Below, piece by piece: positions 1 through 64,000 of a stretch of 64,000 nucleotides of DNA (positions are counted from its first letter, which is position 1; each line of letters begins with the position of its first letter). The translations under genes and the position numbers were made by a program. Below the pieces are notes generated by a model. The model was not told the origin of the DNA. It saw nothing but the letters and a program-made list of their open reading frames with translations, and made no database searches. Source of the stretch: Actinomycetes bacterium (GTDB lineage Bacteria; Actinomycetota; Acidimicrobiia; Acidimicrobiales; JAJZXF01); the NCBI GenBank assembly GCA_021791755.1, contig JAJYWA010000003.1, positions 6,719-70,718 of the forward strand. The letters run 5' to 3'.

Positions 1-1
1 G

Positions 2-535
2 GACCTCCCTGAAGGCGATCTCAAGCACGCCGTCGAGCTGGTCGAGCTCGCCAAGTCCGTCGGCGATCTCTGCGTCGCCGTAGCAGCGCACCCAGAGGGT
101 CATCCGCTCTCGGCGGACATCGCGGAAGATCGGGTGCACCTCGCAGAGAAGCTGCAGGTAGCCGACTTCGCCATCACGCAGTTCTTCTTTCGTGTGGAGG
201 CCTACCTCGAGCTGGTCGAGTCGCTGGAGAAGCTGGGCGTCTCGAAGCCGGTGCTTCCTGGCATCATGCCGATCACCAACGTGCGCACGGTGTCGCGCAT
301 GGCCGAGCTGTCAGGGACCGAGGTTCCACGGGAGATTGCAGGACGCGTCGAGGCAGTAGCCGACATTCCTGGCGAGGTGTCCCGCATCGGCGTCGAGGTC
401 GCTACGCAGCTTGGCGAGCGGCTGCTTGCCGAAGGAGCTCCCGGCCTTCACTTCTACACCATGAACTCCGCATCGGCGACTCGCGAGGTCTACTCGAACC
501 TTGGATTGGGCCGGCTGCGGCGCGATGGGGCGTGA
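2..535 (+). CDS. metF: 5,10-methylenetetrahydrofolate reductase, C-terminal part (5' end lies outside the window)
   Basis: The frame is open from the window edge. The translation (ITQFFF, LPGIMPI, GAPGLHFYTMN) matches the MetF C-terminus. Confidence 0.8.
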   Translation, partial: DLPEGDLKHAVELVELAKSVGDLCVAVAAHPEGHPLSADIAEDRVHLAEKLQVADFAITQFFFRVEAYLELVESLEKLGVSKPVLPGIMPITNVRTVSRMAELSGTEVPREIAGRVEAVADIPGEVSRIGVEVATQLGERLLAEGAPGLHFYTMNSASATREVYSNLGLGRLRRDGA

Positions 536-565
536 GCGTCGGGGCGGCGTCCGCCCGACGCAGCA

Positions 566-1393
566 TCAGCCGGTAGGGGCGCGCCGGCGGCCGCGCTTTG
601 CGATGATGAGCCCGTACGAGGTGGTCACGTACTCCTGTACCCTTGTTCGCAGGTGCACGTTCGAGAAGGGTGGCACGTCGACGTGCTGGTCGTCGGTCGT
701 CTCGCCTGGTTTGAAGTCCAGGTCGATCTTGTGGCCGCGCAACCGGAGACGCAGAGCGAGCCTTCTCAGATCTCGCTGGCGGTAGAGGACTGTTCCAGGT
801 TCGTCAACGGTCTCGTCATTGGAGCTGACGTTCAGCTCCGTTGTATGGACGGATACGCCTCCAGGCGCAAGGCAGCGCATCTGGCGCTCGACGAACTGCA
901 GGCCTGACTCGATCGATCCCAGATGCTCGAATGCACACGACGACCATGTGAAGTCGAACCCGCTGAGGTAACGCGGGATATCGTTCATGTCGACAGTCCT
1001 GAGAGAGACGCGCTCTTTGAAGCCGGCAGGATCGCAGAGGCCATACTTGTTCAGGGAGTCGAGGTCGGCGGCGAACTGGCCATCCGACGTCCAGCCGATC
1101 TCGCGTGCTCTGTCCTCTGCCATGTCTGTGGCGAGAACAGTGCAACCAAAGCTCGCGAACACTGCGGCGAGCGGCTCCTGGCCTACGCCGAACCCCAGGC
1201 CGGATCTTCCGGGCTGGAGCATCCCGCGCTCGAAGAGCGCTTGGATGATGAACAGCCACTCCCACATCTTTCGGTGAACCAGCACCGGTACGCCGGTATG
1301 GTCGAAGTCCCACGATGGCCGGATGCGCTCTGCCCAGCGGACGAAGTCATCAGAGGTCAGCACGTCGCGTTTGCACATCTGTGAAGTGAGCAT
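566..1393 (-). CDS. class I SAM-dependent methyltransferase
   Basis: Shows a GLGFGVGQEPL glycine-rich motif-I-like block and a CAFEHL block. The start is placed at the internal ATG (MLTSQM); the longest ORF reaches 1492. Confidence 0.55.
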   Translation of the reverse strand: MLTSQMCKRDVLTSDDFVRWAERIRPSWDFDHTGVPVLVHRKMWEWLFIIQALFERGMLQPGRSGLGFGVGQEPLAAVFASFGCTVLATDMAEDRAREIGWTSDGQFAADLDSLNKYGLCDPAGFKERVSLRTVDMNDIPRYLSGFDFTWSSCAFEHLGSIESGLQFVERQMRCLAPGGVSVHTTELNVSSNDETVDEPGTVLYRQRDLRRLALRLRLRGHKIDLDFKPGETTDDQHVDVPPFSNVHLRTRVQEYVTTSYGLIIAKRGRRRAPTG

Positions 1394-1566
1394 TTCATGC
1401 ACCTGTCGTCGATTGGAGCACACGGGAGCTGTGCCAGATGGCCTGCTCGCAGATGGCCTGCTCGGCTGGTCGTCCAGCGGCGCTGTCCTCACGATAGCCG
1501 CGTGCGAGGCGCTACCGGTACGGCCTAGATATGTCCTTTCTCCGGGTCCACCTGTAGGCTCGGTCC

Positions 1567-2763
1567 ATGCCTCAGAGGATCACTATGAGAGCGGACGGGA
1601 CGCTCGCGACGCCTGACGATCCGATCATCCCGTTCATAGAGGGCGACGGCACCGGGGTCGACATCTGGCCCGCATCGAAGATGGTGTTCGACGCAGCAGC
1701 CGCGAAGCATGGTCGCAAGATCACCTGGCTCGAGGTTCTTGCGGGCGAGAAGGCGTATCGCGAGACAGGCGAGTGGCTGCCGGAGGAGACGGTCCAGGCT
1801 TTCCGGGACCACCTTGTCGGGATCAAAGGTCCTCTCACCACTCCGGTGGGTGGTGGAATACGTTCCTTGAATGTCGCGCTGCGCCAGGTTCTTGACTTAT
1901 ATGTCTGCCTTCGACCCGTCAGGTGGTTCAGCGGCGTTCCATCCCCGGTGCGTCACCCTGAGAAGGTCGACATGGTCATCTTCAGAGAGAACACCGAGGA
2001 CGTCTACGCAGGTTTCGAGGTCGCGGAGGGCACACCAGAGGCGAGGCGGCTCATCCAGCACCTTCACGACGAGCTCGGGTGGAACATCCGCGCAGACTCG
2101 GGCATCGGCGTGAAGCCGGTGTCGGAGACTGGATCGAAGCGCCTGATCCGGGCCGCAATTCGCTACGCCGTCGATCGCGGACGAAAGAGCGTGACGCTCG
2201 TTCACAAGGGGAACATACAGAAGTTCACCGAGGGAGCGTTTCGAGCGTGGGGCTACGAGCTGGTGCGCGACGAATTCAGCGACGTCGCAGTCGGTTGGGA
2301 CGACTGTGACGGCAATCCGGGAGACCGGCTTCTCGTGAAGGATGCTATAGCGGACATCACGCTGCAGCAGGTGCTCACCAGGCCCGAGGAGTTCGACGTG
2401 ATCGCCACTTTGAACTTGAACGGCGACTACCTGTCGGATGCCCTTGCGGCGCAGGTGGGCGGTATCGGCATAGCTCCGGGAGCAAACATCAACTACATGA
2501 CCGGCTGCGGGGTCTTCGAGGCGACCAACGGAACTGCGCCGAAGTACGCCGGACAGGACAAGGTGAACCCGGGTTCCGTCATCCTCTCGGGTGCGCTGAT
2601 GTTCGAGCATATTGGCTGGATGGACGTAGCTGGATCCATAGTTCGTGCACTCGAGGCGACCATCGCCGACAAGGTGGTCACCTATGATTTCGCCCGCCTC
2701 ACCGAAGGCGCGCACGAGGTCCGGTGCTCCGAGCTCGCCGAAGCGATCGTGGAGCGCCTGTAG
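1567..2763 (+). CDS. icd: NADP-dependent isocitrate dehydrogenase (homodimeric prokaryotic type)
   Basis: 398 aa. Contains [29 protein letters not shown] and [11 protein letters not shown] blocks. Confidence 0.93.
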
Positions 2764-2860
2764 AGGGGTGGGGCTGGCGGGGGAGCTGAGGCCAGCGAGC
2801 GGCAATCTCTCGACCATCTCGCTTTGCCCGTGACCATGTAGGGTGAGGTAGCGTCCGAGT

Positions 2861-3865
2861 ATGAGCGACGAATCCGACCAATACGATAAACCAGTACACG
2901 TCACCGTCACGGGCGCGGCCGGCCAGATTGGCTACGCGCTGCTATTCAGGATTGCATCAGGCCAGTTGCTCGGTCCTCGCCAGCGAGTGGTCCTGCGGCT
3001 GCTGGAGATAGAGCCCGCACTGCGAGCATTGGATGGCGTCGTCATGGAGCTTGATGACTGCGCGTTCCCGCTGCTCGCGGATGTCGTGTCGACCTCGGAC
3101 CTGAAGACCGCCTTTGACGGCGCCTCGTGGGCGCTTCTCGTGGGCTCGGTTCCTCGCAAGGCCGGTATGGAGAGGAACGACCTGCTCAGTGTGAACGGCG
3201 GGATCTTCGGCCCCCAGGGAGAGGCCATTGCGGCTAACGCTGCGAGCGACGTGAGGGTTCTGGTGGTTGGGAACCCGTGCAACACTAATTGCCTCATTGC
3301 GCGGACACACGCGCCCGAGGTGCCCGATGATCGGTGGTTCTCGATGATGCGCTTGGACGAGAACAGGACTCGCTCTCTTCTCGCGCGCAAGGCGGGAGCC
3401 CAGGTGGACCAGGTTACGAACGTCGCGATCTGGGGCAATCACTCGTCTACGCAGTTCCCGGACTTTGCTCACGCGAAGATCTCAGGAACGCCTGTGCCGA
3501 GCGTGATCGAGGATCGTGCGTGGCTCGAAGGCGATCTGATCACGACCGTCCAGAAGCGCGGCGCGGCGATCATCGAGGCGAGAGGCGCTTCCTCTGCGGC
3601 CTCGGCTGCAAATGCGGTGATCGACTCGGTCCGCAGCATCATAGAGCCTGTGGCTCCTGGAGATTGGGCGTCCCTTGCAGTACCTAGCAGGGGTGAGTAC
3701 GGCGTGCCGGCCGGGCTGCAATTCGGCTTTCCGGTGCGCTCCGTTGGAAGCGCGTGGGAAGTCGTCGAGGGCTTGACGCATGACGACTTCGCCAAGGCTC
3801 GGATCAGCGCTACAGTAGCCGAGCTGGAAGAAGAGAGGGACGCGGTGCGCCACCTCTTGAGCTGA
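2861..3865 (+). CDS. mdh: malate dehydrogenase
   Basis: 334 aa. Has the [14 protein letters not shown] Rossmann motif, GNPCNTN and IWGNHSSTQ. Confidence 0.93.
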
Positions 3866-3955
3866 GGGTGGACAGCGCTGGCGGCTCCCTCCTGTGTACC
3901 GGTGACGAGTGGTCGGTGGGCCAGTGGCCGGTGGATCACTGCCGGTGGCTGGTGT

Positions 3956-6151
3956 TCAGCGGGTCGCGGCGACGATTGCCATGAGCGCCATGAGCGTAAC
4001 GAGCATGTAGGCCATGTACCATGCCAGCTTGCCCGATTGCAGCCGTCTTGCGTGGCGAGCTGCCTGGAGCCACGTAGCGCGAAGCGGTTGGTACAGGTAG
4101 GTGGCAACCGGGTCGGAGACGGTGCGGGCGTACTCGGTGCGAGTTGGAGCGCCAGTGCCAGGCGTCGTGGTTGCGTCATTGCCAAGCCCAGTGTCATTGC
4201 CAAGCCCAGTGTCATTGCCAAGCCCAGTGCCATTGCCAAGCCCGGTGTCAGCGCCAAGCACAGCAGTGGTTGCGCTGGCGGTATCGGCAGGGATCCTGCG
4301 TACCTCTGTCCGGCTCTGCAGCAGGCTCGCCAAGACGTGCCGGAGTGGGTTGACGTAGGCGAAGGAGGTGTAGCTCGCGGTTCTCGCGGGCTCGCTCGAA
4401 GCCGACGTCCACGGCGGCACCCTCCGTACCCGGAGAAAAGATCCTCGTGAGACGAGAACGGTGAAGACGAACGTAGCCGTGAAGAACGAGCAGAGGATGA
4501 TCCACAGCCACGTCGGAGAGAGAATGGAGAAGTTCGCAAAGACCGGCTGGAGCACCATCGGAGAGCGCAGCGCACCGCGCACGAGGCTGGCGCTCACCAC
4601 AGTGCTGAGGCCGCGGGCGATAAAGCGCACGAGCAGTGGAGCCAGGACCGCGGCTGCGATGCATGACGTTGCCAGCGCGCCAACGCCGAGCCTGCCGACG
4701 ATGCCCTCCACCGTGGGGCTCTCCCCCGTGAGGCCCTGGGCTCCTGCGTAGCGATCTAGTCTCTCCTCCCGGGATCGGCCTCCAGGTGGTCCGCCGAGCA
4801 CGCTGAAGCCGATGAGCCTGGCGAAGCAGAGGGCGGCGAGTCCTGCCGTGAGGGCTGCCATCGCACCTGCTCCGGCAAGCGCGAGGCGCATCGCGAGGTC
4901 ATGCACGCGGAACTGCTGCATCAGGGCTTCGAGCACGAACCACTCGGAGACGAACCCGATGCTCGGCGGGAGGCCGGCTAGTGTCAGCGCCGATGCGGCA
5001 AAGGTAGTCGCACTCCAGGGAATACGCTTCACGAGGCCCGAGATTCCGTCGAGCCGTGTGGTGTGACCGACTGCTTCCGCGTTGCCGGCTGCTATGAAGA
5101 TCCCTGCCTTGGCGAGTGCGTGCGACACGGCTTGCAGTGTCGCTGCAAGAAGCCCGAGGGCTGCGAGCGGTTTGTTGCCGGTTGCTGCGCCGGTGAGCGC
5201 CACGCCATACGAGGTGAATATGATCCCGGCGTTCTCGATGCTCGAGTAGGCGATCGTGCGCAGCAAGTCCGACTGTACAGCGGCGAACGCGATGCCGCCG
5301 AGAGCCGTGGCGCCTCCCGTGAGGAGCACTCCGGCTGCCAGCCACAGTGGCGGGTGCCCGAGGACTCCGAGGGTCCTCCATAGGCCGTAGATGCCGACGT
5401 TCATGCCCACGGCCGCGAGCGCTGCTCGCGCTGGTCCGGGCGCAGACGGATAGGACGCCGGCATCCAGACCGAGAATGGAACGATGCCGATCTTCGCAGC
5501 GAAGCCGACGACGATGAGGATCCACGCCACATCGCGTGCTGGACCCGGCGCTACTGCATGCCATGATGCGATCGCAAAGCTGCCGGAACGTGACGAAAGG
5601 AGCAGGAAGCCGAGTAGGAGCGATGCTCCAGATACCTTGGCTGTCGACAGGGCAAGCCAACCTCGCTCGACGTGGTCTTCGGACGTCCTCTTGTGGACGA
5701 TGAGGACGTAGAACGACACGGAGAGCAGCTCCCACGCGAACAGGAAGGAGAAGGCGTCGCCTGCAAGCACCACGGCGGCCGCCGACGCGGCCAGCAGCGC
5801 GTACCCGGCGCCCAGCCCGCGACCGCTGGCGCCGGCGTTGGAACGTGACCAGGAGACGAAGCACATTGAGACGCAGAGAGCCACCGCCGAGGTGATCACC
5901 AGGAACATCGCAGAAAGGCCGTCGAGCACTAGGAAGGTATGCCCGATGCCGAACAGGCGCCCCAGTGAGAGCCTCTTTGCGCCATGCGCGGCCATGACCA
6001 TTGCGCCCGATGCCAGGAGGCAGCAGTTCGCCAGCGCGGTCAGTATGTACGGTGCGGATCGAGTCCAGCGTGAACGTGGGCCGAGGACCAGGTCTATGGC
6101 CATTGCGGCGCCGAGGCAGGAGAATGCCGCGACGAGCAGCTCTGCGGTCAC
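3956..6151 (-). CDS. NuoL/HyfB-like proton-conducting antiporter-type membrane subunit
   Basis: 731 aa and polytopic, with NuoL/HyfB-like blocks (WELLSVSFY, AKIGIVPFSVWMP, HALAKAGIF). GTG start overlaps the upstream stop as GTGA. The C-terminal region carries a (TGLGND)n insertion. Confidence 0.85.
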   Translation of the reverse strand: MTAELLVAAFSCLGAAMAIDLVLGPRSRWTRSAPYILTALANCCLLASGAMVMAAHGAKRLSLGRLFGIGHTFLVLDGLSAMFLVITSAVALCVSMCFVSWSRSNAGASGRGLGAGYALLAASAAAVVLAGDAFSFLFAWELLSVSFYVLIVHKRTSEDHVERGWLALSTAKVSGASLLLGFLLLSSRSGSFAIASWHAVAPGPARDVAWILIVVGFAAKIGIVPFSVWMPASYPSAPGPARAALAAVGMNVGIYGLWRTLGVLGHPPLWLAAGVLLTGGATALGGIAFAAVQSDLLRTIAYSSIENAGIIFTSYGVALTGAATGNKPLAALGLLAATLQAVSHALAKAGIFIAAGNAEAVGHTTRLDGISGLVKRIPWSATTFAASALTLAGLPPSIGFVSEWFVLEALMQQFRVHDLAMRLALAGAGAMAALTAGLAALCFARLIGFSVLGGPPGGRSREERLDRYAGAQGLTGESPTVEGIVGRLGVGALATSCIAAAVLAPLLVRFIARGLSTVVSASLVRGALRSPMVLQPVFANFSILSPTWLWIILCSFFTATFVFTVLVSRGSFLRVRRVPPWTSASSEPARTASYTSFAYVNPLRHVLASLLQSRTEVRRIPADTASATTAVLGADTGLGNGTGLGNDTGLGNDTGLGNDATTTPGTGAPTRTEYARTVSDPVATYLYQPLRATWLQAARHARRLQSGKLAWYMAYMLVTLMALMAIVAATR
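4175..4264. repeat. 18-bp in-frame tandem repeat x5 (the last two units diverged) in the HyfB-like gene
   Basis: GTCATTGCCAAGCCCAGT occurs at 4175, 4193 and 4211, with variants at 4229 and 4247. It encodes (TGLGND)n. Confidence 0.9.
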
Positions 6152-7275
6152 CCTAGAGCACCGCCGTTGTCGTTCCCACCGCCGTTGTCGTCCCCACCGC
6201 TGTTGTCGTTCTCGTCGTGGTGCGCGTGCTGCCGGCCGGCCTGGCGCCGAGGTCCTTCTTGTTCCGCTCTTGCGGGCTCATGAAGCTGGCCGGCCGAACG
6301 CTCGCCGAGGATGCCGACTGCGAGCAGTATCCCGTGGAGGAGGCTGAACGGGCTCGGAGGCGAGCCAGGCACCCAGACATCGACATCGAACAGGTCGGAC
6401 ACGCCTCCTCCAACACCGGAGCCTTCCCCACCAGCGCCAGCGCCAGCACGGCCACCAGCGCCAGCGCCTGACGACCTTCCGGCCGGTGAGCCGAGCATCC
6501 CGGCCAGCGTGCTTCGGGGACTTCCGGCCGAAGGATCGCCGGGGTTGGCGACGGCCGAGATCATGCCTCCGCTGATTGCGTCGACGCCAGCGGCCATGAC
6601 CACTCTTGGATGCGGCATGGCTTCGAGCGTGCGTGCGAGCGGTTCGCGCATCTGATCGACACACGCGCCGGTAATGAGGAGGAGGTCGGCATGCCGCGGG
6701 CTGGCGGTGAAGAAGATGCCCAAACGAGCGACGTCGTAGATGGGGTTCGTGAGGGCCGCTACCTCCCACTCGTCGCTGCCGTCGGAGCCGGAGTCGACGT
6801 GTCGTACGTGCACCGACCGGCGTAGCGCCTTGGTCCGCCTTCGCAGCTCAGAGGTGATCAGATGCAGGTTCTGGTCATCCTCGGCGACGTTCCCGACGAC
6901 GTTCCCGACGACGATCCGGCGGCGTTCGAGCGAGGCGATCTCGATGGTGGGGTCGAACCTGAAGAGATCGGGCCGGGCCGCCACGCACCTGCCGCATAGG
7001 ATGCAACGTCCCCTGTCCACGGCAACGACATCGTTGTCGACGTGAATCGCGCCGGTAGGGCATGCCGCGGCGGCGTCTCTTACGGGAGCCGCGGCGCTGG
7101 GACCTTGCCCGGGAAGCGGTTGGGGTGGCCAGCCAGGCCCTTCGGGCGCGAGGCTCTGAGCCCCGATGCTTCGAGGCGCGACGCTGGCTCGCCAGTTGCC
7201 ACCGTAGCCGTCAGGCTTGCGTGGGTAGCGGCTGGTGACGATGCCCTTGCTCAGTCCCTTCAGGATCCACGACAT
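6148..7275 (-). CDS. fusion of a HycF/NuoI-like ferredoxin domain with a HycG/NuoB-like small subunit; Fe-S ligands are mostly lost
   Basis: 375 aa from the internal ATG (MSWILKGLSKGIVTSRYP, the HycF/NuoI N-terminus). The NuoB-like core is LTNPIYDVARLGIFFTASPRHADLLLITG ... VDVWVPGSPPSP. Its ATG overlaps the stop of the upstream gene (TAATG). Confidence 0.8.
   Translation of the reverse strand: MSWILKGLSKGIVTSRYPRKPDGYGGNWRASVAPRSIGAQSLAPEGPGWPPQPLPGQGPSAAAPVRDAAAACPTGAIHVDNDVVAVDRGRCILCGRCVAARPDLFRFDPTIEIASLERRRIVVGNVVGNVAEDDQNLHLITSELRRRTKALRRSVHVRHVDSGSDGSDEWEVAALTNPIYDVARLGIFFTASPRHADLLLITGACVDQMREPLARTLEAMPHPRVVMAAGVDAISGGMISAVANPGDPSAGSPRSTLAGMLGSPAGRSSGAGAGGRAGAGAGGEGSGVGGGVSDLFDVDVWVPGSPPSPFSLLHGILLAVGILGERSAGQLHEPARAEQEGPRRQAGRQHAHHDENDNSGGDDNGGGNDNGGALG
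6159..6212. repeat. 18-bp in-frame tandem repeat x3 at the 3' end of the HycF-HycG-like gene
   Basis: CACCGCCGTTGTCGT(T/C)CC occurs at 6159, 6177 and 6195. It encodes the NDNGGG-type tail. Confidence 0.9.
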
Positions 7276-8810
7276 TACAGGGCGGCTCCTGCGATCGATA
7301 GGCCGAAGCTGGCTTCGATGAAGGCAAAGTCGGTGAGGATGTCCCCCTGGAAGGCTCGAGGCAGCAGGGCGAGGTTGTGGAAGGACGCGGGCCGTGACAA
7401 AGTGCTCTCCAGCCGGCCGCCTCGCACGCTCACGAGGCTCAGGATCTCCCCATGTGGGCCCTCCGACCAGCCAATGTTCTCGCCATCCCTTACATCGATC
7501 GTCGTGACTCGTGAGCTCTGATCGCGCATGCCGGCAGCGTCGCCAGCCGCGACGAGCTCTGAGATCGCCTTGCATGCCATCTTGAACGAGGCATGAAGCT
7601 CCTCCTGGCGGACCTCCAAGCGCGCGAGAGCATCGCCAGCGCTGCGGGTTGCCGGCGCTTGCGGTTCCAGCTCGGCGTAGGCGGCATAAGGGCGGTCGGT
7701 TCTGGTGTCTTCGACGATGCCTGATGCCCGTGCCAGCGGACCGACTGCACCATGGTCGCGTGCTGTCTTCTCGTCGATGAGCCCGGCGCCGCGCAGGCGA
7801 TCGACGAACGACGGGGTTTGAAGCGCTGCTTCGGTGTCGGACATCACTGCCTTCTCGAGGTCGTGGAGCGCAGCGTGAGCGTCGCCAAGTGTGGATGCGG
7901 CGGGAGCGGCCACGCCGCCGGGCGCCACCACTCCGCGCCCGAAACGACTCCCGCAAAGATCAGCTCTCAATCTCTGGGCGTGCTCCTTGCCGATGCCGAA
8001 GCGGGCGTTCGCCACTGCGAGGCCGGCGGCTTCGGTGAGGCGAACGGCAACGTCGAGGTGGTTGGCAATTCGTTCGAGCTCGGCGTGAAGCACCCTCCAG
8101 AGTGCGGCTCTCCGCGGGATGCTGGCGTCGCAGATCCGCTCGACTGCCTGGCAGAAGGCTATGGCGTGCGCCACCGAAGCCACTCCCTCGATCCTTTCGG
8201 CGAGCAGTGCTCCGGTCTCGATGTCTAGCTGGTCGAAGCGCTCCTCGATCCCGCGGTGCTTCGGGTGGGGCCTGACTTCGAGATGGGGGATCTCCTCGCC
8301 CGGGGTCTCGATCATGTACTCGACCGCCTCGAACACCCCGGAGCGCACCGGACCGTATGGCATGGTGAACATTCCTTCGCCAAGGACATGGCTGGTCGTG
8401 GGGCCGGAGCCTTGTGAGATCAAGGGGCGCAGGTGGGGGTGGCCTACCGGGATGATCCCGTACATATCGTGCATCTTTCGTTCGTACCAGTCGGCAGCAG
8501 GCGCCAAGCGTGTCAGTGAGGGGACGGAGAGCACTTGGCCACCCGCGGCAGACCTGTCGGATGACACCGAGGATGGGACGTAGGACGAGAGGACATGGAT
8601 GCTGCTCGGGCGACCTCGGCCGCACAAGATCGCGTAGATCTTTCCTGCGCGTGAGCCGTCCGGTCCAGGCGAGCGACCCGGGCCGAGGAGGCCGGCGAAG
8701 CGCATTCCCTCGCGTGCTCGAGAGGCAACTCTCTGGGCCAGATCCCAGGCGGGCGCCTCTGAGACGGTGATCGCCGGCTCGGGGACGCCAGTCGTCTGAT
8801 CCGCGTTCAT
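7275..8810 (-). CDS. HycE/NuoC-NuoD-like large subunit without [NiFe] cysteine ligands
   Basis: 511 aa. NuoC-like block WYERKMHDMYGI. NuoD/HycE-like blocks PYGPVRSGVFE, PHPKHRGIE and LCGSRFGRGVVAPGGV. There is no CxxC motif anywhere in the protein. Confidence 0.85.
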   Translation of the reverse strand: MNADQTTGVPEPAITVSEAPAWDLAQRVASRAREGMRFAGLLGPGRSPGPDGSRAGKIYAILCGRGRPSSIHVLSSYVPSSVSSDRSAAGGQVLSVPSLTRLAPAADWYERKMHDMYGIIPVGHPHLRPLISQGSGPTTSHVLGEGMFTMPYGPVRSGVFEAVEYMIETPGEEIPHLEVRPHPKHRGIEERFDQLDIETGALLAERIEGVASVAHAIAFCQAVERICDASIPRRAALWRVLHAELERIANHLDVAVRLTEAAGLAVANARFGIGKEHAQRLRADLCGSRFGRGVVAPGGVAAPAASTLGDAHAALHDLEKAVMSDTEAALQTPSFVDRLRGAGLIDEKTARDHGAVGPLARASGIVEDTRTDRPYAAYAELEPQAPATRSAGDALARLEVRQEELHASFKMACKAISELVAAGDAAGMRDQSSRVTTIDVRDGENIGWSEGPHGEILSLVSVRGGRLESTLSRPASFHNLALLPRAFQGDILTDFAFIEASFGLSIAGAAL

Positions 8811-10303
8811 CGCCGTTTGGCTCCGCTGGCGCTGAGCTCATGCGCCGCTCGATCGATGAGATGCATGAGCTGGGCCGGCACGTGAACACCGAGCACAACC
8901 AAGGCAACGATCCCTGCTGCCATCGGCACGACCATCCAGCCGCTCAGCTCTCCGCGGCCTGGAGAGCCTTCGGGCGCTGGCGCAAGGAGGATGCGGGTGG
9001 TGTGCCAGGACAGCCCGAAGAACGCTATCGTCACCAGCACGACGAGCGCGGCGGCGGCGATCCCGCCTGATGCCGCCATCCCGCCCGAGACGATCAGGAG
9101 CTCGCTGCGGAAGATGCCGAATGGCGGCAATCCTGAGAGGGCCAGCACGGCCAGCAGGAGCATGGCGCCGCTCCAGGGCAGTAGGCGGGCCCCGCCGCGT
9201 ATCACGGTCATGTCCTTTGTGTGGAGCTTCTCTTTCAAGCTGCCCGCGCCGAAGAAGGCGGTGGACTTCGCGGCCGCGTGAGCGAGAACTTGGAGAAGGA
9301 CGCCCGTGATGGCCACCGGGGCTGCGAAGCTCATGCCAATTGCCAGGATCCCCATGTGCTCCACGCTCGAGTAGGCGAGGAGCCGCTTGAGATCACGCTG
9401 CAGCGCAAGGTACAAGGACGCGAGTAGGAGCGACGCAATGCCGAAGGCCAGCAGCACGTCTCTCGGGAACCCAGGGTCCAAGGATCGCGTCGCGACCTGA
9501 TCAAAACGGAGGATCGCATAGAAGCTGACTGCGAGGAGGGAGCCGGAGAGGAGGGCCGAGACGGGGGTGGGCGCTTCGGAGTGGGCATCGGGCAGCCAGG
9601 TGTGAACGGGCGCTAGTCCCATCTTCGTCCCGTACCCGAGAACTGCCAGGACGAACGCCAGCCGTACCATCTCTGGTGGGAGCTTGCGAGCGGCGTCTAC
9701 GAGGGGACCGAAGCCGATGCTGAACCCATGACCTATCCCGACTGCTCCGGCGGCGTAAATGAGCACGGTGGCCAAGAGCGCGAGGCCGAGGCCCATCGAA
9801 GCGATCAGTAGGTACTTCCAGGACGCCTCTGTTGCTCCGTCGGTGTCATCAAGAGCTACGAGCAGCGCGGAGACCACGGTTGTGATCTCGATCGCCACCC
9901 ATACCAGCGCCAGGCCGTTGACGATCGTGGCTATGTCCATTGCCCAGCAGAAAACGTTCAGGCCGAGGAGGAAACGCCGGTTGAACCGGTTGGACGAGCC
10001 TCCGTCGCGATGCGCCAGGTAGCCCACCGAGTACACCGATGTTGCGGCGTAGAGGAAGGTGGTGACGAGGCAGAACACCACCGATATGGAACCCGCCGAC
10101 AGCCATGAGCCCAGTCCCACGGAGCGAGGCCCGCTGGCGAGATGGGCCGTGAGCCAGACTGCCGAGGCGAAGCTGGCTCCCCCGGCAAGGACCGTGGCAG
10201 TTCGCGCTGTTCTCGCCCCGGCCAGCCAGGACAATGCGGTGGCGACAAGCGGCGCGATGGCTATTGTCACAAGGGCCGCTGTTCCCATGGTCACCATAGT
10301 CAA
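8807..10303 (-). CDS. NuoM/NuoN/HyfF-like proton-conducting antiporter-type membrane subunit
   Basis: 498 aa and polytopic. Contains GTKMGLAPVHTWLPDAHSEAPTPVSALLSG and SSVEHMG blocks. Overlaps its neighbours as TTGA and ATGA. Confidence 0.85.
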   Translation of the reverse strand: MTMVTMGTAALVTIAIAPLVATALSWLAGARTARTATVLAGGASFASAVWLTAHLASGPRSVGLGSWLSAGSISVVFCLVTTFLYAATSVYSVGYLAHRDGGSSNRFNRRFLLGLNVFCWAMDIATIVNGLALVWVAIEITTVVSALLVALDDTDGATEASWKYLLIASMGLGLALLATVLIYAAGAVGIGHGFSIGFGPLVDAARKLPPEMVRLAFVLAVLGYGTKMGLAPVHTWLPDAHSEAPTPVSALLSGSLLAVSFYAILRFDQVATRSLDPGFPRDVLLAFGIASLLLASLYLALQRDLKRLLAYSSVEHMGILAIGMSFAAPVAITGVLLQVLAHAAAKSTAFFGAGSLKEKLHTKDMTVIRGGARLLPWSGAMLLLAVLALSGLPPFGIFRSELLIVSGGMAASGGIAAAALVVLVTIAFFGLSWHTTRILLAPAPEGSPGRGELSGWMVVPMAAGIVALVVLGVHVPAQLMHLIDRAAHELSASGAKRR

Positions 10304-10965
10304 CCTCGCAACTTCGTGATCGGCTTGGTTGACAGCGTCCCTCCTCTCTGGTGATGCACTCGCATCAGGAGCCCGAAGGCCACGACGGCGACCAAGAGGT
10401 CGAACAGGAAGGCAATCTCCATGACCACAGGCAGCGCTGTCGCCACCACGAGGCTCGCCACTGAAACGGCGTTCTCCACCGAGAAGAACGCGACCCCCTG
10501 AGTGGCGACGTCCGACCGTAGGATCGCTAGAAGAACGGAGATGAGCAGGCTCGCGATCGCAATGCTCAGCGCCGGGCTCGGCAGGGTTCGCACGGGGAGC
10601 TTCAGCGCGCCGATCGCGAAGAACCCGAACGCAGAAGCGGCGGCAGCGATCAGCAGCATCGACGCGGTTCTCATGCCGGCGCTCGAGGACAGGTCAGTGT
10701 CGAGGCTTGGCGCAAGCCGCCCCATGATCGCCGGGACGAGAACTACCTTCGTGAGGAAGGACACCCCTGCAAGAAGGTATAGGCCGTCGAGGCCGTGGGT
10801 GGCGGCGACCACGACGACGAGCGCCGTCACCGCGATGGATTGGAACCGGTAGAGGCGGACTTGCGAGCGCACGAATGGCGCTCGGAGCATGGCCATTACG
10901 CATAGGAGCACCGTGAGGCTGATCACGTCAGCCGCGCTCTGGAACGCGTTCGGCGCCGCAGTCAT
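10300..10965 (-). CDS. HyfE-like (NuoK-related) small membrane subunit
   Basis: 221 aa from the internal ATG (MTAAPNAF). About 7 TM segments, and the size and hydropathy resemble hydrogenase-4 component E. The longer ORF to 11118 overlaps the upstream gene. Confidence 0.7.
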   Translation of the reverse strand: MTAAPNAFQSAADVISLTVLLCVMAMLRAPFVRSQVRLYRFQSIAVTALVVVVAATHGLDGLYLLAGVSFLTKVVLVPAIMGRLAPSLDTDLSSSAGMRTASMLLIAAAASAFGFFAIGALKLPVRTLPSPALSIAIASLLISVLLAILRSDVATQGVAFFSVENAVSVASLVVATALPVVMEIAFLFDLLVAVVAFGLLMRVHHQRGGTLSTKPITKLRG

Positions 10966-10981
10966 CGGCTTCCCGCCACAG

Positions 10982-11932
10982 TCATCCGCCTCCGAGGTAG
11001 AAGAGCAGCACGGCGAGGAGCGCCAGGACGAACGCCGCGGCAAGGAGCTCGGTGATCTTGAACAGGCGCAGCTTCGAGAACGAGTTGTCGAGGACGCTGA
11101 AGACGGCCCCCACTGCAAGCGTCTTTGCCACTAGCACTGGAACTGCCACAAGAACTGTGCCGAGCTGCAGGCTTCCTCCGAGGCCCCATGGAGCGACGAA
11201 CACGTCGACGAGGATCGTGTAGAGGATCATCTGCTTCATATCCGATCCCCAGGTGAGCAGGGCGAGAGCAGGGCCCGAGTGCTCGAGCGCCTGGGCTTCG
11301 CCGATCATTCCGAGCTCCAGCGTGCCCGAGTGCGTCTCGACCGGGATGCGCGCTGTGTCGGCCAGTACGACGAGGAAGAAGGCGACAGCCGCGAGGATGT
11401 GAGACGGCCTCAGCTCCTGGGATGTCGAGGAGTGTAGCGTTGCGGCCATCGCATAGGGAAGGTCTGTGGCTGTGAGCAAGCCGACTGCGAACACGACGAA
11501 GAGGATCGTCGGCTCGATGAGCGCTGCAAAGGTCATCGAGCGGCTGCTGCCCAGCTGCGCGAAGGGAGCGCGGGTCTCGGCTGCCGCGACCGCGACGGCA
11601 AAGCCGGCTGCGGCGAGGATGAAGCCGCCTCCGAGGATGTCGCCGGTGTAGCCGAGAGGCAGAGGATAGGAGGTCAGGACGGGGATGAGCATGGGCACGG
11701 TGAGGTAAGCGGAGAAGGCGAACATTGGCGCGGCAAGGAAGAACCAGCTGGAGCCTTCTGGAGCGAGTGTCTCTTTGCGAAACAGCTTGAAGAGGTCGTA
11801 ATAGGGCTGGAGGACGCGCGGACCGCGACGACCCTGAAGGACGGCCTCCAATTTTGCTATGACACCGCTGACGAGCGGCGACGCTCCGAGGATCGTCAGC
11901 ACTTGCAGTACTTGCACCTGCCAGGGAACCAT
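10982..11932 (-). CDS. NuoH/HycD-like membrane subunit
   Basis: MVPWQVQVLQVLTILGASPLVSGVIAKLEAVLQGRRGPRVLQPYYDLFKLF aligns from memory with the HycD N-terminus. The start is set at ATG 11932; the ORF is open to 11989. Confidence 0.85.
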   Translation of the reverse strand: MVPWQVQVLQVLTILGASPLVSGVIAKLEAVLQGRRGPRVLQPYYDLFKLFRKETLAPEGSSWFFLAAPMFAFSAYLTVPMLIPVLTSYPLPLGYTGDILGGGFILAAAGFAVAVAAAETRAPFAQLGSSRSMTFAALIEPTILFVVFAVGLLTATDLPYAMAATLHSSTSQELRPSHILAAVAFFLVVLADTARIPVETHSGTLELGMIGEAQALEHSGPALALLTWGSDMKQMILYTILVDVFVAPWGLGGSLQLGTVLVAVPVLVAKTLAVGAVFSVLDNSFSKLRLFKITELLAAAFVLALLAVLLFYLGGG

Positions 11933-12252
11933 TTCTAGGCTTGCGGTCAATTCTCCTCCGGGTCTCCTCCGGGCGGTCGCGTAATCCATTCACGTGTCGC
12001 TCAGAGGCCATCAACCCGAGGAGCTCGGCTGCAGTTCCGCCTGGCAGCGTCGCACCCGATTACCACGCTCCGTTGTGCAATGCCCTCGTACAAGGCCCTC
12101 AGGGTCCTGACGCTCGCAAGGCTCTGACAACTCAGAGGTGTGGCAATGGGTATTCGGGCATCGCACCCGCTGATGCACTACTGCACCTGTCAAGGCGCGC
12201 TGCCCACCGGAGCCTCATCCGGCTTCTCGTTACTATACCAGCTCCGCAGGCC

Positions 12253-12298
12253 GCCGCAGCAAGACGGCAGGGGAGGCCGCAGCAAGACGGCGAGTACA
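12253..12298. repeat. 23-bp tandem repeat x2 in the divergent intergenic region
   Basis: The 16-nt core GCCGCAGCAAGACGGC is perfect at 12253-12268 and 12276-12291. Confidence 0.9.
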
Positions 12299-12493
12299 TG
12301 GCTTGGTCAGCAGGTCGAGCACGCTGGTGGGCGGTTTAGCTCGCCCAGCGTCCGGCTGCTCGTTGGGTACTATAGTGAAGTGAGGTCAGCATTCTCGCCG
12401 GCCTGCGGGGTCGTCATAGCCTATTGGCATGTTGGCTGGCAGATTTGCCGGCCATGATCAGGTAGCCGGACGGCAATTCACTTGGCAGGGAGA

Positions 12494-14134
12494 ATGACGA
12501 CTGCTCTTCGAGTGCTAGGGGGCAGGTATCAGCTGGAGGATCGCCTTGCCCGGGGAGGGATGGGGGAGGTGTGGCGTGGACACGACCTGCTCCATGATCG
12601 CACGGTTGCTCTGAAGCTGGTCGGGCTTGGCAGCCCAGCGGCAGCGGACCGTTTCGTCGCCGAGGCATCGACTCTTGCCAGCCTGACGCATCCAGCCCTT
12701 GTGCGTTTCTTGGATGCAGGCATGGCAGATGGTGAAGCCTATCTGGTCATGGACCTGATCGATGGCCCAAACCTCGCATCCGAGCTTGCCGCAGGCGCTC
12801 CGCTGGATCCCTGTCGCACCGCGAAGATCGGGGCGTCTCTTGCAAGCGCACTCGCTTATGTTCATGAGCACCGTATTGTCCACCGTGATGTCAAGCCGGC
12901 GAACGTGTTGATTGGATCGGATGGCATAGCTCGCCTGGCTGATTTTGGTGTCGCAAGGTTGATGGATGAAGTGGGTCCAACTACGACGGGAATGACCATT
13001 GGGACTGCGGCGTACATGGCGCCTGAGCAGCTCGAGCATCATTCAGTGGGACCTGCAGCCGACGTGTACTCGCTGGGGCTCGTGCTCCTGGAGTGCTTGA
13101 GTGGCCGTAGGGAGTACCAGGGCACGCTCACAGAGGTCGCTGCGCGTCGGCTCTGCCAGGATCCTGTCGTGCCGCAGGAGCTCCCGGTGGGATGGCGCCT
13201 TCTTCTTGGTGCGATGTTGGTGCGCGATCCGCTGAGGCGTCCCACGCCAGCAGAAGTTGCAAGTGTGTTGGCGCCGTTCTCGCAGACGGCCCTAGCTACG
13301 GATCCGTTGCTAGCCGCGTCTACGGTCTTGCTTCCATCTCTGAGCTCATCGTTTACCGCGTCTCCGACCTTGCCCGGTCCTGCCGTGAGCTCGCGGCCGC
13401 CGGTGCAGGTGCCACGTGCTCTTGTGGATCCTGGGGGGACCGCGAGAGGCGCGCGACGCGCTGGTAAGGACCACCATTCCCGCCGTCTGATGTCGTTGAT
13501 GGCGCTGGCCGCGGTTCTTGCGGGCGGGCTGGTGGCCCTTGGCGTATCGCTGGGAACGGTTGGGAACAGCAGAATGCCTCGCAGGGTCACTGGCCGCGTG
13601 TCAACGAAGGCACGGACAGCTCCCAGTGGAAGCACAGTTCAGCCGACTACGGCCTCCACCGCGCCGCCTTCTGCGTCCTCGCCGGTGGCGGCGCTATCGC
13701 CGCATGATGCGGCGCCGGCCGGCCCTGGCGGCAGTGCAGGCAGGTTCCTGATCAACCTCCAGAACGGCCTAGTGGATGGCTCTGTGAGTGCAAGAGAAGC
13801 ATCGTCGCTCATCTCGGCTATTGCCTGCCTGCTCGAAGCGTACGACAGCGGACAGGCATCAAGAGCCGCCAAGTGCCTGAACCAGCTCGATGCCTCGATC
13901 CAGCAAGGTGAGGAACGAGGGTCGCTGTCGGTGGCCCTCGGGAACACGCTGAGCTCCGACCTGCAACCTCTTGTTGCCGATGTCGGGTCCATGGCAAGCC
14001 AACCCGGAGACGTAAGTCTGCAGGGCGCCGGTCCCTCGCACGGCGCCGGGCCACCGAGCCAGAGTGGCCCTGGCACGCCTGTGGGCATCAATCCTCCAGG
14101 AGCACCGCCCGGCAGGGAAAGAAAGGGCGGCTGA
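12494..14134 (+). CDS. Hanks-type Ser/Thr protein kinase with one TM helix and a C-terminal extracytoplasmic domain
   Basis: GGMGEVW...VALK, HRDVKPANVLI, DFG and APE motifs. A TM segment (LMSLMALAAVLAGGLVALGV) is followed by a Pro/Ser-rich region. An alternative TTG start lies at 12482. Confidence 0.9.
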   Translation: MTTALRVLGGRYQLEDRLARGGMGEVWRGHDLLHDRTVALKLVGLGSPAAADRFVAEASTLASLTHPALVRFLDAGMADGEAYLVMDLIDGPNLASELAAGAPLDPCRTAKIGASLASALAYVHEHRIVHRDVKPANVLIGSDGIARLADFGVARLMDEVGPTTTGMTIGTAAYMAPEQLEHHSVGPAADVYSLGLVLLECLSGRREYQGTLTEVAARRLCQDPVVPQELPVGWRLLLGAMLVRDPLRRPTPAEVASVLAPFSQTALATDPLLAASTVLLPSLSSSFTASPTLPGPAVSSRPPVQVPRALVDPGGTARGARRAGKDHHSRRLMSLMALAAVLAGGLVALGVSLGTVGNSRMPRRVTGRVSTKARTAPSGSTVQPTTASTAPPSASSPVAALSPHDAAPAGPGGSAGRFLINLQNGLVDGSVSAREASSLISAIACLLEAYDSGQASRAAKCLNQLDASIQQGEERGSLSVALGNTLSSDLQPLVADVGSMASQPGDVSLQGAGPSHGAGPPSQSGPGTPVGINPPGAPPGRERKGG

Positions 14135-14246
14135 AGATAGGCGGCTGACTGTCGATCCCCGGCGCCTTCTCGACGGTCTCTTGGTGTGCAACGCCTTGGC
14201 CGATCGCGCCCGCCAGCTGGGAGCGGCGACCGTCGATGGCCTGAGG

Positions 14247-15497
14247 TTATGGAGCGAGCGCCTGTACGGGGATGACATGGACACCGTCCTCTCGGACGTA
14301 GCCATAACGCGTCGGGACGACGACCCCGAGGAAGGCTGGTTCGCCGCACTGGCCAGTGTCTATACGAGTTACGAATTTTTTCAGGCTTGCTGCCGCATCC
14401 TCGATATAGGCGGCCCCGAGCTTGACCTCGAGGGCGCCCCAGCGCACCCCCGCTTCGACGATCACGTCGACCTCGCCGATGTTGTCGCGGTAGTGCAGCA
14501 CCCTGGCGTCGTTGTGCTGGGCATAAACGCGCAGGTCGCGTACAACAAGGCTTTTGAAAAGGAAGCCGAAGTAGTTGAGGTCCGCCAGCAGTCGCGCCGG
14601 GGTGGCGCGCAGGGCGCAGGCGGCGAGGCTTGGGTCGCAGTAGTGGCGCTTTGCCGCTGAGCGCAGGCGAGCTCGCGACCTCAACCGAGGCGCCCAGGCT
14701 GGCTGGTCCTCGATGATCATGAGCCGCTCCAGGGCCGCGAGGTAGGAGCGCACCGTGTCATCATCGACTGGCCCTTCCGGTCCGCCAGTGTCTCTGGCGA
14801 TGGTTGCCACAGAAACCTCTGTGGCAACATGCCGGGCCATGGACCGGATGACTGTCCAGACCCTCAGTGGGTCGCGAGAGACGCCGTCGACCCGACGGAT
14901 ATCGATGCGGGCGATAGAGTCTAAGTAACCGCCAAGGACGCGCTGAGCGTAGGTGGCTCTGGCGCCGGCAAGGGCGGGCCATCCGCCCCGGCAAGAGATT
15001 TCGGCTAGATCGGAGATGGTGAGCTCTGGAGCGCTTGTACTCGTTCTTTCGCCCTCCAAGAGCTTGCCGAGAGAGACAGTGCCCGAGGAGTGCCCTGCCT
15101 CGAAGAGAGTCATCGGACGCATCCGGAGCCGGGTGAAGCGGAGTGCGCCGGTATGTCGAGCGGCATCGTCGGCGGGCACGGCCGAGCCGGTCAGGATGAA
15201 CGGACCTTCGTGCGCGTCTATGGCCCGTCGAACGTGGTTCCAGATCTCTGGGACCTGCTGCCACTCGTCAATGAGGCGCGGTTTGCCGCCGGAGAGAACG
15301 AGTGACGGGTCGATCGCCGCGGCAGCTCGCGCATGCTGGTCGACGTCGAGGAGCACCCTGCTCCTGGCGTGGTGACTAGCGGTCTCAGTCTTTCCAACGG
15401 CTTTAGCGCCCTCGATCAGCATGGCCACGTTACCACTGAGCGCCTCGCTCAGCTCGGCGTCAGTCACTCGGGGGATGTAGCTGAACGTTCTTGCCAT
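14247..15497 (-). CDS. AAA-type ATPase with a DUF4143-like C-terminal domain
   Basis: 416 aa. Has a Walker A-like motif (EGAKAVGKTE). The overall layout is typical of the AAA_14/DUF4143 'ATP-binding protein' family (recalled, not searched). Confidence 0.7.
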   Translation of the reverse strand: MARTFSYIPRVTDAELSEALSGNVAMLIEGAKAVGKTETASHHARSRVLLDVDQHARAAAAIDPSLVLSGGKPRLIDEWQQVPEIWNHVRRAIDAHEGPFILTGSAVPADDAARHTGALRFTRLRMRPMTLFEAGHSSGTVSLGKLLEGERTSTSAPELTISDLAEISCRGGWPALAGARATYAQRVLGGYLDSIARIDIRRVDGVSRDPLRVWTVIRSMARHVATEVSVATIARDTGGPEGPVDDDTVRSYLAALERLMIIEDQPAWAPRLRSRARLRSAAKRHYCDPSLAACALRATPARLLADLNYFGFLFKSLVVRDLRVYAQHNDARVLHYRDNIGEVDVIVEAGVRWGALEVKLGAAYIEDAAASLKKFVTRIDTGQCGEPAFLGVVVPTRYGYVREDGVHVIPVQALAP

Positions 15498-15523
15498 GAT
15501 GGCGAGCCTAGTGATCTAATCGG

Positions 15524-15592
15524 TTATTTGCAACGCTAGTGGCCAGCATTCTGCAATATCACTAGCCGGCTATTTGCAATTTTTCTGGCCCG
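15524..15592. repeat. 23-bp periodic repeat x3 in the AT-rich region upstream of the DUF4143 ATPase gene
   Basis: TTATTTGCAA at 15524, CATTCTGCAA at 15547 and CTATTTGCAA at 15570. Confidence 0.8.
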
Positions 15593-15614
15593 GCGCCGAC
15601 TAGAGCGCCGGAAG

Positions 15615-17726
15615 TTAGGGGGCGCCGTGAGAGGTTACATTGACCAGGCTTGCGGCTTTGAATAGCCAAGTTCCCGTCGCACACTGGTTCTGCATGACAT
15701 TGTCTACCAGGTACTGTCCCTGGTAGCTGGTAGATGTCCAGACCCAAAGGGTATCGCCATCGAGGCATTTGAAGGCTGGATCGTTCGTCTGGAAGTTGGT
15801 GAGCTGGCCAGCCGGCTGCGTAGAGCCCGCAGGACCGTTCTGGAGCCTAGATACCTTTGCCAGCGTCACCGTCTGTCCGTTCCACGTGCCTTGATAGAAG
15901 TAAGTGGGCCCCGGTGTGGTCGTGGTCGTCGGAGGGATCGTGGTCGTGGTTGTGGTCGTCGGAGGGATCGTGGTCGTTCGAGGCGGCGCCGGTAGGGTGG
16001 GTGGAGGTCCAGCAGCCCAGTTCTTGAGGGGTGGAGCGTGTCCGAGAAGGGCCGCGGTCATCGCGGGATCGTTACCGTCCATGCCGAGTGCCCAGATGCC
16101 AAGCCCTCGAAGGCTGAAGAAGTTCGCCAGGCTGGCCTTGAGCCCTAGTGAGACGGGATTGTCGAAGAAGATTTCGTGCCACTGCCCCCCCGTTTGGTAC
16201 GCAGTCCAAGGGGTAGAGGTCTGAGGATCCCAGTATGTCGGAAGGTTTGCAGCAGCGATCACTGCGTAGCTGAGCGCAGCCGGTGAACCGGTGGCGGGCG
16301 CCCCGAGGGTGTCGCCGCTGGTTGGCCAGTCATAGCCGTAGAACGGCACACCAAGTATCATCTTACCTGCTGGGACTTTCGAGAGGTAACCCTGGATCGC
16401 AGTGAGGTCACTTGGACTCGTGCCGTCGAGCGGGGCGGTTGGCGACGGCGTCGAGAAGCTGTTCATGTCGTAAGCCATCACGAAGAAGGCATTGACCGCA
16501 GGAGCAAGAGCGGGGATATTGTAGAAGCCACCAGGATCGGTCGCTGCGCTCGCATAGGTGTCCATTGTCAGCTGCCAGTGGGGATCTACGGAGTGGAGAG
16601 CTGCCGATACGGTGTCAACCAAGCGCGTCAATCCCGCCTGATCAGCAGATCCCGTGCCTTCGAAGTCCAAGTTAACGCCATCCATGTTCTTCGACTCGAT
16701 GGCGCCTACGAGCTGTGTGGCAAGGACTTTCGCTGCTGCGGGATTGCTGGTGAGGCTATCTAAGGTCGACTGGCTGAAGCACTTGGCAGTTAGCACTACC
16801 CTTACGGATGACCCGTGGGCCCTCGTGATCAATGTCGCGAGGTACTGGCTCTGGAACCCGGCCCATCCGGTCCCCGTTTGGGAGATCGTGCCGTTCGCGT
16901 TCACGTTCACGCCGAAGTAGGCGATTGTTGTGAGCGCGGCGATGTTGAAGCCGTTCGAGATCGGCAAGGTCCAGTAGGGGGCGAAGCCGAAGATCTCATG
17001 TGGTCGGAGGGGAGCCGACAGCGCCAGGGAAGGCGGGGCAGGTTCTGGCGGCACAGTGGCTGGTGGCAGGTTGAGCTTGAGCTTCCATCCTCCGGTCACC
17101 ATTCCCGAGAGGGTGCTGTTTCCTGCCTCGATAGCGTTCCCGGCGATATTGGTAGCCGTCGCGGGCGCCTTTAGTATGAACACCCGCGCGCTCACGAGCA
17201 GGGTGATCAATGCTACGCCGATTGCCGCTACATGAAGCGGTCTCGACCTCCACCAGCGCCTCCGGTGTGGCCGCGATGCAAGCTCTATCGCGTACAGAGG
17301 GGCGCCGGGGGACACGGGTGCTCGAGGGGTGCTGTTCAGCCGGGTTGCCGAGGTGACGCGCTGGCGGCGGCGCTGGCGGTTGGTCTCCAGGTTCGCGCGC
17401 GTTGCCGCATCTCCAAGTGACAGGCCGAACGACTCGTTGAAGCCAAGCTCGGAGATCGCAGAGGCCAGGACCGGCGCGTCTGGTACGGAGACCAGGATGC
17501 GAATCGTCTGCGAGACCCCGGCGAGCTCGATCGTCTGAGCTGGTGCGCCGTAGGGATCTATGACGACGCTCCCGGCCGATAGCCAGCGGATGTCACGCCA
17601 TGCAAAGAACATGAGGTCGCTGCCCTGAGCCTCGCGCAGGTGGATGCCGCCTTCGTCTGTGTGCAGCTCCAGCCCGGTGATTGCCGGCTGTGGGGGCATG
17701 CTCTCGCTGATCACATGAGCGCTCAT
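15615..17726 (-). CDS. membrane-anchored glycoside hydrolase family 18-like protein with a Thr/Pro linker and a C-terminal domain
   Basis: Catalytic block MDGVNLDFEG (DxxDxDxE). One TM helix (LHVAAIGVALITLLVSARVFIL). TTTIPPTTTTTTTIPPTTTTTP linker. Start uncertain: in-frame ATG at 17909 and TTG at 17987 are also possible. Confidence 0.75.
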   Translation of the reverse strand: MSAHVISESMPPQPAITGLELHTDEGGIHLREAQGSDLMFFAWRDIRWLSAGSVVIDPYGAPAQTIELAGVSQTIRILVSVPDAPVLASAISELGFNESFGLSLGDAATRANLETNRQRRRQRVTSATRLNSTPRAPVSPGAPLYAIELASRPHRRRWWRSRPLHVAAIGVALITLLVSARVFILKAPATATNIAGNAIEAGNSTLSGMVTGGWKLKLNLPPATVPPEPAPPSLALSAPLRPHEIFGFAPYWTLPISNGFNIAALTTIAYFGVNVNANGTISQTGTGWAGFQSQYLATLITRAHGSSVRVVLTAKCFSQSTLDSLTSNPAAAKVLATQLVGAIESKNMDGVNLDFEGTGSADQAGLTRLVDTVSAALHSVDPHWQLTMDTYASAATDPGGFYNIPALAPAVNAFFVMAYDMNSFSTPSPTAPLDGTSPSDLTAIQGYLSKVPAGKMILGVPFYGYDWPTSGDTLGAPATGSPAALSYAVIAAANLPTYWDPQTSTPWTAYQTGGQWHEIFFDNPVSLGLKASLANFFSLRGLGIWALGMDGNDPAMTAALLGHAPPLKNWAAGPPPTLPAPPRTTTIPPTTTTTTTIPPTTTTTPGPTYFYQGTWNGQTVTLAKVSRLQNGPAGSTQPAGQLTNFQTNDPAFKCLDGDTLWVWTSTSYQGQYLVDNVMQNQCATGTWLFKAASLVNVTSHGAP
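15924..15977. repeat. 30-bp in-frame tandem repeat (~1.8 units) in the GH18 Thr/Pro linker
   Basis: GGTCGTCGGAGGGATCGTGGTCGTGGTTGT is repeated from 15954. Confidence 0.85.
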
Positions 17727-18645
17727 GGTGACCTGCCCGTCTCGAGACCTGATCGCAGAGGACGCAGAGGAGTGGTCCAGATCGTGCTGGGTAGCCTGGC
17801 GATGGAGGCCGCGACCGCGCCGGCTATGTTCGGGGCTCACGGCTTGATCCGGCAGGGTAGACACCTCGCGCGTTTGTCGAGGCAGGTCCGGCCGCTGGCC
17901 GAGCGGCATCGGTGGCCAAATCTTGGCGTTCCCGTTCCCGTTCGCCAACTGGACATGCCACAGCTTAACCTGAATGCAGCGCTTCAATCACGGCAGGCAT
18001 CACGGTACGAATCCAATGAGCTCGGCTTCGGAGGAACGACCCGCGTGAACGGTTGTTGTTCGCTCAGCGGTGAGTTTTTGTGCTGGTCGCCAAAGCGGCT
18101 GAAATACGAGAGCCAAGCGGGTGGTCAAGCGAGACACTACAAGGTGGAATCGTGAGCTGGATCTGTTGGGCTGGACCATGGCGTTGATCGCCAGTCTCTT
18201 CCGCTTGCGTTGGTTCTTGTCCGAGTTGTCGGTGGCCATGCGATGGTTGTCGCTTTGGCTCCCCGGCTCTGGGTTGCCATGGGTATCTTTCACTTTCACC
18301 GGGTGGGCAGCTGGCGCTGAGCGGTGCGGCGTGAACGTGCTTTATCGGGTTCAGTTGCTCCCCCGGGAGCGCTCCAGCCAGCATGGACTCTGGGCTCGCG
18401 TGTTGAAGAACGCATGTGGAGACGCTTTGGCGACCCTGGAGAAGTTCTGGGCGGCTGTCGCAGCCGACGTACAGCCTGTCGTCTGCAGGAGGGACGGGTG
18501 GACTTGGAGTGAGGCGATCTGTCACTGTGCCTAGTGGCTGCTCGATTCCCCGATGCGCAATGCCTCGATCGATGTCCGGCGATCGCGCGAGGCTGGCTTC
18601 CATCTGTATTATCACGACGGAGTGGTAGTTCAAAGAGTGATCGCA

Positions 18646-18682
18646 CACGAGGTGCGCTGGCATGTAAGGAGGTTTCCTCGTG
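18646..18682 (+). promoter_or_regulatory. hairpin enclosing a perfect SD and a GTG codon
   Basis: CACGAGG (18646-52) pairs with CCTCGTG (18676-82). Alternatively, GAGG of the SD (18669-72) pairs with CCTC (18676-79). Confidence 0.3.
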
Positions 18683-19033
18683 TACGCTTGGTCCGGAGCG
18701 TGTGCTTCCACGGGGCAAACTCCATGTAGCAGGCGAACATTAAAGCAAGTGTGGCGAAATGTGCGGGCCGCGTGGGAGGTGACGGGGCAAGTCTGCCCCG
18801 CGTCACGGAGCAATCTGATCAACGGGAGAGCGAAACTACAGGGGAAATCCGCGTCGAGGCCGAAGTGGGCATCCGACCATCACTGGGCATCCCCCGGTGA
18901 CCAGTCCGAGCGAGTGGAAGGCATAGCGACAAAGGTGGTTCTTGAAGGAACGCATCGACGAATGTATCTACGCACCCTTGTGGAGAGGTATGAGGGAACA
19001 GGAATGGTGAGAGACATCGGGGACAGCCGTTGA
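18680..19033 (+). CDS. hypothetical 117-aa ORF (doubtful)
   Basis: Perfect AAGGAGG lies 7 nt upstream of the GTG, and the stop overlaps the TTG start of the next gene (TTGA). However, the composition and third-position GC are poor and there is no recognisable domain. Confidence 0.2.
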   Translation: MYAWSGACASTGQTPCSRRTLKQVWRNVRAAWEVTGQVCPASRSNLINGRAKLQGKSASRPKWASDHHWASPGDQSERVEGIATKVVLEGTHRRMYLRTLVERYEGTGMVRDIGDSR

Positions 19034-20124
19034 TATTTGTTGAGGTCTTCAGATTGCTGGTCGTCCTCATCGGGGCGATAGCCGGTCTCCAGATTGGCAA
19101 GGAGATCAGCGCGGCATCTGCGGCCCCTGTGCTCGGCACGACGCTGGGTGCTTTCGTGACCTACGTAGCTGGAGGGGTTATTGGCCGTATGCTTGACCGA
19201 GGCATGGGCGCAGTTACGCGCAGGCTGCGTGACATCCCGCCGGCTGAGGTCTTCGCAGCCTCAGTGACCGGAGCGTTGGGCCTGCTCGTTGGTCTGGTGG
19301 CGGGCCTGCCGTTACTGGGCCTTGTTCGCTCCTCGATCGACTATCCGAGCCTGGCTGCTATTTGCTGGGTGATGGCCGTGCTGGCAGCACGGTTCGGGGC
19401 GAGCAAAGGCGAGCAGTTCGTCGACATGCTCAATCTCTCCAGAAGGCTGTCACGGCACACAGAGATCACGTCCGATGACTCCGCCCTGCTCGACTCATCC
19501 GCCCTTATGGACAAGTACCTACTCATCTTGGGTAATTCCGGGCTGCTGCCGCGTTCTTTGATCGTCCCCCAATTCGTGCTGGACCAGGTGGACACCATTG
19601 CGGCTGGCCCCGATCCTGTCTCGTCCCGGAGGGCGAAGAGAGGCCTCGAGTCACTGGACGCTCTTCGGTCCGCGGGAATCGTGATCCAGATCGCGGACGA
19701 GGAGGTTCCGGAGGTTGACGACCTCAATGAGAAAGTGGCAGCACTGGCGGAACGACTTGGCGCCCGCGCGATCACGTGCTCGGGCGAGGTGGCGTCGATG
19801 GTGGAGGCGCGCGGCGCCAAGGCGCTCGATCTGAGGCGGCTTTCGTCCAATCTATTGCCCGAGCACCTGCCAGGAGAGCACCTGACCGTAGACCTCGTGA
19901 GGCCAGGCCGCCAGGCGAGGCAAGCCATCGGCTATCTTCCCGATGGAGACATGGTCGTTGTCAACGACGCCGAGGAAGCGATCGGTAAAGTCGGCGTCGA
20001 CGTAGTGGTGGCATCCACCAGGCAGACGACCCAGGGTGTGCTGGTCTTTGCCAACCTGCGCTCGTCAGTGCGCAAAGACAGCGGATCTGCCGATCCGCCG
20101 GTGCAGTCGTTCTCGCCCAGCTGA
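19030..20124 (+). CDS. YacL-like membrane-associated PIN + TRAM domain protein
   Basis: N-terminal TM helices. PIN-like block LLDSSALMD...IVPQFVLDQVDTIA...RRAKRGLESL. C-terminal TRAM-like block GEHLTVDLVRPGRQARQAIGYLPDGDMVVV...VVASTRQTTQGVLVFA. Confidence 0.8.
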   Translation: MIFVEVFRLLVVLIGAIAGLQIGKEISAASAAPVLGTTLGAFVTYVAGGVIGRMLDRGMGAVTRRLRDIPPAEVFAASVTGALGLLVGLVAGLPLLGLVRSSIDYPSLAAICWVMAVLAARFGASKGEQFVDMLNLSRRLSRHTEITSDDSALLDSSALMDKYLLILGNSGLLPRSLIVPQFVLDQVDTIAAGPDPVSSRRAKRGLESLDALRSAGIVIQIADEEVPEVDDLNEKVAALAERLGARAITCSGEVASMVEARGAKALDLRRLSSNLLPEHLPGEHLTVDLVRPGRQARQAIGYLPDGDMVVVNDAEEAIGKVGVDVVVASTRQTTQGVLVFANLRSSVRKDSGSADPPVQSFSPS

Positions 20125-20170
20125 GCCAATCTTCGCTGGCATTTCGCGCTGCCCAAAGGGGCAGGTCCCG

Positions 20171-20234
20171 CGATTGTCGCATCGGCCGATTGTCGCATGG
20201 TCCGATTGTTCCTTCGGGCGATTGTCGTACGGTG
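20171..20234. repeat. 16-bp tandem repeat x4, intergenic
   Basis: CGATTGTCGCAT at 20171 and 20187, CGATTGTTCCTT at 20203, and CGATTGTCGTAC at 20219. Confidence 0.9.
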
Positions 20235-20526
20235 ATGGCGACCACACCACATGATCGATTATCGTCGAAGTGCTTTGCCGAGCCCGCGGAGTCGAGGGTC
20301 ACAGGATAGCTTCGGTTGGTCGGCCTGCGCGATCCCTCACGCTTTTCTCATGCTGCTCTCATACTGAGGTGGTCGACTTGTAGCGGCGGTGTACCGAGAT
20401 CCTCGGCGCCGTCTTGCTCGATTCCCGATCCCGTTCCTGGAGGATGCGTATGGCGAACAGCGGCAACGCGCCGTCTTGCTCGATCGCTCGCGTCGATGGC
20501 CGCGATGACGGCCGGCGTGTTGTGTC

Positions 20527-21798
20527 GTGCCTGTTGTCCGGCCAGCCATGTCGCGGTCTTGCCAGGTCTTCTCTGGCCAGTCATGGACCGCACCGGACAC
20601 CGGTACGGTAGTGGCGGCTGCGCTCAGGAGCCTAGTCGCACGCTGGTGCGACATCTTGCGCTCACCGATGCGGGTTGGCTTGCTCGCCTCCGGTGTCGGC
20701 GTCTTGATCGCCACAGCGCGGCTCCTCGTGGCGGCGCATGGCCACGCTGGCGACTTCGTGGTGGCTGGCAGGTACTTTGCCAATCCGAAGCTGGTTCCTC
20801 ATGGCGTGCGGGTGTTCCCGGGAACAGGTTATGACGGGCAGTTCTTCTACCGGATCGCGCTTGATCCGGCTGACTTTGCCCGTAGGGCCTTCGGTGTTCG
20901 GATCGACTCCTCCTACCGCTTCCAGCGCATTGGCTATCCGGTGCTCGGGTGGCTCGGCTCCCTGGGTGGTCACCCGTCAATGGTTCCGTGGTCCCTTATC
21001 GTCGTCAACCTGATAGCGGTCGGCGTGGCGGGATTCGCGGCTGCAGTGCTAGCAAGCCAGGCCGGTAGGCATCCTGCCTGGGGGCTCTTGATGGTTGGTT
21101 TCTTTGGATTTCCCTTTAGCCTGTCGCGCGACACTGCAGAGATCGTCACGGCGGGGTTCACCTTGATAGGGATCGTGGCGTTGCGCGGACGACGGTACGT
21201 GCTTGCCGCCGCCGCTTTGTCGGCAGCGGTGCTCACGCGCGAGACCGTGGTGCTGATTGTCTTTGCGTATGGAATCGTGAGGATTGTGGCCATTGTGCGG
21301 CGAAAGGCATCTCCTGGCGCGCCCGACCTCGCCTGGGTAGTGCCGGGGGTGGCTTTTGTCGGTTGGCAAGCGGTTGTGACTGCTTTCTCGTCCACTCCGG
21401 CAGTGAGCGATCTCTCAGCGAACCTCAGCATCCCGTTCGTGGCGATGGTCCGTGCGGTAAGCCACTGGGTTGCAGCGTTGCCGGCCACGGCCGCCGATCT
21501 TTGGGTGGAGCAGGCGGTCGTGCTGATCTTCGTTGTCATCGTCGCAGCGACAGGGCTGCGCAGGAGCTCGGCCCGCAGTTACGAGCGGTTGGCTTTCGTG
21601 CTACTGGCTGTCCTCAGCGTGTCACTTGCCTACGGGATCTGGGGCGGCCAGGCAGACTTCAGGAGCTTTTCGGAGCTGTACGTCTTCGCAGTGCTGGTTG
21701 CTATCGAGGTACGCCAACGTCGACACCTGTGGGTGATCGCTGCCCCGGTAGCTCTCGCATGGTTGCCGGTGGTGGTCCACCAAGTGGCCTTCATATGA
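20527..21798 (+). CDS. polytopic integral membrane protein of unknown function (possibly a GT-C-like glycosyltransferase)
   Basis: 423 aa with about 10 hydrophobic segments. An alternative ATG start lies at 20668 (MRVGLLASG). Confidence 0.55.
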   Translation: MPVVRPAMSRSCQVFSGQSWTAPDTGTVVAAALRSLVARWCDILRSPMRVGLLASGVGVLIATARLLVAAHGHAGDFVVAGRYFANPKLVPHGVRVFPGTGYDGQFFYRIALDPADFARRAFGVRIDSSYRFQRIGYPVLGWLGSLGGHPSMVPWSLIVVNLIAVGVAGFAAAVLASQAGRHPAWGLLMVGFFGFPFSLSRDTAEIVTAGFTLIGIVALRGRRYVLAAAALSAAVLTRETVVLIVFAYGIVRIVAIVRRKASPGAPDLAWVVPGVAFVGWQAVVTAFSSTPAVSDLSANLSIPFVAMVRAVSHWVAALPATAADLWVEQAVVLIFVVIVAATGLRRSSARSYERLAFVLLAVLSVSLAYGIWGGQADFRSFSELYVFAVLVAIEVRQRRHLWVIAAPVALAWLPVVVHQVAFI

Positions 21799-21962
21799 TG
21801 CAGGGCTCGACAGCTCACTTGTGTGGCTGGCTCCCGTGGCTGGCTCCCGTGGTGCCCATAGGCGATGGCGACTTGCCTCGGGACACCGCATGGATGGCTT
21901 GCTGACGTGTTCTGAGCAAGCGAGACCGTGCTTGGCGAACCAAGCAATTGGGGAGCCCCTGT

Positions 21963-21994
21963 TGGTAGCTGCTGGTCGGGTCCAGCAGCTACCA
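21963..21994. terminator. putative bidirectional intrinsic terminator hairpin between convergent genes
   Basis: A perfect 13-bp stem (TGGTAGCTGCTGG / CCAGCAGCTACCA) with a 6-nt loop. There is no clear U-tract. Confidence 0.45.
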
Positions 21995-22021
21995 GTTGCT
22001 AGTTGCTCCCGAATCTACCGG

Positions 22022-22402
22022 TCAGCTGTCTCCGTGGTCGTCCCCGCGCCCTCGGTGCTTTCTGGGCGGGTAGACGGAGCCAGTCGCGTTGGAGCCGTCC
22101 GTGCATGTCAGGTTCCAGGTTTCCTGGCCCTTGGGCTGCACGAAGGGAAGCGTCCAGAACGCGAGCCCCTGAGCGCTCGTGGTCTTGGTGACACCCGTAG
22201 GGGCACTGCTGCTCGATGTGGGGGCCAGTGTCGCGGTGCACGCCGTGCTCGGGTGCCCATATGCGAGGATCGCGAGCTGTGGAGTGCTTCCCGGAAGGGT
22301 CTGAGTGAGAACGTAGATGCCGGTTCCTGATGTGAACTGGCAGGCGCTCAGCCCGATCCCAGCTACCGCGGTCGCAACTAGTGCGAGGACCTTTGTCTTC
22401 AA
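22022..22402 (-). CDS. small lipoprotein
   Basis: AAGGAGG plus an 8-nt spacer plus a TTG start. Signal peptide with lipobox (AVAGIGLSAC). The longer ORF to 22522 lacks an RBS. Confidence 0.55.
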   Translation of the reverse strand: MKTKVLALVATAVAGIGLSACQFTSGTGIYVLTQTLPGSTPQLAILAYGHPSTACTATLAPTSSSSAPTGVTKTTSAQGLAFWTLPFVQPKGQETWNLTCTDGSNATGSVYPPRKHRGRGDDHGDS

Positions 22403-22615
22403 CTGCTCAGCCTCCTTGGTAATTGCTATCCATGACTGCGGCAAGCCTCTCGTGATATCGAAGTTTCCCGGTCGTCTCGTCTGACGCCGTCTCTTCACGG
22501 GATCACTTGGAGTCGGACGCACCTATTAGTATGTTTCAGCTCCAGTATCGACAATGGCTGGCTGAACCTTGAGGTTGGCTCAGGGTCCGCCGGTTTCCGG
22601 TACCATCGTGCACAG

Positions 22616-24025
22616 ATGCTTCGACCAATCGACCTGCGGGCGTTCAAGAAGGGCAGCGACAATCAGGCGCTGCTCGACATGTTGCCGCGTCCTGACGTCG
22701 TTGCCGACTTGCCAACAGCTGGCGTCCTGGCGATCTTGGATGAGGTCAGAGGTGGCGGGGACGCAGCACTGCGTGCCGCGACATCGAGGTTCGACGGCGT
22801 GCAGCTCGATGACATACAGGTCCCCCCCGCCGAGGTTGCGCTAGCGCGGACCCGGATCGCTGCTCCGCTGCTCGAAGCGCTTGAGGTCGCGCATGGCGCG
22901 ATCACGCATTACCACGAACGTTCGCGTCTAGTTGCGGCACAGGAGCCCTACGAACGGGACGGCGTGAGCGTGGCCGAGATGTGCGTTCCCGTGCAGAGGG
23001 CGGGGCTGTACGCTCCAGGGGGTAGAGCTAGGTACCCTTCGACGGTCCTGATGACTGCTGTTCCGGCGAGGGTCGCCGGGGTGCGCGAGATCATCCTTTG
23101 CGTCCCCCCCACGCAGGATGGCTCCGTAGATGACCTGACACTTGTTGCCGCGGACATCGCGGGGGTCCAAGAGGTGTACAGGGTTGGTGGCGCTCAGGCA
23201 ATAGCAGCCATGGCTTTCGGCACGGAGTCGATTGCTCCCGTAGAGGTGATAGCTGGACCGGGCAACATGTACGTAGCTCAGGCAAAGCGGGCGGTGTCTG
23301 GCGTGGTGGGCGTACCTTCTGCGTTTACCGGCCCATCGGAGGTAGTTGTTGTGGCCGACTCCTCGGCGCCCGTTGAACTGGCCGCGATTGACCTAGTTGT
23401 TCAGGCAGAACATGGCCCCGATGGCTTGGCATGGCTTATCACCTGGTCGAAGGAGCTCCTTGATGGAGTGACTTCCGAGGTGGCGAGGCTTGTGGTCGAG
23501 TCGCCGCGCAGGGATGATCTTGAAGCGACGCTCGGCAAGAACGGGTACGCTGTGCTCGTGAGCGGCCCGGAAGAGGCTATGGAGGTTGCTAATCACATCG
23601 CCCCGGAGCACCTCGAGCTGTGTGTGACTGATCCTGGATCACTCGTACCGCTGGTGAGGAATGCTGGGGCGGTGTTCTTGGGTTTGCTGACACCGGCCAG
23701 CCTGGGTGATTACGTGGCCGGTCCGAGCCATGTTCTCCCGACCAACAGCTCGGCCAGGTTCGCGTCGGCGTTGTCAGTGGAGGACTTCGTCAAGCGGGTG
23801 CACGTCATCTCCGTGAGCGAGCAAGCGCTTGCATTGCTTGCTCCGAGTGTGGCGGCTCTTGCGACCGCGGAGGGTCTCCCGGCGCATGCTGAGTCCGTGG
23901 CTCTTCGATTGACTAGACCCGACGGCGGAGTTGCCAGCGTGAGCCCGGACGCAGGTGTCGGCCCGGACGCAGGTGTCGGCTCTGCGGTGGCGAATGCCCT
24001 TGATGCCCCTACGCAGGCGCAGTGA
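22616..24025 (+). CDS. hisD: histidinol dehydrogenase with a C-terminal low-complexity extension
   Basis: 469 aa with hisD blocks (GPGNMYVAQAKR, VQAEHGPD, LGDYVAGPSHVLPT). First gene of the his cluster. Confidence 0.93.
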   Translation: MLRPIDLRAFKKGSDNQALLDMLPRPDVVADLPTAGVLAILDEVRGGGDAALRAATSRFDGVQLDDIQVPPAEVALARTRIAAPLLEALEVAHGAITHYHERSRLVAAQEPYERDGVSVAEMCVPVQRAGLYAPGGRARYPSTVLMTAVPARVAGVREIILCVPPTQDGSVDDLTLVAADIAGVQEVYRVGGAQAIAAMAFGTESIAPVEVIAGPGNMYVAQAKRAVSGVVGVPSAFTGPSEVVVVADSSAPVELAAIDLVVQAEHGPDGLAWLITWSKELLDGVTSEVARLVVESPRRDDLEATLGKNGYAVLVSGPEEAMEVANHIAPEHLELCVTDPGSLVPLVRNAGAVFLGLLTPASLGDYVAGPSHVLPTNSSARFASALSVEDFVKRVHVISVSEQALALLAPSVAALATAEGLPAHAESVALRLTRPDGGVASVSPDAGVGPDAGVGSAVANALDAPTQAQ

Positions 24026-25230
24026 GCTTCTCTGGTGCGAGCCACTCGCCCATAGCGAAGGCTGCGGGTCCATCTGGGCAGGTGGAACGGACAGGCGCTC
24101 GCGTAATGGACGCTGATCGGGGTTTGCGGCCAGAGGCTCCGGTCCCGGTGCGTGACGATCTCAGGCTGCATGCTGGCTATCACTCGCCACAAGTCGAGGT
24201 GGCGGTGCGGTTGAACACCAATGAATCCCCTTTCCCGCCTCCCGACGGCTGGTTCTTGGAGCTGCAAGAAGCGCTGGCATCGATACAGTTCAATCGTTAT
24301 CCTGACACGCGCGCTTCGCAGTTGCGGTCAGCGCTGGCAGACCACCATGGTCTCTTGCCCGAGCAGGTGTTCTGCGCCAACGGATCCAACGAGGTCATCC
24401 AGTGCCTCCTGCTGGCCTTTGGTGGAGCGGGCCGCTCTATGGTGGTCTTCGAGCCAACCTATGCGCTGCACTCTCACATCGCCCGGGTCACCGGCACCGG
24501 GGTGATCACCGGCGCCCGCGACGATGACCTGTTCGTCGACCTTGCCAGCGCTGAGCGTATCTTTGCCGAGCGCTCGCCAGAGATCGTGTTCTTGTGCTCG
24601 CCAAACAATCCCACAGGTCGCAGCGAGAGGCGTGAGACTGTGGAGTGGGTGTTGGAGAACAGCCGGGGGCTTGTCGTAGTCGACGAGGCTTATGGCCAGT
24701 TCGCCCCCTGGTCCGCCCTGTCGCTCGTTGAGCCGCAATCTTGCGAGGCCAGCGAACCAGATGCTTCGTCGTCAAGCAGGCTGATCGTTGTCCGTACTTT
24801 TTCCAAGACATGGGCCATGGCGGCTGCAAGGCTCGGATACTTGATAGGCCATCCTGGGGTGGTCGCCGCCTGCAGCGACGTGGCGCTCCCGTATCACCTA
24901 GACGCTGTGAAGCAGCTGGCAGGTAGGCTCGCCTTGAGCTGGCGTGCAGAGATGGAAGAACGGGTCTCGATGGTGGAGAGCGAGAGGGATCGCCTGATGT
25001 CGGCGATGGAAGCGCTGGAGGTGAAGGTCTGGCCATCTGACGCCAACTTCATCTTGTTCAAACCGTTGACATGTGGCGCGCATGAGTTGTGGAAGAAGCT
25101 GCTGGAGCGGTCGGTGCTCATCCGCGATCTGAGCGCATGGCCATCGCTGCCGGGCTGCCTGCGGGTCACTGTGGGTACGCCGGACGAGAACTCTGCCTTC
25201 CTTGCTGCGCTTGAAGGCATCATCCGGTGA
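24022..25230 (+). CDS. hisC: histidinol-phosphate aminotransferase
   Basis: RLNTNESPFPPP and FSKTWAMAAARLGY (the PLP lysine block). The GTG start overlaps the hisD stop (GTGA). An alternative ATG lies at 24106. Confidence 0.9.
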   Translation: MSFSGASHSPIAKAAGPSGQVERTGARVMDADRGLRPEAPVPVRDDLRLHAGYHSPQVEVAVRLNTNESPFPPPDGWFLELQEALASIQFNRYPDTRASQLRSALADHHGLLPEQVFCANGSNEVIQCLLLAFGGAGRSMVVFEPTYALHSHIARVTGTGVITGARDDDLFVDLASAERIFAERSPEIVFLCSPNNPTGRSERRETVEWVLENSRGLVVVDEAYGQFAPWSALSLVEPQSCEASEPDASSSSRLIVVRTFSKTWAMAAARLGYLIGHPGVVAACSDVALPYHLDAVKQLAGRLALSWRAEMEERVSMVESERDRLMSAMEALEVKVWPSDANFILFKPLTCGAHELWKKLLERSVLIRDLSAWPSLPGCLRVTVGTPDENSAFLAALEGIIR

Positions 25231-25844
25231 TGATGGTCTCGCAGTCCCCGAGTGCTCGCCGCGCAAGCGTTCAACGCCGCACGAACGAGACGCGCCTGGA
25301 TGCTTCGGTCGATCTGGACGGCAACGGTCGGGCCGATGTCTCCACCGGCCTGCCGTTCTTTGACCACATGCTCTCGGCGCTGTCTCGTCACTCTGGCATC
25401 GATCTCCACCTGATCGCGAGCGGAGATCTGCAGGTCGATGCCCATCACACGGTTGAGGACACGGGTCTCGTGATCGGGCAGGCTATAGCGGAGGCATTGG
25501 CGGACAAATCCGGCATCAGGCGGTTCGCGTCGATCGCTCTACCTCTGGATGAGGCGCTGATCGAAGTTGCGCTGGACATCTCGGGTCGGCCGTACCTCGA
25601 GTACGGCATATCGTTTCCACCCGACTCACTTGCTCTTGGTGATCCAGGCTTTGACCCGCAGCTCGCAGAGGAGTTCTGGAGGGCATTCGCGACCACCGCC
25701 TTGGTGACCTTGCACGTTCGGATGGTGGCGGGCAAGAACACCCATCATGTTCTTGAAGCCTCGTTCAAGGCAGTGGCGCGCTGCCTTGCGGACGCGGTCA
25801 GGATCGAGACACGAGGCGTGCCATCCACGAAGGGGGTGATCTGA
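25227..25844 (+). CDS. hisB: imidazoleglycerol-phosphate dehydratase
   Basis: RRTNETRLD, FFDHML, DAHHTVEDTG and NTHHVLEASFKA blocks. Confidence 0.93.
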   Translation: MMMVSQSPSARRASVQRRTNETRLDASVDLDGNGRADVSTGLPFFDHMLSALSRHSGIDLHLIASGDLQVDAHHTVEDTGLVIGQAIAEALADKSGIRRFASIALPLDEALIEVALDISGRPYLEYGISFPPDSLALGDPGFDPQLAEEFWRAFATTALVTLHVRMVAGKNTHHVLEASFKAVARCLADAVRIETRGVPSTKGVI

Positions 25845-25847
25845 CGC

Positions 25848-26453
25848 ATGATAGCGGTGCTGGACTACGGCATCGGCAACCTGCGATCTGCTGAGAAGGC
25901 GCTCGTTCACCTGGGCGTAGACGCGCGTCTCGTGACCAGTGAGCGACAGGCCAGGGGCGCCACGGGCATCGTGCTGCCTGGCGTGGGCGCATTTGGCGCC
26001 TGCATCAGGGCCTTGCGTTCCTCGGGCTTGGAGCGCGTTGCGATGAACGCGCTTGCAGAAGGCACTCCTTTCCTGGGTGTTTGCGTCGGTCTCCAGATGC
26101 TCTACGAGGCATCTGACGAGGAGCCCGGCGAGAGAGGACTGGGCGTTCTCGAAGGGAGAGTCCGCTCACTGCCCTCCGGCGTGAAGCGACCGCAGATGCA
26201 GTGGAACGTGCTTCTGCGGTCCGAACGCAGCCGCAGCCGCCTCCTCGAAGGGCTTGGCGACGCGTCGTGGGTCTACTTTGTGCACTCTTACGCGCCGGAG
26301 ATGACCGATGATGTCGTTGCCACGTGCGAATACGGTGGTGTCGTGGTTGCCGCGGTCGAGCGGGACAGTCTTTGGGGCACCCAGTTCCATCCCGAGAAGT
26401 CCGGTGCAACTGGGCTCGCAATACTGCGCAACTTTACGCGCCAGTGCGCCTGA
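25848..26453 (+). CDS. hisH: imidazole glycerol phosphate synthase, glutamine amidotransferase subunit
   Basis: MIAVLDYGIGNLRS, LGVCVGLQML and FHPEKS blocks. Confidence 0.93.
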   Translation: MIAVLDYGIGNLRSAEKALVHLGVDARLVTSERQARGATGIVLPGVGAFGACIRALRSSGLERVAMNALAEGTPFLGVCVGLQMLYEASDEEPGERGLGVLEGRVRSLPSGVKRPQMQWNVLLRSERSRSRLLEGLGDASWVYFVHSYAPEMTDDVVATCEYGGVVVAAVERDSLWGTQFHPEKSGATGLAILRNFTRQCA

Positions 26454-26559
26454 AGTCCTACGTCGCCGACGGCCTGCGACCCGCAAGGGGGCTCGTGGCT
26501 TTCGCTATGACCCATGTTCCTCGGACCGCGATAACAGCGAGTCTCCTCGAGACGCTCTG

Positions 26560-27378
26560 ATGGAGATCTTCGCGGCGATCGACATCCGGTCTGGCAGGTC
26601 GGTGAGGCTTGCGCAAGGCGATTTCAGTGCGCAGACAACCTACGGAGATCCTGTTGTGGTTGCCGAGTCGCTTCTCGATGCCGGCGTCAAGTGGCTCCAT
26701 CTGGTTGACCTCGATGCCGCTCGGACTGGTGAGCGAGCCAATCGTGGCATTCTGGGGTCGATAGTCTCCCGCGCGTCTGCACGCGGAGCCAATGTCCAGG
26801 TTGGTGGTGGTGTTCGCTCGTGCTTGGACGCGCTCGACCTGCTTGATCTTGGCGTTTCCCGCGTAGTCATCGGCACCGCGGCGTTCGAGAGACCTGAGAT
26901 CGTCAGTGAGCTGGCACGGGACCACCCCGGGGCGGTGGCGGTGGCGCTCGATCACCGGGCGCGTGCTGGTCGCGTGAGAGCTGTACCATTTAGTGCAGGC
27001 AAGACCAACCAGGAAGCGGCTGATCGGCTCGCCGAGCGTGAGGTGGCGGTCCGGGGATGGGCTGGTTCGTCTGGGGAGTCCCTTGTTGCCGCGCTCGGCC
27101 TTCTTGCTGGCAGCGGAGCAGCGACAGTGGTTGTCACGGACATCTCTCGGGATGGCATGCTCTCTGGTCCGGACATTCAGGGACTTGCAGATGTGCTCGA
27201 CCTGTCTGACCTGGCTGTCGTGGCATCTGGTGGCGTACGTTCGGTTGAGGACGTAGTGGCTCTCGCGTCTTTGGAAGTGAGGGGACGCCGCCTTGCAGGT
27301 GTGATAGTCGGGAAAGCGATCTCTGAAGGATTGCTGGACGTTCGAAAGGCTCTCGAGGCATGCGCGCAGTCAGGGTGA
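26560..27378 (+). CDS. hisA: ProFAR isomerase (HisA/PriA-type)
   Basis: [22 protein letters not shown]...HLVDLDAA...[15 protein letters not shown]. The start is taken at the internal ATG; the ORF track start at 26308 overlaps hisH. Confidence 0.9.
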
Positions 27379-28205
27379 TCCCGTGCCTTGACGTCGACTC
27401 GGGTCGGGTGGTGAAAGGAGTTCAGTTCGGTGACCTGCGCGATGCCGGTGACCCAGTAGAGCTGGCTCACCGTTATGATGCCGAAGGCGCTGATGAGGTG
27501 GTCTTCTTGGACATCACGGCTTCCTCCGAGGGGCGGGCGACAATGGTAGATGTCGTGCGCCGTGCCGCGGAGCAGGTCTTCATACCGCTTACCGTTGGTG
27601 GAGGGGTGCGCACTCTCGACGACGCGATCAAGCTGTTGCGGGCCGGTGCTGACAAGGTCGCTGTCAACACTGCTGCGGTCCAGGATCCGCTGCTTGTCAG
27701 CAGGATTGCAGAAGCTCTTGGGAGCCAGTGCGTCGTGGTGGCCATCGATGCCAGGGTCTCTGTTCCGCGTGGCAACGAGGAGTCGCCTGAGGGCGCCGCT
27801 GCGGTCCGAGGTGTGAACCACGAGCAGGTTCCAGGCGCTCCCCCCGAGCGCTGGGAGGTTTTCACGCACGGTGGCAGGTTTCCGGCCGGCATCGATGCCT
27901 GTGAGTGGGCTCTGAGGTGCCAAGAGCTCGGAGCCGGCGAGCTGCTTGTCACCTCTATGGATCGTGACGGCACGAAAGACGGCTTCGACGTAGCCCTGAC
28001 GCGGGCTATCACGTCGACATGCTCGGTTCCCGTCGTGGCGAGCGGGGGAGCCGGCGAGCTCCAGCACCTTGTCGACGTGGCTCTGTTGGGAGGAGCTGAC
28101 GCAGTTCTGGCTGCCTCGATCTTCCATTACGAAGAGCACTCGATCGCTGAGGCAAAGCGATATCTCGCTAGCCGTGGCGTCTCTGTACGGCCGCCCAATC
28201 CCTAG
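27360..28205 (+). CDS. hisF: imidazole glycerol phosphate synthase, cyclase subunit
   Basis: [31 protein letters not shown] and [12 protein letters not shown] blocks. Confidence 0.93.
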
Positions 28206-28454
28206 TCGGCCAGCGCCGAAAAGAGCGCCGGCCAATCCCGGCTGCCTTGCATTTCCAGTCATCGGCGCCCGCCCCAGCCGAGGTAGCAATGGAAATGTCT
28301 GGGCTGGCGATACCCATGCTGGCGGAGATGGCAACGCCATGGAGCTCGCACGGTAGCACAGCGCAGTGTGGCCCGCGCATTGGCAACGGATCCTTGCCGC
28401 CTGATACGGTCCTGTGCTCAGCGACGACGATCCTGATGTCCTAGCTTCGCGGTT

Positions 28455-28967
28455 GTGGAAGAAGTTGGCAGTGATCGACGGAAGTGGCGCAGCCCCCTGA
28501 GCCGTGAGCGGTTTCCCTCCATTGCTGTCAATGTTCTCTGGTGCGCTGTGATCTCCCTGGGACTTGCTGCAATCTCCGCAGAGGTGAGCGGGCTTCGTAG
28601 GTTCACGTGGGGAGCGCGCTTCGGAGTGTTTGGCTGCGCTTTCGGTGTCCTCGTCCTCGGCGGTCTCTGGAGTCGCCGGAGCTCGGCGCGCCAGCATGCT
28701 GCGTCTGGATCCCCGAGCGAGGCTACGTCACCCGAGCGAGCACCTCGTCGTATCGATCGGTGGGGACTGTCTGCGTGGCTGCTCGTCATCCTCGTTGCCG
28801 TGACCTGGGACGTCCTCGGACTGTTGACGCCCGCCAACCGTCCTCACCTTACGCTGAGCGCACTGGAGCTGGCATACCGGCCCTTTCACGCAGTTGTGTT
28901 TGCATGTTGGCTGGCAATCGGTTGGTTTCTGGCAGCTACACCGCTGAGAAAGAAGCAAGGCGGGTGA
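28455..28967 (+). CDS. hypothetical membrane protein
   Basis: 170 aa with 4 predicted hydrophobic helices. GTG start. No recognised domain. Confidence 0.45.
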   Translation: MEEVGSDRRKWRSPLSRERFPSIAVNVLWCAVISLGLAAISAEVSGLRRFTWGARFGVFGCAFGVLVLGGLWSRRSSARQHAASGSPSEATSPERAPRRIDRWGLSAWLLVILVAVTWDVLGLLTPANRPHLTLSALELAYRPFHAVVFACWLAIGWFLAATPLRKKQGG

Positions 28968-28987
28968 GCGCACTGTCGCTGTGTCGG

Positions 28988-29248
28988 ATGGGTGGAGCCA
29001 GCGTTCTGCACATTTTCCCGATGGTTGGGGTCTTGGTCGGATCCGACAAAGTTGTGGGGTTGGCATTCTGGTCGACGGTGTTTTTTATCTTGGGCGTCTT
29101 CGAGATCGCTGCACGGAGCCATGGGCGCCTCGTCCGACGCTCGCCGAGCATTGTGGACCTGATCAGGCGGTACCTGCGTCAACCTGTTGTGCGATGTGTC
29201 GCGATTGCTGTGTGGTTGTTCGCTGGTTGGCACCTGTTCTCTCATTGA
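28988..29248 (+). CDS. hypothetical small membrane protein
   Basis: 86 aa from an internal ATG (MGGASVLHIF) with 3 hydrophobic segments. Lies 20 nt after the previous gene. Confidence 0.4.
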   Translation: MGGASVLHIFPMVGVLVGSDKVVGLAFWSTVFFILGVFEIAARSHGRLVRRSPSIVDLIRRYLRQPVVRCVAIAVWLFAGWHLFSH

Positions 29249-29299
29249 TCTTCTCATTGATCTCATCGATCTCAAACTTGGGCTCATCTCTGGGCCAGC

Positions 29300-30110
29300 T
29301 CAACCGGTCATCGCTAAAGCTGCATTGCAGACGTCGTGAGCGGTTGACCAGTGGAGGGTGCGGCGGGGCATGGTGTTGAGGCGGCGCACGATCACGCGCC
29401 GATCCTCGGCCACCTCCACGTACCACGCACCATCGACGGCGCAACCAGGCACACGGTACAAGCAGGCCGAGCGACCTGCTCGACCTCGCAGCGCTCTCAC
29501 TCCGGATGAACCCGTAGCCGTAGCCGTAGTCGTAGCCTTTCTTGGTCACGAAAGCGACGGCAGGCTCAGGGCATACCTTGCCGTGCGAGCAGCCGGAGAA
29601 GAGCGAGTAGACGCTCGGCAGGTCAATGTCGGCGAACATCTCTTTGATCGGCCAACTTGCCGTCGGAAGCCTTTCATTCCCACAGACCAACACTTGCCAT
29701 GGCTTTGAGGAGTCCAACCGCGGCGCCTGTAATCCGAGCCCCTTCGCATACTCCGCAACCTGCTTCGTGGTTTCCGTGTAGGTGGGGTGCGCCTCGACAG
29801 GGACACCGTCGGCGATTGCTGTCTTCTCTCCTTGTCGGGCGCTCCTGTAGCGCATCGCAATCATGCGCTCGACACGGTTGACGTGCTCGATGTCTGGCTC
29901 CAGGAGCCACCAAGCCTGACTTGCCACCTCGACAAGGGCACGAGTCACTACGGAGGCAGAGACGGCAGAGCTCCCGTTCTTCGTCATCGCAGCGATGGCC
30001 GTCGCATGATCCAGGGCGACCATGAAGTTCAGTATGGCGAGGGCATTCGCCGAACGCACGGGTTCCTCGCCCCACGCTCCGACGGGGCAGTGCTCGCTCC
30101 GAGCACGCAT
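29300..30110 (-). pseudogene. hypothetical protein, apparently frameshifted
   Basis: The N-terminal ~190 aa read well (ALAILNFMVALDHATAIAAM...AWWLLEP). After the (CGTAGC)4 repeat at 29513-29536, high third-position GC moves to another frame that ends at 29300. The nominal ORF tail runs antisense into gene 28988-29248. Confidence 0.45.
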
Positions 30111-30201
30111 CAGCTCCTCAGCAGCGAGGGAACAGGAGCTGGGTCAACCTGCTCATCCGTGAGGACGTCCTGGATGTCAACAACGTCGTCCAATAGGCGC
30201 T

Positions 30202-30924
30202 CTAGCTTCGACAACTGACGAATGCGCGGATGTGCGCTTTGGCAGTGGCTGCAAATTGCCGAAAGGACAAACTCGACGATGGGAAAGTGACCTTCGTAGG
30301 TGTGCTGTTCGTTGCAAGCGTCAGACAGCAAGCGCTGTACTTGCGTTCAAGCACCAACCGGTCACATAGCACCTCATATCGCTTGGCATACGACGAACCC
30401 TTGAAGATCGGATCAACTGGGAAGTACGGTTCCACGTTGCGAACCGGCGCATGGACCTTTGCGCAGTCCTCTAGGAGGAAGAAGTAGCCGAGGAAAGGCG
30501 CCGGATTCTTACCGAATCGACCTTCCCGGTATGCCGTCCAAATGTCTTCGGCGTTGCCGATGGCTTCTTCCGTTCGGTTGTTGAAGTTGTTGCCAAAGCT
30601 CGGACCGACCTGCGACTTGAATTCCACAGCCACAAGGAGCTGGCCGTCAACGACGACCAGCAAGTCCCACTTCTTTTCCGGTCGGTAATAGCCGGGCAGC
30701 TCGAGCGCCGTGCCGACCCTGACATGGCCGGGCTCGAGTCCGGCATCGACGAGTACGTCTGTGAGGAGAACTTCGAGCGCACCCATCTGCGCTCCTCCCG
30801 TGACCGCACCCCGGGCGCCTGCGTCGATCCGTCCAGAATCGATCTGACGCTGCTGTTGTCGGGCACGAGAGTCCCAGAGCTCCTGGACGGCATCCTGAAA
30901 CCGCTCATCGAGGTTCGCTAGCAC
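30202..30924 (-). CDS. type II restriction endonuclease, XhoI/PaeR7I-like
   Basis: 240 aa. I recognise the block WDLLVVVDGQLLVAVEFKSQVGPSFGNNFNNRTEEAIGNAEDIWTAY as the XhoI/PaeR7I family (from memory, unverified). The GTG start overlaps the methylase stop by 7 nt. Confidence 0.65.
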   Translation of the reverse strand: MLANLDERFQDAVQELWDSRARQQQRQIDSGRIDAGARGAVTGGAQMGALEVLLTDVLVDAGLEPGHVRVGTALELPGYYRPEKKWDLLVVVDGQLLVAVEFKSQVGPSFGNNFNNRTEEAIGNAEDIWTAYREGRFGKNPAPFLGYFFLLEDCAKVHAPVRNVEPYFPVDPIFKGSSYAKRYEVLCDRLVLERKYSACCLTLATNSTPTKVTFPSSSLSFRQFAATAKAHIRAFVSCRS

Positions 30925-32660
30925 TCGAAGGCCCTTCGGGCATCTTCGATGCCGTAAGCGGCGAGCGCTGCCTCCGTAGCCTCGGGGACATTTCGATCAC
31001 GGAATGCATTTCGGAGACGAGCCTGGATGTTGCTGGCTATGGAGTCCGGTTCAGGCACTCGGATGCGTCGAAGGTATTGCGCCTGGAACCGAAGCGTCCC
31101 GCCTCGCATCTTCACGCAGTAGGCTTCGATGAAGAGCTGAGCAACACGGGAGAGCAGAAGGCCACCGAGAACTTCAAGGTCCCAGCGGTCGGACGTCAGG
31201 TAGTAAAGGTTGTGGTGCGGATACGTCTCACCCCGGTCGAGCGTTGGGTTGCTCATAAGCTTCATGTCCGGGAAGTAGAGCTTTGGCTTCCCGGTCAGGC
31301 CGTGGTTCACACGATCAATCGTCCTGTACCAGCCGCGAGCATTGCGCTTGGCGATATTGCGCCGGGTTAGCTCCTCGCGGTGGTCGTCTAAGTAGCGCCG
31401 GAGGAGAGGGTGCGAGTCGAGATCGACGAGCCCCTTGCCGTTCTGCCACGGATCTACGAGGTAGTGGCCCGACCAGCGCAGTTGACCAGTCCTCGTGTCT
31501 GCTGCCATCGCGAGGGGGAGCAGGCGGTCTGGCTCGACGACCGTGCTGTCCGTCGTGATGTACACGCTGTCGTTGCCCGTAGCAACACCGATGCCCACCT
31601 TGGTCCCCGTACGTTCATCTTCGAGCGGGTGGAGCTCGTCCTCCAGACGTTGCAGCACGGCGAGCTGATCGGGCCCGACTGAAGGCCACGGAGTGTGCCC
31701 GCTGAACCAGTGCGGCGCACGGGTTGCGGTGAAGCCTTGGAGCATCACGTCTCGTCCGTCAGCAAGATCGACGAGCGACTTGGCAATCGTGGAACCCGCC
31801 GGAGTCACACCGGAATCAGCTCCCGCATGGGCTACGACGACGTTGTCCTGCTGTGCTCGGCGAATGACGATGACCGCTGGATATGCTGATACTTCGTTCT
31901 CGAACGCCGGAGCGTCGTGCATCTCGATGACGACGTCCATGCTGAAGAGTTGTGCAACCAGGCGGCGCAGCTCTGCTCCGTATGCCGAGCGCATCCAGCG
32001 GTCGGCGCAGATGAACGCGAGCGCACCACCTTCAGCGAGCTGTCGCAGGCCCGCTTCGATGAAGCCGACGTAGATATCGCAGCGACCAACCATCGTCGGA
32101 AAGAGCCGGCGGTAGGCAGCGAACGAACCCTCCGGAAGGTCGTCATAACGGATGTAGGGAGGGTTGCCGATGACGAAGTCAGCCCTGTGGTCCTTCCTGG
32201 AGAGAAGGAGGTAGTCGCCAACGGCGACCCAGCCTTGCGCTATGGAGCGAGCCGTTCTCGCGTCGATTCCCCGATGGCGCAACTCCTGGACGGCGAGGTC
32301 GATGACCATGCGTGCCGACCGCTCATTGAGTTCGTAGGCGCGGAGAGCATGTCGGGCCTCGGAGAGAGAACGATCGTGCCTCTCAAGGGAATCGAGGAGG
32401 CGCCGGATCATCGGAAGCAGGAACGCTCCTTCACCTGCCGATGGCTCAACGGCATGCCGGACTGCAAGGTCGTTTTCTGGGACATATCCCACAAGGTCGA
32501 GGATCAGATCAACGACCCACTCCTTCGTGTAGACGATGCCCTTCGGCTCACCGACGGCGGTTATGCCCTCGATTTCGGGATCAGGCTCGGAGGGCTGAAT
32601 CGCACGACCCACGAGATCGACGTCGATGCCGAGGTCAAGTTGGGTCTGCTGTGCCGTCAT
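30918..32660 (-). CDS. N6-adenine DNA methyltransferase (Eco57I/TaqI-like gamma class)
   Basis: FVIGNPPYIRYDD (the NPPY motif) and an AdoMet block VEPSAGEGAFLL. The start is set at ATG 32660 (MTAQQTQ). The in-frame extension to 32786 lies inside the duplicated JAB-associated segment. Confidence 0.8.
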   Translation of the reverse strand: MTAQQTQLDLGIDVDLVGRAIQPSEPDPEIEGITAVGEPKGIVYTKEWVVDLILDLVGYVPENDLAVRHAVEPSAGEGAFLLPMIRRLLDSLERHDRSLSEARHALRAYELNERSARMVIDLAVQELRHRGIDARTARSIAQGWVAVGDYLLLSRKDHRADFVIGNPPYIRYDDLPEGSFAAYRRLFPTMVGRCDIYVGFIEAGLRQLAEGGALAFICADRWMRSAYGAELRRLVAQLFSMDVVIEMHDAPAFENEVSAYPAVIVIRRAQQDNVVVAHAGADSGVTPAGSTIAKSLVDLADGRDVMLQGFTATRAPHWFSGHTPWPSVGPDQLAVLQRLEDELHPLEDERTGTKVGIGVATGNDSVYITTDSTVVEPDRLLPLAMAADTRTGQLRWSGHYLVDPWQNGKGLVDLDSHPLLRRYLDDHREELTRRNIAKRNARGWYRTIDRVNHGLTGKPKLYFPDMKLMSNPTLDRGETYPHHNLYYLTSDRWDLEVLGGLLLSRVAQLFIEAYCVKMRGGTLRFQAQYLRRIRVPEPDSIASNIQARLRNAFRDRNVPEATEAALAAYGIEDARRAFEC

Positions 32661-32734
32661 GCGGTCGCCTCGCACCCATGGTTGTCGCGTGACCAGGACG
32701 TTCGGGCTCCCTTGAAGAGCAGCGATGGAGTGGT

Positions 32735-33410
32735 CATGGTTCGATGTTACGAGAACGGTGTGACGCTCTACCGGATATCCGCTCAAATCAGGGCCGGTGC
32801 AGGAACACCGACGTGTAGCCGCTCGTGGCGACCGCCACCAGGTGATCCACCAGAGCGAGCCCGTGACGGCCGTACGCAGCGGCTATGGCCCGGAAGGACG
32901 CCCGTTCGGCTTCCGTGGCGCTGAGCGGCCCGTCGCGGCGATAGCGGACGAGGATAGCGCCCGTCGCGCGGCACGCCTGGGCTCCGAGGAGCACCGGATG
33001 GGCGGAGAGCCGGACCAGCCTGAACCCAGCCGACGGCGACGACCACATGCCCGACGAAGCGGTGGCGGTCGTCCATGTAGACGACGAGGACCAGGTCCTC
33101 CCGGCGGGAGCGGACCAGGCCCCTTGCGACCCGTGCAGCCGATGCCGGGTCGTCGATACGCCTGGGCAGATTGGGCCCTGCCTCCGGAACAGCGTCCTAA
33201 TGGGACGCCGTTTGGCAGGAGCGTCCGGTGAGTGCTCGGAAGAAGAAGTGGAGTGAGGTTGTTGGGACCATCGTGGCACCCTCCAGTGAGTGTGGGTTCA
33301 TGGAGGTGACCCACACCCCTGGCCATGGCGGAGCGCCCGAGGGAACATCGTTCTCGAGCACGTCTTGAGGACGCAGCACGTCGCACGCGGCAGTACCAAG
33401 GTGCGGAGCC
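32735..33410. repeat. dispersed direct repeat, copy 1 (JAB-like gene plus a conserved upstream ~130 bp)
   Basis: Shares long near-identical runs with 35073-35460, for example CCGACGAAGCGGTGGCGGTC(G/A)TCCATGTAGA, GGTCACCTCCATGA and TTACGAGAACG(G/C)TGTGAC. Confidence 0.75.
32788..33180 (-). pseudogene. RadC/JAB-like gene, frameshifted and catalytically degenerate (copy 1)
   Basis: One frame reads LVVYMDDRHRFVGHVVVAVG. The next frame reads RLSAHPVLLGAQACRATGAILVRYRRDGPLSATEAE...LVDHLV. The HNHPSG position reads RYRRDG. The frame change is near 33012-33024. Confidence 0.55.
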
Positions 33411-33485
33411 GAAGCCACCAAGCGCAGAGGGCCGACGAGGCCAGCGGATCACCCGCGCCAGGCAAAGTTTGAAAGGCGGACGCGC

Positions 33486-33895
33486 CTATCCGCTGTCCAT
33501 GCGGGCCAAGAAGTCCCCGGGCCTCTCGATAATGATGCCGTGGAAGGAGCCTAGGCTGAGGAGATCCTCGTCGCCTGAAACGATGCAGTCCGCACCTCCC
33601 TTGGCGGCGGCTTCGAGCACGCGGTTATCGCTCTCGTCGCTGACGACTGCGAAAGCATCGGATGGAAACACCACTACGGCGGCGGCTTCAAACAGCTCCG
33701 CGAGCCGCGAGCCGTTCGGGATGGCGTTCGCCAGCTTCGGATAGGCGAGGACGCGCCGTAGCTCAGCAAGTAGCGGCGGGCTCGACACCAGCGTGATCCG
33801 ACCATCGAGCGAGCATCGAGCACCAGAGCGGGCGATCCCTGCCAGCCCATCCCGGACACGATCACATTCGTGTCGAGAACAACCCGCAGCATCAC
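33486..33895 (-). pseudogene. PIN-family toxin (TIGR00305-like) disrupted by an 11-bp duplication
   Basis: The N-terminal frame reads MMLRVVLDTNVIVSG...SPALVLD. The C-terminal frame reads GRITLVSSPPLLAELRRVLAYPKL...DNRVLEAAAKGGADCIVSGDEDLL. Removing 11 nt at 33804-33814 restores ...LVLDGRITLVSS... Confidence 0.7.
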
Positions 33896-34173
33896 GCGAC
33901 GGTCCGAGCCGCCGCGATCGCCTCATCAATGACGGACACATCAAGGCCAGCATTAGCGACGCTCTTGCGCACCTCCGTCAAGCGCTCTCGCAGCTCTGCT
34001 TGAGCGACCTGCCTTCGGGCCTCTGTCAGTCGCTCGTACTCGGCTGGGCTGACGATCACCGCCAGCGCCTCTCCCCGGCGCGTCAGCACGACTGGCTCGT
34101 CGTCGGCTGCCACTTCCTCGGCAATCTGCCCCAGTCTGGCTCGGGCTTTATCGACCCCGATTGTTCGGTCCAT
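33892..34173 (-). CDS. Phd/YefM-type antitoxin (intact)
   Basis: 93 aa (IGVDKARARLGQIAEEVAADDEPVVLTRRGEALAVIVSPAEYERL). The stop overlaps the PIN ATG (ATGA). Confidence 0.75.
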   Translation of the reverse strand: MDRTIGVDKARARLGQIAEEVAADDEPVVLTRRGEALAVIVSPAEYERLTEARRQVAQAELRERLTEVRKSVANAGLDVSVIDEAIAAARTVA

Positions 34174-34994
34174 CGCTGTACTCCTATCGTTCTACCGTAC
34201 TCTTAACAGTACGGAAAACCTAACTGGATGTCAACATGGGTCGTCCCTCCAAGCAATGATCCGAGTTGACGTTTCCTCACGCGACAGTTCGGGCCACGGG
34301 CGCCGACGCCTGACAACCCGCCCACTGACGCGGCGCAGACGAGGAACGCATCCAGTGGGGACCTGAAGGTAACCCGCCCTGAGCGTCATCCCTAGTCCAT
34401 CCCTACAACTGTTCGTTGAATCGATCTGCGGCGAGTCCGGCGAAAACAGCCCACAGCCGCGAAAACCCAGCAAATATGCTGGAGTCCAGGGCTCCGGTGT
34501 GCCACGAACGAAAGGAGAGGCGTGAAGTTATGACGTAGGTAACGCTGCTGTTTTCGATGCTGTGCGAGAGATGAAGGATGGCCCTTCGGAGTCGCCCTGC
34601 GGGGAGAGGCTCCAAACCGCCGTGTGCTGCGTTGGCTGAAGACCGTCGTGGTAAGCGATCACGGAAAAGGCACGCTTGACGTGTCAGGTGGGACTGTCGA
34701 GCGATGGCAGCGCTTGTTCATCGACGAGATTGACACTGTTACCGCTGACCATCGCCCCACCTGGCAGACCCCGGACAAGTACAACCCAGCCCGCCTGTCC
34801 AATAGCGCAGTCGACATCGCCCACACCATCTGAACTGAACACGCTCCCCTGACGACAGTGCCTAGCCTGCTGCGGGAAATTGAGGGCGAAGCCTTTGCCC
34901 GACCTGCGGAACCTAGGTTCGTAGGTAGCCCGGTAGATGTTCGGTGCGATACCGCCCCTCGGGATGCGGTCGAGTTCCTGAGCGATCGTTGGGT

Positions 34995-35291
34995 TCATGT
35001 GTTCTGTTCCTGTTGTGGCCTGACATGGAACACTGCCCACTGTACCGCAGGACCGCCTAAACCTGATCGCTCACTGTTACGAGAACGCTGTGACAGCCTG
35101 CGTGAACTAGGCGATTTGTCACAGGCCGATCTGACAGCGACGATGGCGGAGCCGACGAAGCGGTGGCGGTCATCCATGTAGAGGACGAGCGTGGTGCCCT
35201 CTCGATGATGGCGGAGCAGGTCACCTGCGAGTTGTGCAGCAGCCGCAGGCCCGTCGATCCGACGGGGGAGGTTGAGCTGTGCTTCGGGCAC
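34995..35291 (-). pseudogene. RadC/JAB-like gene remnant (copy 2, truncated)
   Basis: PEAQLNLPRRIDGPAAAAQLAGDLLRHHREGTTLVLYMDDRHRFVGSAIVAV matches copy 1. Homology then stops, so the C-terminal JAB half is missing. Confidence 0.5.
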
Positions 35292-35460
35292 AGCGTCATG
35301 AGCGGCGGGTGAACGTCCGGATGAGGTTGAAGGTTGTCGGGATCATCGTGGAGCTCTCCAGTGATCGTGGGCTCATGGAGGTGACCAACTGCCCCAGGCA
35401 AGGGCGGAGCGCCCGAGGAGGAATGGTCCTACGAGCACGTCTTGAGACCGAAGCCCCACT
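35073..35460. repeat. dispersed direct repeat, copy 2 (internally deleted)
   Basis: Same orientation as copy 1. It lacks about 270 bp, which correspond to the JAB C-terminal half. Confidence 0.75.
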
Positions 35461-35594
35461 GCATGGGGTGGTACGTGTCTAGGAGTGAAGCCCCTCGACT
35501 GATTGGGCGCCCACATGGGCCGATGCACCGCTCATCAGCCGCGTTGACCGATGCCACGAGAAGGCGCCACACTGCGTACACAAAGGAGACACAA

Positions 35595-35851
35595 ATGGCC
35601 AAGGTGAAGAGCGTCGGCGTCCGTGAGTTCCGCAACAACGCCAGCACGTACCTCTCTGGCTCGGAGACGATCGCTGTCAACGGCACGGCAAGGTGATCGG
35701 GTTCTACATCCCCCTCGATCGGGACGAGGACGAGGTCCGGCGTGCTGTCGCCCAACTCGGTGCTGCTGTCGGCCAGGTCCTCGAAGAGACGGGCATGACC
35801 GAAGAGGAGCTGGCACGGGCGTTCGACCTGCGACGGCCCATGCCTGAATGA
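35595..35851 (+). pseudogene. Phd/YefM-like antitoxin with a 1-nt frameshift
   Basis: AAAGGAG RBS. MAKVKSVGVREFRNNASTYLSGSETIAVN hits a stop at 35694. The -1 frame continues RHGKVIGFYIPLDRDEDEV...RPMPE and ends in an ATGA overlap with the next gene. Confidence 0.65.
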
Positions 35852-36296
35852 TCATCGCTGCAGATGCCAGCGTCCTCGTTGGCGAGTTGCTTCGGAACGG
35901 GAGGCGCGATCTCATCTTGCACCCACGGGTGCAGCTCGTGGTGGCCGAGCACCAGTGGAGCGAGGTAGAGCACGACCGAGAGCGGCGCCTCTCAATCATG
36001 GAGTCCCGGGGCCGCATCACTGCCGAGCGCCGGAACCTCCTCGAAGGAGCAGCCCAACACCTCGTCGATGTCCAGGGCATCGAAGTCGTCCCCCGTAGTG
36101 CCTACGAGCAGTTTGAGGAGGCAGCTCGTCGCCGGGTCTCCTACGAGACCCCAACGACTGGGCGCCGGTCGCCCTCGCCATGGCCCTCGACGCAGGCATC
36201 CTCACCGGAGACAATGACTTCCTCGGCTGCGGCTGTCCCACCTGGACGGTCGAGACGCTTCAGGTGGAGCTGGGGGAGCCAGGAGCGAGGGACTGA
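35848..36296 (+). pseudogene. PIN-domain toxin with a frameshift
   Basis: MIIAADASVLVGELLRNG... in frame 1. After about 36127-36140 the PIN C-terminus DPNDWAPVALAMALDAGILTGDNDFLGCGCPTWTVETL reads in another frame and ends at 36296. Confidence 0.65.
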
Positions 36297-36397
36297 CAAC
36301 CCCGGAGACCTTCGGTACCGCTGCCCGTTACGGCCATCCCAAGAAATCTTCTCTTGTTGGGCTCCTGGTGTCGTCCGACAGCTTTCGCCTTCGAGCA

Positions 36398-37387
36398 CTA
36401 CCAGAAGGGCCGCTGCTGGAGCTCGTCGAGACGGAGTGGGACGGACTCCCTGTAGTCTTGGACGCTGACCTTGGCGAGCGGAAGGATGCGCAGTGGTAGA
36501 AGCTTCCCACCAGCGGTGGCTTTGGCGAAGGCCTTCACGCGAGCGGCCCGCCACTTGCGAAGTGGATCCTTCTCGGCGAGTGAGAGCGGATCATCTATCG
36601 TGATGACGATCAACTCGAGCGCCTGGGGTGAAATCCTGTCGCCGGCCGTTACCCGGACGCGGATCTGCTCTACTCGGTCCATCCACGCGGCGCCACGGCT
36701 GCGTTCTCGTCGAATCAACGTGTCGAGGTCGTTCGTCATGTCGAGGGCGACGTAGTCGTGTAGCGCCGGGCGGCGAAGCTTGATCGCCAACCGATCAGAG
36801 AACCCGAGGCAATCCTCCTCTGTGAGAAAGCCCCGGGCTGGGTGCTGGTCGACGAGCAGCGCTTTGCTCACGGGAAGCGAGATCCGGAGATCAGCGGCCC
36901 AATCTCCCATCGGTTGCAGGTTGTTCACGATCACCATATCGATCGTGCGACCATCCCGGACGTCGTTGGCGCGGGATTGTGGGAGGTCCGTGAGGTTGAC
37001 GATTGGAGCGACTTGCACTGTCGGGTGTCGTGCACCCGGCCCAGTGGCCACCACATCGCAGGTCTGCGAGACGATGATCCCAAGCTGCTCGGCGGGGACT
37101 TCGCCCTCTTCGACGTCGAGTGATTCCCGTGCGGTCACCCATCCTCCGTCGGGTTGCGGGTCGAGTCGAGCGCCCGACAGCGGATCCCTACCGTGTTCGC
37201 TGACTCCCCAGAAGGCTCTCAGTCCGCTGACTATGTCACCCTGACGCCACTGGTCGAGGGCAGTGGACACCTCGGGTTGATGCAGCCAATCGAAATCGAA
37301 ATTGTTGCCGACGACGTCGCTCCCTACCAGGGGTTGGGAGGGTGTCCACCCCGACCCAGGCGGCGCCGGTTCCGAACCGGGAGTCAC
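36398..37387 (-). CDS. hypothetical protein, third gene of an unknown three-gene operon
   Basis: 329 aa with good coding statistics. GTG start in a GTGA overlap with the upstream gene. Notable motifs are WRQGDIV and GIIVSQTCDVV. I recognise no family. Confidence 0.7.
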   Translation of the reverse strand: MTPGSEPAPPGSGWTPSQPLVGSDVVGNNFDFDWLHQPEVSTALDQWRQGDIVSGLRAFWGVSEHGRDPLSGARLDPQPDGGWVTARESLDVEEGEVPAEQLGIIVSQTCDVVATGPGARHPTVQVAPIVNLTDLPQSRANDVRDGRTIDMVIVNNLQPMGDWAADLRISLPVSKALLVDQHPARGFLTEEDCLGFSDRLAIKLRRPALHDYVALDMTNDLDTLIRRERSRGAAWMDRVEQIRVRVTAGDRISPQALELIVITIDDPLSLAEKDPLRKWRAARVKAFAKATAGGKLLPLRILPLAKVSVQDYRESVPLRLDELQQRPFW

Positions 37388-38223
37388 TTCTTGCGGCGGC
37401 GGGAAGGGCTGACAGTCTGCGCCGAGGTGGGCTTACGGAACTCGCGGTGATGCGTGGTCAGCTCGGCATCGGATGCGAGACAGTCGCCGCCGACTGAGAG
37501 GAACCGGGCGTAGTCGGGGGCAGCTCGTAGGGGTCGGGGCTGGGCCCTCAGCGACTCCAAGAGGTCATCGAAGCGACCGTCGATGAGCTGGGCTCGACGG
37601 TCAGGGCGGGCGAGCAGCCACTGGCCAGGTGGCGCGTCGAGCAGATCCTCGAGATCTTCGGTGAACTGCGCGAGTGCCCACAGTCGACCTTGGCTAGCGA
37701 CGCGAGGCCGAGGAGCATCTGGCTGGCTCCAGGTGTAGTAAGCGCTCCGGCTCACGTTCGCGGCGTTGCAGATATCCCGCAGGGGAAGGCCGAGGCGCCA
37801 GCTCAAGCTCTTGATGGCTGCAACGACGTCCTCCGCACCGGAAGTCAACCCTGGTGGCTCAGCGCTGAACGGAAGCTCTTCTGAGGCCACTTCGACTGCT
37901 GGAGCAGGAGTTGCCACCACATGCAGCAGCAGAAGGGTGCGATGCATCGCTTCCGCCAGCGGTTCCCCGACGGAGGTCGCGACGACACCACGGCCAACGT
38001 CTGAGATCGACGTGCCGGTCGAGTCCGCGCGGGCGACGACGAACAAGAGCAACGGCGCCATCGGCTCGGCGAGGGCGATATCGAACTGAGTGAGGACTTT
38101 CTGCAGGTCATGGTCGGACACGTTTCGGGCCGGGGTGTGTCGAGACACAAGTTGGTCCTGGAACGAGGCCAGCTCCTCATAGTCGCCGAGCGTCGATCCA
38201 GTCCGCTCCAAGGTCATCGTCAT
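37384..38223 (-). CDS. hypothetical protein with a central helix-turn-helix-like segment
   Basis: 279 aa. LPLRDICNAANVSRSAYYTWSQ looks like an HTH. The following RLWALAQFTEDLEDLL...WLLARP resembles Xre/ParS-type antitoxin C-domains (weak). ATGA overlap with the upstream gene. Confidence 0.65.
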   Translation of the reverse strand: MTMTLERTGSTLGDYEELASFQDQLVSRHTPARNVSDHDLQKVLTQFDIALAEPMAPLLLFVVARADSTGTSISDVGRGVVATSVGEPLAEAMHRTLLLLHVVATPAPAVEVASEELPFSAEPPGLTSGAEDVVAAIKSLSWRLGLPLRDICNAANVSRSAYYTWSQPDAPRPRVASQGRLWALAQFTEDLEDLLDAPPGQWLLARPDRRAQLIDGRFDDLLESLRAQPRPLRAAPDYARFLSVGGDCLASDAELTTHHREFRKPTSAQTVSPSRRRKK

Positions 38224-39107
38224 CGCAGCGCGCCTTCGCTCGCGGTTGTCGCCTCCTCGTCCGTCTGCCCGTCCGACTGCAATTGGTGGCGGTAGTCCTC
38301 GGTGATGACCGACTGGAACAGTGACGCTGCCGTCCGGTTGAGCACCTCGGCTCGGTCAGCGAGCTCAGCCACGTTGAAACTGCTGGGCGTGCTGTCGTAG
38401 CAGTCGATGTCGAGCAGGTAGCTCACCGACCGGGCGCTCCTCTCGTCGATGAATGGTCCGTGACGGAGAATGGCCCCCTGATTGTCGGAGAAGGCGAGGT
38501 CCACTTGCTGCTGGGAGCCTTTCACTAGGTCGCCCAGGTGAGAGTGGCAGATCGGGCCGAGGAATCGCTCGTCGATGCGTCCCTTCCAAGCGGCGACGGC
38601 TGCAGCGGCGGGATCGACGAACCGGTTCACGTAGCGCAGTCCAATACGGATCACGACCCGCGGCGTGGCCAGCTCATCGACGGATTCAAGCACTGCTTCG
38701 AGTGACGGCCGCATCGAGACGCTCCAGCGATGGTAGGTCGCAGTTTGGAGCACTGCCGCCTCCGGAAAGAGCGTCACTTGGATCGTGCCATCAGGATTGG
38801 CAAGCAGCCAACCCTTCGAGACAACGTCGATGGTGGCAGCCACCCCAGGCGTCAGGTTGACTCGCTGGGTCTGACGCGGCTCGAGGTGAGCCAAGTGCAG
38901 ACCGGCGGCTCCGAGGCGCTCGCGCATTTGGAGCCCAGCATCATCGGGCAGGCTAGGAGCGCCGGCGAAACGGACTTCGGCGATGGCGAGCTCCAGCGGC
39001 GCCTGAGCGAGCAGAGTGCGATCGGCCCCAGGCAGGCCGGCCAGCGGCCGGGTCTCCTCGCGTTCCTCCCCCAGCACTTCGTCGTCAGAGCTCATAAAGT
39101 TCGACAT
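38220..39107 (-). CDS. TIGR04255-like hypothetical protein, first gene of the three-gene operon
   Basis: 295 aa. LELAIAEVRF and RIGLRYVNRF blocks are what I recall as hallmarks of the uncharacterised TIGR04255 family (unverified). Confidence 0.6.
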   Translation of the reverse strand: MSNFMSSDDEVLGEEREETRPLAGLPGADRTLLAQAPLELAIAEVRFAGAPSLPDDAGLQMRERLGAAGLHLAHLEPRQTQRVNLTPGVAATIDVVSKGWLLANPDGTIQVTLFPEAAVLQTATYHRWSVSMRPSLEAVLESVDELATPRVVIRIGLRYVNRFVDPAAAAVAAWKGRIDERFLGPICHSHLGDLVKGSQQQVDLAFSDNQGAILRHGPFIDERSARSVSYLLDIDCYDSTPSSFNVAELADRAEVLNRTAASLFQSVITEDYRHQLQSDGQTDEEATTASEGALR

Positions 39108-39114
39108 TAGCTGG

Positions 39115-39129
39115 ACACTGTGACAGTGT
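39115..39129. promoter_or_regulatory. perfect 7-1-7 palindrome immediately upstream of the three-gene operon (candidate operator)
   Basis: ACACTGT G ACAGTGT lies 8-22 nt upstream of the ATG at 39107. No Shine-Dalgarno sequence lies between them. Confidence 0.35.
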
Positions 39130-39397
39130 GCTCATCGGGCCAGAAAGCCGGTGTCTCGTTGGTGCGCTGCTCCGGTGCTGCGACGAGGCTTGTCATCCAG
39201 GTAGAACGTGTCTGGGCCCGCCACTCGGGCAACTGCCCGCCGCTTCGACAGCACGCATCTCGCGCTCAACGCATTGCCAGGGGCACTCTGGGACTCGGAA
39301 TGATCTTGACGATGTCCCTCTAGACGGACCTGTTAGTCCCGGTGGCAAGTGGTGGCTAACGTGAAGGGGGACGGCGACGAGATGAAGGAGGCTTGCG

Positions 39398-40849
39398 ATG
39401 GATGCAGGACCAGGCGTGCTCGACGAGGCGATCGCGGAGCGTGCAAAGTTTTATGTCGGAGGGTCTTGGGTTCCTCCTGGCGGCCAGGAGGTGATCAGCG
39501 TCGCGAACCCTTACACGGAGGCGACGGTTGGTAACGTTCCGGCCGGCAGCTCGGAGGACGTGGAGCGTGCCGTTGCCGCGGCGCGGGCGGCATTCTCTGA
39601 TTGGTCTTCCACGCCGGCCTTGGAGCGTTCGAAGTTGATCGCGCGTCTCGGCGAGGCATTGGGGGCCCGCATGTCGCAAATGTCGGAGCTGATCTCGACG
39701 GAAATGGGAATGCCCATCAACTTGTCGAACATGATCCAGGTTGGTCTTCCAATCGTTACCTTTGACAGCATCGCGAGAATACTCCAGGAGATGCCTTTCG
39801 AGGAGATGGTGGGTAACTCCATCGTAGTAAAGGAGCCCGTTGGTGTTCTTGGGGCTATAACCCCGTGGAACTATCCTCTTCACCAGATAGTGGCAAAGGT
39901 GGCGCCGGCGATGGCGGCGGGCTGCACTGTGGTGCTCAAGCCGAGCGAGGTCGCGCCGTTGAATGCATTCCTCCTCGCTGATCTGATGGAAGAGGTAGGC
40001 GTACCCGATGGGGTTTTCAATCTTGTCTCTGGCACTGGCAGCATCGTAGGCGAGGCGATCGCTGGAAATCCAGGAATTGACATGGTGTCTTTCACGGGTT
40101 CGACTAGGGCGGGCCGTCGAGTCGCGGAGCTTGCATCTCGCAGCGTAAAGCGGGTGGCGCTTGAGCTGGGCGGGAAATCGGCCTGCATCATACTCGACGA
40201 TGCCGACCTTGCTCGCGCTGTCGCCGTTGGCATGTCGATGTGCTTCTTGAACTCCGGTCAGACGTGCATTGCTCTGACCCGGATGCTCGTACCCCGGTCC
40301 AGGCTGTCCGAGGTAGAAGAGATCGCGGCGCAAGAAGTTGCCGACTATACCCTTGGCGATCCCTTCTCCGGATCCACGAGGCTTGGCCCGCTCGTGTCGT
40401 CTGCGCAGCGCGAACGTGTTCGCTCTTACATCGTAAAGGGTATGGATGAGGGCGCTAAGCTGGTTGCCGGCGGGCCCGAGAGCCCAGCCGGTCTCGACAC
40501 CGGGCACTTCGTGAAGCCGACGGTGTTCTCAGAGGTATCTGGTGAGATGACCATCGCACGTGAAGAGATCTTCGGTCCCGTACTTTCCATCATCGCTTTT
40601 GACGATGACGATGACGCGGTTGCTCAGGCCAATGACTCCTCCTACGGGCTTTCAGGAGCCGTGTGGTCGGCTGATCGTGATCGGGCTGAACGCGTGGCGA
40701 GACAGCTGCGAACGGGCCAAGTGGACATCAATGGTGGGAGCTTCAATCCCCAGGCGCCATTTGGTGGGTACAAGCAGTCTGGTTACGGCAGGGAGCTTGG
40801 GCGTTACGGAATCGAGGAGTTTCTTCAAACGAAGGCCCTCCAGTTTTGA
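39398..40849 (+). CDS. NAD(P)-dependent aldehyde dehydrogenase
   Basis: 483 aa. ITPWNYPL, the catalytic-Glu block ELGGKS, the catalytic-Cys block [10 protein letters not shown] and EEIFGPV. GAAGGAGG RBS. Confidence 0.92.
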
Positions 40850-41075
40850 CCAAGGCAGACCAAGGCAGAAAAATGGTGAGGTCTTTGGAGACGCCGCGAC
40901 CGCGTGCGGGATCTGATCTGTGCAACAGTTGATGACTTTCGGGGCGAGCTTCCTGTAGACTGATTGCACGATTGAACATGGGTCGAAGCTCGGTGCCCGA
41001 GCACTGGAGCATGTGCGGGACGCGGTAGGTAGCCGGCGTGCAGTCGTGGTGCGGTGCTGACAAGGAGGACCGGGA

Positions 41076-43211
41076 ATGGTTGATGACGAGCGGCGCGAGG
41101 AAGTCGTCTTGGTGTTTGGCGCAGATGGGCGAGCGCGCCATGTGGTCGGCGAGGACGTGGTGCTTGCTGGGCGCCAAGCGAAAGAGCTTGCTGGCGCCGA
41201 GCTAATGGACCTCGAGGGCCTCGTCGAGCAGGCGTCACGAGGAGGGCGGCCCGGACCGTTGCGGCTCCAGACGAGGGACCGTGCCGATCTGGACCTGACC
41301 GGGTATGTGCTCGACTTGCGAGGCGATCCAGTGGTGGCTGGTGTGCTGGTCTATGCCACCGGTGAACCTGTCGTGCGAGAGGTTGGCGCTCAGGGTGGGG
41401 AGGCAGCACTAGAAGGCGCCTCGGCTGGAGTGTCGCCGGACATCGCAGGTGTGGATCGCAAAGGGCTGGCGAGTGTGAGCACCGGTGTAGACGCGAGCGA
41501 TGCGGTAACGGACGCGGGCGCTCCAGAGCGTTCGCAGCGTATGGTCGACATGGCGAGAGACGCCTACGTAGAGGTGAACGCCGAGGGTGTGATCACGGAC
41601 TGGAACAAGCGCGCCGAAGACATGTTCGGCTGGAAGACGGAAGAGGTAATGGGCAAGTCGCTGCTGCAGGTTCTCGTGAGGCCAGAGCAGCGCCGGGACC
41701 TTTCCCTGCAGTTGAGCGAGCTGGCCGTAGCAGGTGAGGGAGGCTGGTCTGGCTGGCGGCGAGAGATGATGTTCGTTCATCGCGATGGACACAACGTGGT
41801 TGTGTCGGGTTCGCCGTGGGTCATTGGCTCGGGCGCATCGCTCCGGGTTGGAAACTTCCTCCACGACGTTGCCGAGGAAAGGGCGACCCGGCAGGCACTT
41901 GCCCACTCCTACGTGTACGATTCGCTCACCGGGCTCCCGAACAGGACGCTGTTCACTAGGAAGCTGTCAGCCGCCTTGGCGGCCCGCAAGCAGTCGAAGG
42001 CGGGCAAGGTCGCGGTGATGATGCTCGACCTCGACCGCTTCAAGGCCGTCAACGAGAGCTTGGGGCACGGGGCAGGAGATGAGGTTCTCGTGGCCACCGC
42101 CAAGCGCCTTGGCGAGGAGGTAGACCGTGGCGATGTGGTCGCCCGGTTGGGAGGGGATGAGTTCATGATCCTGATCGAGGGGCGTGAAGCGGATCTCCGC
42201 GCGACCCAACTTGCGAATGCGATAGCGCGTGCCATGAGAGAGCCCTTCTCTGTGGCCTCCAGCGAGGTGTTCATCTCGACCAGCATCGGGGTGGCGATCA
42301 CGAAGGGAGACTATGACGACTCCCAGGTCCTGCTGAGCAATGCTGATGCTGCTGTGTACCGTGCGAAGGAGCGCGGCGGCGCCTGCTACCAGGTGTTCGG
42401 CGAGGACATCCGGGTGAGCGTTTTCGGGCGCATGGCGACAGAGGCGTCTTTGCACCGTGCGCTGGAGCGCGATGAGCTCAGAGTCTTCTTTCAGCCGGTC
42501 GTGGATATCAGAGAGATGGGCATCGTGAGCCCCTCGAGCGTGGAGGCGCTGATCCGCTGGGAGCACCCGGAGAAGGGCATGGTGGCTCCCGACAAGTTCA
42601 TACCTGTTGCCGAAGAGACCGGGCTCATCGTGCCTATAGGTGCATGGGTTCTGGAGGAGTCCTGCAAGAGGCTCAAGAATTGGCAGGGCAACGACGTCGG
42701 CCTGCCCGGCGGAGCCATGTCGGTGAACCTATCGGCAAGGCAGCTCGACCAGCCCAACCTCGCAGGGATGGTGGGGGACGTTCTTGCCGGAACGGGTCTC
42801 GCCCCGGAGCACCTGACACTGGAGATCACCGAGACTGCTCTGATGACCAACACAGAAGCGGCCGTGACTGTATTGAACGCGTTGAAGAAGCTGGGTGTGA
42901 TGCTTGCGATCGATGACTTCGGCACCGGGTTCTCCTCCCTTGCTTACCTGCGCGAGCTTCCGCTTGACGTTCTAAAAGTGGACAAGTCTTTCGTGGACGG
43001 GCTCGGCATGAGCAAAGATGACGAGGCCATAGTCGGAGCTGTGATTAATCTGGCTCACACTCTCGACCTCAGGGTAATCGCTGAAGGCGTCGAGACCGAG
43101 GATCAGCTCGAGGTGCTGCGGGACCTCGGCTGCGACTACGCCCAGGGTTTCTTGTTCTCGCGTCCGGTGCCGGAGGCCGACTTGGCGCAGGCGTTGGCGT
43201 TCTCCTCGTGA
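41076..43211 (+). CDS. PAS-GGDEF-EAL signalling protein (c-di-GMP turnover)
   Basis: [10 protein letters not shown] (GGDEF), EALIRWEHP (EAL), [10 protein letters not shown] and KVDKSF. A PAS-like segment lies at [24 protein letters not shown]. Confidence 0.9.
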
Positions 43212-43372
43212 CGCGCCAGCTCCGTGTGAGCCAGCAATCGGATGCTCTTCCAGCACGAGCAGGTGACTCGGGTGCCAGCGTGGATCGTTCCACTCTCTGA
43301 CGGGGCAGGCGTCGTGTGGTGGCTGCCCTTCCACCGAGACCGCTGCCAGTGCTGTCGAGGATCTGTACGGCT

Positions 43373-44353
43373 ATGCTGCCGACCATGCCTGTACCACCGA
43401 CCGCGTCTACGCGTAAGCGACGGCGTCTTGCCGGATCCGTAGGTCTAGTAGCGAGCGCTGTACTTCTCGCATCGTGCTCTTCGTCACCCGCGCCGGTTGG
43501 CCGCCGCGCTCCATCACGGAGCAGCCATGTCTCCAATCATTCAAGAGGCGCTTCATCTTCGCGACACGCCGGGCAGCTCGAATCGATAACGCTTTCTGCG
43601 TCTGGTATGGCAATCATCGATGCGCAGATCGGAGTGCTGGACGGATATTTGGCGAAGGCGCAAGCGAGCCTTGGGAGTGCGCCGGGGAGCGGCTCGTCTT
43701 CCTCGCGAACATCAGCCCAGTCGTTGGGGGTTTCCACCGGTATGTCAACCACAGTTGCTGAGGGGCAGCTTGCGGCTCAAGTTGCGAGGCGCCAGAACGA
43801 GATCTCAACAATGGCGGCCGCTGTGACCTCTTCGACGTCGGTAACCGCGCCAGATCGTGCGCTACTTGACTCGGAGCTGTCGGCGGACGCCTCGGGTCTG
43901 CGTGCTGTTGTCACCAAGGCGCAAGCCGCGACTTCAGCCGGGCCACTGGTGTCACTTGCCCACAGTGTCGTCACATACTACAGAGTGCTGTCGCTCACGG
44001 TCCCGAAGGTCTACATGGTCCTGGCAGCTGACCAGGCTGTGTTCCTAGAGACAGCGCTCGCGCGCATCACTGCCCAGGCCGCGCTGGAGGCCAGCGCGCC
44101 TCAGGCCGTCTCGAGGCTCAGCACCACCGTGCGCCAGCGCGCTAAGGCCGACGCCAGTGCCGCGAGCTCTCGGGTCACCGCGGCGACCACGAGCACGGAG
44201 GGCATCTCGGCGTCGGTGCTTTCATTGATCCCGGCTGGTTTCCCTGGGAACAAGGTGGTCTTGCAGGCCGGCGTGAACGATCTCTCGTCCGTGCTGCACG
44301 ACATCGGTCTTGTTCGCAACGATATCGCTGTTCTTGTCCGGCTTCTCGGCTGA
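43373..44353 (+). CDS. hypothetical lipoprotein, Ala/Ser-rich
   Basis: Signal peptide with lipobox (LVASAVLLASCSS). The start is taken at the internal ATG; the ORF is open from 43316. Confidence 0.5.
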   Translation: MLPTMPVPPTASTRKRRRLAGSVGLVASAVLLASCSSSPAPVGRRAPSRSSHVSNHSRGASSSRHAGQLESITLSASGMAIIDAQIGVLDGYLAKAQASLGSAPGSGSSSSRTSAQSLGVSTGMSTTVAEGQLAAQVARRQNEISTMAAAVTSSTSVTAPDRALLDSELSADASGLRAVVTKAQAATSAGPLVSLAHSVVTYYRVLSLTVPKVYMVLAADQAVFLETALARITAQAALEASAPQAVSRLSTTVRQRAKADASAASSRVTAATTSTEGISASVLSLIPAGFPGNKVVLQAGVNDLSSVLHDIGLVRNDIAVLVRLLG

Positions 44354-44361
44354 GGTGAAGC

Positions 44362-45141
44362 GTGCGCCTCGCGCTCGAGGGAGGATGCTTTCTGGCGGGT
44401 CTGTTTGCAGGCTCGGTGCTCGATGTGCTTGTGCAGCGTGTCCCGCGCAAGGAGCCGTTGGAACGTCCTTGGTTCGTATGTCCGGCATGCGATAGCGTCC
44501 CATCGCTTTTGGCAGCAGTCCCGGTGCTGTGGTGGGCAGCATCACAGGGGCGGTGCCGGAGGTGCCGTCAACGCCTGTCGCTGCGCCGTCTCGGTCTCGA
44601 GGCCGCAGCGGGAGCGGTTTTTGCTCTCTCTGCGATCCGTTTCGGACCAGATCTGGTTCTTCTCGCGTACTGTGTCTTCGCGGCGATGCTGGTGGCTGTC
44701 ACAGCTGTGGACATCGATATGCGGATCGTTCCCTTGCGCTTTGTCTACCCGGTGCTAGCGATGACCATCCTGGTGCTTCCGCTCGCCTCGCTGCTGGATG
44801 GTTCCGTTGCTCCCCTGGAGCGCGCCGCGATTGGCGGCGCGAGCGCTTTTGGTTTCTTCTTTGTGGTCCACTTCATCTATCCAGACGGCCTGGGCTTTGG
44901 CGACGTCCGGCTCTCGCTGCTGCTTGGGGTGTACCTCGGGTGGCTTGGTGAAGCGTACGTCTTCGTCGGCTTGGCGCTCTCGTTCGTTCTTGCGGCCGCA
45001 GTCGGTCTTTGGCTGGTGCTCTTCAGGGGCCGGGGTCGGAGGTCGAGCATTCCGCTGGCTCCTTTCCTGGCAGCCGGCTCATTGATAGCGATCTTCTGGG
45101 GCGCGCCCATTGTGCAGTTCTGGCTGAGAGCATCCGGCTGA
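44362..45141 (+). CDS. type IV prepilin peptidase (A24 family)
   Basis: A CPAC...CRRC zinc-like N-domain, DIDMRIVP and GLGFGDVRLS aspartate blocks, and a polytopic layout. Confidence 0.85.
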   Translation: MRLALEGGCFLAGLFAGSVLDVLVQRVPRKEPLERPWFVCPACDSVPSLLAAVPVLWWAASQGRCRRCRQRLSLRRLGLEAAAGAVFALSAIRFGPDLVLLAYCVFAAMLVAVTAVDIDMRIVPLRFVYPVLAMTILVLPLASLLDGSVAPLERAAIGGASAFGFFFVVHFIYPDGLGFGDVRLSLLLGVYLGWLGEAYVFVGLALSFVLAAAVGLWLVLFRGRGRRSSIPLAPFLAAGSLIAIFWGAPIVQFWLRASG

Positions 45142-45254
45142 TAGGTCCTGGCTGAGAGCATCGGGCCTAGCGATCCCGGAGCACGTGCTCGGCAAGGCAG
45201 CGTGGGCGTGCTGCTGGATCCGCATGCCACCGAGGGCAACTACATTGGAGTTTC

Positions 45255-46478
45255 ATGCTCCGTTTCCTCACGGCGGGAGAGTCTCACGGCATGGCTCTCG
45301 CTGTAATTGTGGAAGGTCTGCCGGCCGGGCTTTCGCTAACTGCAGCGGAGATCGAAGAAGAGCTGGCTAGGCGCAGGCTCGGCTTCGGGCGCGGCCCGAG
45401 GATGCGTTTTGAAGTTGACAAGGTCACTATCCTGGCCGGCATCAGGCACGAAAGGACGCTTGGGTCGCCGCTCGCGGTGGAGATAGCCAACACTGAGTGG
45501 CCGAAGTGGTCCGAGGAGATGTCGCCCGGTCCCGGCTCCGCGTCGAAGCCGCTGACTAAGCCGCGCCCAGGTCACGCGGATCTGGCCGGCATGCAAAAGT
45601 ATGGCTTCAGCGACGCTCGCAACGTGCTGGAGCGAGCCTCTGCTCGTGAGACTGCAGCTCGTGTAGTTGCAGGATGTGCAGCTAAAGCGTTGTTGGCTCG
45701 CCTGGGTATCGGCGTGGTGAGCCATGTGGTCGCGATCGGAGATGAGTCTGCCCCCAGCTCGTCAAGGCCTTTGCCCGATGACCTGTCTGCAGTGGACTCT
45801 TCCCCGGTGCGCTGCCTCGATGTCGCTGCATCGGAGCGGATGGTGGCATGCATCAAGGCCGCAGCTAAGGATGGTGACTCGCTAGGTGGCGTGGCCGAGG
45901 TTCTCGCATACGGGGTTCCGCCCGGGCTGGGCAGTTACGTGCACTGGGATCGGCGACTCGACGCGCTTGTAGCACAGGCGTTGATGAGCATCCAGGCGGT
46001 CAAAGCAGTAGAGATAGGCGACGGTGTGTCCTCGGCGGCGCTCAGGGGATCGGTGGCTCATGACGCTATCGCGTGGGACGCGGCATCTGGCGAGTTCCAC
46101 CGCAGGACGGACCACGCTGGCGGCATCGAAGGGGGCGTGTCGACGGGCGGGCTGATATCTGCTCGCGCGTTCATGAAGCCGCTGGCTACCCTGAACAGGC
46201 CAGTTCTAGAGACCGTGGACACTGAGACGAAGGAGCCGGCGCTGTCGTTCAAGGAGCGGACCGATGTGACAGCGGTGCCGGCGATGGGGGTGGTGGCGGA
46301 GAGCATGCTGGCCCTTGTTCTAGCCTCCGAAGCGCTGCGCAAGTTCGGCGGCGACTCTGTGGTCGAGGTCGTTGCCAATTGTCGCTCGTTCATCGAACGG
46401 CTGAGCGAGCCACTTGCGGGCCCGGTGACGGAGCGGGGTTCGGATCCGGGCGAGCCACCGTCGAGAGCGCAGGCATGA
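45255..46478 (+). CDS. aroC: chorismate synthase
   Basis: MLRFLTAGESHG, RPGHADL, SARETAARV and the remaining blocks. Confidence 0.93.
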   Translation: MLRFLTAGESHGMALAVIVEGLPAGLSLTAAEIEEELARRRLGFGRGPRMRFEVDKVTILAGIRHERTLGSPLAVEIANTEWPKWSEEMSPGPGSASKPLTKPRPGHADLAGMQKYGFSDARNVLERASARETAARVVAGCAAKALLARLGIGVVSHVVAIGDESAPSSSRPLPDDLSAVDSSPVRCLDVAASERMVACIKAAAKDGDSLGGVAEVLAYGVPPGLGSYVHWDRRLDALVAQALMSIQAVKAVEIGDGVSSAALRGSVAHDAIAWDAASGEFHRRTDHAGGIEGGVSTGGLISARAFMKPLATLNRPVLETVDTETKEPALSFKERTDVTAVPAMGVVAESMLALVLASEALRKFGGDSVVEVVANCRSFIERLSEPLAGPVTERGSDPGEPPSRAQA

Positions 46479-47638
46479 TGACCGAGATGGCGACCGGACG
46501 AGATGCTCCCGGAGTGCAACGGCTCACGGTCGAGCTCACTTCCAGCGGGCAGCGAGGCATGTGCTCCTACGATGTGGTCATCGGTAAGAGAACGAGAGCG
46601 AGCTTGGCCCAAGAGATAGCCTGCGTGCTACCTCGTGCTCGGAGGGCTGCTGTCGTGACTCAAGATGGTATAGGTGTGGTCGTAGACAGCGGGCTCCCAC
46701 AGGAGACTTTTCTTGTTCCTCCCGGCGAAGGAGCAAAGAGCTTCTCCACGGTCGAGGATCTCTGCAGAGCATTCGCTGATTTTCATCTGAACCGCGATGA
46801 CGTCGTGGTTGCGGTGGGAGGCGGCGTCGTCACCGACATCGCAGGCTTTGCTGCAGCGTGCTATCACAGAGGTGTTGCCTTGGTGAACGTTCCCACCTCG
46901 CTGCTTGCTCAGGTTGATGCGGCGGTTGGAGGCAAGACAGGTGTAAATCTTCCCGAGGGAAAGAACCTGGCCGGCGCTTTCTGGCAGCCCGCGGTTGTCA
47001 TCGTTGACACCGAGGTTCTCGGATCGTTGCCTGAGAGCGAATGGCTGTCGGGTATGGGCGAGGTGGCGAAGTATTGCTTTCTCGGCGCCGGAGATCTGAG
47101 GGGCGTGGAGGCTACGGAGATGGTAGCGAGATGTCTGGCGGTTAAGATTGCCGTGGTCTCCGCGGATCAATACGAGTCCCGCCTCAGGATGATCCTGAAC
47201 TACGGACATACCTTCGGGCATGCTATCGAGGCGGCCAGCCTCGCGATGCAGGGAGGGGTTCTTGCGGCTGGCCCTGCGGCTCGGCTGCCGGCAGGATCGC
47301 GAGCTCGTGCCGGGGAGCCGCTCAGCCATGGTCAGGCCGTATCGATCGGCTTGGTCTTTGCCGCAAGGCTCGCGAGGAGGATGGACAGGATAGACGATGC
47401 CAGGGTTTGCTACCATGAGCAGCTCGTGTCGGGGCTTGGGCTTCCGACCAGACCGCCGGAGGCGCTGTGCGGCCAGGCGTTGCGCAGGCAGGAGTTGCTC
47501 TCGTTCATGCTCAGGGACAAGAAGTCGCTTGCGGGCCTCACCTTCGTTCTCGATGGACCTTCCGGGGTGGAACCCGTGGAGGGCGTTTCGGAGCAGGACG
47601 TGATGGCCACCATGTCCGAGATCGGTTGGGAATCGTGA
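46475..47638 (+). CDS. aroB: 3-dehydroquinate synthase
   Basis: VAVGGGVVTDIAGFAAA, VPTSLLAQVDAAVGGKTGVN and NYGHTFGHAIE. ATGA overlap with aroC. Confidence 0.9.
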   Translation: MMTEMATGRDAPGVQRLTVELTSSGQRGMCSYDVVIGKRTRASLAQEIACVLPRARRAAVVTQDGIGVVVDSGLPQETFLVPPGEGAKSFSTVEDLCRAFADFHLNRDDVVVAVGGGVVTDIAGFAAACYHRGVALVNVPTSLLAQVDAAVGGKTGVNLPEGKNLAGAFWQPAVVIVDTEVLGSLPESEWLSGMGEVAKYCFLGAGDLRGVEATEMVARCLAVKIAVVSADQYESRLRMILNYGHTFGHAIEAASLAMQGGVLAAGPAARLPAGSRARAGEPLSHGQAVSIGLVFAARLARRMDRIDDARVCYHEQLVSGLGLPTRPPEALCGQALRRQELLSFMLRDKKSLAGLTFVLDGPSGVEPVEGVSEQDVMATMSEIGWES

Positions 47639-47676
47639 TCGCAGGCGTCGCCCCGCGGCAACCCGGTGCTGACGCG

Positions 47677-48834
47677 ATGATCGCGATGGATGTCGCGCCG
47701 CGCCTCGACGCACTGCGCGGCCGGCTAGCCGACATCGGCGCCGACGCATTGATGGTAAGCCATCTGGCAAACATAAGGTACCTGACCGGTTTCAGTGGCT
47801 CCGCGGCTCTCTTGCTTGTGGCAGCTGGCGATGCGCTCCTTGTGACCGATGGCCGGTACGGAACCCAGGCGGATGAGGAGGTAGCCGCTGCCGGGGCAAA
47901 GGTCACGATCGAGGTCGGAGGCCTCGCCGCGCAGAGAGAGGCTGTCAAGGCAAGGGCGGCAGGCATGCGCCGCGTGGCGTTCGAGGCGTCACATCTCACC
48001 TGGTCCAGGTATCGCGCGCTCGCCGACGAGCTCGGTGATGTCGAACTTGTTCCAGCTGAAGGGGCTGTGGAATCTCTCAGGGTCGTCAAGGATGTGGGAG
48101 AGCTGGCACGTATCAGAGCAGCCTGCCAGATCGCTGATCAGGCGCTTGCTGTCGTGGTCGCCAAGCTGGCTGATGCCCTCGGTGAGCAGCGACGACCTGC
48201 TGGAGCCTCTGCGCGTTCCGGCGCGAGCGATAGTGGCTTCGATGCGACCGAGGCAGGCGTAGCGATGGCTCTTGACTTCGAGATGCGCCGCCTGGGCGCT
48301 TCGGGGAGCTCGTTCGACACCATCGTCGCCTCGGGTCTGAACGCGGCGAAACCTCACGCCAAGCCGACTGCAAAGCCCATCGAGCGAGGAGAGCTCGTGG
48401 TGATGGACTTCGGCGCGATGGTTGATGGCTACTGCTCCGACATGACGCGGACCTACAGCTTCGGAGAGCCTCCAGATGCTGCGCAGGTACGGATGTTCGA
48501 GGTTGTCGCAGCCAGCCAGCGGGCGGGGGTCGCGTCGGTGAAGGCTGGCGTCTCCTGTGCCGGCGTCGACGCCGCCTGTCGCAGCGTCATCGACGAGGCC
48601 GGATGGAAGGATGCGTTCAGCCATGGAACAGGCCACGGTGTTGGGCTGGAGGTGCATGAAGCACCCGCGGTCAGCGCTGGTTCATCTGATAATCTCATGA
48701 GTGGCGCCGTGGTCACGGTCGAGCCGGGGGTGTACCTGGCGGGCGCCGGGGGAGTACGGATCGAGGACTCGGTGGTGGTGACCGAGCAAGGTTGCGATGT
48801 CTTGACTGCATCGCCGCGAGAACTAGTTATCTGA
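47677..48834 (+). CDS. pepP: M24-family Xaa-Pro aminopeptidase
   Basis: NIRYLTGFSGS, DFGAMVDGYCSDMTRT, HGTGHGVGLEVHE and VEPGVY. An alternative GTG at 47635 overlaps the aroB stop. Confidence 0.85.
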   Translation: MIAMDVAPRLDALRGRLADIGADALMVSHLANIRYLTGFSGSAALLLVAAGDALLVTDGRYGTQADEEVAAAGAKVTIEVGGLAAQREAVKARAAGMRRVAFEASHLTWSRYRALADELGDVELVPAEGAVESLRVVKDVGELARIRAACQIADQALAVVVAKLADALGEQRRPAGASARSGASDSGFDATEAGVAMALDFEMRRLGASGSSFDTIVASGLNAAKPHAKPTAKPIERGELVVMDFGAMVDGYCSDMTRTYSFGEPPDAAQVRMFEVVAASQRAGVASVKAGVSCAGVDAACRSVIDEAGWKDAFSHGTGHGVGLEVHEAPAVSAGSSDNLMSGAVVTVEPGVYLAGAGGVRIEDSVVVTEQGCDVLTASPRELVI

Positions 48835-48849
48835 GGAGCTGCGAGCCTG

Positions 48850-49410
48850 ATGCCTGTCACGACAAACGACTTACGTAATGGCATGGCCCTCGATCTGCCT
48901 GAGGGGCTTTTCTCGGTGGTCGAGTTCCAGCATGTCAAGCCTGGCAAGGGTGGAGCATTCGTGCGTACGAAGCTCAAGAACCTGAGGACGCAGGCTGTGA
49001 TAGAGCGTACGTTTCGTGCGGACGAGAGAGTCGAGCAGGCGGTTATCGACAAGCGGGAGATGCAGCTTCTCTATCGCGACGGCTCTGATTACGTCTTCAT
49101 GGACGCGTCCTCCTACGAGCAGCTTCAGGTGGTTGCTCAGGTCCTGGGAGATGCCACCAATTACCTAAAGGACGGCGACTCGGTGGTGATGGAGATCTAT
49201 GGCGAGGAGGTGGTCGCGGTCGAGCTGCCTGCCGCAGTGGAGCTCGTGGTCGCTGACACCGAGCCCGGTCTTCAAGGTGACAGGGTATCGGGGGCGCGCA
49301 AGGCAGCAGTGCTCGAGACCGGCTTGTCCGTCTCAGTGCCGCTGTTCGTGAGCACCGGCGACAGGGTGAAGGTGGACACGAGGACCGGAGAGTACCTTAC
49401 CCGCGTCTGA
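48850..49410 (+). CDS. efp: translation elongation factor P
   Basis: 186 aa (NDLRNGMAL, FQHVKPGKGGAFVRTKLKN). Confidence 0.95.
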   Translation: MPVTTNDLRNGMALDLPEGLFSVVEFQHVKPGKGGAFVRTKLKNLRTQAVIERTFRADERVEQAVIDKREMQLLYRDGSDYVFMDASSYEQLQVVAQVLGDATNYLKDGDSVVMEIYGEEVVAVELPAAVELVVADTEPGLQGDRVSGARKAAVLETGLSVSVPLFVSTGDRVKVDTRTGEYLTRV

Positions 49411-49467
49411 GCAGCTGCTCGAAGGCGGCGATGCTCGGATCAACCCAGGTGAGCCCAGGCAGATGAG

Positions 49468-49905
49468 ATGAGAACGGGACGCAGGCGTCTTGCGCGTGAG
49501 CGTGCTCTTGGGATCCTCTATGAGGCCGAGCTCAAGGGGACTACCGCAGCGGTCGTGCTCGCTGATCTACCTGCTGCGCCAGATGAGATCGTGGTCCATC
49601 TAGTGATGGAGGTCGTGAGACGTGCGAGACGGGTTGACGAGCTGATCGAGCGGCACTCCAACGGCTGGGCGCTTGATCGCATGCCTTACGTCGATCGCAA
49701 TCTGCTCAGGCTCGCAGTTGCCGAGATGCTCGATGACGTGCTGGAGGCGCCTGCCGCCGTGATCATCTCAGAAGCCGTCGAGCTTGCCAAGGCTTACTCG
49801 ACTGAGCAGTCCTCGCGGTTTATCAATGGGTTGCTCGCGGGCGTGTTGGATGAGATAGGAAGCGCGGGCGCGAGAGAAAAGGATGAGGATGATGAAGGAT
49901 CATGA
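49468..49905 (+). CDS. nusB: transcription antitermination factor NusB
   Basis: RRLARERALGILYEAE, DRNLLRLAVAEM and SRFINGLL. Confidence 0.9.
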   Translation: MRTGRRRLARERALGILYEAELKGTTAAVVLADLPAAPDEIVVHLVMEVVRRARRVDELIERHSNGWALDRMPYVDRNLLRLAVAEMLDDVLEAPAAVIISEAVELAKAYSTEQSSRFINGLLAGVLDEIGSAGAREKDEDDEGS

Positions 49906-50022
49906 CGATGGTGATGGGCCTTCGCTGCGGCTTTCGAGCGCGGCCACGTGGAACTGGCGTGGTAGGGACGGCTGGTGTGTGATGGCGTCGGGATGGTAAA
50001 GTTCTTTTCGAGACCGTGAAGC

Positions 50023-50038
50023 GGGTCCCGTGAGGCCC
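50023..50038 (+). promoter_or_regulatory. possible PyrR-binding loop in the pyrR leader
   Basis: GGGUCCCGUGAGGCCC resembles the PyrR box UCCAGAGAGG with two mismatches. It lies 12 nt upstream of the GGAGG RBS of pyrR. Confidence 0.25.
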
Positions 50039-50060
50039 ATACGGATGTTCGGAGGCGTGA

Positions 50061-50630
50061 TTGGCAGAGCGTGAGCGGAGACTGGTGCCGCGGGGACGGG
50101 GTGTGTTCGTCCCAAGGGCGGAGGTCATGTCCGCATCGGACGTGCGCCGGGCTCTGGTCCGCATGGCTCATGAGGTAGTAGAGCACAATCGCGGCGTTCC
50201 TGATCTGGTCCTTGTGGGCTTGCAGACGGGTGGCGTCCCACTTGCAGAGCAGATGGTCGTGGTCTTGGAGGAGATGGAGCAGGAGCCGGTCCCTCTAGGT
50301 ACGCTCGATGTCGCTTTCTATCGAGATGATGTCGGCATAAGGCCGGTCGTGCCCCAGGCTCCTACCTCGATGCCGTGCGACCTTGCAGGTAAGGTCGTCG
50401 TCCTCGTTGATGACGTTCTGTTCACCGGTCGTACGGTCAGGGCTGCACTGAACGCGCTTGGTGACTACGGGCGTCCGAGAGCAGTGCAGCTGGCCGTTGT
50501 GGTCGACAGGGGCCACAGGGAGCTGCCGATCCGGCCCGACTTCGTGGGGAAGAACCTTCCAACCAGAAGAGACGAGATGGTGGACGTCAGCGAGGATGGC
50601 GTCACTCTCGGCGATGTCGTGATCAGGTAG
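50061..50630 (+). CDS. pyrR: bifunctional pyrimidine operon regulator / uracil phosphoribosyltransferase
   Basis: LVLVGLQTGGVPLA, VVLVDDVLFTGRTVRAAL and VVDRGHRELPIRPDFVGKN. TTG start preceded by GGAGG. Confidence 0.9.
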   Translation: MAERERRLVPRGRGVFVPRAEVMSASDVRRALVRMAHEVVEHNRGVPDLVLVGLQTGGVPLAEQMVVVLEEMEQEPVPLGTLDVAFYRDDVGIRPVVPQAPTSMPCDLAGKVVVLVDDVLFTGRTVRAALNALGDYGRPRAVQLAVVVDRGHRELPIRPDFVGKNLPTRRDEMVDVSEDGVTLGDVVIR

Positions 50631-50633
50631 CTG

Positions 50634-51764
50634 ATGGTCCCAGCAGCCAGAGGCGGCTCCTCCCCTGCGGCCATGCGACACCTGCTTTCTGTGAACGACC
50701 TCGGCTCCGAGGGGCTCAAGGAGATGATGAGGATCGCAGACTTCTTCGTCGAGATCTCGACACGTCCGATCCCGAAGGTTCCTGCGCTGAGAGGCAAGAC
50801 CGTAGCGTGCGCCTTTTTCGAAGGCTCGACGCGCACCAGGCTGTCCTTCGAAGCGGCAGCGAAGCGTCTTTCGGCAGACATCATGTCTTTCGGCGCCTCC
50901 GGCTCATCGATGAGCAAGGGGGAGTCATTGAAGGACACGGTGACGACCATCGAGTCGCTCGGGGCAGATGTGATCGTGGTGAGGCACGCTTCCGCTGGTG
51001 TGGCCAGCCAGGTAGCCAGCTGGGTGTCGATTCCGGTGGTGAACGCAGGTGACGGCTGGCACGAGCACCCGACCCAAGCTCTTCTTGACTGCTACACGAT
51101 ACGTCAGGCGCTTGGCGCGGAGTCGTTCCAGGGCCTCAAGGTCGTCATGGTGGGAGACCTGATGCACTCGAGGGTCGCACGGTCCAACGTATTGGCGCTA
51201 TCAGCGATGGGTGCGAGGGTCAACCTGGTCGCGCCGCGGACCCTGTGGCCGGTGTCGCTGGATGGATGGCCGGTGGAAGGCATCACCTGCGATCTCGACC
51301 CGCTCCTCGAGAAAGCAGATCTCGTCTACCTCCTCCGGCTTCAGACAGAGCGCGGAGCCGGAAGGCTATTGCCATCGCTGAGAGAGTACGCGGCTATGTA
51401 CCAGCTGACGGCCAGGCGAGCCGCGATGATGCCAAAGGACTCCCTGATCATGCACCCTGGGCCTGTGAACAGGGGAGTGGAGATGTCGTCCGAGGTCGCG
51501 GAGATGCCCGGCGCCCTGGTTGGGAGCCAGGTGGCCAATGGCGTGGTGGTGCGCATGGCGGTCCTGTACCAGCTGCTCGTGGGAGGTGAAGGTGTTGGCG
51601 TGCTCGACCCCACTGCTCCCGATGTTGCACCTGCACCCGCGGCGCTCCGATCAGCAGGTGTGCATCATGGCGCGCCGGGTCCGAGCGACACCTCGAGCGA
51701 CAGCACGCCGAGCACGCGGAGCACGCCGAGGACGCCGAGCACGCGGAGGAGCGCCGGTGCCTGA
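50634..51764 (+). CDS. pyrB: aspartate carbamoyltransferase catalytic subunit with a low-complexity C-terminal tail
   Basis: FFEGSTRTRLSFE, HEHPTQALLD and HPGPVNRGVE. An alternative ATG lies at 50673 (MRHLLSVNDL). Confidence 0.92.
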   Translation: MVPAARGGSSPAAMRHLLSVNDLGSEGLKEMMRIADFFVEISTRPIPKVPALRGKTVACAFFEGSTRTRLSFEAAAKRLSADIMSFGASGSSMSKGESLKDTVTTIESLGADVIVVRHASAGVASQVASWVSIPVVNAGDGWHEHPTQALLDCYTIRQALGAESFQGLKVVMVGDLMHSRVARSNVLALSAMGARVNLVAPRTLWPVSLDGWPVEGITCDLDPLLEKADLVYLLRLQTERGAGRLLPSLREYAAMYQLTARRAAMMPKDSLIMHPGPVNRGVEMSSEVAEMPGALVGSQVANGVVVRMAVLYQLLVGGEGVGVLDPTAPDVAPAPAALRSAGVHHGAPGPSDTSSDSTPSTRSTPRTPSTRRSAGA

Positions 51765-53175
51765 CGTCCTCCTGCGCGGGGGTTGCGTAGTCGACGCAAA
51801 TGGGGATCGCCTCGCTGATGTTCTCGTACGCGGGTCGGAGGTATCAGCTGTCGGCAAGGGCCTGCTCGCTCCGCAGGGGGCTCTCGTGCTGGACGTTGAC
51901 GGCTGCACCGTCTCGCCAGGCCTCGTGGACCTCCATGCCCATCTGCGCGAGCCGGGAGCCGAGGAGTCGGAGTGCGTGGAGACAGGCACCAGGGCGGCGG
52001 CGTTGGGCGGCTACACGGCTGTCGTCGTCATGCCGAACACGGATCCCCCGATCGACTCGGCGTCGATGGTGCGTGAGATGCACGAGCTCCGCAGTAAGTC
52101 TCTCGTGGAGATGGCTGTTGCCGGGGCGATAACCGTCGGCCGCCGTGGCGAGGCGCTTGCGCCGATTGGCGAGATGGCGAGCCTCGGTGTGACGATCTTC
52201 ACCGATGACGGTGCGGGGGTCCAAGACGGAGGGTTGTTGCGCGCGGCGATGGAGTATGCGACCGGCATAGGTGTGACGATCGCCGAGCACTGTGAGGACG
52301 CGTCGCTCGCTGCGGGTGGTGCGATGCACGAGGGCGGCTGGTCGTCGGTCCTTGGCCTGCCGGGCGCTCCAGCGGTGGCTGAAGAGGTCATGGTCGCTCG
52401 CGACCTCGCGCTCGCAAGGGTTGCCGGCGCCAGGCTCCACCTGATGCACCTCTCGACGGCTGGATCGATTGACCTGGTGCGCAGGGCTAGGGCGGACGGC
52501 GTGCAGGCTACCGCCGAGGTCTCTCCTCATCACCTGAGCCTGACCGACGAGGCGCTCGTGTCTTATGACACAAATCTGAAGATGAGCCCGCCGTTGCGAT
52601 CCGGTGGAGACGTCGACGCACTCCGGGCCGGACTCGTAGACGGCGTCGTGGACGCGATCGCGACCGACCATGCTCCGCACCCGGCCGAGTCGAAGGAGGT
52701 GCCCTTCATCGACGCGGCCAACGGGGTGCTCGGCCTCGAGACCGCGCTCGCCCTGGCGCTGACGATGCTGGCCGGCACGGGCGCCGGGAGGCGCGCCGGA
52801 CGACCTCCCGGTCGGAGATCGGGAGCCGGGGCGCCCGCATGTGATGGACCACCCAGCTCAGCGGATCGTCTGACTACTTATCGGGGGGCTGCACCGGCCT
52901 CGAGGGCTCTGTCGATCCGGGAGGTTCTTGCGGTCATGTCGTGGAACCCCGCGCGGATCGCATCCCTTGGAAACACTCAGGGCGGGCCCATCGTTCCAGG
53001 TGCACCGGCCAATATCTGCGTGTTCGACGCATCCTCCTCATGGGTGGTCGATCCCGCTCGCTTCGCAAGCAGGAGTAGGAACACCCCGTTCGGTGGCTGG
53101 GATCTGACGGGGAAGGTGGTGCACACGATCTGTGCTGGCGAGCCGGTCGTGCTCTACGGAGAGGCGCAGCGTTGA
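51757..53175 (+). CDS. pyrC: dihydroorotase
   Basis: VDLHAHLREPG and ATDHAPH. The GTG start overlaps the pyrB 3' end by 8 nt; the longer ORF from 51520 lies out of frame inside pyrB. Confidence 0.88.
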   Translation: MPDVLLRGGCVVDANGDRLADVLVRGSEVSAVGKGLLAPQGALVLDVDGCTVSPGLVDLHAHLREPGAEESECVETGTRAAALGGYTAVVVMPNTDPPIDSASMVREMHELRSKSLVEMAVAGAITVGRRGEALAPIGEMASLGVTIFTDDGAGVQDGGLLRAAMEYATGIGVTIAEHCEDASLAAGGAMHEGGWSSVLGLPGAPAVAEEVMVARDLALARVAGARLHLMHLSTAGSIDLVRRARADGVQATAEVSPHHLSLTDEALVSYDTNLKMSPPLRSGGDVDALRAGLVDGVVDAIATDHAPHPAESKEVPFIDAANGVLGLETALALALTMLAGTGAGRRAGRPPGRRSGAGAPACDGPPSSADRLTTYRGAAPASRALSIREVLAVMSWNPARIASLGNTQGGPIVPGAPANICVFDASSSWVVDPARFASRSRNTPFGGWDLTGKVVHTICAGEPVVLYGEAQR

Positions 53176-54275
53176 GCGGTCTCGCCGGCGGCATCGAGAG
53201 TGCCCCCCGGGCGCTGCTCGTCCTCGCCGATGGCGCCGTTTTCGAGGGCGAGGCTGCCGGCTGGTCGCCTCCTGGCGGCGTGGCCTCGGGCGAGGTGGTC
53301 TTCAATACCGTTATGAGTGGCTACCAGGAGGTGCTGACGGATCCGTCCTATGCGGGCCAGGTCGTTGCGTTCACTTACCCGCATATCGGTAACTATGGGG
53401 CATCGCCAGCAGACGACGAGTCGAGCCGGCCGCGCTGCAGGGGGCTCATCGCCCGTGAGATCGCGGCGCGTCCCAGCAGCTGGCGGTCGACGGAGTCGCT
53501 GAGCTCCTTTCTCGAGCGCCACCGGATCCCGGCGATGACGGGCGTGGACACGAGGCGCCTGGCTCGCCATGTCCGCTCCGAGGGCTCGATGCCCTGCGCG
53601 TTCGGCGCCGCGCCCGAGGATGTGCTCGCCCGCCGCGCGGCAGAGGAGCCGGGCACGCTCGGGGTCGACCTGGTCTCCGAGGTCACGACGCCCAGCCCGT
53701 ACACGTTAGGGGAGGGACCGTTACGTCTGGTGGTCTTCGACTACGGCGTAAAGTCCAGGATGCTCTCGTACCTCGGCCGGATCGCGGAGGTCGAGGTCGT
53801 CCCGGCTGGGACGCCGGCGAGCGACGTCCTGGCCCGGCGTCCCGACGGTGTCTTCCTCTCCAACGGCCCGGGTGACCCTGCCGCCCTCGGCCACCTCGTC
53901 GCCGAGATCAAGGCGCTGATCGGACATATGCCGATGTTCGGCATATGTCTTGGTCACCAGCTCCTCGCCCTCGCTCTCGGTGCTACGACCTATAAGCTCC
54001 CGTTCGGCCACCATGGCGGGAACCATCCCGTGAAGAGGCTGTCGTCTGGCACTGTGGAGATCACGAGCCAGAACCACAACTACGCGGTCGCGGATGACCT
54101 TCCGAGCGGCGTGGAGGTGACTCACCTGAACTTGAATGACGGAGTGGTGGAAGGGATGAGGTGCGAGGAAGCAAGGCTCTTCAGTGTCCAGTACCATCCC
54201 GAAGCCGGCCCCGGGCCCCATGACGCCGAGTACATGTTCGAGGAGCTGAGGTTTGCAATGCAGGCGAGGAGCTGA
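53172..54275 (+). CDS. carA: carbamoyl-phosphate synthase small subunit
   Basis: [19 protein letters not shown] and QYHPEA. Confidence 0.95.
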
Positions 54276-57200
54276 TGCCGAGGCGTGACGACATCTCGTC
54301 GGTGCTCCTCATCGGGTCGGGGCCGATAGTCATCGGCCAGGCATGCGAGTTCGACTACTCGGGCACGCAGGCATGCCGGGCGCTGAAGCAGGAGGGTTAC
54401 CGGGTGGTCCTTGCCAACTCGAACCCGGCGACGATCATGACCGATCCGGATCTCGTGGACCGTACTTACGTAGAGCCCTTGGAGCTCGACGTGTTGGCCG
54501 CGATCATCGAGCGCGAGCGGCCCCAGGCCCTTCTCGCCACGCTCGGCGGCCAGACCGCTTTGAACCTCGCGATCGCGCTATCTGACGCAGGCGTTCTCCA
54601 GCGCTACGGCGTGGAGCTCATCGGAGCCAACGCTGACGCGATCAGAACGGCCGAAGATCGTGATCGTTTCAAGTCGGCCATGATGGAGATAGGCTTGGAG
54701 GCGCCCGCATCGGGCTTTGCCCACTCGGTTGAGGATGCGCTCGAGGTCGCGGAGCGCATCGGCTACCCGCTCATCGTGCGGCCATCTTTCATCCTCGGCG
54801 GCGCCGGTACCGGGATCGCGCACGACCAAGGCTCGTTCATCGCGTTGGTCGAGGTCGGCCTCGACGAGAGCCCGGTCTCCGAGGTCCTCGTAGAGCGCTC
54901 GATCGCGGGCTGGAAGGAGTACGAGCTCGAGGTGATGCGCGATCGCGCGGACAACTGTGTCGTGGTCTGCTCGATCGAGAACCTGGATCCGATGGGTGTG
55001 CACACGGGAGACTCCGTGACGGTGGCGCCCGCGCAGACGCTCTCCGATGTGGAGTACCAACGCATGCGCGACGCAGCATTTGCCTGCATTCGCAGGGTAG
55101 GTGTGGAGACCGGAGGATCGAACATTCAGTTCGCGGTGAACCCGACCGACGGCAGGATGCTCGTGATCGAGATGAACCCGCGGGTATCGAGATCGAGCGC
55201 TCTTGCGTCCAAGGCAACGGGGTTCCCGATAGCGAAGATAGCGGCTCGGCTAGCAGTCGGGTACACCCTTGACGAGCTCTCGAACGACATCACGGGATCC
55301 ACGCCCGCGAGCTTCGAGCCCACGATCGACTACGTGGTCACGAAGATTCCTCGTTGGGCCTTCGAGAAGCTCCCGGGCGTTCCCGATCGCCTGGGGACGA
55401 AGATGCAGTCGGTCGGGGAGGTGATGGCGATCGGCCGCACCTTCCCAGAGTCACTCCAGAAGGCGGTCCGGTCCCTGGAGCAGGGGCGCTGGGGGCTCAA
55501 CTGCGACCCGGCCGAGCGGTTGACGGACTACCTCTCGGACGCAGAGCTGGTGGCGCTTAGCGCGATCGCTACGCCGGAGAGGCTCTTCCACCTCGAGGCG
55601 GCGCTCAGGCGAGGCATCTCGGTCGAGCAGTTGTCCGAGGCGACGGGCGTCGACTGCTGGTTCTTGAGCGAGATAGGACGCTTGGCCCACGAGCGCGGAC
55701 GGCTCGAGGGGAGGACATTGGCCGGATTGGGAGCTGAGGACTTCAGGAGGCTGAAGCGCCTTGGTTTCTCGGATGCCCAGCTGGCCTGGCTGCTCTCGGT
55801 GAGCGAGGAGGCTGTGCGACAGGCAAGGGTGTCGGCGGGGGTGGTCCCGACCTTCAAGACCGTGGACACCTGCGGCGCAGAGTTCGAAGCGCATACCCCC
55901 TACCATTATTCGAGCTACGAGGACGAGACCGAAGTTCAGCCCAGCTCGCGGCCTCGGATCATGATACTTGGAGCGGGTCCCAACCGGATCGGACAAGGCA
56001 TCGAGTTCGACTACTGCTGCGTTCACGCCAGCCTTGCGCTCCGTGACGCTGGCTATAAGACCGTCATGGTCAACTGCAACCCAGAGACCGTCTCCACCGA
56101 CTACGACACGAGCGACAGGCTCTACTTCGAACCGCTGACCTTCGAGGACGTCTTGAACGTCGTCGAAGCCGAGGAGGCGGCCAGCGCTGGCTCGGGGAAC
56201 CTTGCTGGCGTGATCGTCGGCCTGGGCGGCCAGACGCCCTTGAAGCTGGCGGGAAGCCTGGGTGAAGAGCGGGTGCTCGGCACGAGCCCGGAGTCCATCG
56301 ACACAGCAGAGGATCGCCGTCTCTGGGAGGCCTTGTGCAGGGACCTCGGCATTCCTCAGCCGCCCGGGGGCGCCGCAGTCACCGTCCAAGACGCGATCGC
56401 GGTGGCCGACCGCGTTGGGTACCCGGTCCTCGTGCGCCCCAGCTACGTTCTCGGAGGCAGGGCGATGAAGATCGTCTACGATGCCTCGGAGCTCGCCGAG
56501 GCGATGGGGGAGATGTACGATCTCGGCGCTGGACGTGGCTCTCTTGACCGTGAGGGAGGGTTGTCGCAGAGCCGACCCGTGTTGATCGACAGGTTCCTCG
56601 AAGGTGCGATCGAAGTCGACGTGGACGCAGTGCGAGACGCGACCGGAGAGATGGTCGTGGCCGGGATAATGGAGCACGTCGAGGAGGCTGGCGTGCACTC
56701 GGGCGACTCGGCCTGCGTGCTGCCCCCTCCGACCCTCTCGGAGGACGTGATCGCAAGCGTGGAGCGTCATACCCGGGCGATAGCCGATGCGCTCGACGTC
56801 CGCGGCCCGATCAATGTCCAGTACGCGGTGAAGGACGGCGAGGTGATCGTCCTCGAGGCGAACCCGCGGGCCAGCCGCACGCTTCCATTTGTAGCGAAGG
56901 CGATCGGCGTTCCGGTTGCGAAGGTGGCAGCGAGGGTGATGGTCGGAGCGACGCTGGAGGAGCTGCGCCGGGAGGGCTTGCTCAGCGGGACCGCCCGGAG
57001 GCTTTGGGACGTGGGGCACGTCAGCGTGAAAGAGGCAGTCCTCCCGTTCAGCCGCTTTCCGGGGCTGGACAGCCTGCTCGGCCCCGAGATGCGCTCGACG
57101 GGCGAGGTCATGGGTGTCGACGCGACCTCGGGTCTGGCATTTGCCAAGAGCCAGATGGCTGCTGGCAACCGGCTTCCGGATATGGGCGCGGTGTTCCTCT

Positions 57201-57643
57201 CGCTTGCAGATCGGGACAAGCCTGCAGGTCTCGAGATCGCGAGGCACTACGTGAGGCTCGGCTTCACCCTGGCGGCAACGAGCGGCACCATGAGGCACTT
57301 CGTGGACAATGGCCTGCCGGTGGAGATCGTGGTTGCGAAGGTGGGCCAGGCAGATCAAGGGCTCGGCCCTGGCATGGTCGACGCGGTGGAACTGATCGCG
57401 AGCGGCAAGGTTCAGCTTGTTGTCAACACCCCGAGGGGACGGGGACCTCGTGCCGACGGTATGCATATACGCTCGGCGGCGCTCGCGCACCGGGTTCCGT
57501 GCCTCACGACGCTCGCAGCCGCGCGAGCAGGTGCCTACGGGATCGAGGACATGGCGGCGCACCGGCTCTCCGTGCGGAGCCTGCAGGAGCTCCACGCACC
57601 GGCGGCCCTGGCGCCCACGGCGCCTGAAGAGCTACTGGCTTGA
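54275..57643 (+). CDS. carB: carbamoyl-phosphate synthase large subunit
   Basis: 1122 aa with duplicated ATP-grasp halves and an MGS-like C-terminus. Confidence 0.97.
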
Positions 57644-58683
57644 GGGATCGCCACCATCGCCGCATGTACCGGTCCATGTTGCATACCGGCAAAGGCGAGG
57701 GTGTCGCCCACGGCGCCGGAAGAGGAGCTGGCGACGACAAGGGCGCTGAGGGCGGAGCTGGCACAGGAGATGGCGCCGGTCCCGATCTGGCGGTGAGGGT
57801 TGGGTCGATCGCGCTCCAGAACCCGGTTATGACCGCGTCTGGTACGGCGGGGTGCTCAGCGGAGCTGTCGGCGTACATGGACATGTCACGCCTCGGAGCA
57901 GTGGTCGTGAAGTCGCTCGGCCACGAGCCGTGGCCTGGCAACCCCCCGCCACGCCTTCGTCCGGTTGCCGGCGGCATGTTGAACAGCGTTGGTTTGCAGG
58001 GGCCAGGGGTCGAGATGTGGCTTCGCGATCAGCTACCGCGGCTCATGGCTACCGGAGCGATTGTGGTGGCGAGCATCTGGGGAAAGACAATTGACGACTA
58101 CGCGAAAGCGGCCGCGATGCTGCAAGATGCACCGGATCGTGTGATTGCAGTCGAGGTGAATGTCAGCTGCCCGAACCTCGAAGATGCCGAGCAGATGTTC
58201 TCCTGCTCGGCTGAGGCGACAGCTGCGGCGGTCAGGGCGTCGGATGCAGCTCGACGGCCCCGTTGGGTGAAGCTCAGCCCAGCTGCTCCAGATCTGTGCC
58301 GGGTTGCAGCTGCCGCAGTCGAAGCCGGAGCCGAGGCGGTCACGCTTGTCAACACGCTTCCATCCTCGCAGGTACGTGGTGCACGGTATGCAGCCGGCCT
58401 GGGAGGCGCAGGTGGCGGGCTGTCGGGGATGCCGGTTCACCAGATAGCGCAACGGGCAATACGCGAGTGCCGGGCTGCCTTGGGCGACGTCGCGATCGTG
58501 GGCGTGGGAGGCGTGTTCAACGCTGGCGGCGCTTTAGAGCTCCTGACCGCGGGGGCGAACGCCGTTCAGGTAGGTACGGCGACTTTCCTCGATCCGAGGG
58601 CGCCGGTGCGGGTTCTGTGTGAGCTGGAGGACCTGTGCGTTCGCCGCGGCGCCCGGTCGCTGGAGGAGCTGCTGGGAAGATGA
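57640..58683 (+). CDS. pyrD: dihydroorotate dehydrogenase (class 1-type catalytic subunit) with a Gly-rich N-terminal extension
   Basis: [19 protein letters not shown] and VGVGGV. Start uncertain: TTG 57640 overlaps the carB stop, and an ATG lies at 57664. Confidence 0.85.
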
Positions 58684-58723
58684 CAAGAGCGATTGGAGCG
58701 TGATGACAAGAGCGATGGAGTGT
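58679..58723. repeat. 23/22-bp tandem duplication of the pyrD-pyrF junction
   Basis: GATGACAAGAGCGATTGGAGCGT is followed by GATGACAAGAGCGATGGAGTGT. Confidence 0.9.
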
Positions 58724-59434
58724 GACGGCGTCGTGGAAGATGTGGCAGGCGTGCGTGACAAGGCTGTGCTTGCCTTGGACGTCGACGATCTGGTGGCTGC
58801 GATGAGGTTGGCACGGCTGTTGAGACCATACTTTGCCACTGCCAAAGTTGGCCTCGAGCTCTTCAGTGCCTCTGGCCCAGAAGCGATCGAAGCGCTGCTT
58901 GCCGAGGAGTACCGTGTATTCGTCGATCTGAAGCTCTATGACATCCCGACCACAGTTGCACGAGCGGCGAAGGTGGTGGGCAGTCTTGGCGCTTCCTACC
59001 TGACATTGCACCTCCAGGGAGGTGGACCGATGGTCATCGCAGGTGTGGAAGGGTTTGCCGAGGGCGCTCGCAGTGCTGGCGCCACCGCTTACTTCCCCCT
59101 CGGCGTGACGGTGCTGACTAGCCAGCCAAAGGCTCCTCCTGAAGAGATCCAGCGTCTGGCAGCCGTCGCGGTCGAGGGAGGGTGCTGGGGCGTTGTTTGC
59201 GCAGCGACAGACGTGCCATCTGTGCGCGCCGTTGCCCCGGGCCTGACGATCGTTGTTGCCGGAATCCGGCCTCCCTGGGCCGGTTCAGATGACCAGGCGC
59301 GACCGGCGACCCTTGGTGCAGCGCTCGATGCCGGCGCAGACCTGGTCGTGGTCGGAAGGGCCGTTACATCTGCATCAGATCCAGTTGCAGCCGCGAATGC
59401 GATTTTTTGTTCATCCAGCTCAGAGGCCATTTAA
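58703..59434 (+). CDS. pyrF: orotidine 5'-phosphate decarboxylase
   Basis: LALDVDD and FVDLKLYDIPTTV. The start is taken at the ATG inside the second copy of the junction duplication; the frame is open from 58619. Confidence 0.88.
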   Translation: MTRAMECDGVVEDVAGVRDKAVLALDVDDLVAAMRLARLLRPYFATAKVGLELFSASGPEAIEALLAEEYRVFVDLKLYDIPTTVARAAKVVGSLGASYLTLHLQGGGPMVIAGVEGFAEGARSAGATAYFPLGVTVLTSQPKAPPEEIQRLAAVAVEGGCWGVVCAATDVPSVRAVAPGLTIVVAGIRPPWAGSDDQARPATLGAALDAGADLVVVGRAVTSASDPVAAANAIFCSSSSEAI

Positions 59435-59515
59435 GTACGTCGCCTCCCCACCAGAGCACGACGACTGGAAGGAATTGCAAGCACGATCGCTCAGATAGCG
59501 CTATCGTGTCGTGCC

Positions 59516-59836
59516 ATGCCTCTTCCACCAGCACTAACTCAAGACCAACGTAAGGAAGCCCTCGCAAAGGCGGCCAAGGTCCGCCGTGAAAGGGCAGAGA
59601 TCAAGGAGAAGCTGAAGTCGGGTTCGCTCAGCTTCGCCAAACTACTGGACAAGGCGGCGAAGGATGACACCGTAGGGAAGATGAAGGTTCTCTCGGTCCT
59701 CGAGTCGCTTCCTGGCCTAGGGAAGGTGAAGGCCCGTCGCCTCATGGATGCGGCAGGCGTGAGCGAGAGCCGTAGGCTGCAGGGCTTGGGCGCGAAGCAG
59801 CGCGAGGCGCTGCTGGAGGCCACGGCGAAGCACTGA
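59516..59836 (+). CDS. mihF: actinobacterial integration host factor
   Basis: 106 aa (LTQDQRKEALAKAAKVRRERAEIKEKLKSG...LPGLGKVKARRLM). It sits in the canonical position before gmk-rpoZ. Confidence 0.88.
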   Translation: MPLPPALTQDQRKEALAKAAKVRRERAEIKEKLKSGSLSFAKLLDKAAKDDTVGKMKVLSVLESLPGLGKVKARRLMDAAGVSESRRLQGLGAKQREALLEATAKH

Positions 59837-59894
59837 TCTCGGTGAGCGAGATCTCGGCGAATCACTGATCTCGGTGAACTGCTGATCTCGGTGA
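59833..59894. repeat. 15-17-bp tandem repeats x4 starting at the mihF stop codon
   Basis: CTGATCTCGGTGA at 59833, 59865 and 59882, with the variant GAGATCTCGGCGA at 59848. Confidence 0.9.
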
Positions 59895-59960
59895 ACTGCT
59901 GACATTGTCCGATCATCGACCATCCTCCCTGGAGCCTTCTGTACTGGGGGCAGCGCCAGG

Positions 59961-60548
59961 TTGAGCATTCCAAGCCAGATGTTCATAATCTGTGGGCCTG
60001 GCGGAGCCGGGAAGGGCTCGATCGTGTCCCAAGTGGTAGCGAGAGACCCTTCCCTATGGCTCAGCCGTTCGTGGACGACGCGTTCGCCCCGTCCTGGGGA
60101 GCCTCAGGACGCATACTGCTTCGTCACGCGAGAGGAGTTCGCGGCAAAGATCGCGGCTGGCGGCTTCTTGGAGTTTGCAGAGATAGTGGGCGAGCTTTAC
60201 GGCACCCCGGCTCCCGAGGTACCGCCAGGGATTAGCGTGATTCTCGAGATAGACGTCCAAGGGGCTGCACAGGTTCTCGAAAAGCGGCCGGCGCATACGC
60301 ATGTCATCCTGATCCTGCCTCCTTCGCGAGAAGTGCAGGAGCAGCGTCTGAGGAGCCGTGGCGACTCAGATGCGCATATTGCCAGCCGCTTGGAGCTGGC
60401 GGACACTGAGGAAGAAGTTGGCCGGGTGCTTGCTCGCGATGTGGTGGTCAATGACGATCTGGAACGAGCCGTGAACGAGGTTTGCAGTATAATCAACCGG
60501 TACCGCCATGATGTTGGCCCGCCTCTTGTACCTGGGCGGCGGGCATGA
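59961..60548 (+). CDS. gmk: guanylate kinase
   Basis: ICGPGGAGKGS P-loop and SWTTRSPRPGE. An alternative ATG lies at 59979. Confidence 0.9.
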   Translation: MSIPSQMFIICGPGGAGKGSIVSQVVARDPSLWLSRSWTTRSPRPGEPQDAYCFVTREEFAAKIAAGGFLEFAEIVGELYGTPAPEVPPGISVILEIDVQGAAQVLEKRPAHTHVILILPPSREVQEQRLRSRGDSDAHIASRLELADTEEEVGRVLARDVVVNDDLERAVNEVCSIINRYRHDVGPPLVPGRRA

Positions 60549-60707
60549 GCTGGCCAGTGGGCACGAGGGCGCCTGTATGCCTGCGTACCTGGGCACGAGG
60601 GTGCTCGTGTGCGAGGGTGTCTGGGTGGCGTTCGGTCATCAGCCGGCTTGGTGCATGGTATGCAGGTGTCCTAGACCCAGTTCGCGATCAAATTTTGGAG
60701 TAACACG

Positions 60708-61070
60708 ATGACCATCGGCCGCAATTCCATGATGTACCCGCCTCTTGAACAGCTACTCGATCGAACGGGCTCGAAGTTCATGCTTGTTACGCTCGCTGCG
60801 AAAAGAGGCCGGGAGATCAATTCCTACTTCAACCGCCTCGGCGATGGCTTGGGGACGATCGTTCCGCCGCAGGTAGCTTCAGTGGCCCGCAAGTCGCTTT
60901 CTATCGCTTTCGAGGAGATCGCCGAGGGGAAAGCCGTTGCGGTCCCCGCGTCTGAGCAAGGTTCTGGTGGTTCTGGAGAGCCTGGCGATCTCACTTTGGA
61001 CGGCGGCGCTCATGGCGATGGTGGCTCCGAAGCACAGCCTGGACCAGGGGTCGAGGAGGAAGGCGCCTGA
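60708..61070 (+). CDS. rpoZ: DNA-directed RNA polymerase subunit omega
   Basis: SKFMLVTLAAKRGREIN block, with an acidic Gly-rich tail. Confidence 0.88.
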   Translation: MTIGRNSMMYPPLEQLLDRTGSKFMLVTLAAKRGREINSYFNRLGDGLGTIVPPQVASVARKSLSIAFEEIAEGKAVAVPASEQGSGGSGEPGDLTLDGGAHGDGGSEAQPGPGVEEEGA

Positions 61071-61135
61071 TCCAGAGCGGGGTTTCTGCGCCCACGAGCG
61101 GGTTTCAGGCCAGGCCGTTAGCAGGCCGTTGTGTC

Positions 61136-62449
61136 GTGTTGGGTGTCTCCGGCAGCGTAGCCGCCTACAAGGCCATAGAACTGTGCAGGTTGCTGATGTC
61201 CGAGGGAGCTCGGGTGCTCCCGGTGATGACGGAGGCTGCTCGCCGTTTCGTCGGCGAGGCGACCTTCTCAGCGCTTGCCTCAGAGCCTGTTCCCGCGGGC
61301 CTTTGGACCAGCGTCGATCCGAGCCCACATACAAGGCTTGCTCGTGAAGCGGACATGGTGGTGGTAGCGCCGGCGACGGCTCGGCTGCTGGGGGCTCTCG
61401 CTAATGGCATATGCGACGATCTGCTGACGGCTGTCCTCCTCGCGACGCGAGCTCCAGTGATGGTGTGCCCGGCAATGCACACCGAGATGTGGGAGAACGT
61501 CGCGGTGATGGAGAACGCAGCTCGCCTGCGTTCACGGGGAATCGTGGTTCTTGGTCCTACCTCGGGCCCTCTTGCAGGGGGGGACGAGGGTCTTGGCCGC
61601 CTCGTGGAGCCAACAGCGGTTCTGGATGCGGTTAGGGGTATATTGGCGGGCTTGCATGGCGCGGCCTCGGACGGCACGGTGGCGCGGGATGGCACGGTGG
61701 CGCGGGATGGCACAGGCTCGGACGGCCCGGCGACGAGGGATCTCGCAGGTGTTCGGGTGCTGATCAGCGCGGGAGGCACTCGGGAACCGATAGATCCGGT
61801 CCGCTACATATCGAACCGATCGTCAGGCAAGCAGGGGTACGCGCTCGCGCGAGAAGCAACTGTGCGAGGCGCGGACGTGGTGCTCGTCACAGCTGCAGAA
61901 GGTATGGAGCCTCCTGTCGGTTCGGAGGTCGTGGCTGTGGAGACCTCTCGGGAGATGGAGCGCGAGCTCATGGCGCGATGCCAGGACGCGGACGTAGTGG
62001 TGATGGCTGCAGCCGTCGCAGACTTCAGACCTGCGCGCATCCAGGCCCAGAAGATCTCCAAGGCTGACGGGGTACCGGACATGGCTTTGGAAGCGACGCC
62101 CGACATACTCTCTGAGCTGGTCGAGGTTCGCCGCCCTGGCCAGGTCATCGTGGGTTTTGCTGCCGAGACGCATGATGTGGTCCCAAGGGCGAGGATGAAG
62201 ATGGCGGCAAAGAGGGTGGACCTGATGGTCGCGAACGACGTCTCTGTCCCAGGCGCGGGCTTTGGCCACGACACGAACGCGGTGGAGATCATAGCGGCTG
62301 ACGGAGCTTCCACGAGCGTTCCCATGACCACGAAGGCCGCGGTGGCACGGGCGGTGTTCGATAGTGTGGTTGACTGTCTGGCGAAGAGCAGCAAGGAATC
62401 GGCGGCACGCGGCAAGGACCCTGCGAAGAGCAGCAAGGAGGAGTTTTGA
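61136..62449 (+). CDS. coaBC: bifunctional phosphopantothenoylcysteine decarboxylase / phosphopantothenate-cysteine ligase
   Basis: [24 protein letters not shown] and [10 protein letters not shown]. The interdomain linker carries a tandem repeat. Confidence 0.92.
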
Positions 62450-63645
62450 AGAGCCACTATACGTTCACCTCGGAGTCGGTTACCGAGGGGCATCCTGACA
62501 AGATGGCGGACCAGATTTCGGATGCCGTCCTCGACGCCATCCTGGAGAAAGACCCGGACGGTCGGGTCGCATGCGAGACGATGCTTACCACTGGCTTGGT
62601 CGTGGTCGCCGGCGAGGTGACGACCACCACACGCGATATCGAGGTGCCGAAGATCGTGCGTGACACGATCGTAGAGATCGGCTACGACCGAGATGCCTAT
62701 GGGTTCAACGGTCACACCTGCGGGGTGATAGTGAGCCTGGACGAGCAGTCGCCGGATATATCGCGTGGCGTCACGGCGGCATTAGAGGTCAGGGCCGGCT
62801 CTGCAGGAGAGGACCAGCTCAATGCGCAGGGCGCGGGAGACCAGGGGATGATGTTTGGTTACGCCTGTGACGAGACGCCTGATCTCATGCCTATGCCAAT
62901 TTGGTTGGCTCATCGGCTTGCGCAACGGCTCTCGCAGGTCAGGCGCGCAGGTATCTTGCCCTATCTCAGGCCTGACGGCAAGACGCAGGTCAGCGTGGAG
63001 TACGAGAACGACAGGCCCGTGGCTCTGAGGACCGTTGTCATCTCTAGCCAGCATCAACCCGGTGTGGATCTTGACACTCTCTTGTTGCCGGATGTGCGCG
63101 AGCACGTCCTGCATCCGTTGCTCCCCGCCGAGCTCGATTCCTCTTCGCTGGAGTTGCTAGCCAACCCGACTGGCCTGTTCGAGCTGGGAGGGCCCCATGC
63201 CGATACCGGGCTGACCGGGCGAAAGGTGATCGTCGACAGCTATGGTGGCTACGCTCGTCACGGCGGAGGCGCTTTTTCCGGCAAGGACCCGTCAAAGGTG
63301 GACCGGTCCGGATCGTACGCTGCCAGGTGGTTGGCGAAGCACGTAGTGGCATCTGGGGCTGCACGTCGTTGTGAGCTTCAGGTGGCCTATGCGATCGGTG
63401 TTGCCCGGCCAGTCTCCGTTATGGTGGACACCTTCGACACAGAGGTGGTCGATCCTGAGAAGATAGCGAGAGCTCTGGACGAGCTGTTCGATCTGAGGCC
63501 GGCCGCGATCGTTCGTGACCTTGATCTCCGGCGTCCCATCTACAAGCGGACAGCCTCGTACGGGCATTTCGGCCGGGCCGAGAAGGAGATGACCTGGGAG
63601 GCAACACCCAGGGTGGAGGATCTCAAGCAGGCGCTTGGACTGTAG
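62446..63645 (+). CDS. metK: S-adenosylmethionine synthase
   Basis: [25 protein letters not shown] and [16 protein letters not shown]. The TTG start overlaps the coaBC stop. Confidence 0.95.
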
Positions 63646-64000
63646 CGGCCAGATCGCATCTGGATCGGCGTGTCGCTACCCGTACCTGTAGGCACGCGTC
63701 GCCAGAGCGTGGGTCGCTGTTCGGCTCGCTAAGATCATGGGACGTTGCGCAGGTTGCCGTGTAGCGCTCTCTGCCGCGCCCGTTGAGTCATGCGGGCAGT
63801 TCAGTGTGGGGCCCCACGGGATCGGGGAGTCTTGCCACGAATGCAGGAAGCCGTAGCGCTGTGATATCGCCGTCTGCTTGCGTGTTCTTGCGTGGCAGAC
63901 TCTGGCGTGACTGGCGTGACTGGCGTGGGCGTACGTATTCGGCAAACCCGTCCCCTCACTGGTCTCCTCTCGACAACTCCCTCGCGGTAATGACCCCGCT

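Follow-up and report, generated by a model that had tools for sequence, protein, structure and literature searches.

Organization of the locus

The window analyzed here, a 64,000-nucleotide stretch of contig JAJYWA010000003.1 from an Actinomycetes bacterium, carries on its minus strand three adjacent genes, A, B and C (Table 1). The open reading frame list and the sequence itself bear out the preliminary description of three intact genes at 36398-39107 joined by ATGA and GTGA overlaps: the stop codon of A and the start codon of B share 4 nt in gcgATGAcg, while the stop codon of B and the start codon of C share 4 nt in aagaaGTGActc. Overlaps of 4 nt also occur in relatives of the trio. The GC content at codon positions 1/2/3 is ~0.70/0.47-0.51/0.73-0.76 in the three genes, a normal coding pattern that agrees with the good codon statistics noted earlier, and all the motifs quoted at that stage were found, namely LELAIAEVRF and RIGLRYVNRF in A, LPLRDICNAANVSRSAYYTWSQ in B, and WRQGDIV and IVSQTCDVV in C. 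The dN/dS ratios of A, B and C (0.15, 0.27 and 0.16, respectively) indicate that purifying selection acts on each of them, B being the fastest-evolving of the trio.

Table 1 Features of the three-gene locus (positions in the window)
Feature	Position	Strand	Remarks
Gene A	38220..39107	-	Open reading frame list, 295 aa from ATG 39107; TIGR04255 protein
Gene B	37384..38223	-	Open reading frame list, 279 aa; candidate repressor and antitoxin
Gene C	36398..37387	-	Open reading frame list, 329 aa; candidate effector/toxin
Candidate promoter/operator	39100..39117	-	Direct repeats TGTCCA (39117-39112) and TGTCGA (39106-39101), 11 bp apart
Palindrome ACACTGTcACAGTGT	39115..39129	-	ACACTGT c ACAGTGT; arms 39115-39121 and 39123-39129; overlaps repeat 1
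B helix-turn-helix segment LPLRDICNAANVSRSAYYTW	37729..37788	-	Residues 146-165; W165 invariant in alignment
C N-terminal domain	36767..37255	-	~Residues 45-207; predicted MazF/Kid/CcdB-like fold; limits are the analyst's reading
C codons Cys110-Asp111 (TGC GAT)	37055..37060	-	In the [ST]Q[TSD]CD motif; alignments
C C-terminal alpha/beta domain	36401..36766	-	Residues 208-329; secondary structure of the AlphaFold2 model

Upstream of A, a -10-like hexamer of the TANNNT type, TAATGT (39109-39104), is bracketed by two direct repeats. This arrangement was recovered in 17 of 19 actinobacterial loci, compared with 1-5% of shuffled or random genomic windows. The direct repeats are suggested to be an autoregulatory operator for B, because their sequence co-varies with the recognition helix of B across loci. 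Scans for sigma-70 promoters and terminators found nothing. The ATG at 39107 from which A is read in the open reading frame list falls within the -10 box, and for this reason the ATG at 39095 appears to be the likelier start on sequence grounds; it would yield a protein of 291 aa, as long as that of the database gene call P0121.

A perfect palindrome does lie just upstream of the operon, as had been reported, with a chance expectation of ~0.09 in 160 nt by rough arithmetic. It was rejected as an operator because relatives do not conserve it; the upstream element that they do conserve is the pair of direct repeats around the -10 box.

Conserved features of the three proteins

The assignment of A to the TIGR04255 family, first proposed from its motifs, was corroborated by the NCBIfam profile, which A matches with 101.1 bits (curated cutoff 30; E 8.5e-29) over most of the profile length (A residues 33-275, profile positions 2-250 of 252). 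Nine residues, R46, Y125, R154, G156, R158, G184, D233, D235 and F264, are invariant across phyla. Within the trio, conservation is highest in A, at ~50% identity against 38% for B. Its large size and its conservation are unusual for a toxin-antitoxin accessory protein. The AlphaFold2 model of A (pLDDT 91.7, pTM 0.85) retrieved no convincing solved structural relative with Foldseek. The best matches were to the Trypanosoma AdoMetDC prozyme; their E-values are good, yet at a TM of 0.25 and an rmsd of ~19 Å they were not taken to assign a fold. A profile search of the PDB with A gave no meaningful match either, and family scans together with PDB profile and structure searches found no similarity to known toxins or modifying enzymes. 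No mention of TIGR04255 was found in the searchable literature.

Proteins of the B family align as a variable N-terminal region, a central helix-turn-helix (HTH) and a conserved helical C-terminal region. A weak IS3-type HTH match covers residues 142-173 of B. Matches to PF20432, the Xre-like antitoxin HTH, were observed below threshold in 11 of 24 family members (best E 8.2e-5), B homologues from other loci scoring 18-22 bits against a cutoff of 25.8; the threshold was reached by no member scanned, and the window's own B has no Pfam match. The toxin-binding domain DUF2384 (PF09722) was found in none of ~34 B proteins scanned, and a PDB profile search with B returned no meaningful match, the structures of MbcA, ParS and Xre included. 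Of the earlier reading of B as an HTH-like segment followed by an Xre/ParS-like tail, the HTH is present, but the tail could not be confirmed, the matches being limited to an Xre-like HTH below threshold, with none to DUF2384.

C has no match in the Pfam, NCBIfam and PADLOC scans, in agreement with the initial remark that no family could be recognized. It is nonetheless part of a large group, comprising 1079 clusters (50% identity, E<=1e-3) among 1.84 billion representative proteins. The database gene call for C starts later and gives 290 aa; the longer N-terminus is conserved in close relatives. The N-terminal half of C is predicted, from an AlphaFold2 model with a pLDDT of 82, to adopt the MazF/Kid/CcdB toxin fold, a barrel with a C-terminal helix. 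When this model was compared with the PDB by Foldseek, the top 35 matches were all MazF, Kid or CcdB chains, with probabilities of 0.94-1.0, target-normalized TM scores of 0.52-0.66 and a best E of 2e-3, and PemK-like proteins were among the best structural matches in a viral library. Short homologues consisting only of the N-terminal part of C also exist. The C-terminal domain, absent from the short class-2 homologues L027 and L036, gave only weak Foldseek matches to nucleotidyltransferase-like folds.

At the sequence level, no PemK or CcdB Pfam match was found in 88 C-family members (20 searched at E up to 10 and 68 at E up to 1), and an hhalign comparison of the C profile with the MazF proteins of E. 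coli and B. subtilis (the latter sequence checked against 4me7) was not significant, with a probability below 1%. A PDB profile search with C found nothing. Apart from the start methionine, just three residues, C110, D111 and R206, are invariant in the cross-phylum alignment of 16 C proteins, and C110 is invariant in 68 diverse family members as well. Judged by eye, without a reliable residue-level alignment, the catalytic Arg/Thr of MazF are not obviously conserved in C, and Cys110, Asp111 and Arg206, likewise compared by eye, do not match MazF active-site residues.

Distribution and genomic context

A scan for the C motif identified 15 loci among 185,579 species genomes, a sporadic distribution. 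The order A, middle gene, C homologue is kept in 14 of 14 actinobacterial genome loci with upstream DNA, in the metagenome contigs L022, L030 and L031, and on 10 plasmids from five phyla (Actinomycetota, Cyanobacteriota, Alpha- and Gammaproteobacteria, and Deinococcota). The three genes thus co-occur in the same order in every C-containing locus whose upstream DNA was examined. The claim of a selectively maintained and co-translated trio is supported by this comparison, gene order and tight coupling being kept in five phyla, alongside the dN/dS values of 0.15-0.27. No match was found in 5,426 complete E. coli genomes.

The search for a phage origin ended in its rejection: GenBank phages contained no match for A or C, and IMG/VR held two distant A homologues only and no C homologue.

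Several loci depart from the standard arrangement at the third position. In Blastococcus mobilis C carries an in-frame stop, and on a Rhodococcus plasmid insertion sequences follow B and C is missing; A and B are intact in both. At L037 the position of C behind the TIGR04255 gene and the middle gene is taken by an HNH nuclease, and in a Thermus locus (L021) by a HEPN protein.

The restriction-modification and toxin-antitoxin genes said to adjoin the trio were confirmed as an XhoI-type endonuclease with an Eco57I/N6 methylase and a VapBC-like Phd/YefM-PIN pair, together with a second PIN gene. An aldehyde dehydrogenase and a GGDEF-EAL protein are also encoded next to the trio in the window. Elsewhere, the trio of Ferrimicrobium has TIR, type IIG restriction-modification and SLFN genes in its surroundings, CBASS and an OLD-family ATPase flank the trio in L030, and ThiF/JAB and NERD genes do so in L022. 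The pooled neighbours include matches to MADS, Wadjet, Septu and PARIS-like systems, and the plasmid neighbours include relaxases, integrases and type IV secretion genes. Many of the genes around the trio have ordinary housekeeping functions, and the neighbours differ between genomes.

A candidate mobile conflict module

Taken together, these observations incline us, by a modest measure, to regard the trio as one instance of a conflict module, of toxin-antitoxin or abortive-infection type, that moves horizontally and regulates its own expression. Gene order, selection, neighbours and the predicted toxin-type fold of C agree with the original suspicion of an unnamed defence or toxin-antitoxin system. 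Found on plasmids and in defence islands of several bacterial phyla, the module is, on the sequence comparisons made here, so far undescribed. The statement that it corresponds to no system that can be named is likewise sustained: no PADLOC v2 model exists for A or C, and no paper was found.

We propose the following course of events. The operon would be transcribed from the promoter whose -10 box lies between the two direct repeats, and B, as the co-variation implies, would bind these repeats through its helix-turn-helix and repress the operon. The overlapping stop and start codons seen in the sequence would couple the translation of the three genes. The effector would be C, which combines the predicted MazF/Kid/CcdB fold with its own Cys110-Asp111 and Arg206 signature and probably acts on an essential target, such as a nucleic acid. 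B, whose gene immediately precedes that of C and evolves fastest of the three, would probably restrain C as an antitoxin. A, the constant partner from a wider family with a conserved Arg/Asp cluster, would, more speculatively, sense the trigger or modify the B-C pair. Plasmid loss or phage infection would then release C, and growth would stop.

Alternatively, enzymatic activity could reside in A, as the toxin itself or as an antitoxin of the enzyme type that alters C chemically, perhaps at the invariant cysteine of C; in that case C would be a substrate, adaptor or sensor and not the killing component. The strong conservation of A relative to B (~50% against 38% identity, with a dN/dS of 0.15), its family-wide invariant Arg/Tyr/Asp cluster, which resembles an active or ligand-binding site, and its constancy beside a variable third gene all speak for this arrangement. 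It is the third position, however, that holds known toxin or nuclease domains (HNH, HEPN and the MazF-like fold), as effectors usually do; it is C and not A that is inactivated where the other genes persist; and A resembles no known toxin or modifying enzyme. We consider an enzymatic A unlikely on balance.

The frequent proximity of the trio to relaxases, type IV secretion genes, integrases and insertion sequences, and a middle protein that is a putative DNA-binding regulator, would fit mobile-element genes with a role outside conflict, in the regulation of transfer or integration or in plasmid or host signalling. Such a role becomes quite improbable in view of the chromosomal islands in which the trio sits without transfer genes, beside CBASS, restriction-modification, TIR and Septu-type genes, of the candidate operator at its own promoter, and of a third gene that can be swapped with nucleases. 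That the trio is an ordinary housekeeping or metabolic operon placed in a variable region by chance, for which the adjacent aldehyde dehydrogenase and GGDEF-EAL protein might be cited, is barely credible and was rejected because of its sporadic distribution (15 loci in 185,579 species genomes and none in 5,426 E. coli), its plasmid carriage in five phyla and neighbours that change between genomes with no conserved metabolic neighbourhood seen; the trio also matches no enzyme family.

Returning to the conflict-module reading, we tentatively extend it beyond this locus, with somewhat less than even confidence. TIGR04255 may be the constant core of unrecognized three-gene immune or addiction modules in at least five phyla, whose last gene would encode an effector of the nuclease type that can be exchanged (a MazF fold with a new Cys-Asp-Arg active site, HNH or HEPN) and the middle gene a co-evolving repressor and antitoxin acting on tandem direct repeats at the promoter. 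If this is true, an orphan family gains a fixed set of genomic partners and its first functional context. C represents a sizeable unannotated family, and its differing invariant signature on a predicted MazF/CcdB fold may mean a new biochemical activity. Klebsiella, Acinetobacter, Pseudomonas and Vibrio carry the module on conjugative plasmids, and it is also present in soil and thermophilic bacteria; if it does serve to maintain plasmids or resist phages, this would matter for plasmid biology. The co-variation of operator and recognition helix also offers a ready system for studying the evolution of DNA-binding specificity.

Comparison with known systems

Profiles of PADLOC-DB v2.0.0 matched neither A nor C of the window, nor their homologues from Klebsiella, Vibrio, Pseudomonas and Acinetobacter, and gave only weak HTH-level matches to B; no known-system model therefore covers A or C. 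As in type II toxin-antitoxin systems, the genes are adjacent, overlap by 4 nt and lie on mobile DNA. With MazEF, Kis-Kid and CcdAB the trio shares the MazF/Kid/CcdB barrel predicted for the N-terminal half of C, a small upstream gene translationally coupled to C, an arrangement that suggests autoregulation, and a location on plasmids and islands. It differs from them in that Pfam scans and hhalign could not place C in these families at the sequence level; C is also three times longer, owns an additional C-terminal domain and bears an invariant Cys-Asp-Arg signature peculiar to itself. The upstream partner of C is moreover an HTH protein of 190-300 aa rather than a MazE or CcdA fold, and the two are always accompanied by a larger conserved gene, that of the TIGR04255 protein.

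B recalls the antitoxins of the Xre-RES, MbcTA and ParST systems through its central HTH, for which PF20432 is the best-scoring, sub-threshold profile in many members, and through its position directly upstream of a putative toxin. It departs from them in giving no DUF2384 match and in having an extra variable N-terminal region, and its partner C belongs neither to the RES domains nor to the ADP-ribosyltransferases. With tripartite toxin-antitoxin systems (omega-epsilon-zeta, PaaR-PaaA-ParE and toxin-antitoxin-chaperone) the trio has in common three genes that would be transcribed together, one for a putative DNA-binding regulator of their own and the last for a toxin-like protein. A, a protein of 250-300 aa whose polar cluster is conserved and which has no known relative, corresponds neither to a SecB-like chaperone nor to a small antitoxin.

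CBASS, Thoeris, retrons and Avs are modular defence systems with exchangeable effectors. Although the trio contains no signalling enzyme, NTPase or reverse transcriptase, it resembles these systems in its location in defence islands and in the constancy of TIGR04255 alongside a variable last gene, which encodes a C-family protein of predicted MazF fold, an HNH nuclease or a HEPN protein.

A conserved operon of three overlapping genes

The trio A-B-C is a real, conserved three-gene module that has so far gone undescribed. PADLOC v2 holds no model for A or C of the window or for their gammaproteobacterial homologues, and full-text literature searches for the family and InterPro names and for ten protein accessions turned up no paper. 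The preliminary description had noted the 4-nt stop/start overlaps (ATGA at the A/B junction, GTGA at the B/C junction), several peptide motifs and good codon statistics; both overlaps and all motifs were found in the trio, and GC by codon position follows the pattern of genuine genes in this genome. The proposed TIGR04255 membership of A held as well (NCBIfam score 101 bits, cutoff 30), and restriction-modification and toxin-antitoxin genes do lie beside the operon.

Features of the operon and its surroundings in the window
Feature	Coordinates	Strand	Details
315-aa ORF adjoining restriction-modification genes	29163-30110	minus	weak DUF5677 match, E 1.3e-3, below cutoff
XhoI-type endonuclease	30202-30924	minus	XhoI family, 256 bits
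Eco57I/N6 methylase	30918-32786	minus	Eco57I/N6_Mtase/TaqI_C, 622 aa
Phd/YefM antitoxin, then PIN_3 protein	33486-34173	minus	antitoxin 93 aa
Group II intron D1-D4 fragment	34573-34689	plus	Rfam RF01999, 97.5 bits, full model
Two short ORFs upstream of PIN_2	35442-35696, 35693-35851	plus	read like frameshifted Phd/VapB-type antitoxin halves
PIN_2 ORF	35848-36468	plus	over-long (206 aa), convergent into 3' end of C
Gene C	36398-37387	minus	ORF, 329 aa
Gene B	37384-38223	minus	ORF, 279 aa
Gene A	38220-39107	minus	ORF, 295 aa
Direct-repeat element	39117-39101		TGTCCA gctaa TGTCGA, -10 box TAATGT
Palindrome	39115-39129		ACACTGTcACAGTGT

The window probably derives from an actinobacterium of the class Acidimicrobiia, its nearest named relatives being Ferrimicrobium and Acidimicrobiaceae. 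C has about 130 close homologues, none of them named and all from Actinomycetota wherever the source is stated. A motif scan of one genome per species (185,579 species) returned 15 C loci, and the order A, B, C was recovered by tblastn in all 14 that had upstream DNA, frequently with the 4-nt overlaps retained. Three metagenome contigs (L022, L030 and L031) also carry the trio. The C family is far bigger than the close homologue set, since an exhaustive profile search gathered 1079 clusters at E<=1e-3. Plasmid searches seeded with A or with C showed that the module reaches far beyond Actinomycetota: it is present on plasmids of Acinetobacter baumannii, Klebsiella pneumoniae, Vibrio furnissii and Pseudomonas putida, of Sinorhizobium and Sphingomonas, of Chroococcidiopsis, of Meiothermus, and of Kocuria and Paenarthrobacter. 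Each of these encodes a TIGR04255 protein, a middle gene of ~165-230 aa, with a helix-turn-helix match in all those scanned, and a C homologue. Set against one relative at 80% identity, the window genes have dN/dS values of 0.15 (A), 0.27 (B) and 0.16 (C), indicating purifying selection on all three; together with the kept gene order, this bears out the earlier suggestion of a selectively maintained module. It was not found among 5,426 complete E. coli genomes, an absence that may explain why E. coli-based screens overlooked it.

C resembles MazF-like toxins in predicted fold

No Pfam family matched C, and NCBIfam matches were negligible. When its AlphaFold2 model (pLDDT 82) was compared with the PDB by Foldseek, every one of the best 35 matches was a MazF, Kid or CcdB toxin, at a probability of 0.94-1.0, a TM to target of 0.52-0.66 and a best E of 2e-3, and PemK-like proteins were among the top matches in a separate viral structure library. 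All sequence-profile tests linking C to these toxins failed, so the modelled relationship appears to lie at the level of fold only, and we do not class C as a MazF/PemK family member. Across phyla, only C110, D111 and R206 are invariant, start methionine aside, with Q49 and G50 almost so. The C-terminal 120 residues are predicted to form a separate domain, for which no informative match was obtained.

B and the candidate promoter-operator upstream of A

B likewise matched no Pfam family and had negligible NCBIfam matches. Its N-terminal region is weakly conserved, whereas the helix-turn-helix and the helical region that follows are both conserved. The Xre/ParS-like tail proposed previously was not confirmed: PF20432 (Xre-like antitoxin HTH) was the best match of 11 of 24 family members, although below threshold, and the DUF2384 toxin-binding domain was matched by none of those scanned, and B is therefore not assignable to the Xre/MbcA/ParS antitoxins.

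At nearly all loci, two direct repeats of 6-7 bp, spaced 11-12 bp, lie upstream of A and flank on both sides a TANNNT hexamer, the form that actinobacterial -10 boxes take. This pattern occurs at 17 of 19 actinobacterial loci, compared with 1-5% of windows that were shuffled or drawn at random from genomes, and the repeats are perfect at 12 of the 19 (0.3% by chance). Because the repeat sequence varies together with the recognition helix of B, B is predicted to bind the repeats; there is good comparative evidence that it does so and would thereby control its own operon.

Recognition helices of B and the repeats found with them
B helix	Repeat	Taxa
[SK][RK]S..Y.W	GTCCA[AG]	Acidimicrobiia, Blastococcus
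IKRRT[FY]YSW	AGTGCAT	Micrococcales, Nocardioides
VSRRxxHxW	GTGTGAA or reverse complement TTCACA	Kocuria, Paenarthrobacter, Chroococcidiopsis, Sphingomonas
VSRQxxYxW	GTGTAAA	Klebsiella, P. putida, Meiothermus

The second repeat in the window differs from the first by one mismatch. The ATG at 39107 sits within the -10 box, and another at 39095 lies 8 nt past it; the latter is the likelier start of A and would make the mRNA leaderless or nearly so. The relative L030 shares this spacing. The palindrome reported upstream of A is present and shares bases with repeat 1, but relatives do not conserve it.

A is the constant member of a family with a swappable last gene

No Pfam family matched A. Its AlphaFold2 model is confident (pLDDT 91.7, pTM 0.85) and shows two halves of strands and helices that resemble each other. 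The sole strong Foldseek matches were to the Trypanosoma AdoMetDC prozyme, with a TM of just 0.25; that fold was accordingly set aside and none is given to A. R46, Y125, R154, G156, R158, G184, D233, D235 and F264 are invariant across phyla, and the polar cluster among them suggests a catalytic or ligand-binding site.

Across the wider family, TIGR04255 is constant and the last gene swappable. In Methylocystis (L027) and a prophage-like IMG/VR contig (L036), TIGR04255 and a small middle protein precede a third protein of only 183-192 aa, which by eye retains the QGD, TQxCD and RxGLP motifs of the C N-terminal domain and is without the C-terminal domain; neither the middle nor the third protein of L036 had a Pfam match. 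On a viral contig (L037 1-1906), TIGR04255 and a small protein are followed by an HNH endonuclease (30.8 bits, cutoff 21.4), and on Thermus plasmid pTB1 (L021 4788-6482) by a HEPN protein (27.2 bits, cutoff 22) whose ORF is absent from the record's annotation; no C homologue was found at either locus. Crinalium TIGR04255 has two small, unrelated partners. The identifiable replacements are nuclease-type toxin domains, and such swapping, typical of conflict systems, supports C as the effector.

Genomic context and loss of C

The endonuclease and the overlapping methylase in the window form a seemingly intact restriction-modification pair, and Phd/YefM with PIN_3 looks like a still-intact VapBC-like pair. 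Around the group II intron fragment (~34200-35800) there are short ORFs only, and the fragment is therefore probably a mobile-intron remnant within a decaying island.

Elsewhere, the Ferrimicrobium locus neighbours a TIR protein, a type IIG restriction enzyme and a SLFN/AlbA protein; L030 is flanked by a CBASS operon and an OLD-family ATPase, and L022 by ThiF/JAB, NERD and DUF6339 genes. L030 carries the closest long relative of the window operon, immediately downstream of the CBASS genes, which encode a patatin, two SMODS cyclases and E2-CBASS; a gene for an OLD-TOPRIM ATPase is nearby (L030 1-4180 and 12890-12969). In a pool of 136 ORFs neighbouring the module at 15 loci, PADLOC matched MADS, Wadjet JetA/JetB, Septu PtuA/PtuB, AriA and E1-E2, and Pfam matched TrwC relaxase, Lsr2 and AbiEii-type ATPases, along with numerous housekeeping genes. 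On plasmids the module adjoins relaxases, type IV secretion genes, integrases and insertion sequences.

In Blastococcus mobilis (DSM 44272), C has an in-frame stop, with A and B intact; the stop (L008 ~8170-8180) falls in a variable loop ahead of the SQTCD motif. On a Rhodococcus plasmid, insertion sequences come after B and no C remnant was found. Loss of the last gene alone, in these two cases only, fits C being the harmful component.

Proposed model and relation to known systems

We propose that B would repress the operon at the direct repeats and neutralise C, which may halt growth by acting, via its Cys-Asp-Arg site, on nucleic acid or some other essential target. A might sense a trigger or modify the B-C pair, and plasmid loss or phage infection would prompt release. 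Helix-turn-helix B proteins go with the long form of C, which leads us to speculate that B docks onto the C-terminal domain of C. We have moderate confidence in a toxin-antitoxin or defence module as the general mechanism; our confidence in the individual roles is low, above all for A. In its working, the module would most resemble type II or tripartite toxin-antitoxin or abortive-infection modules.
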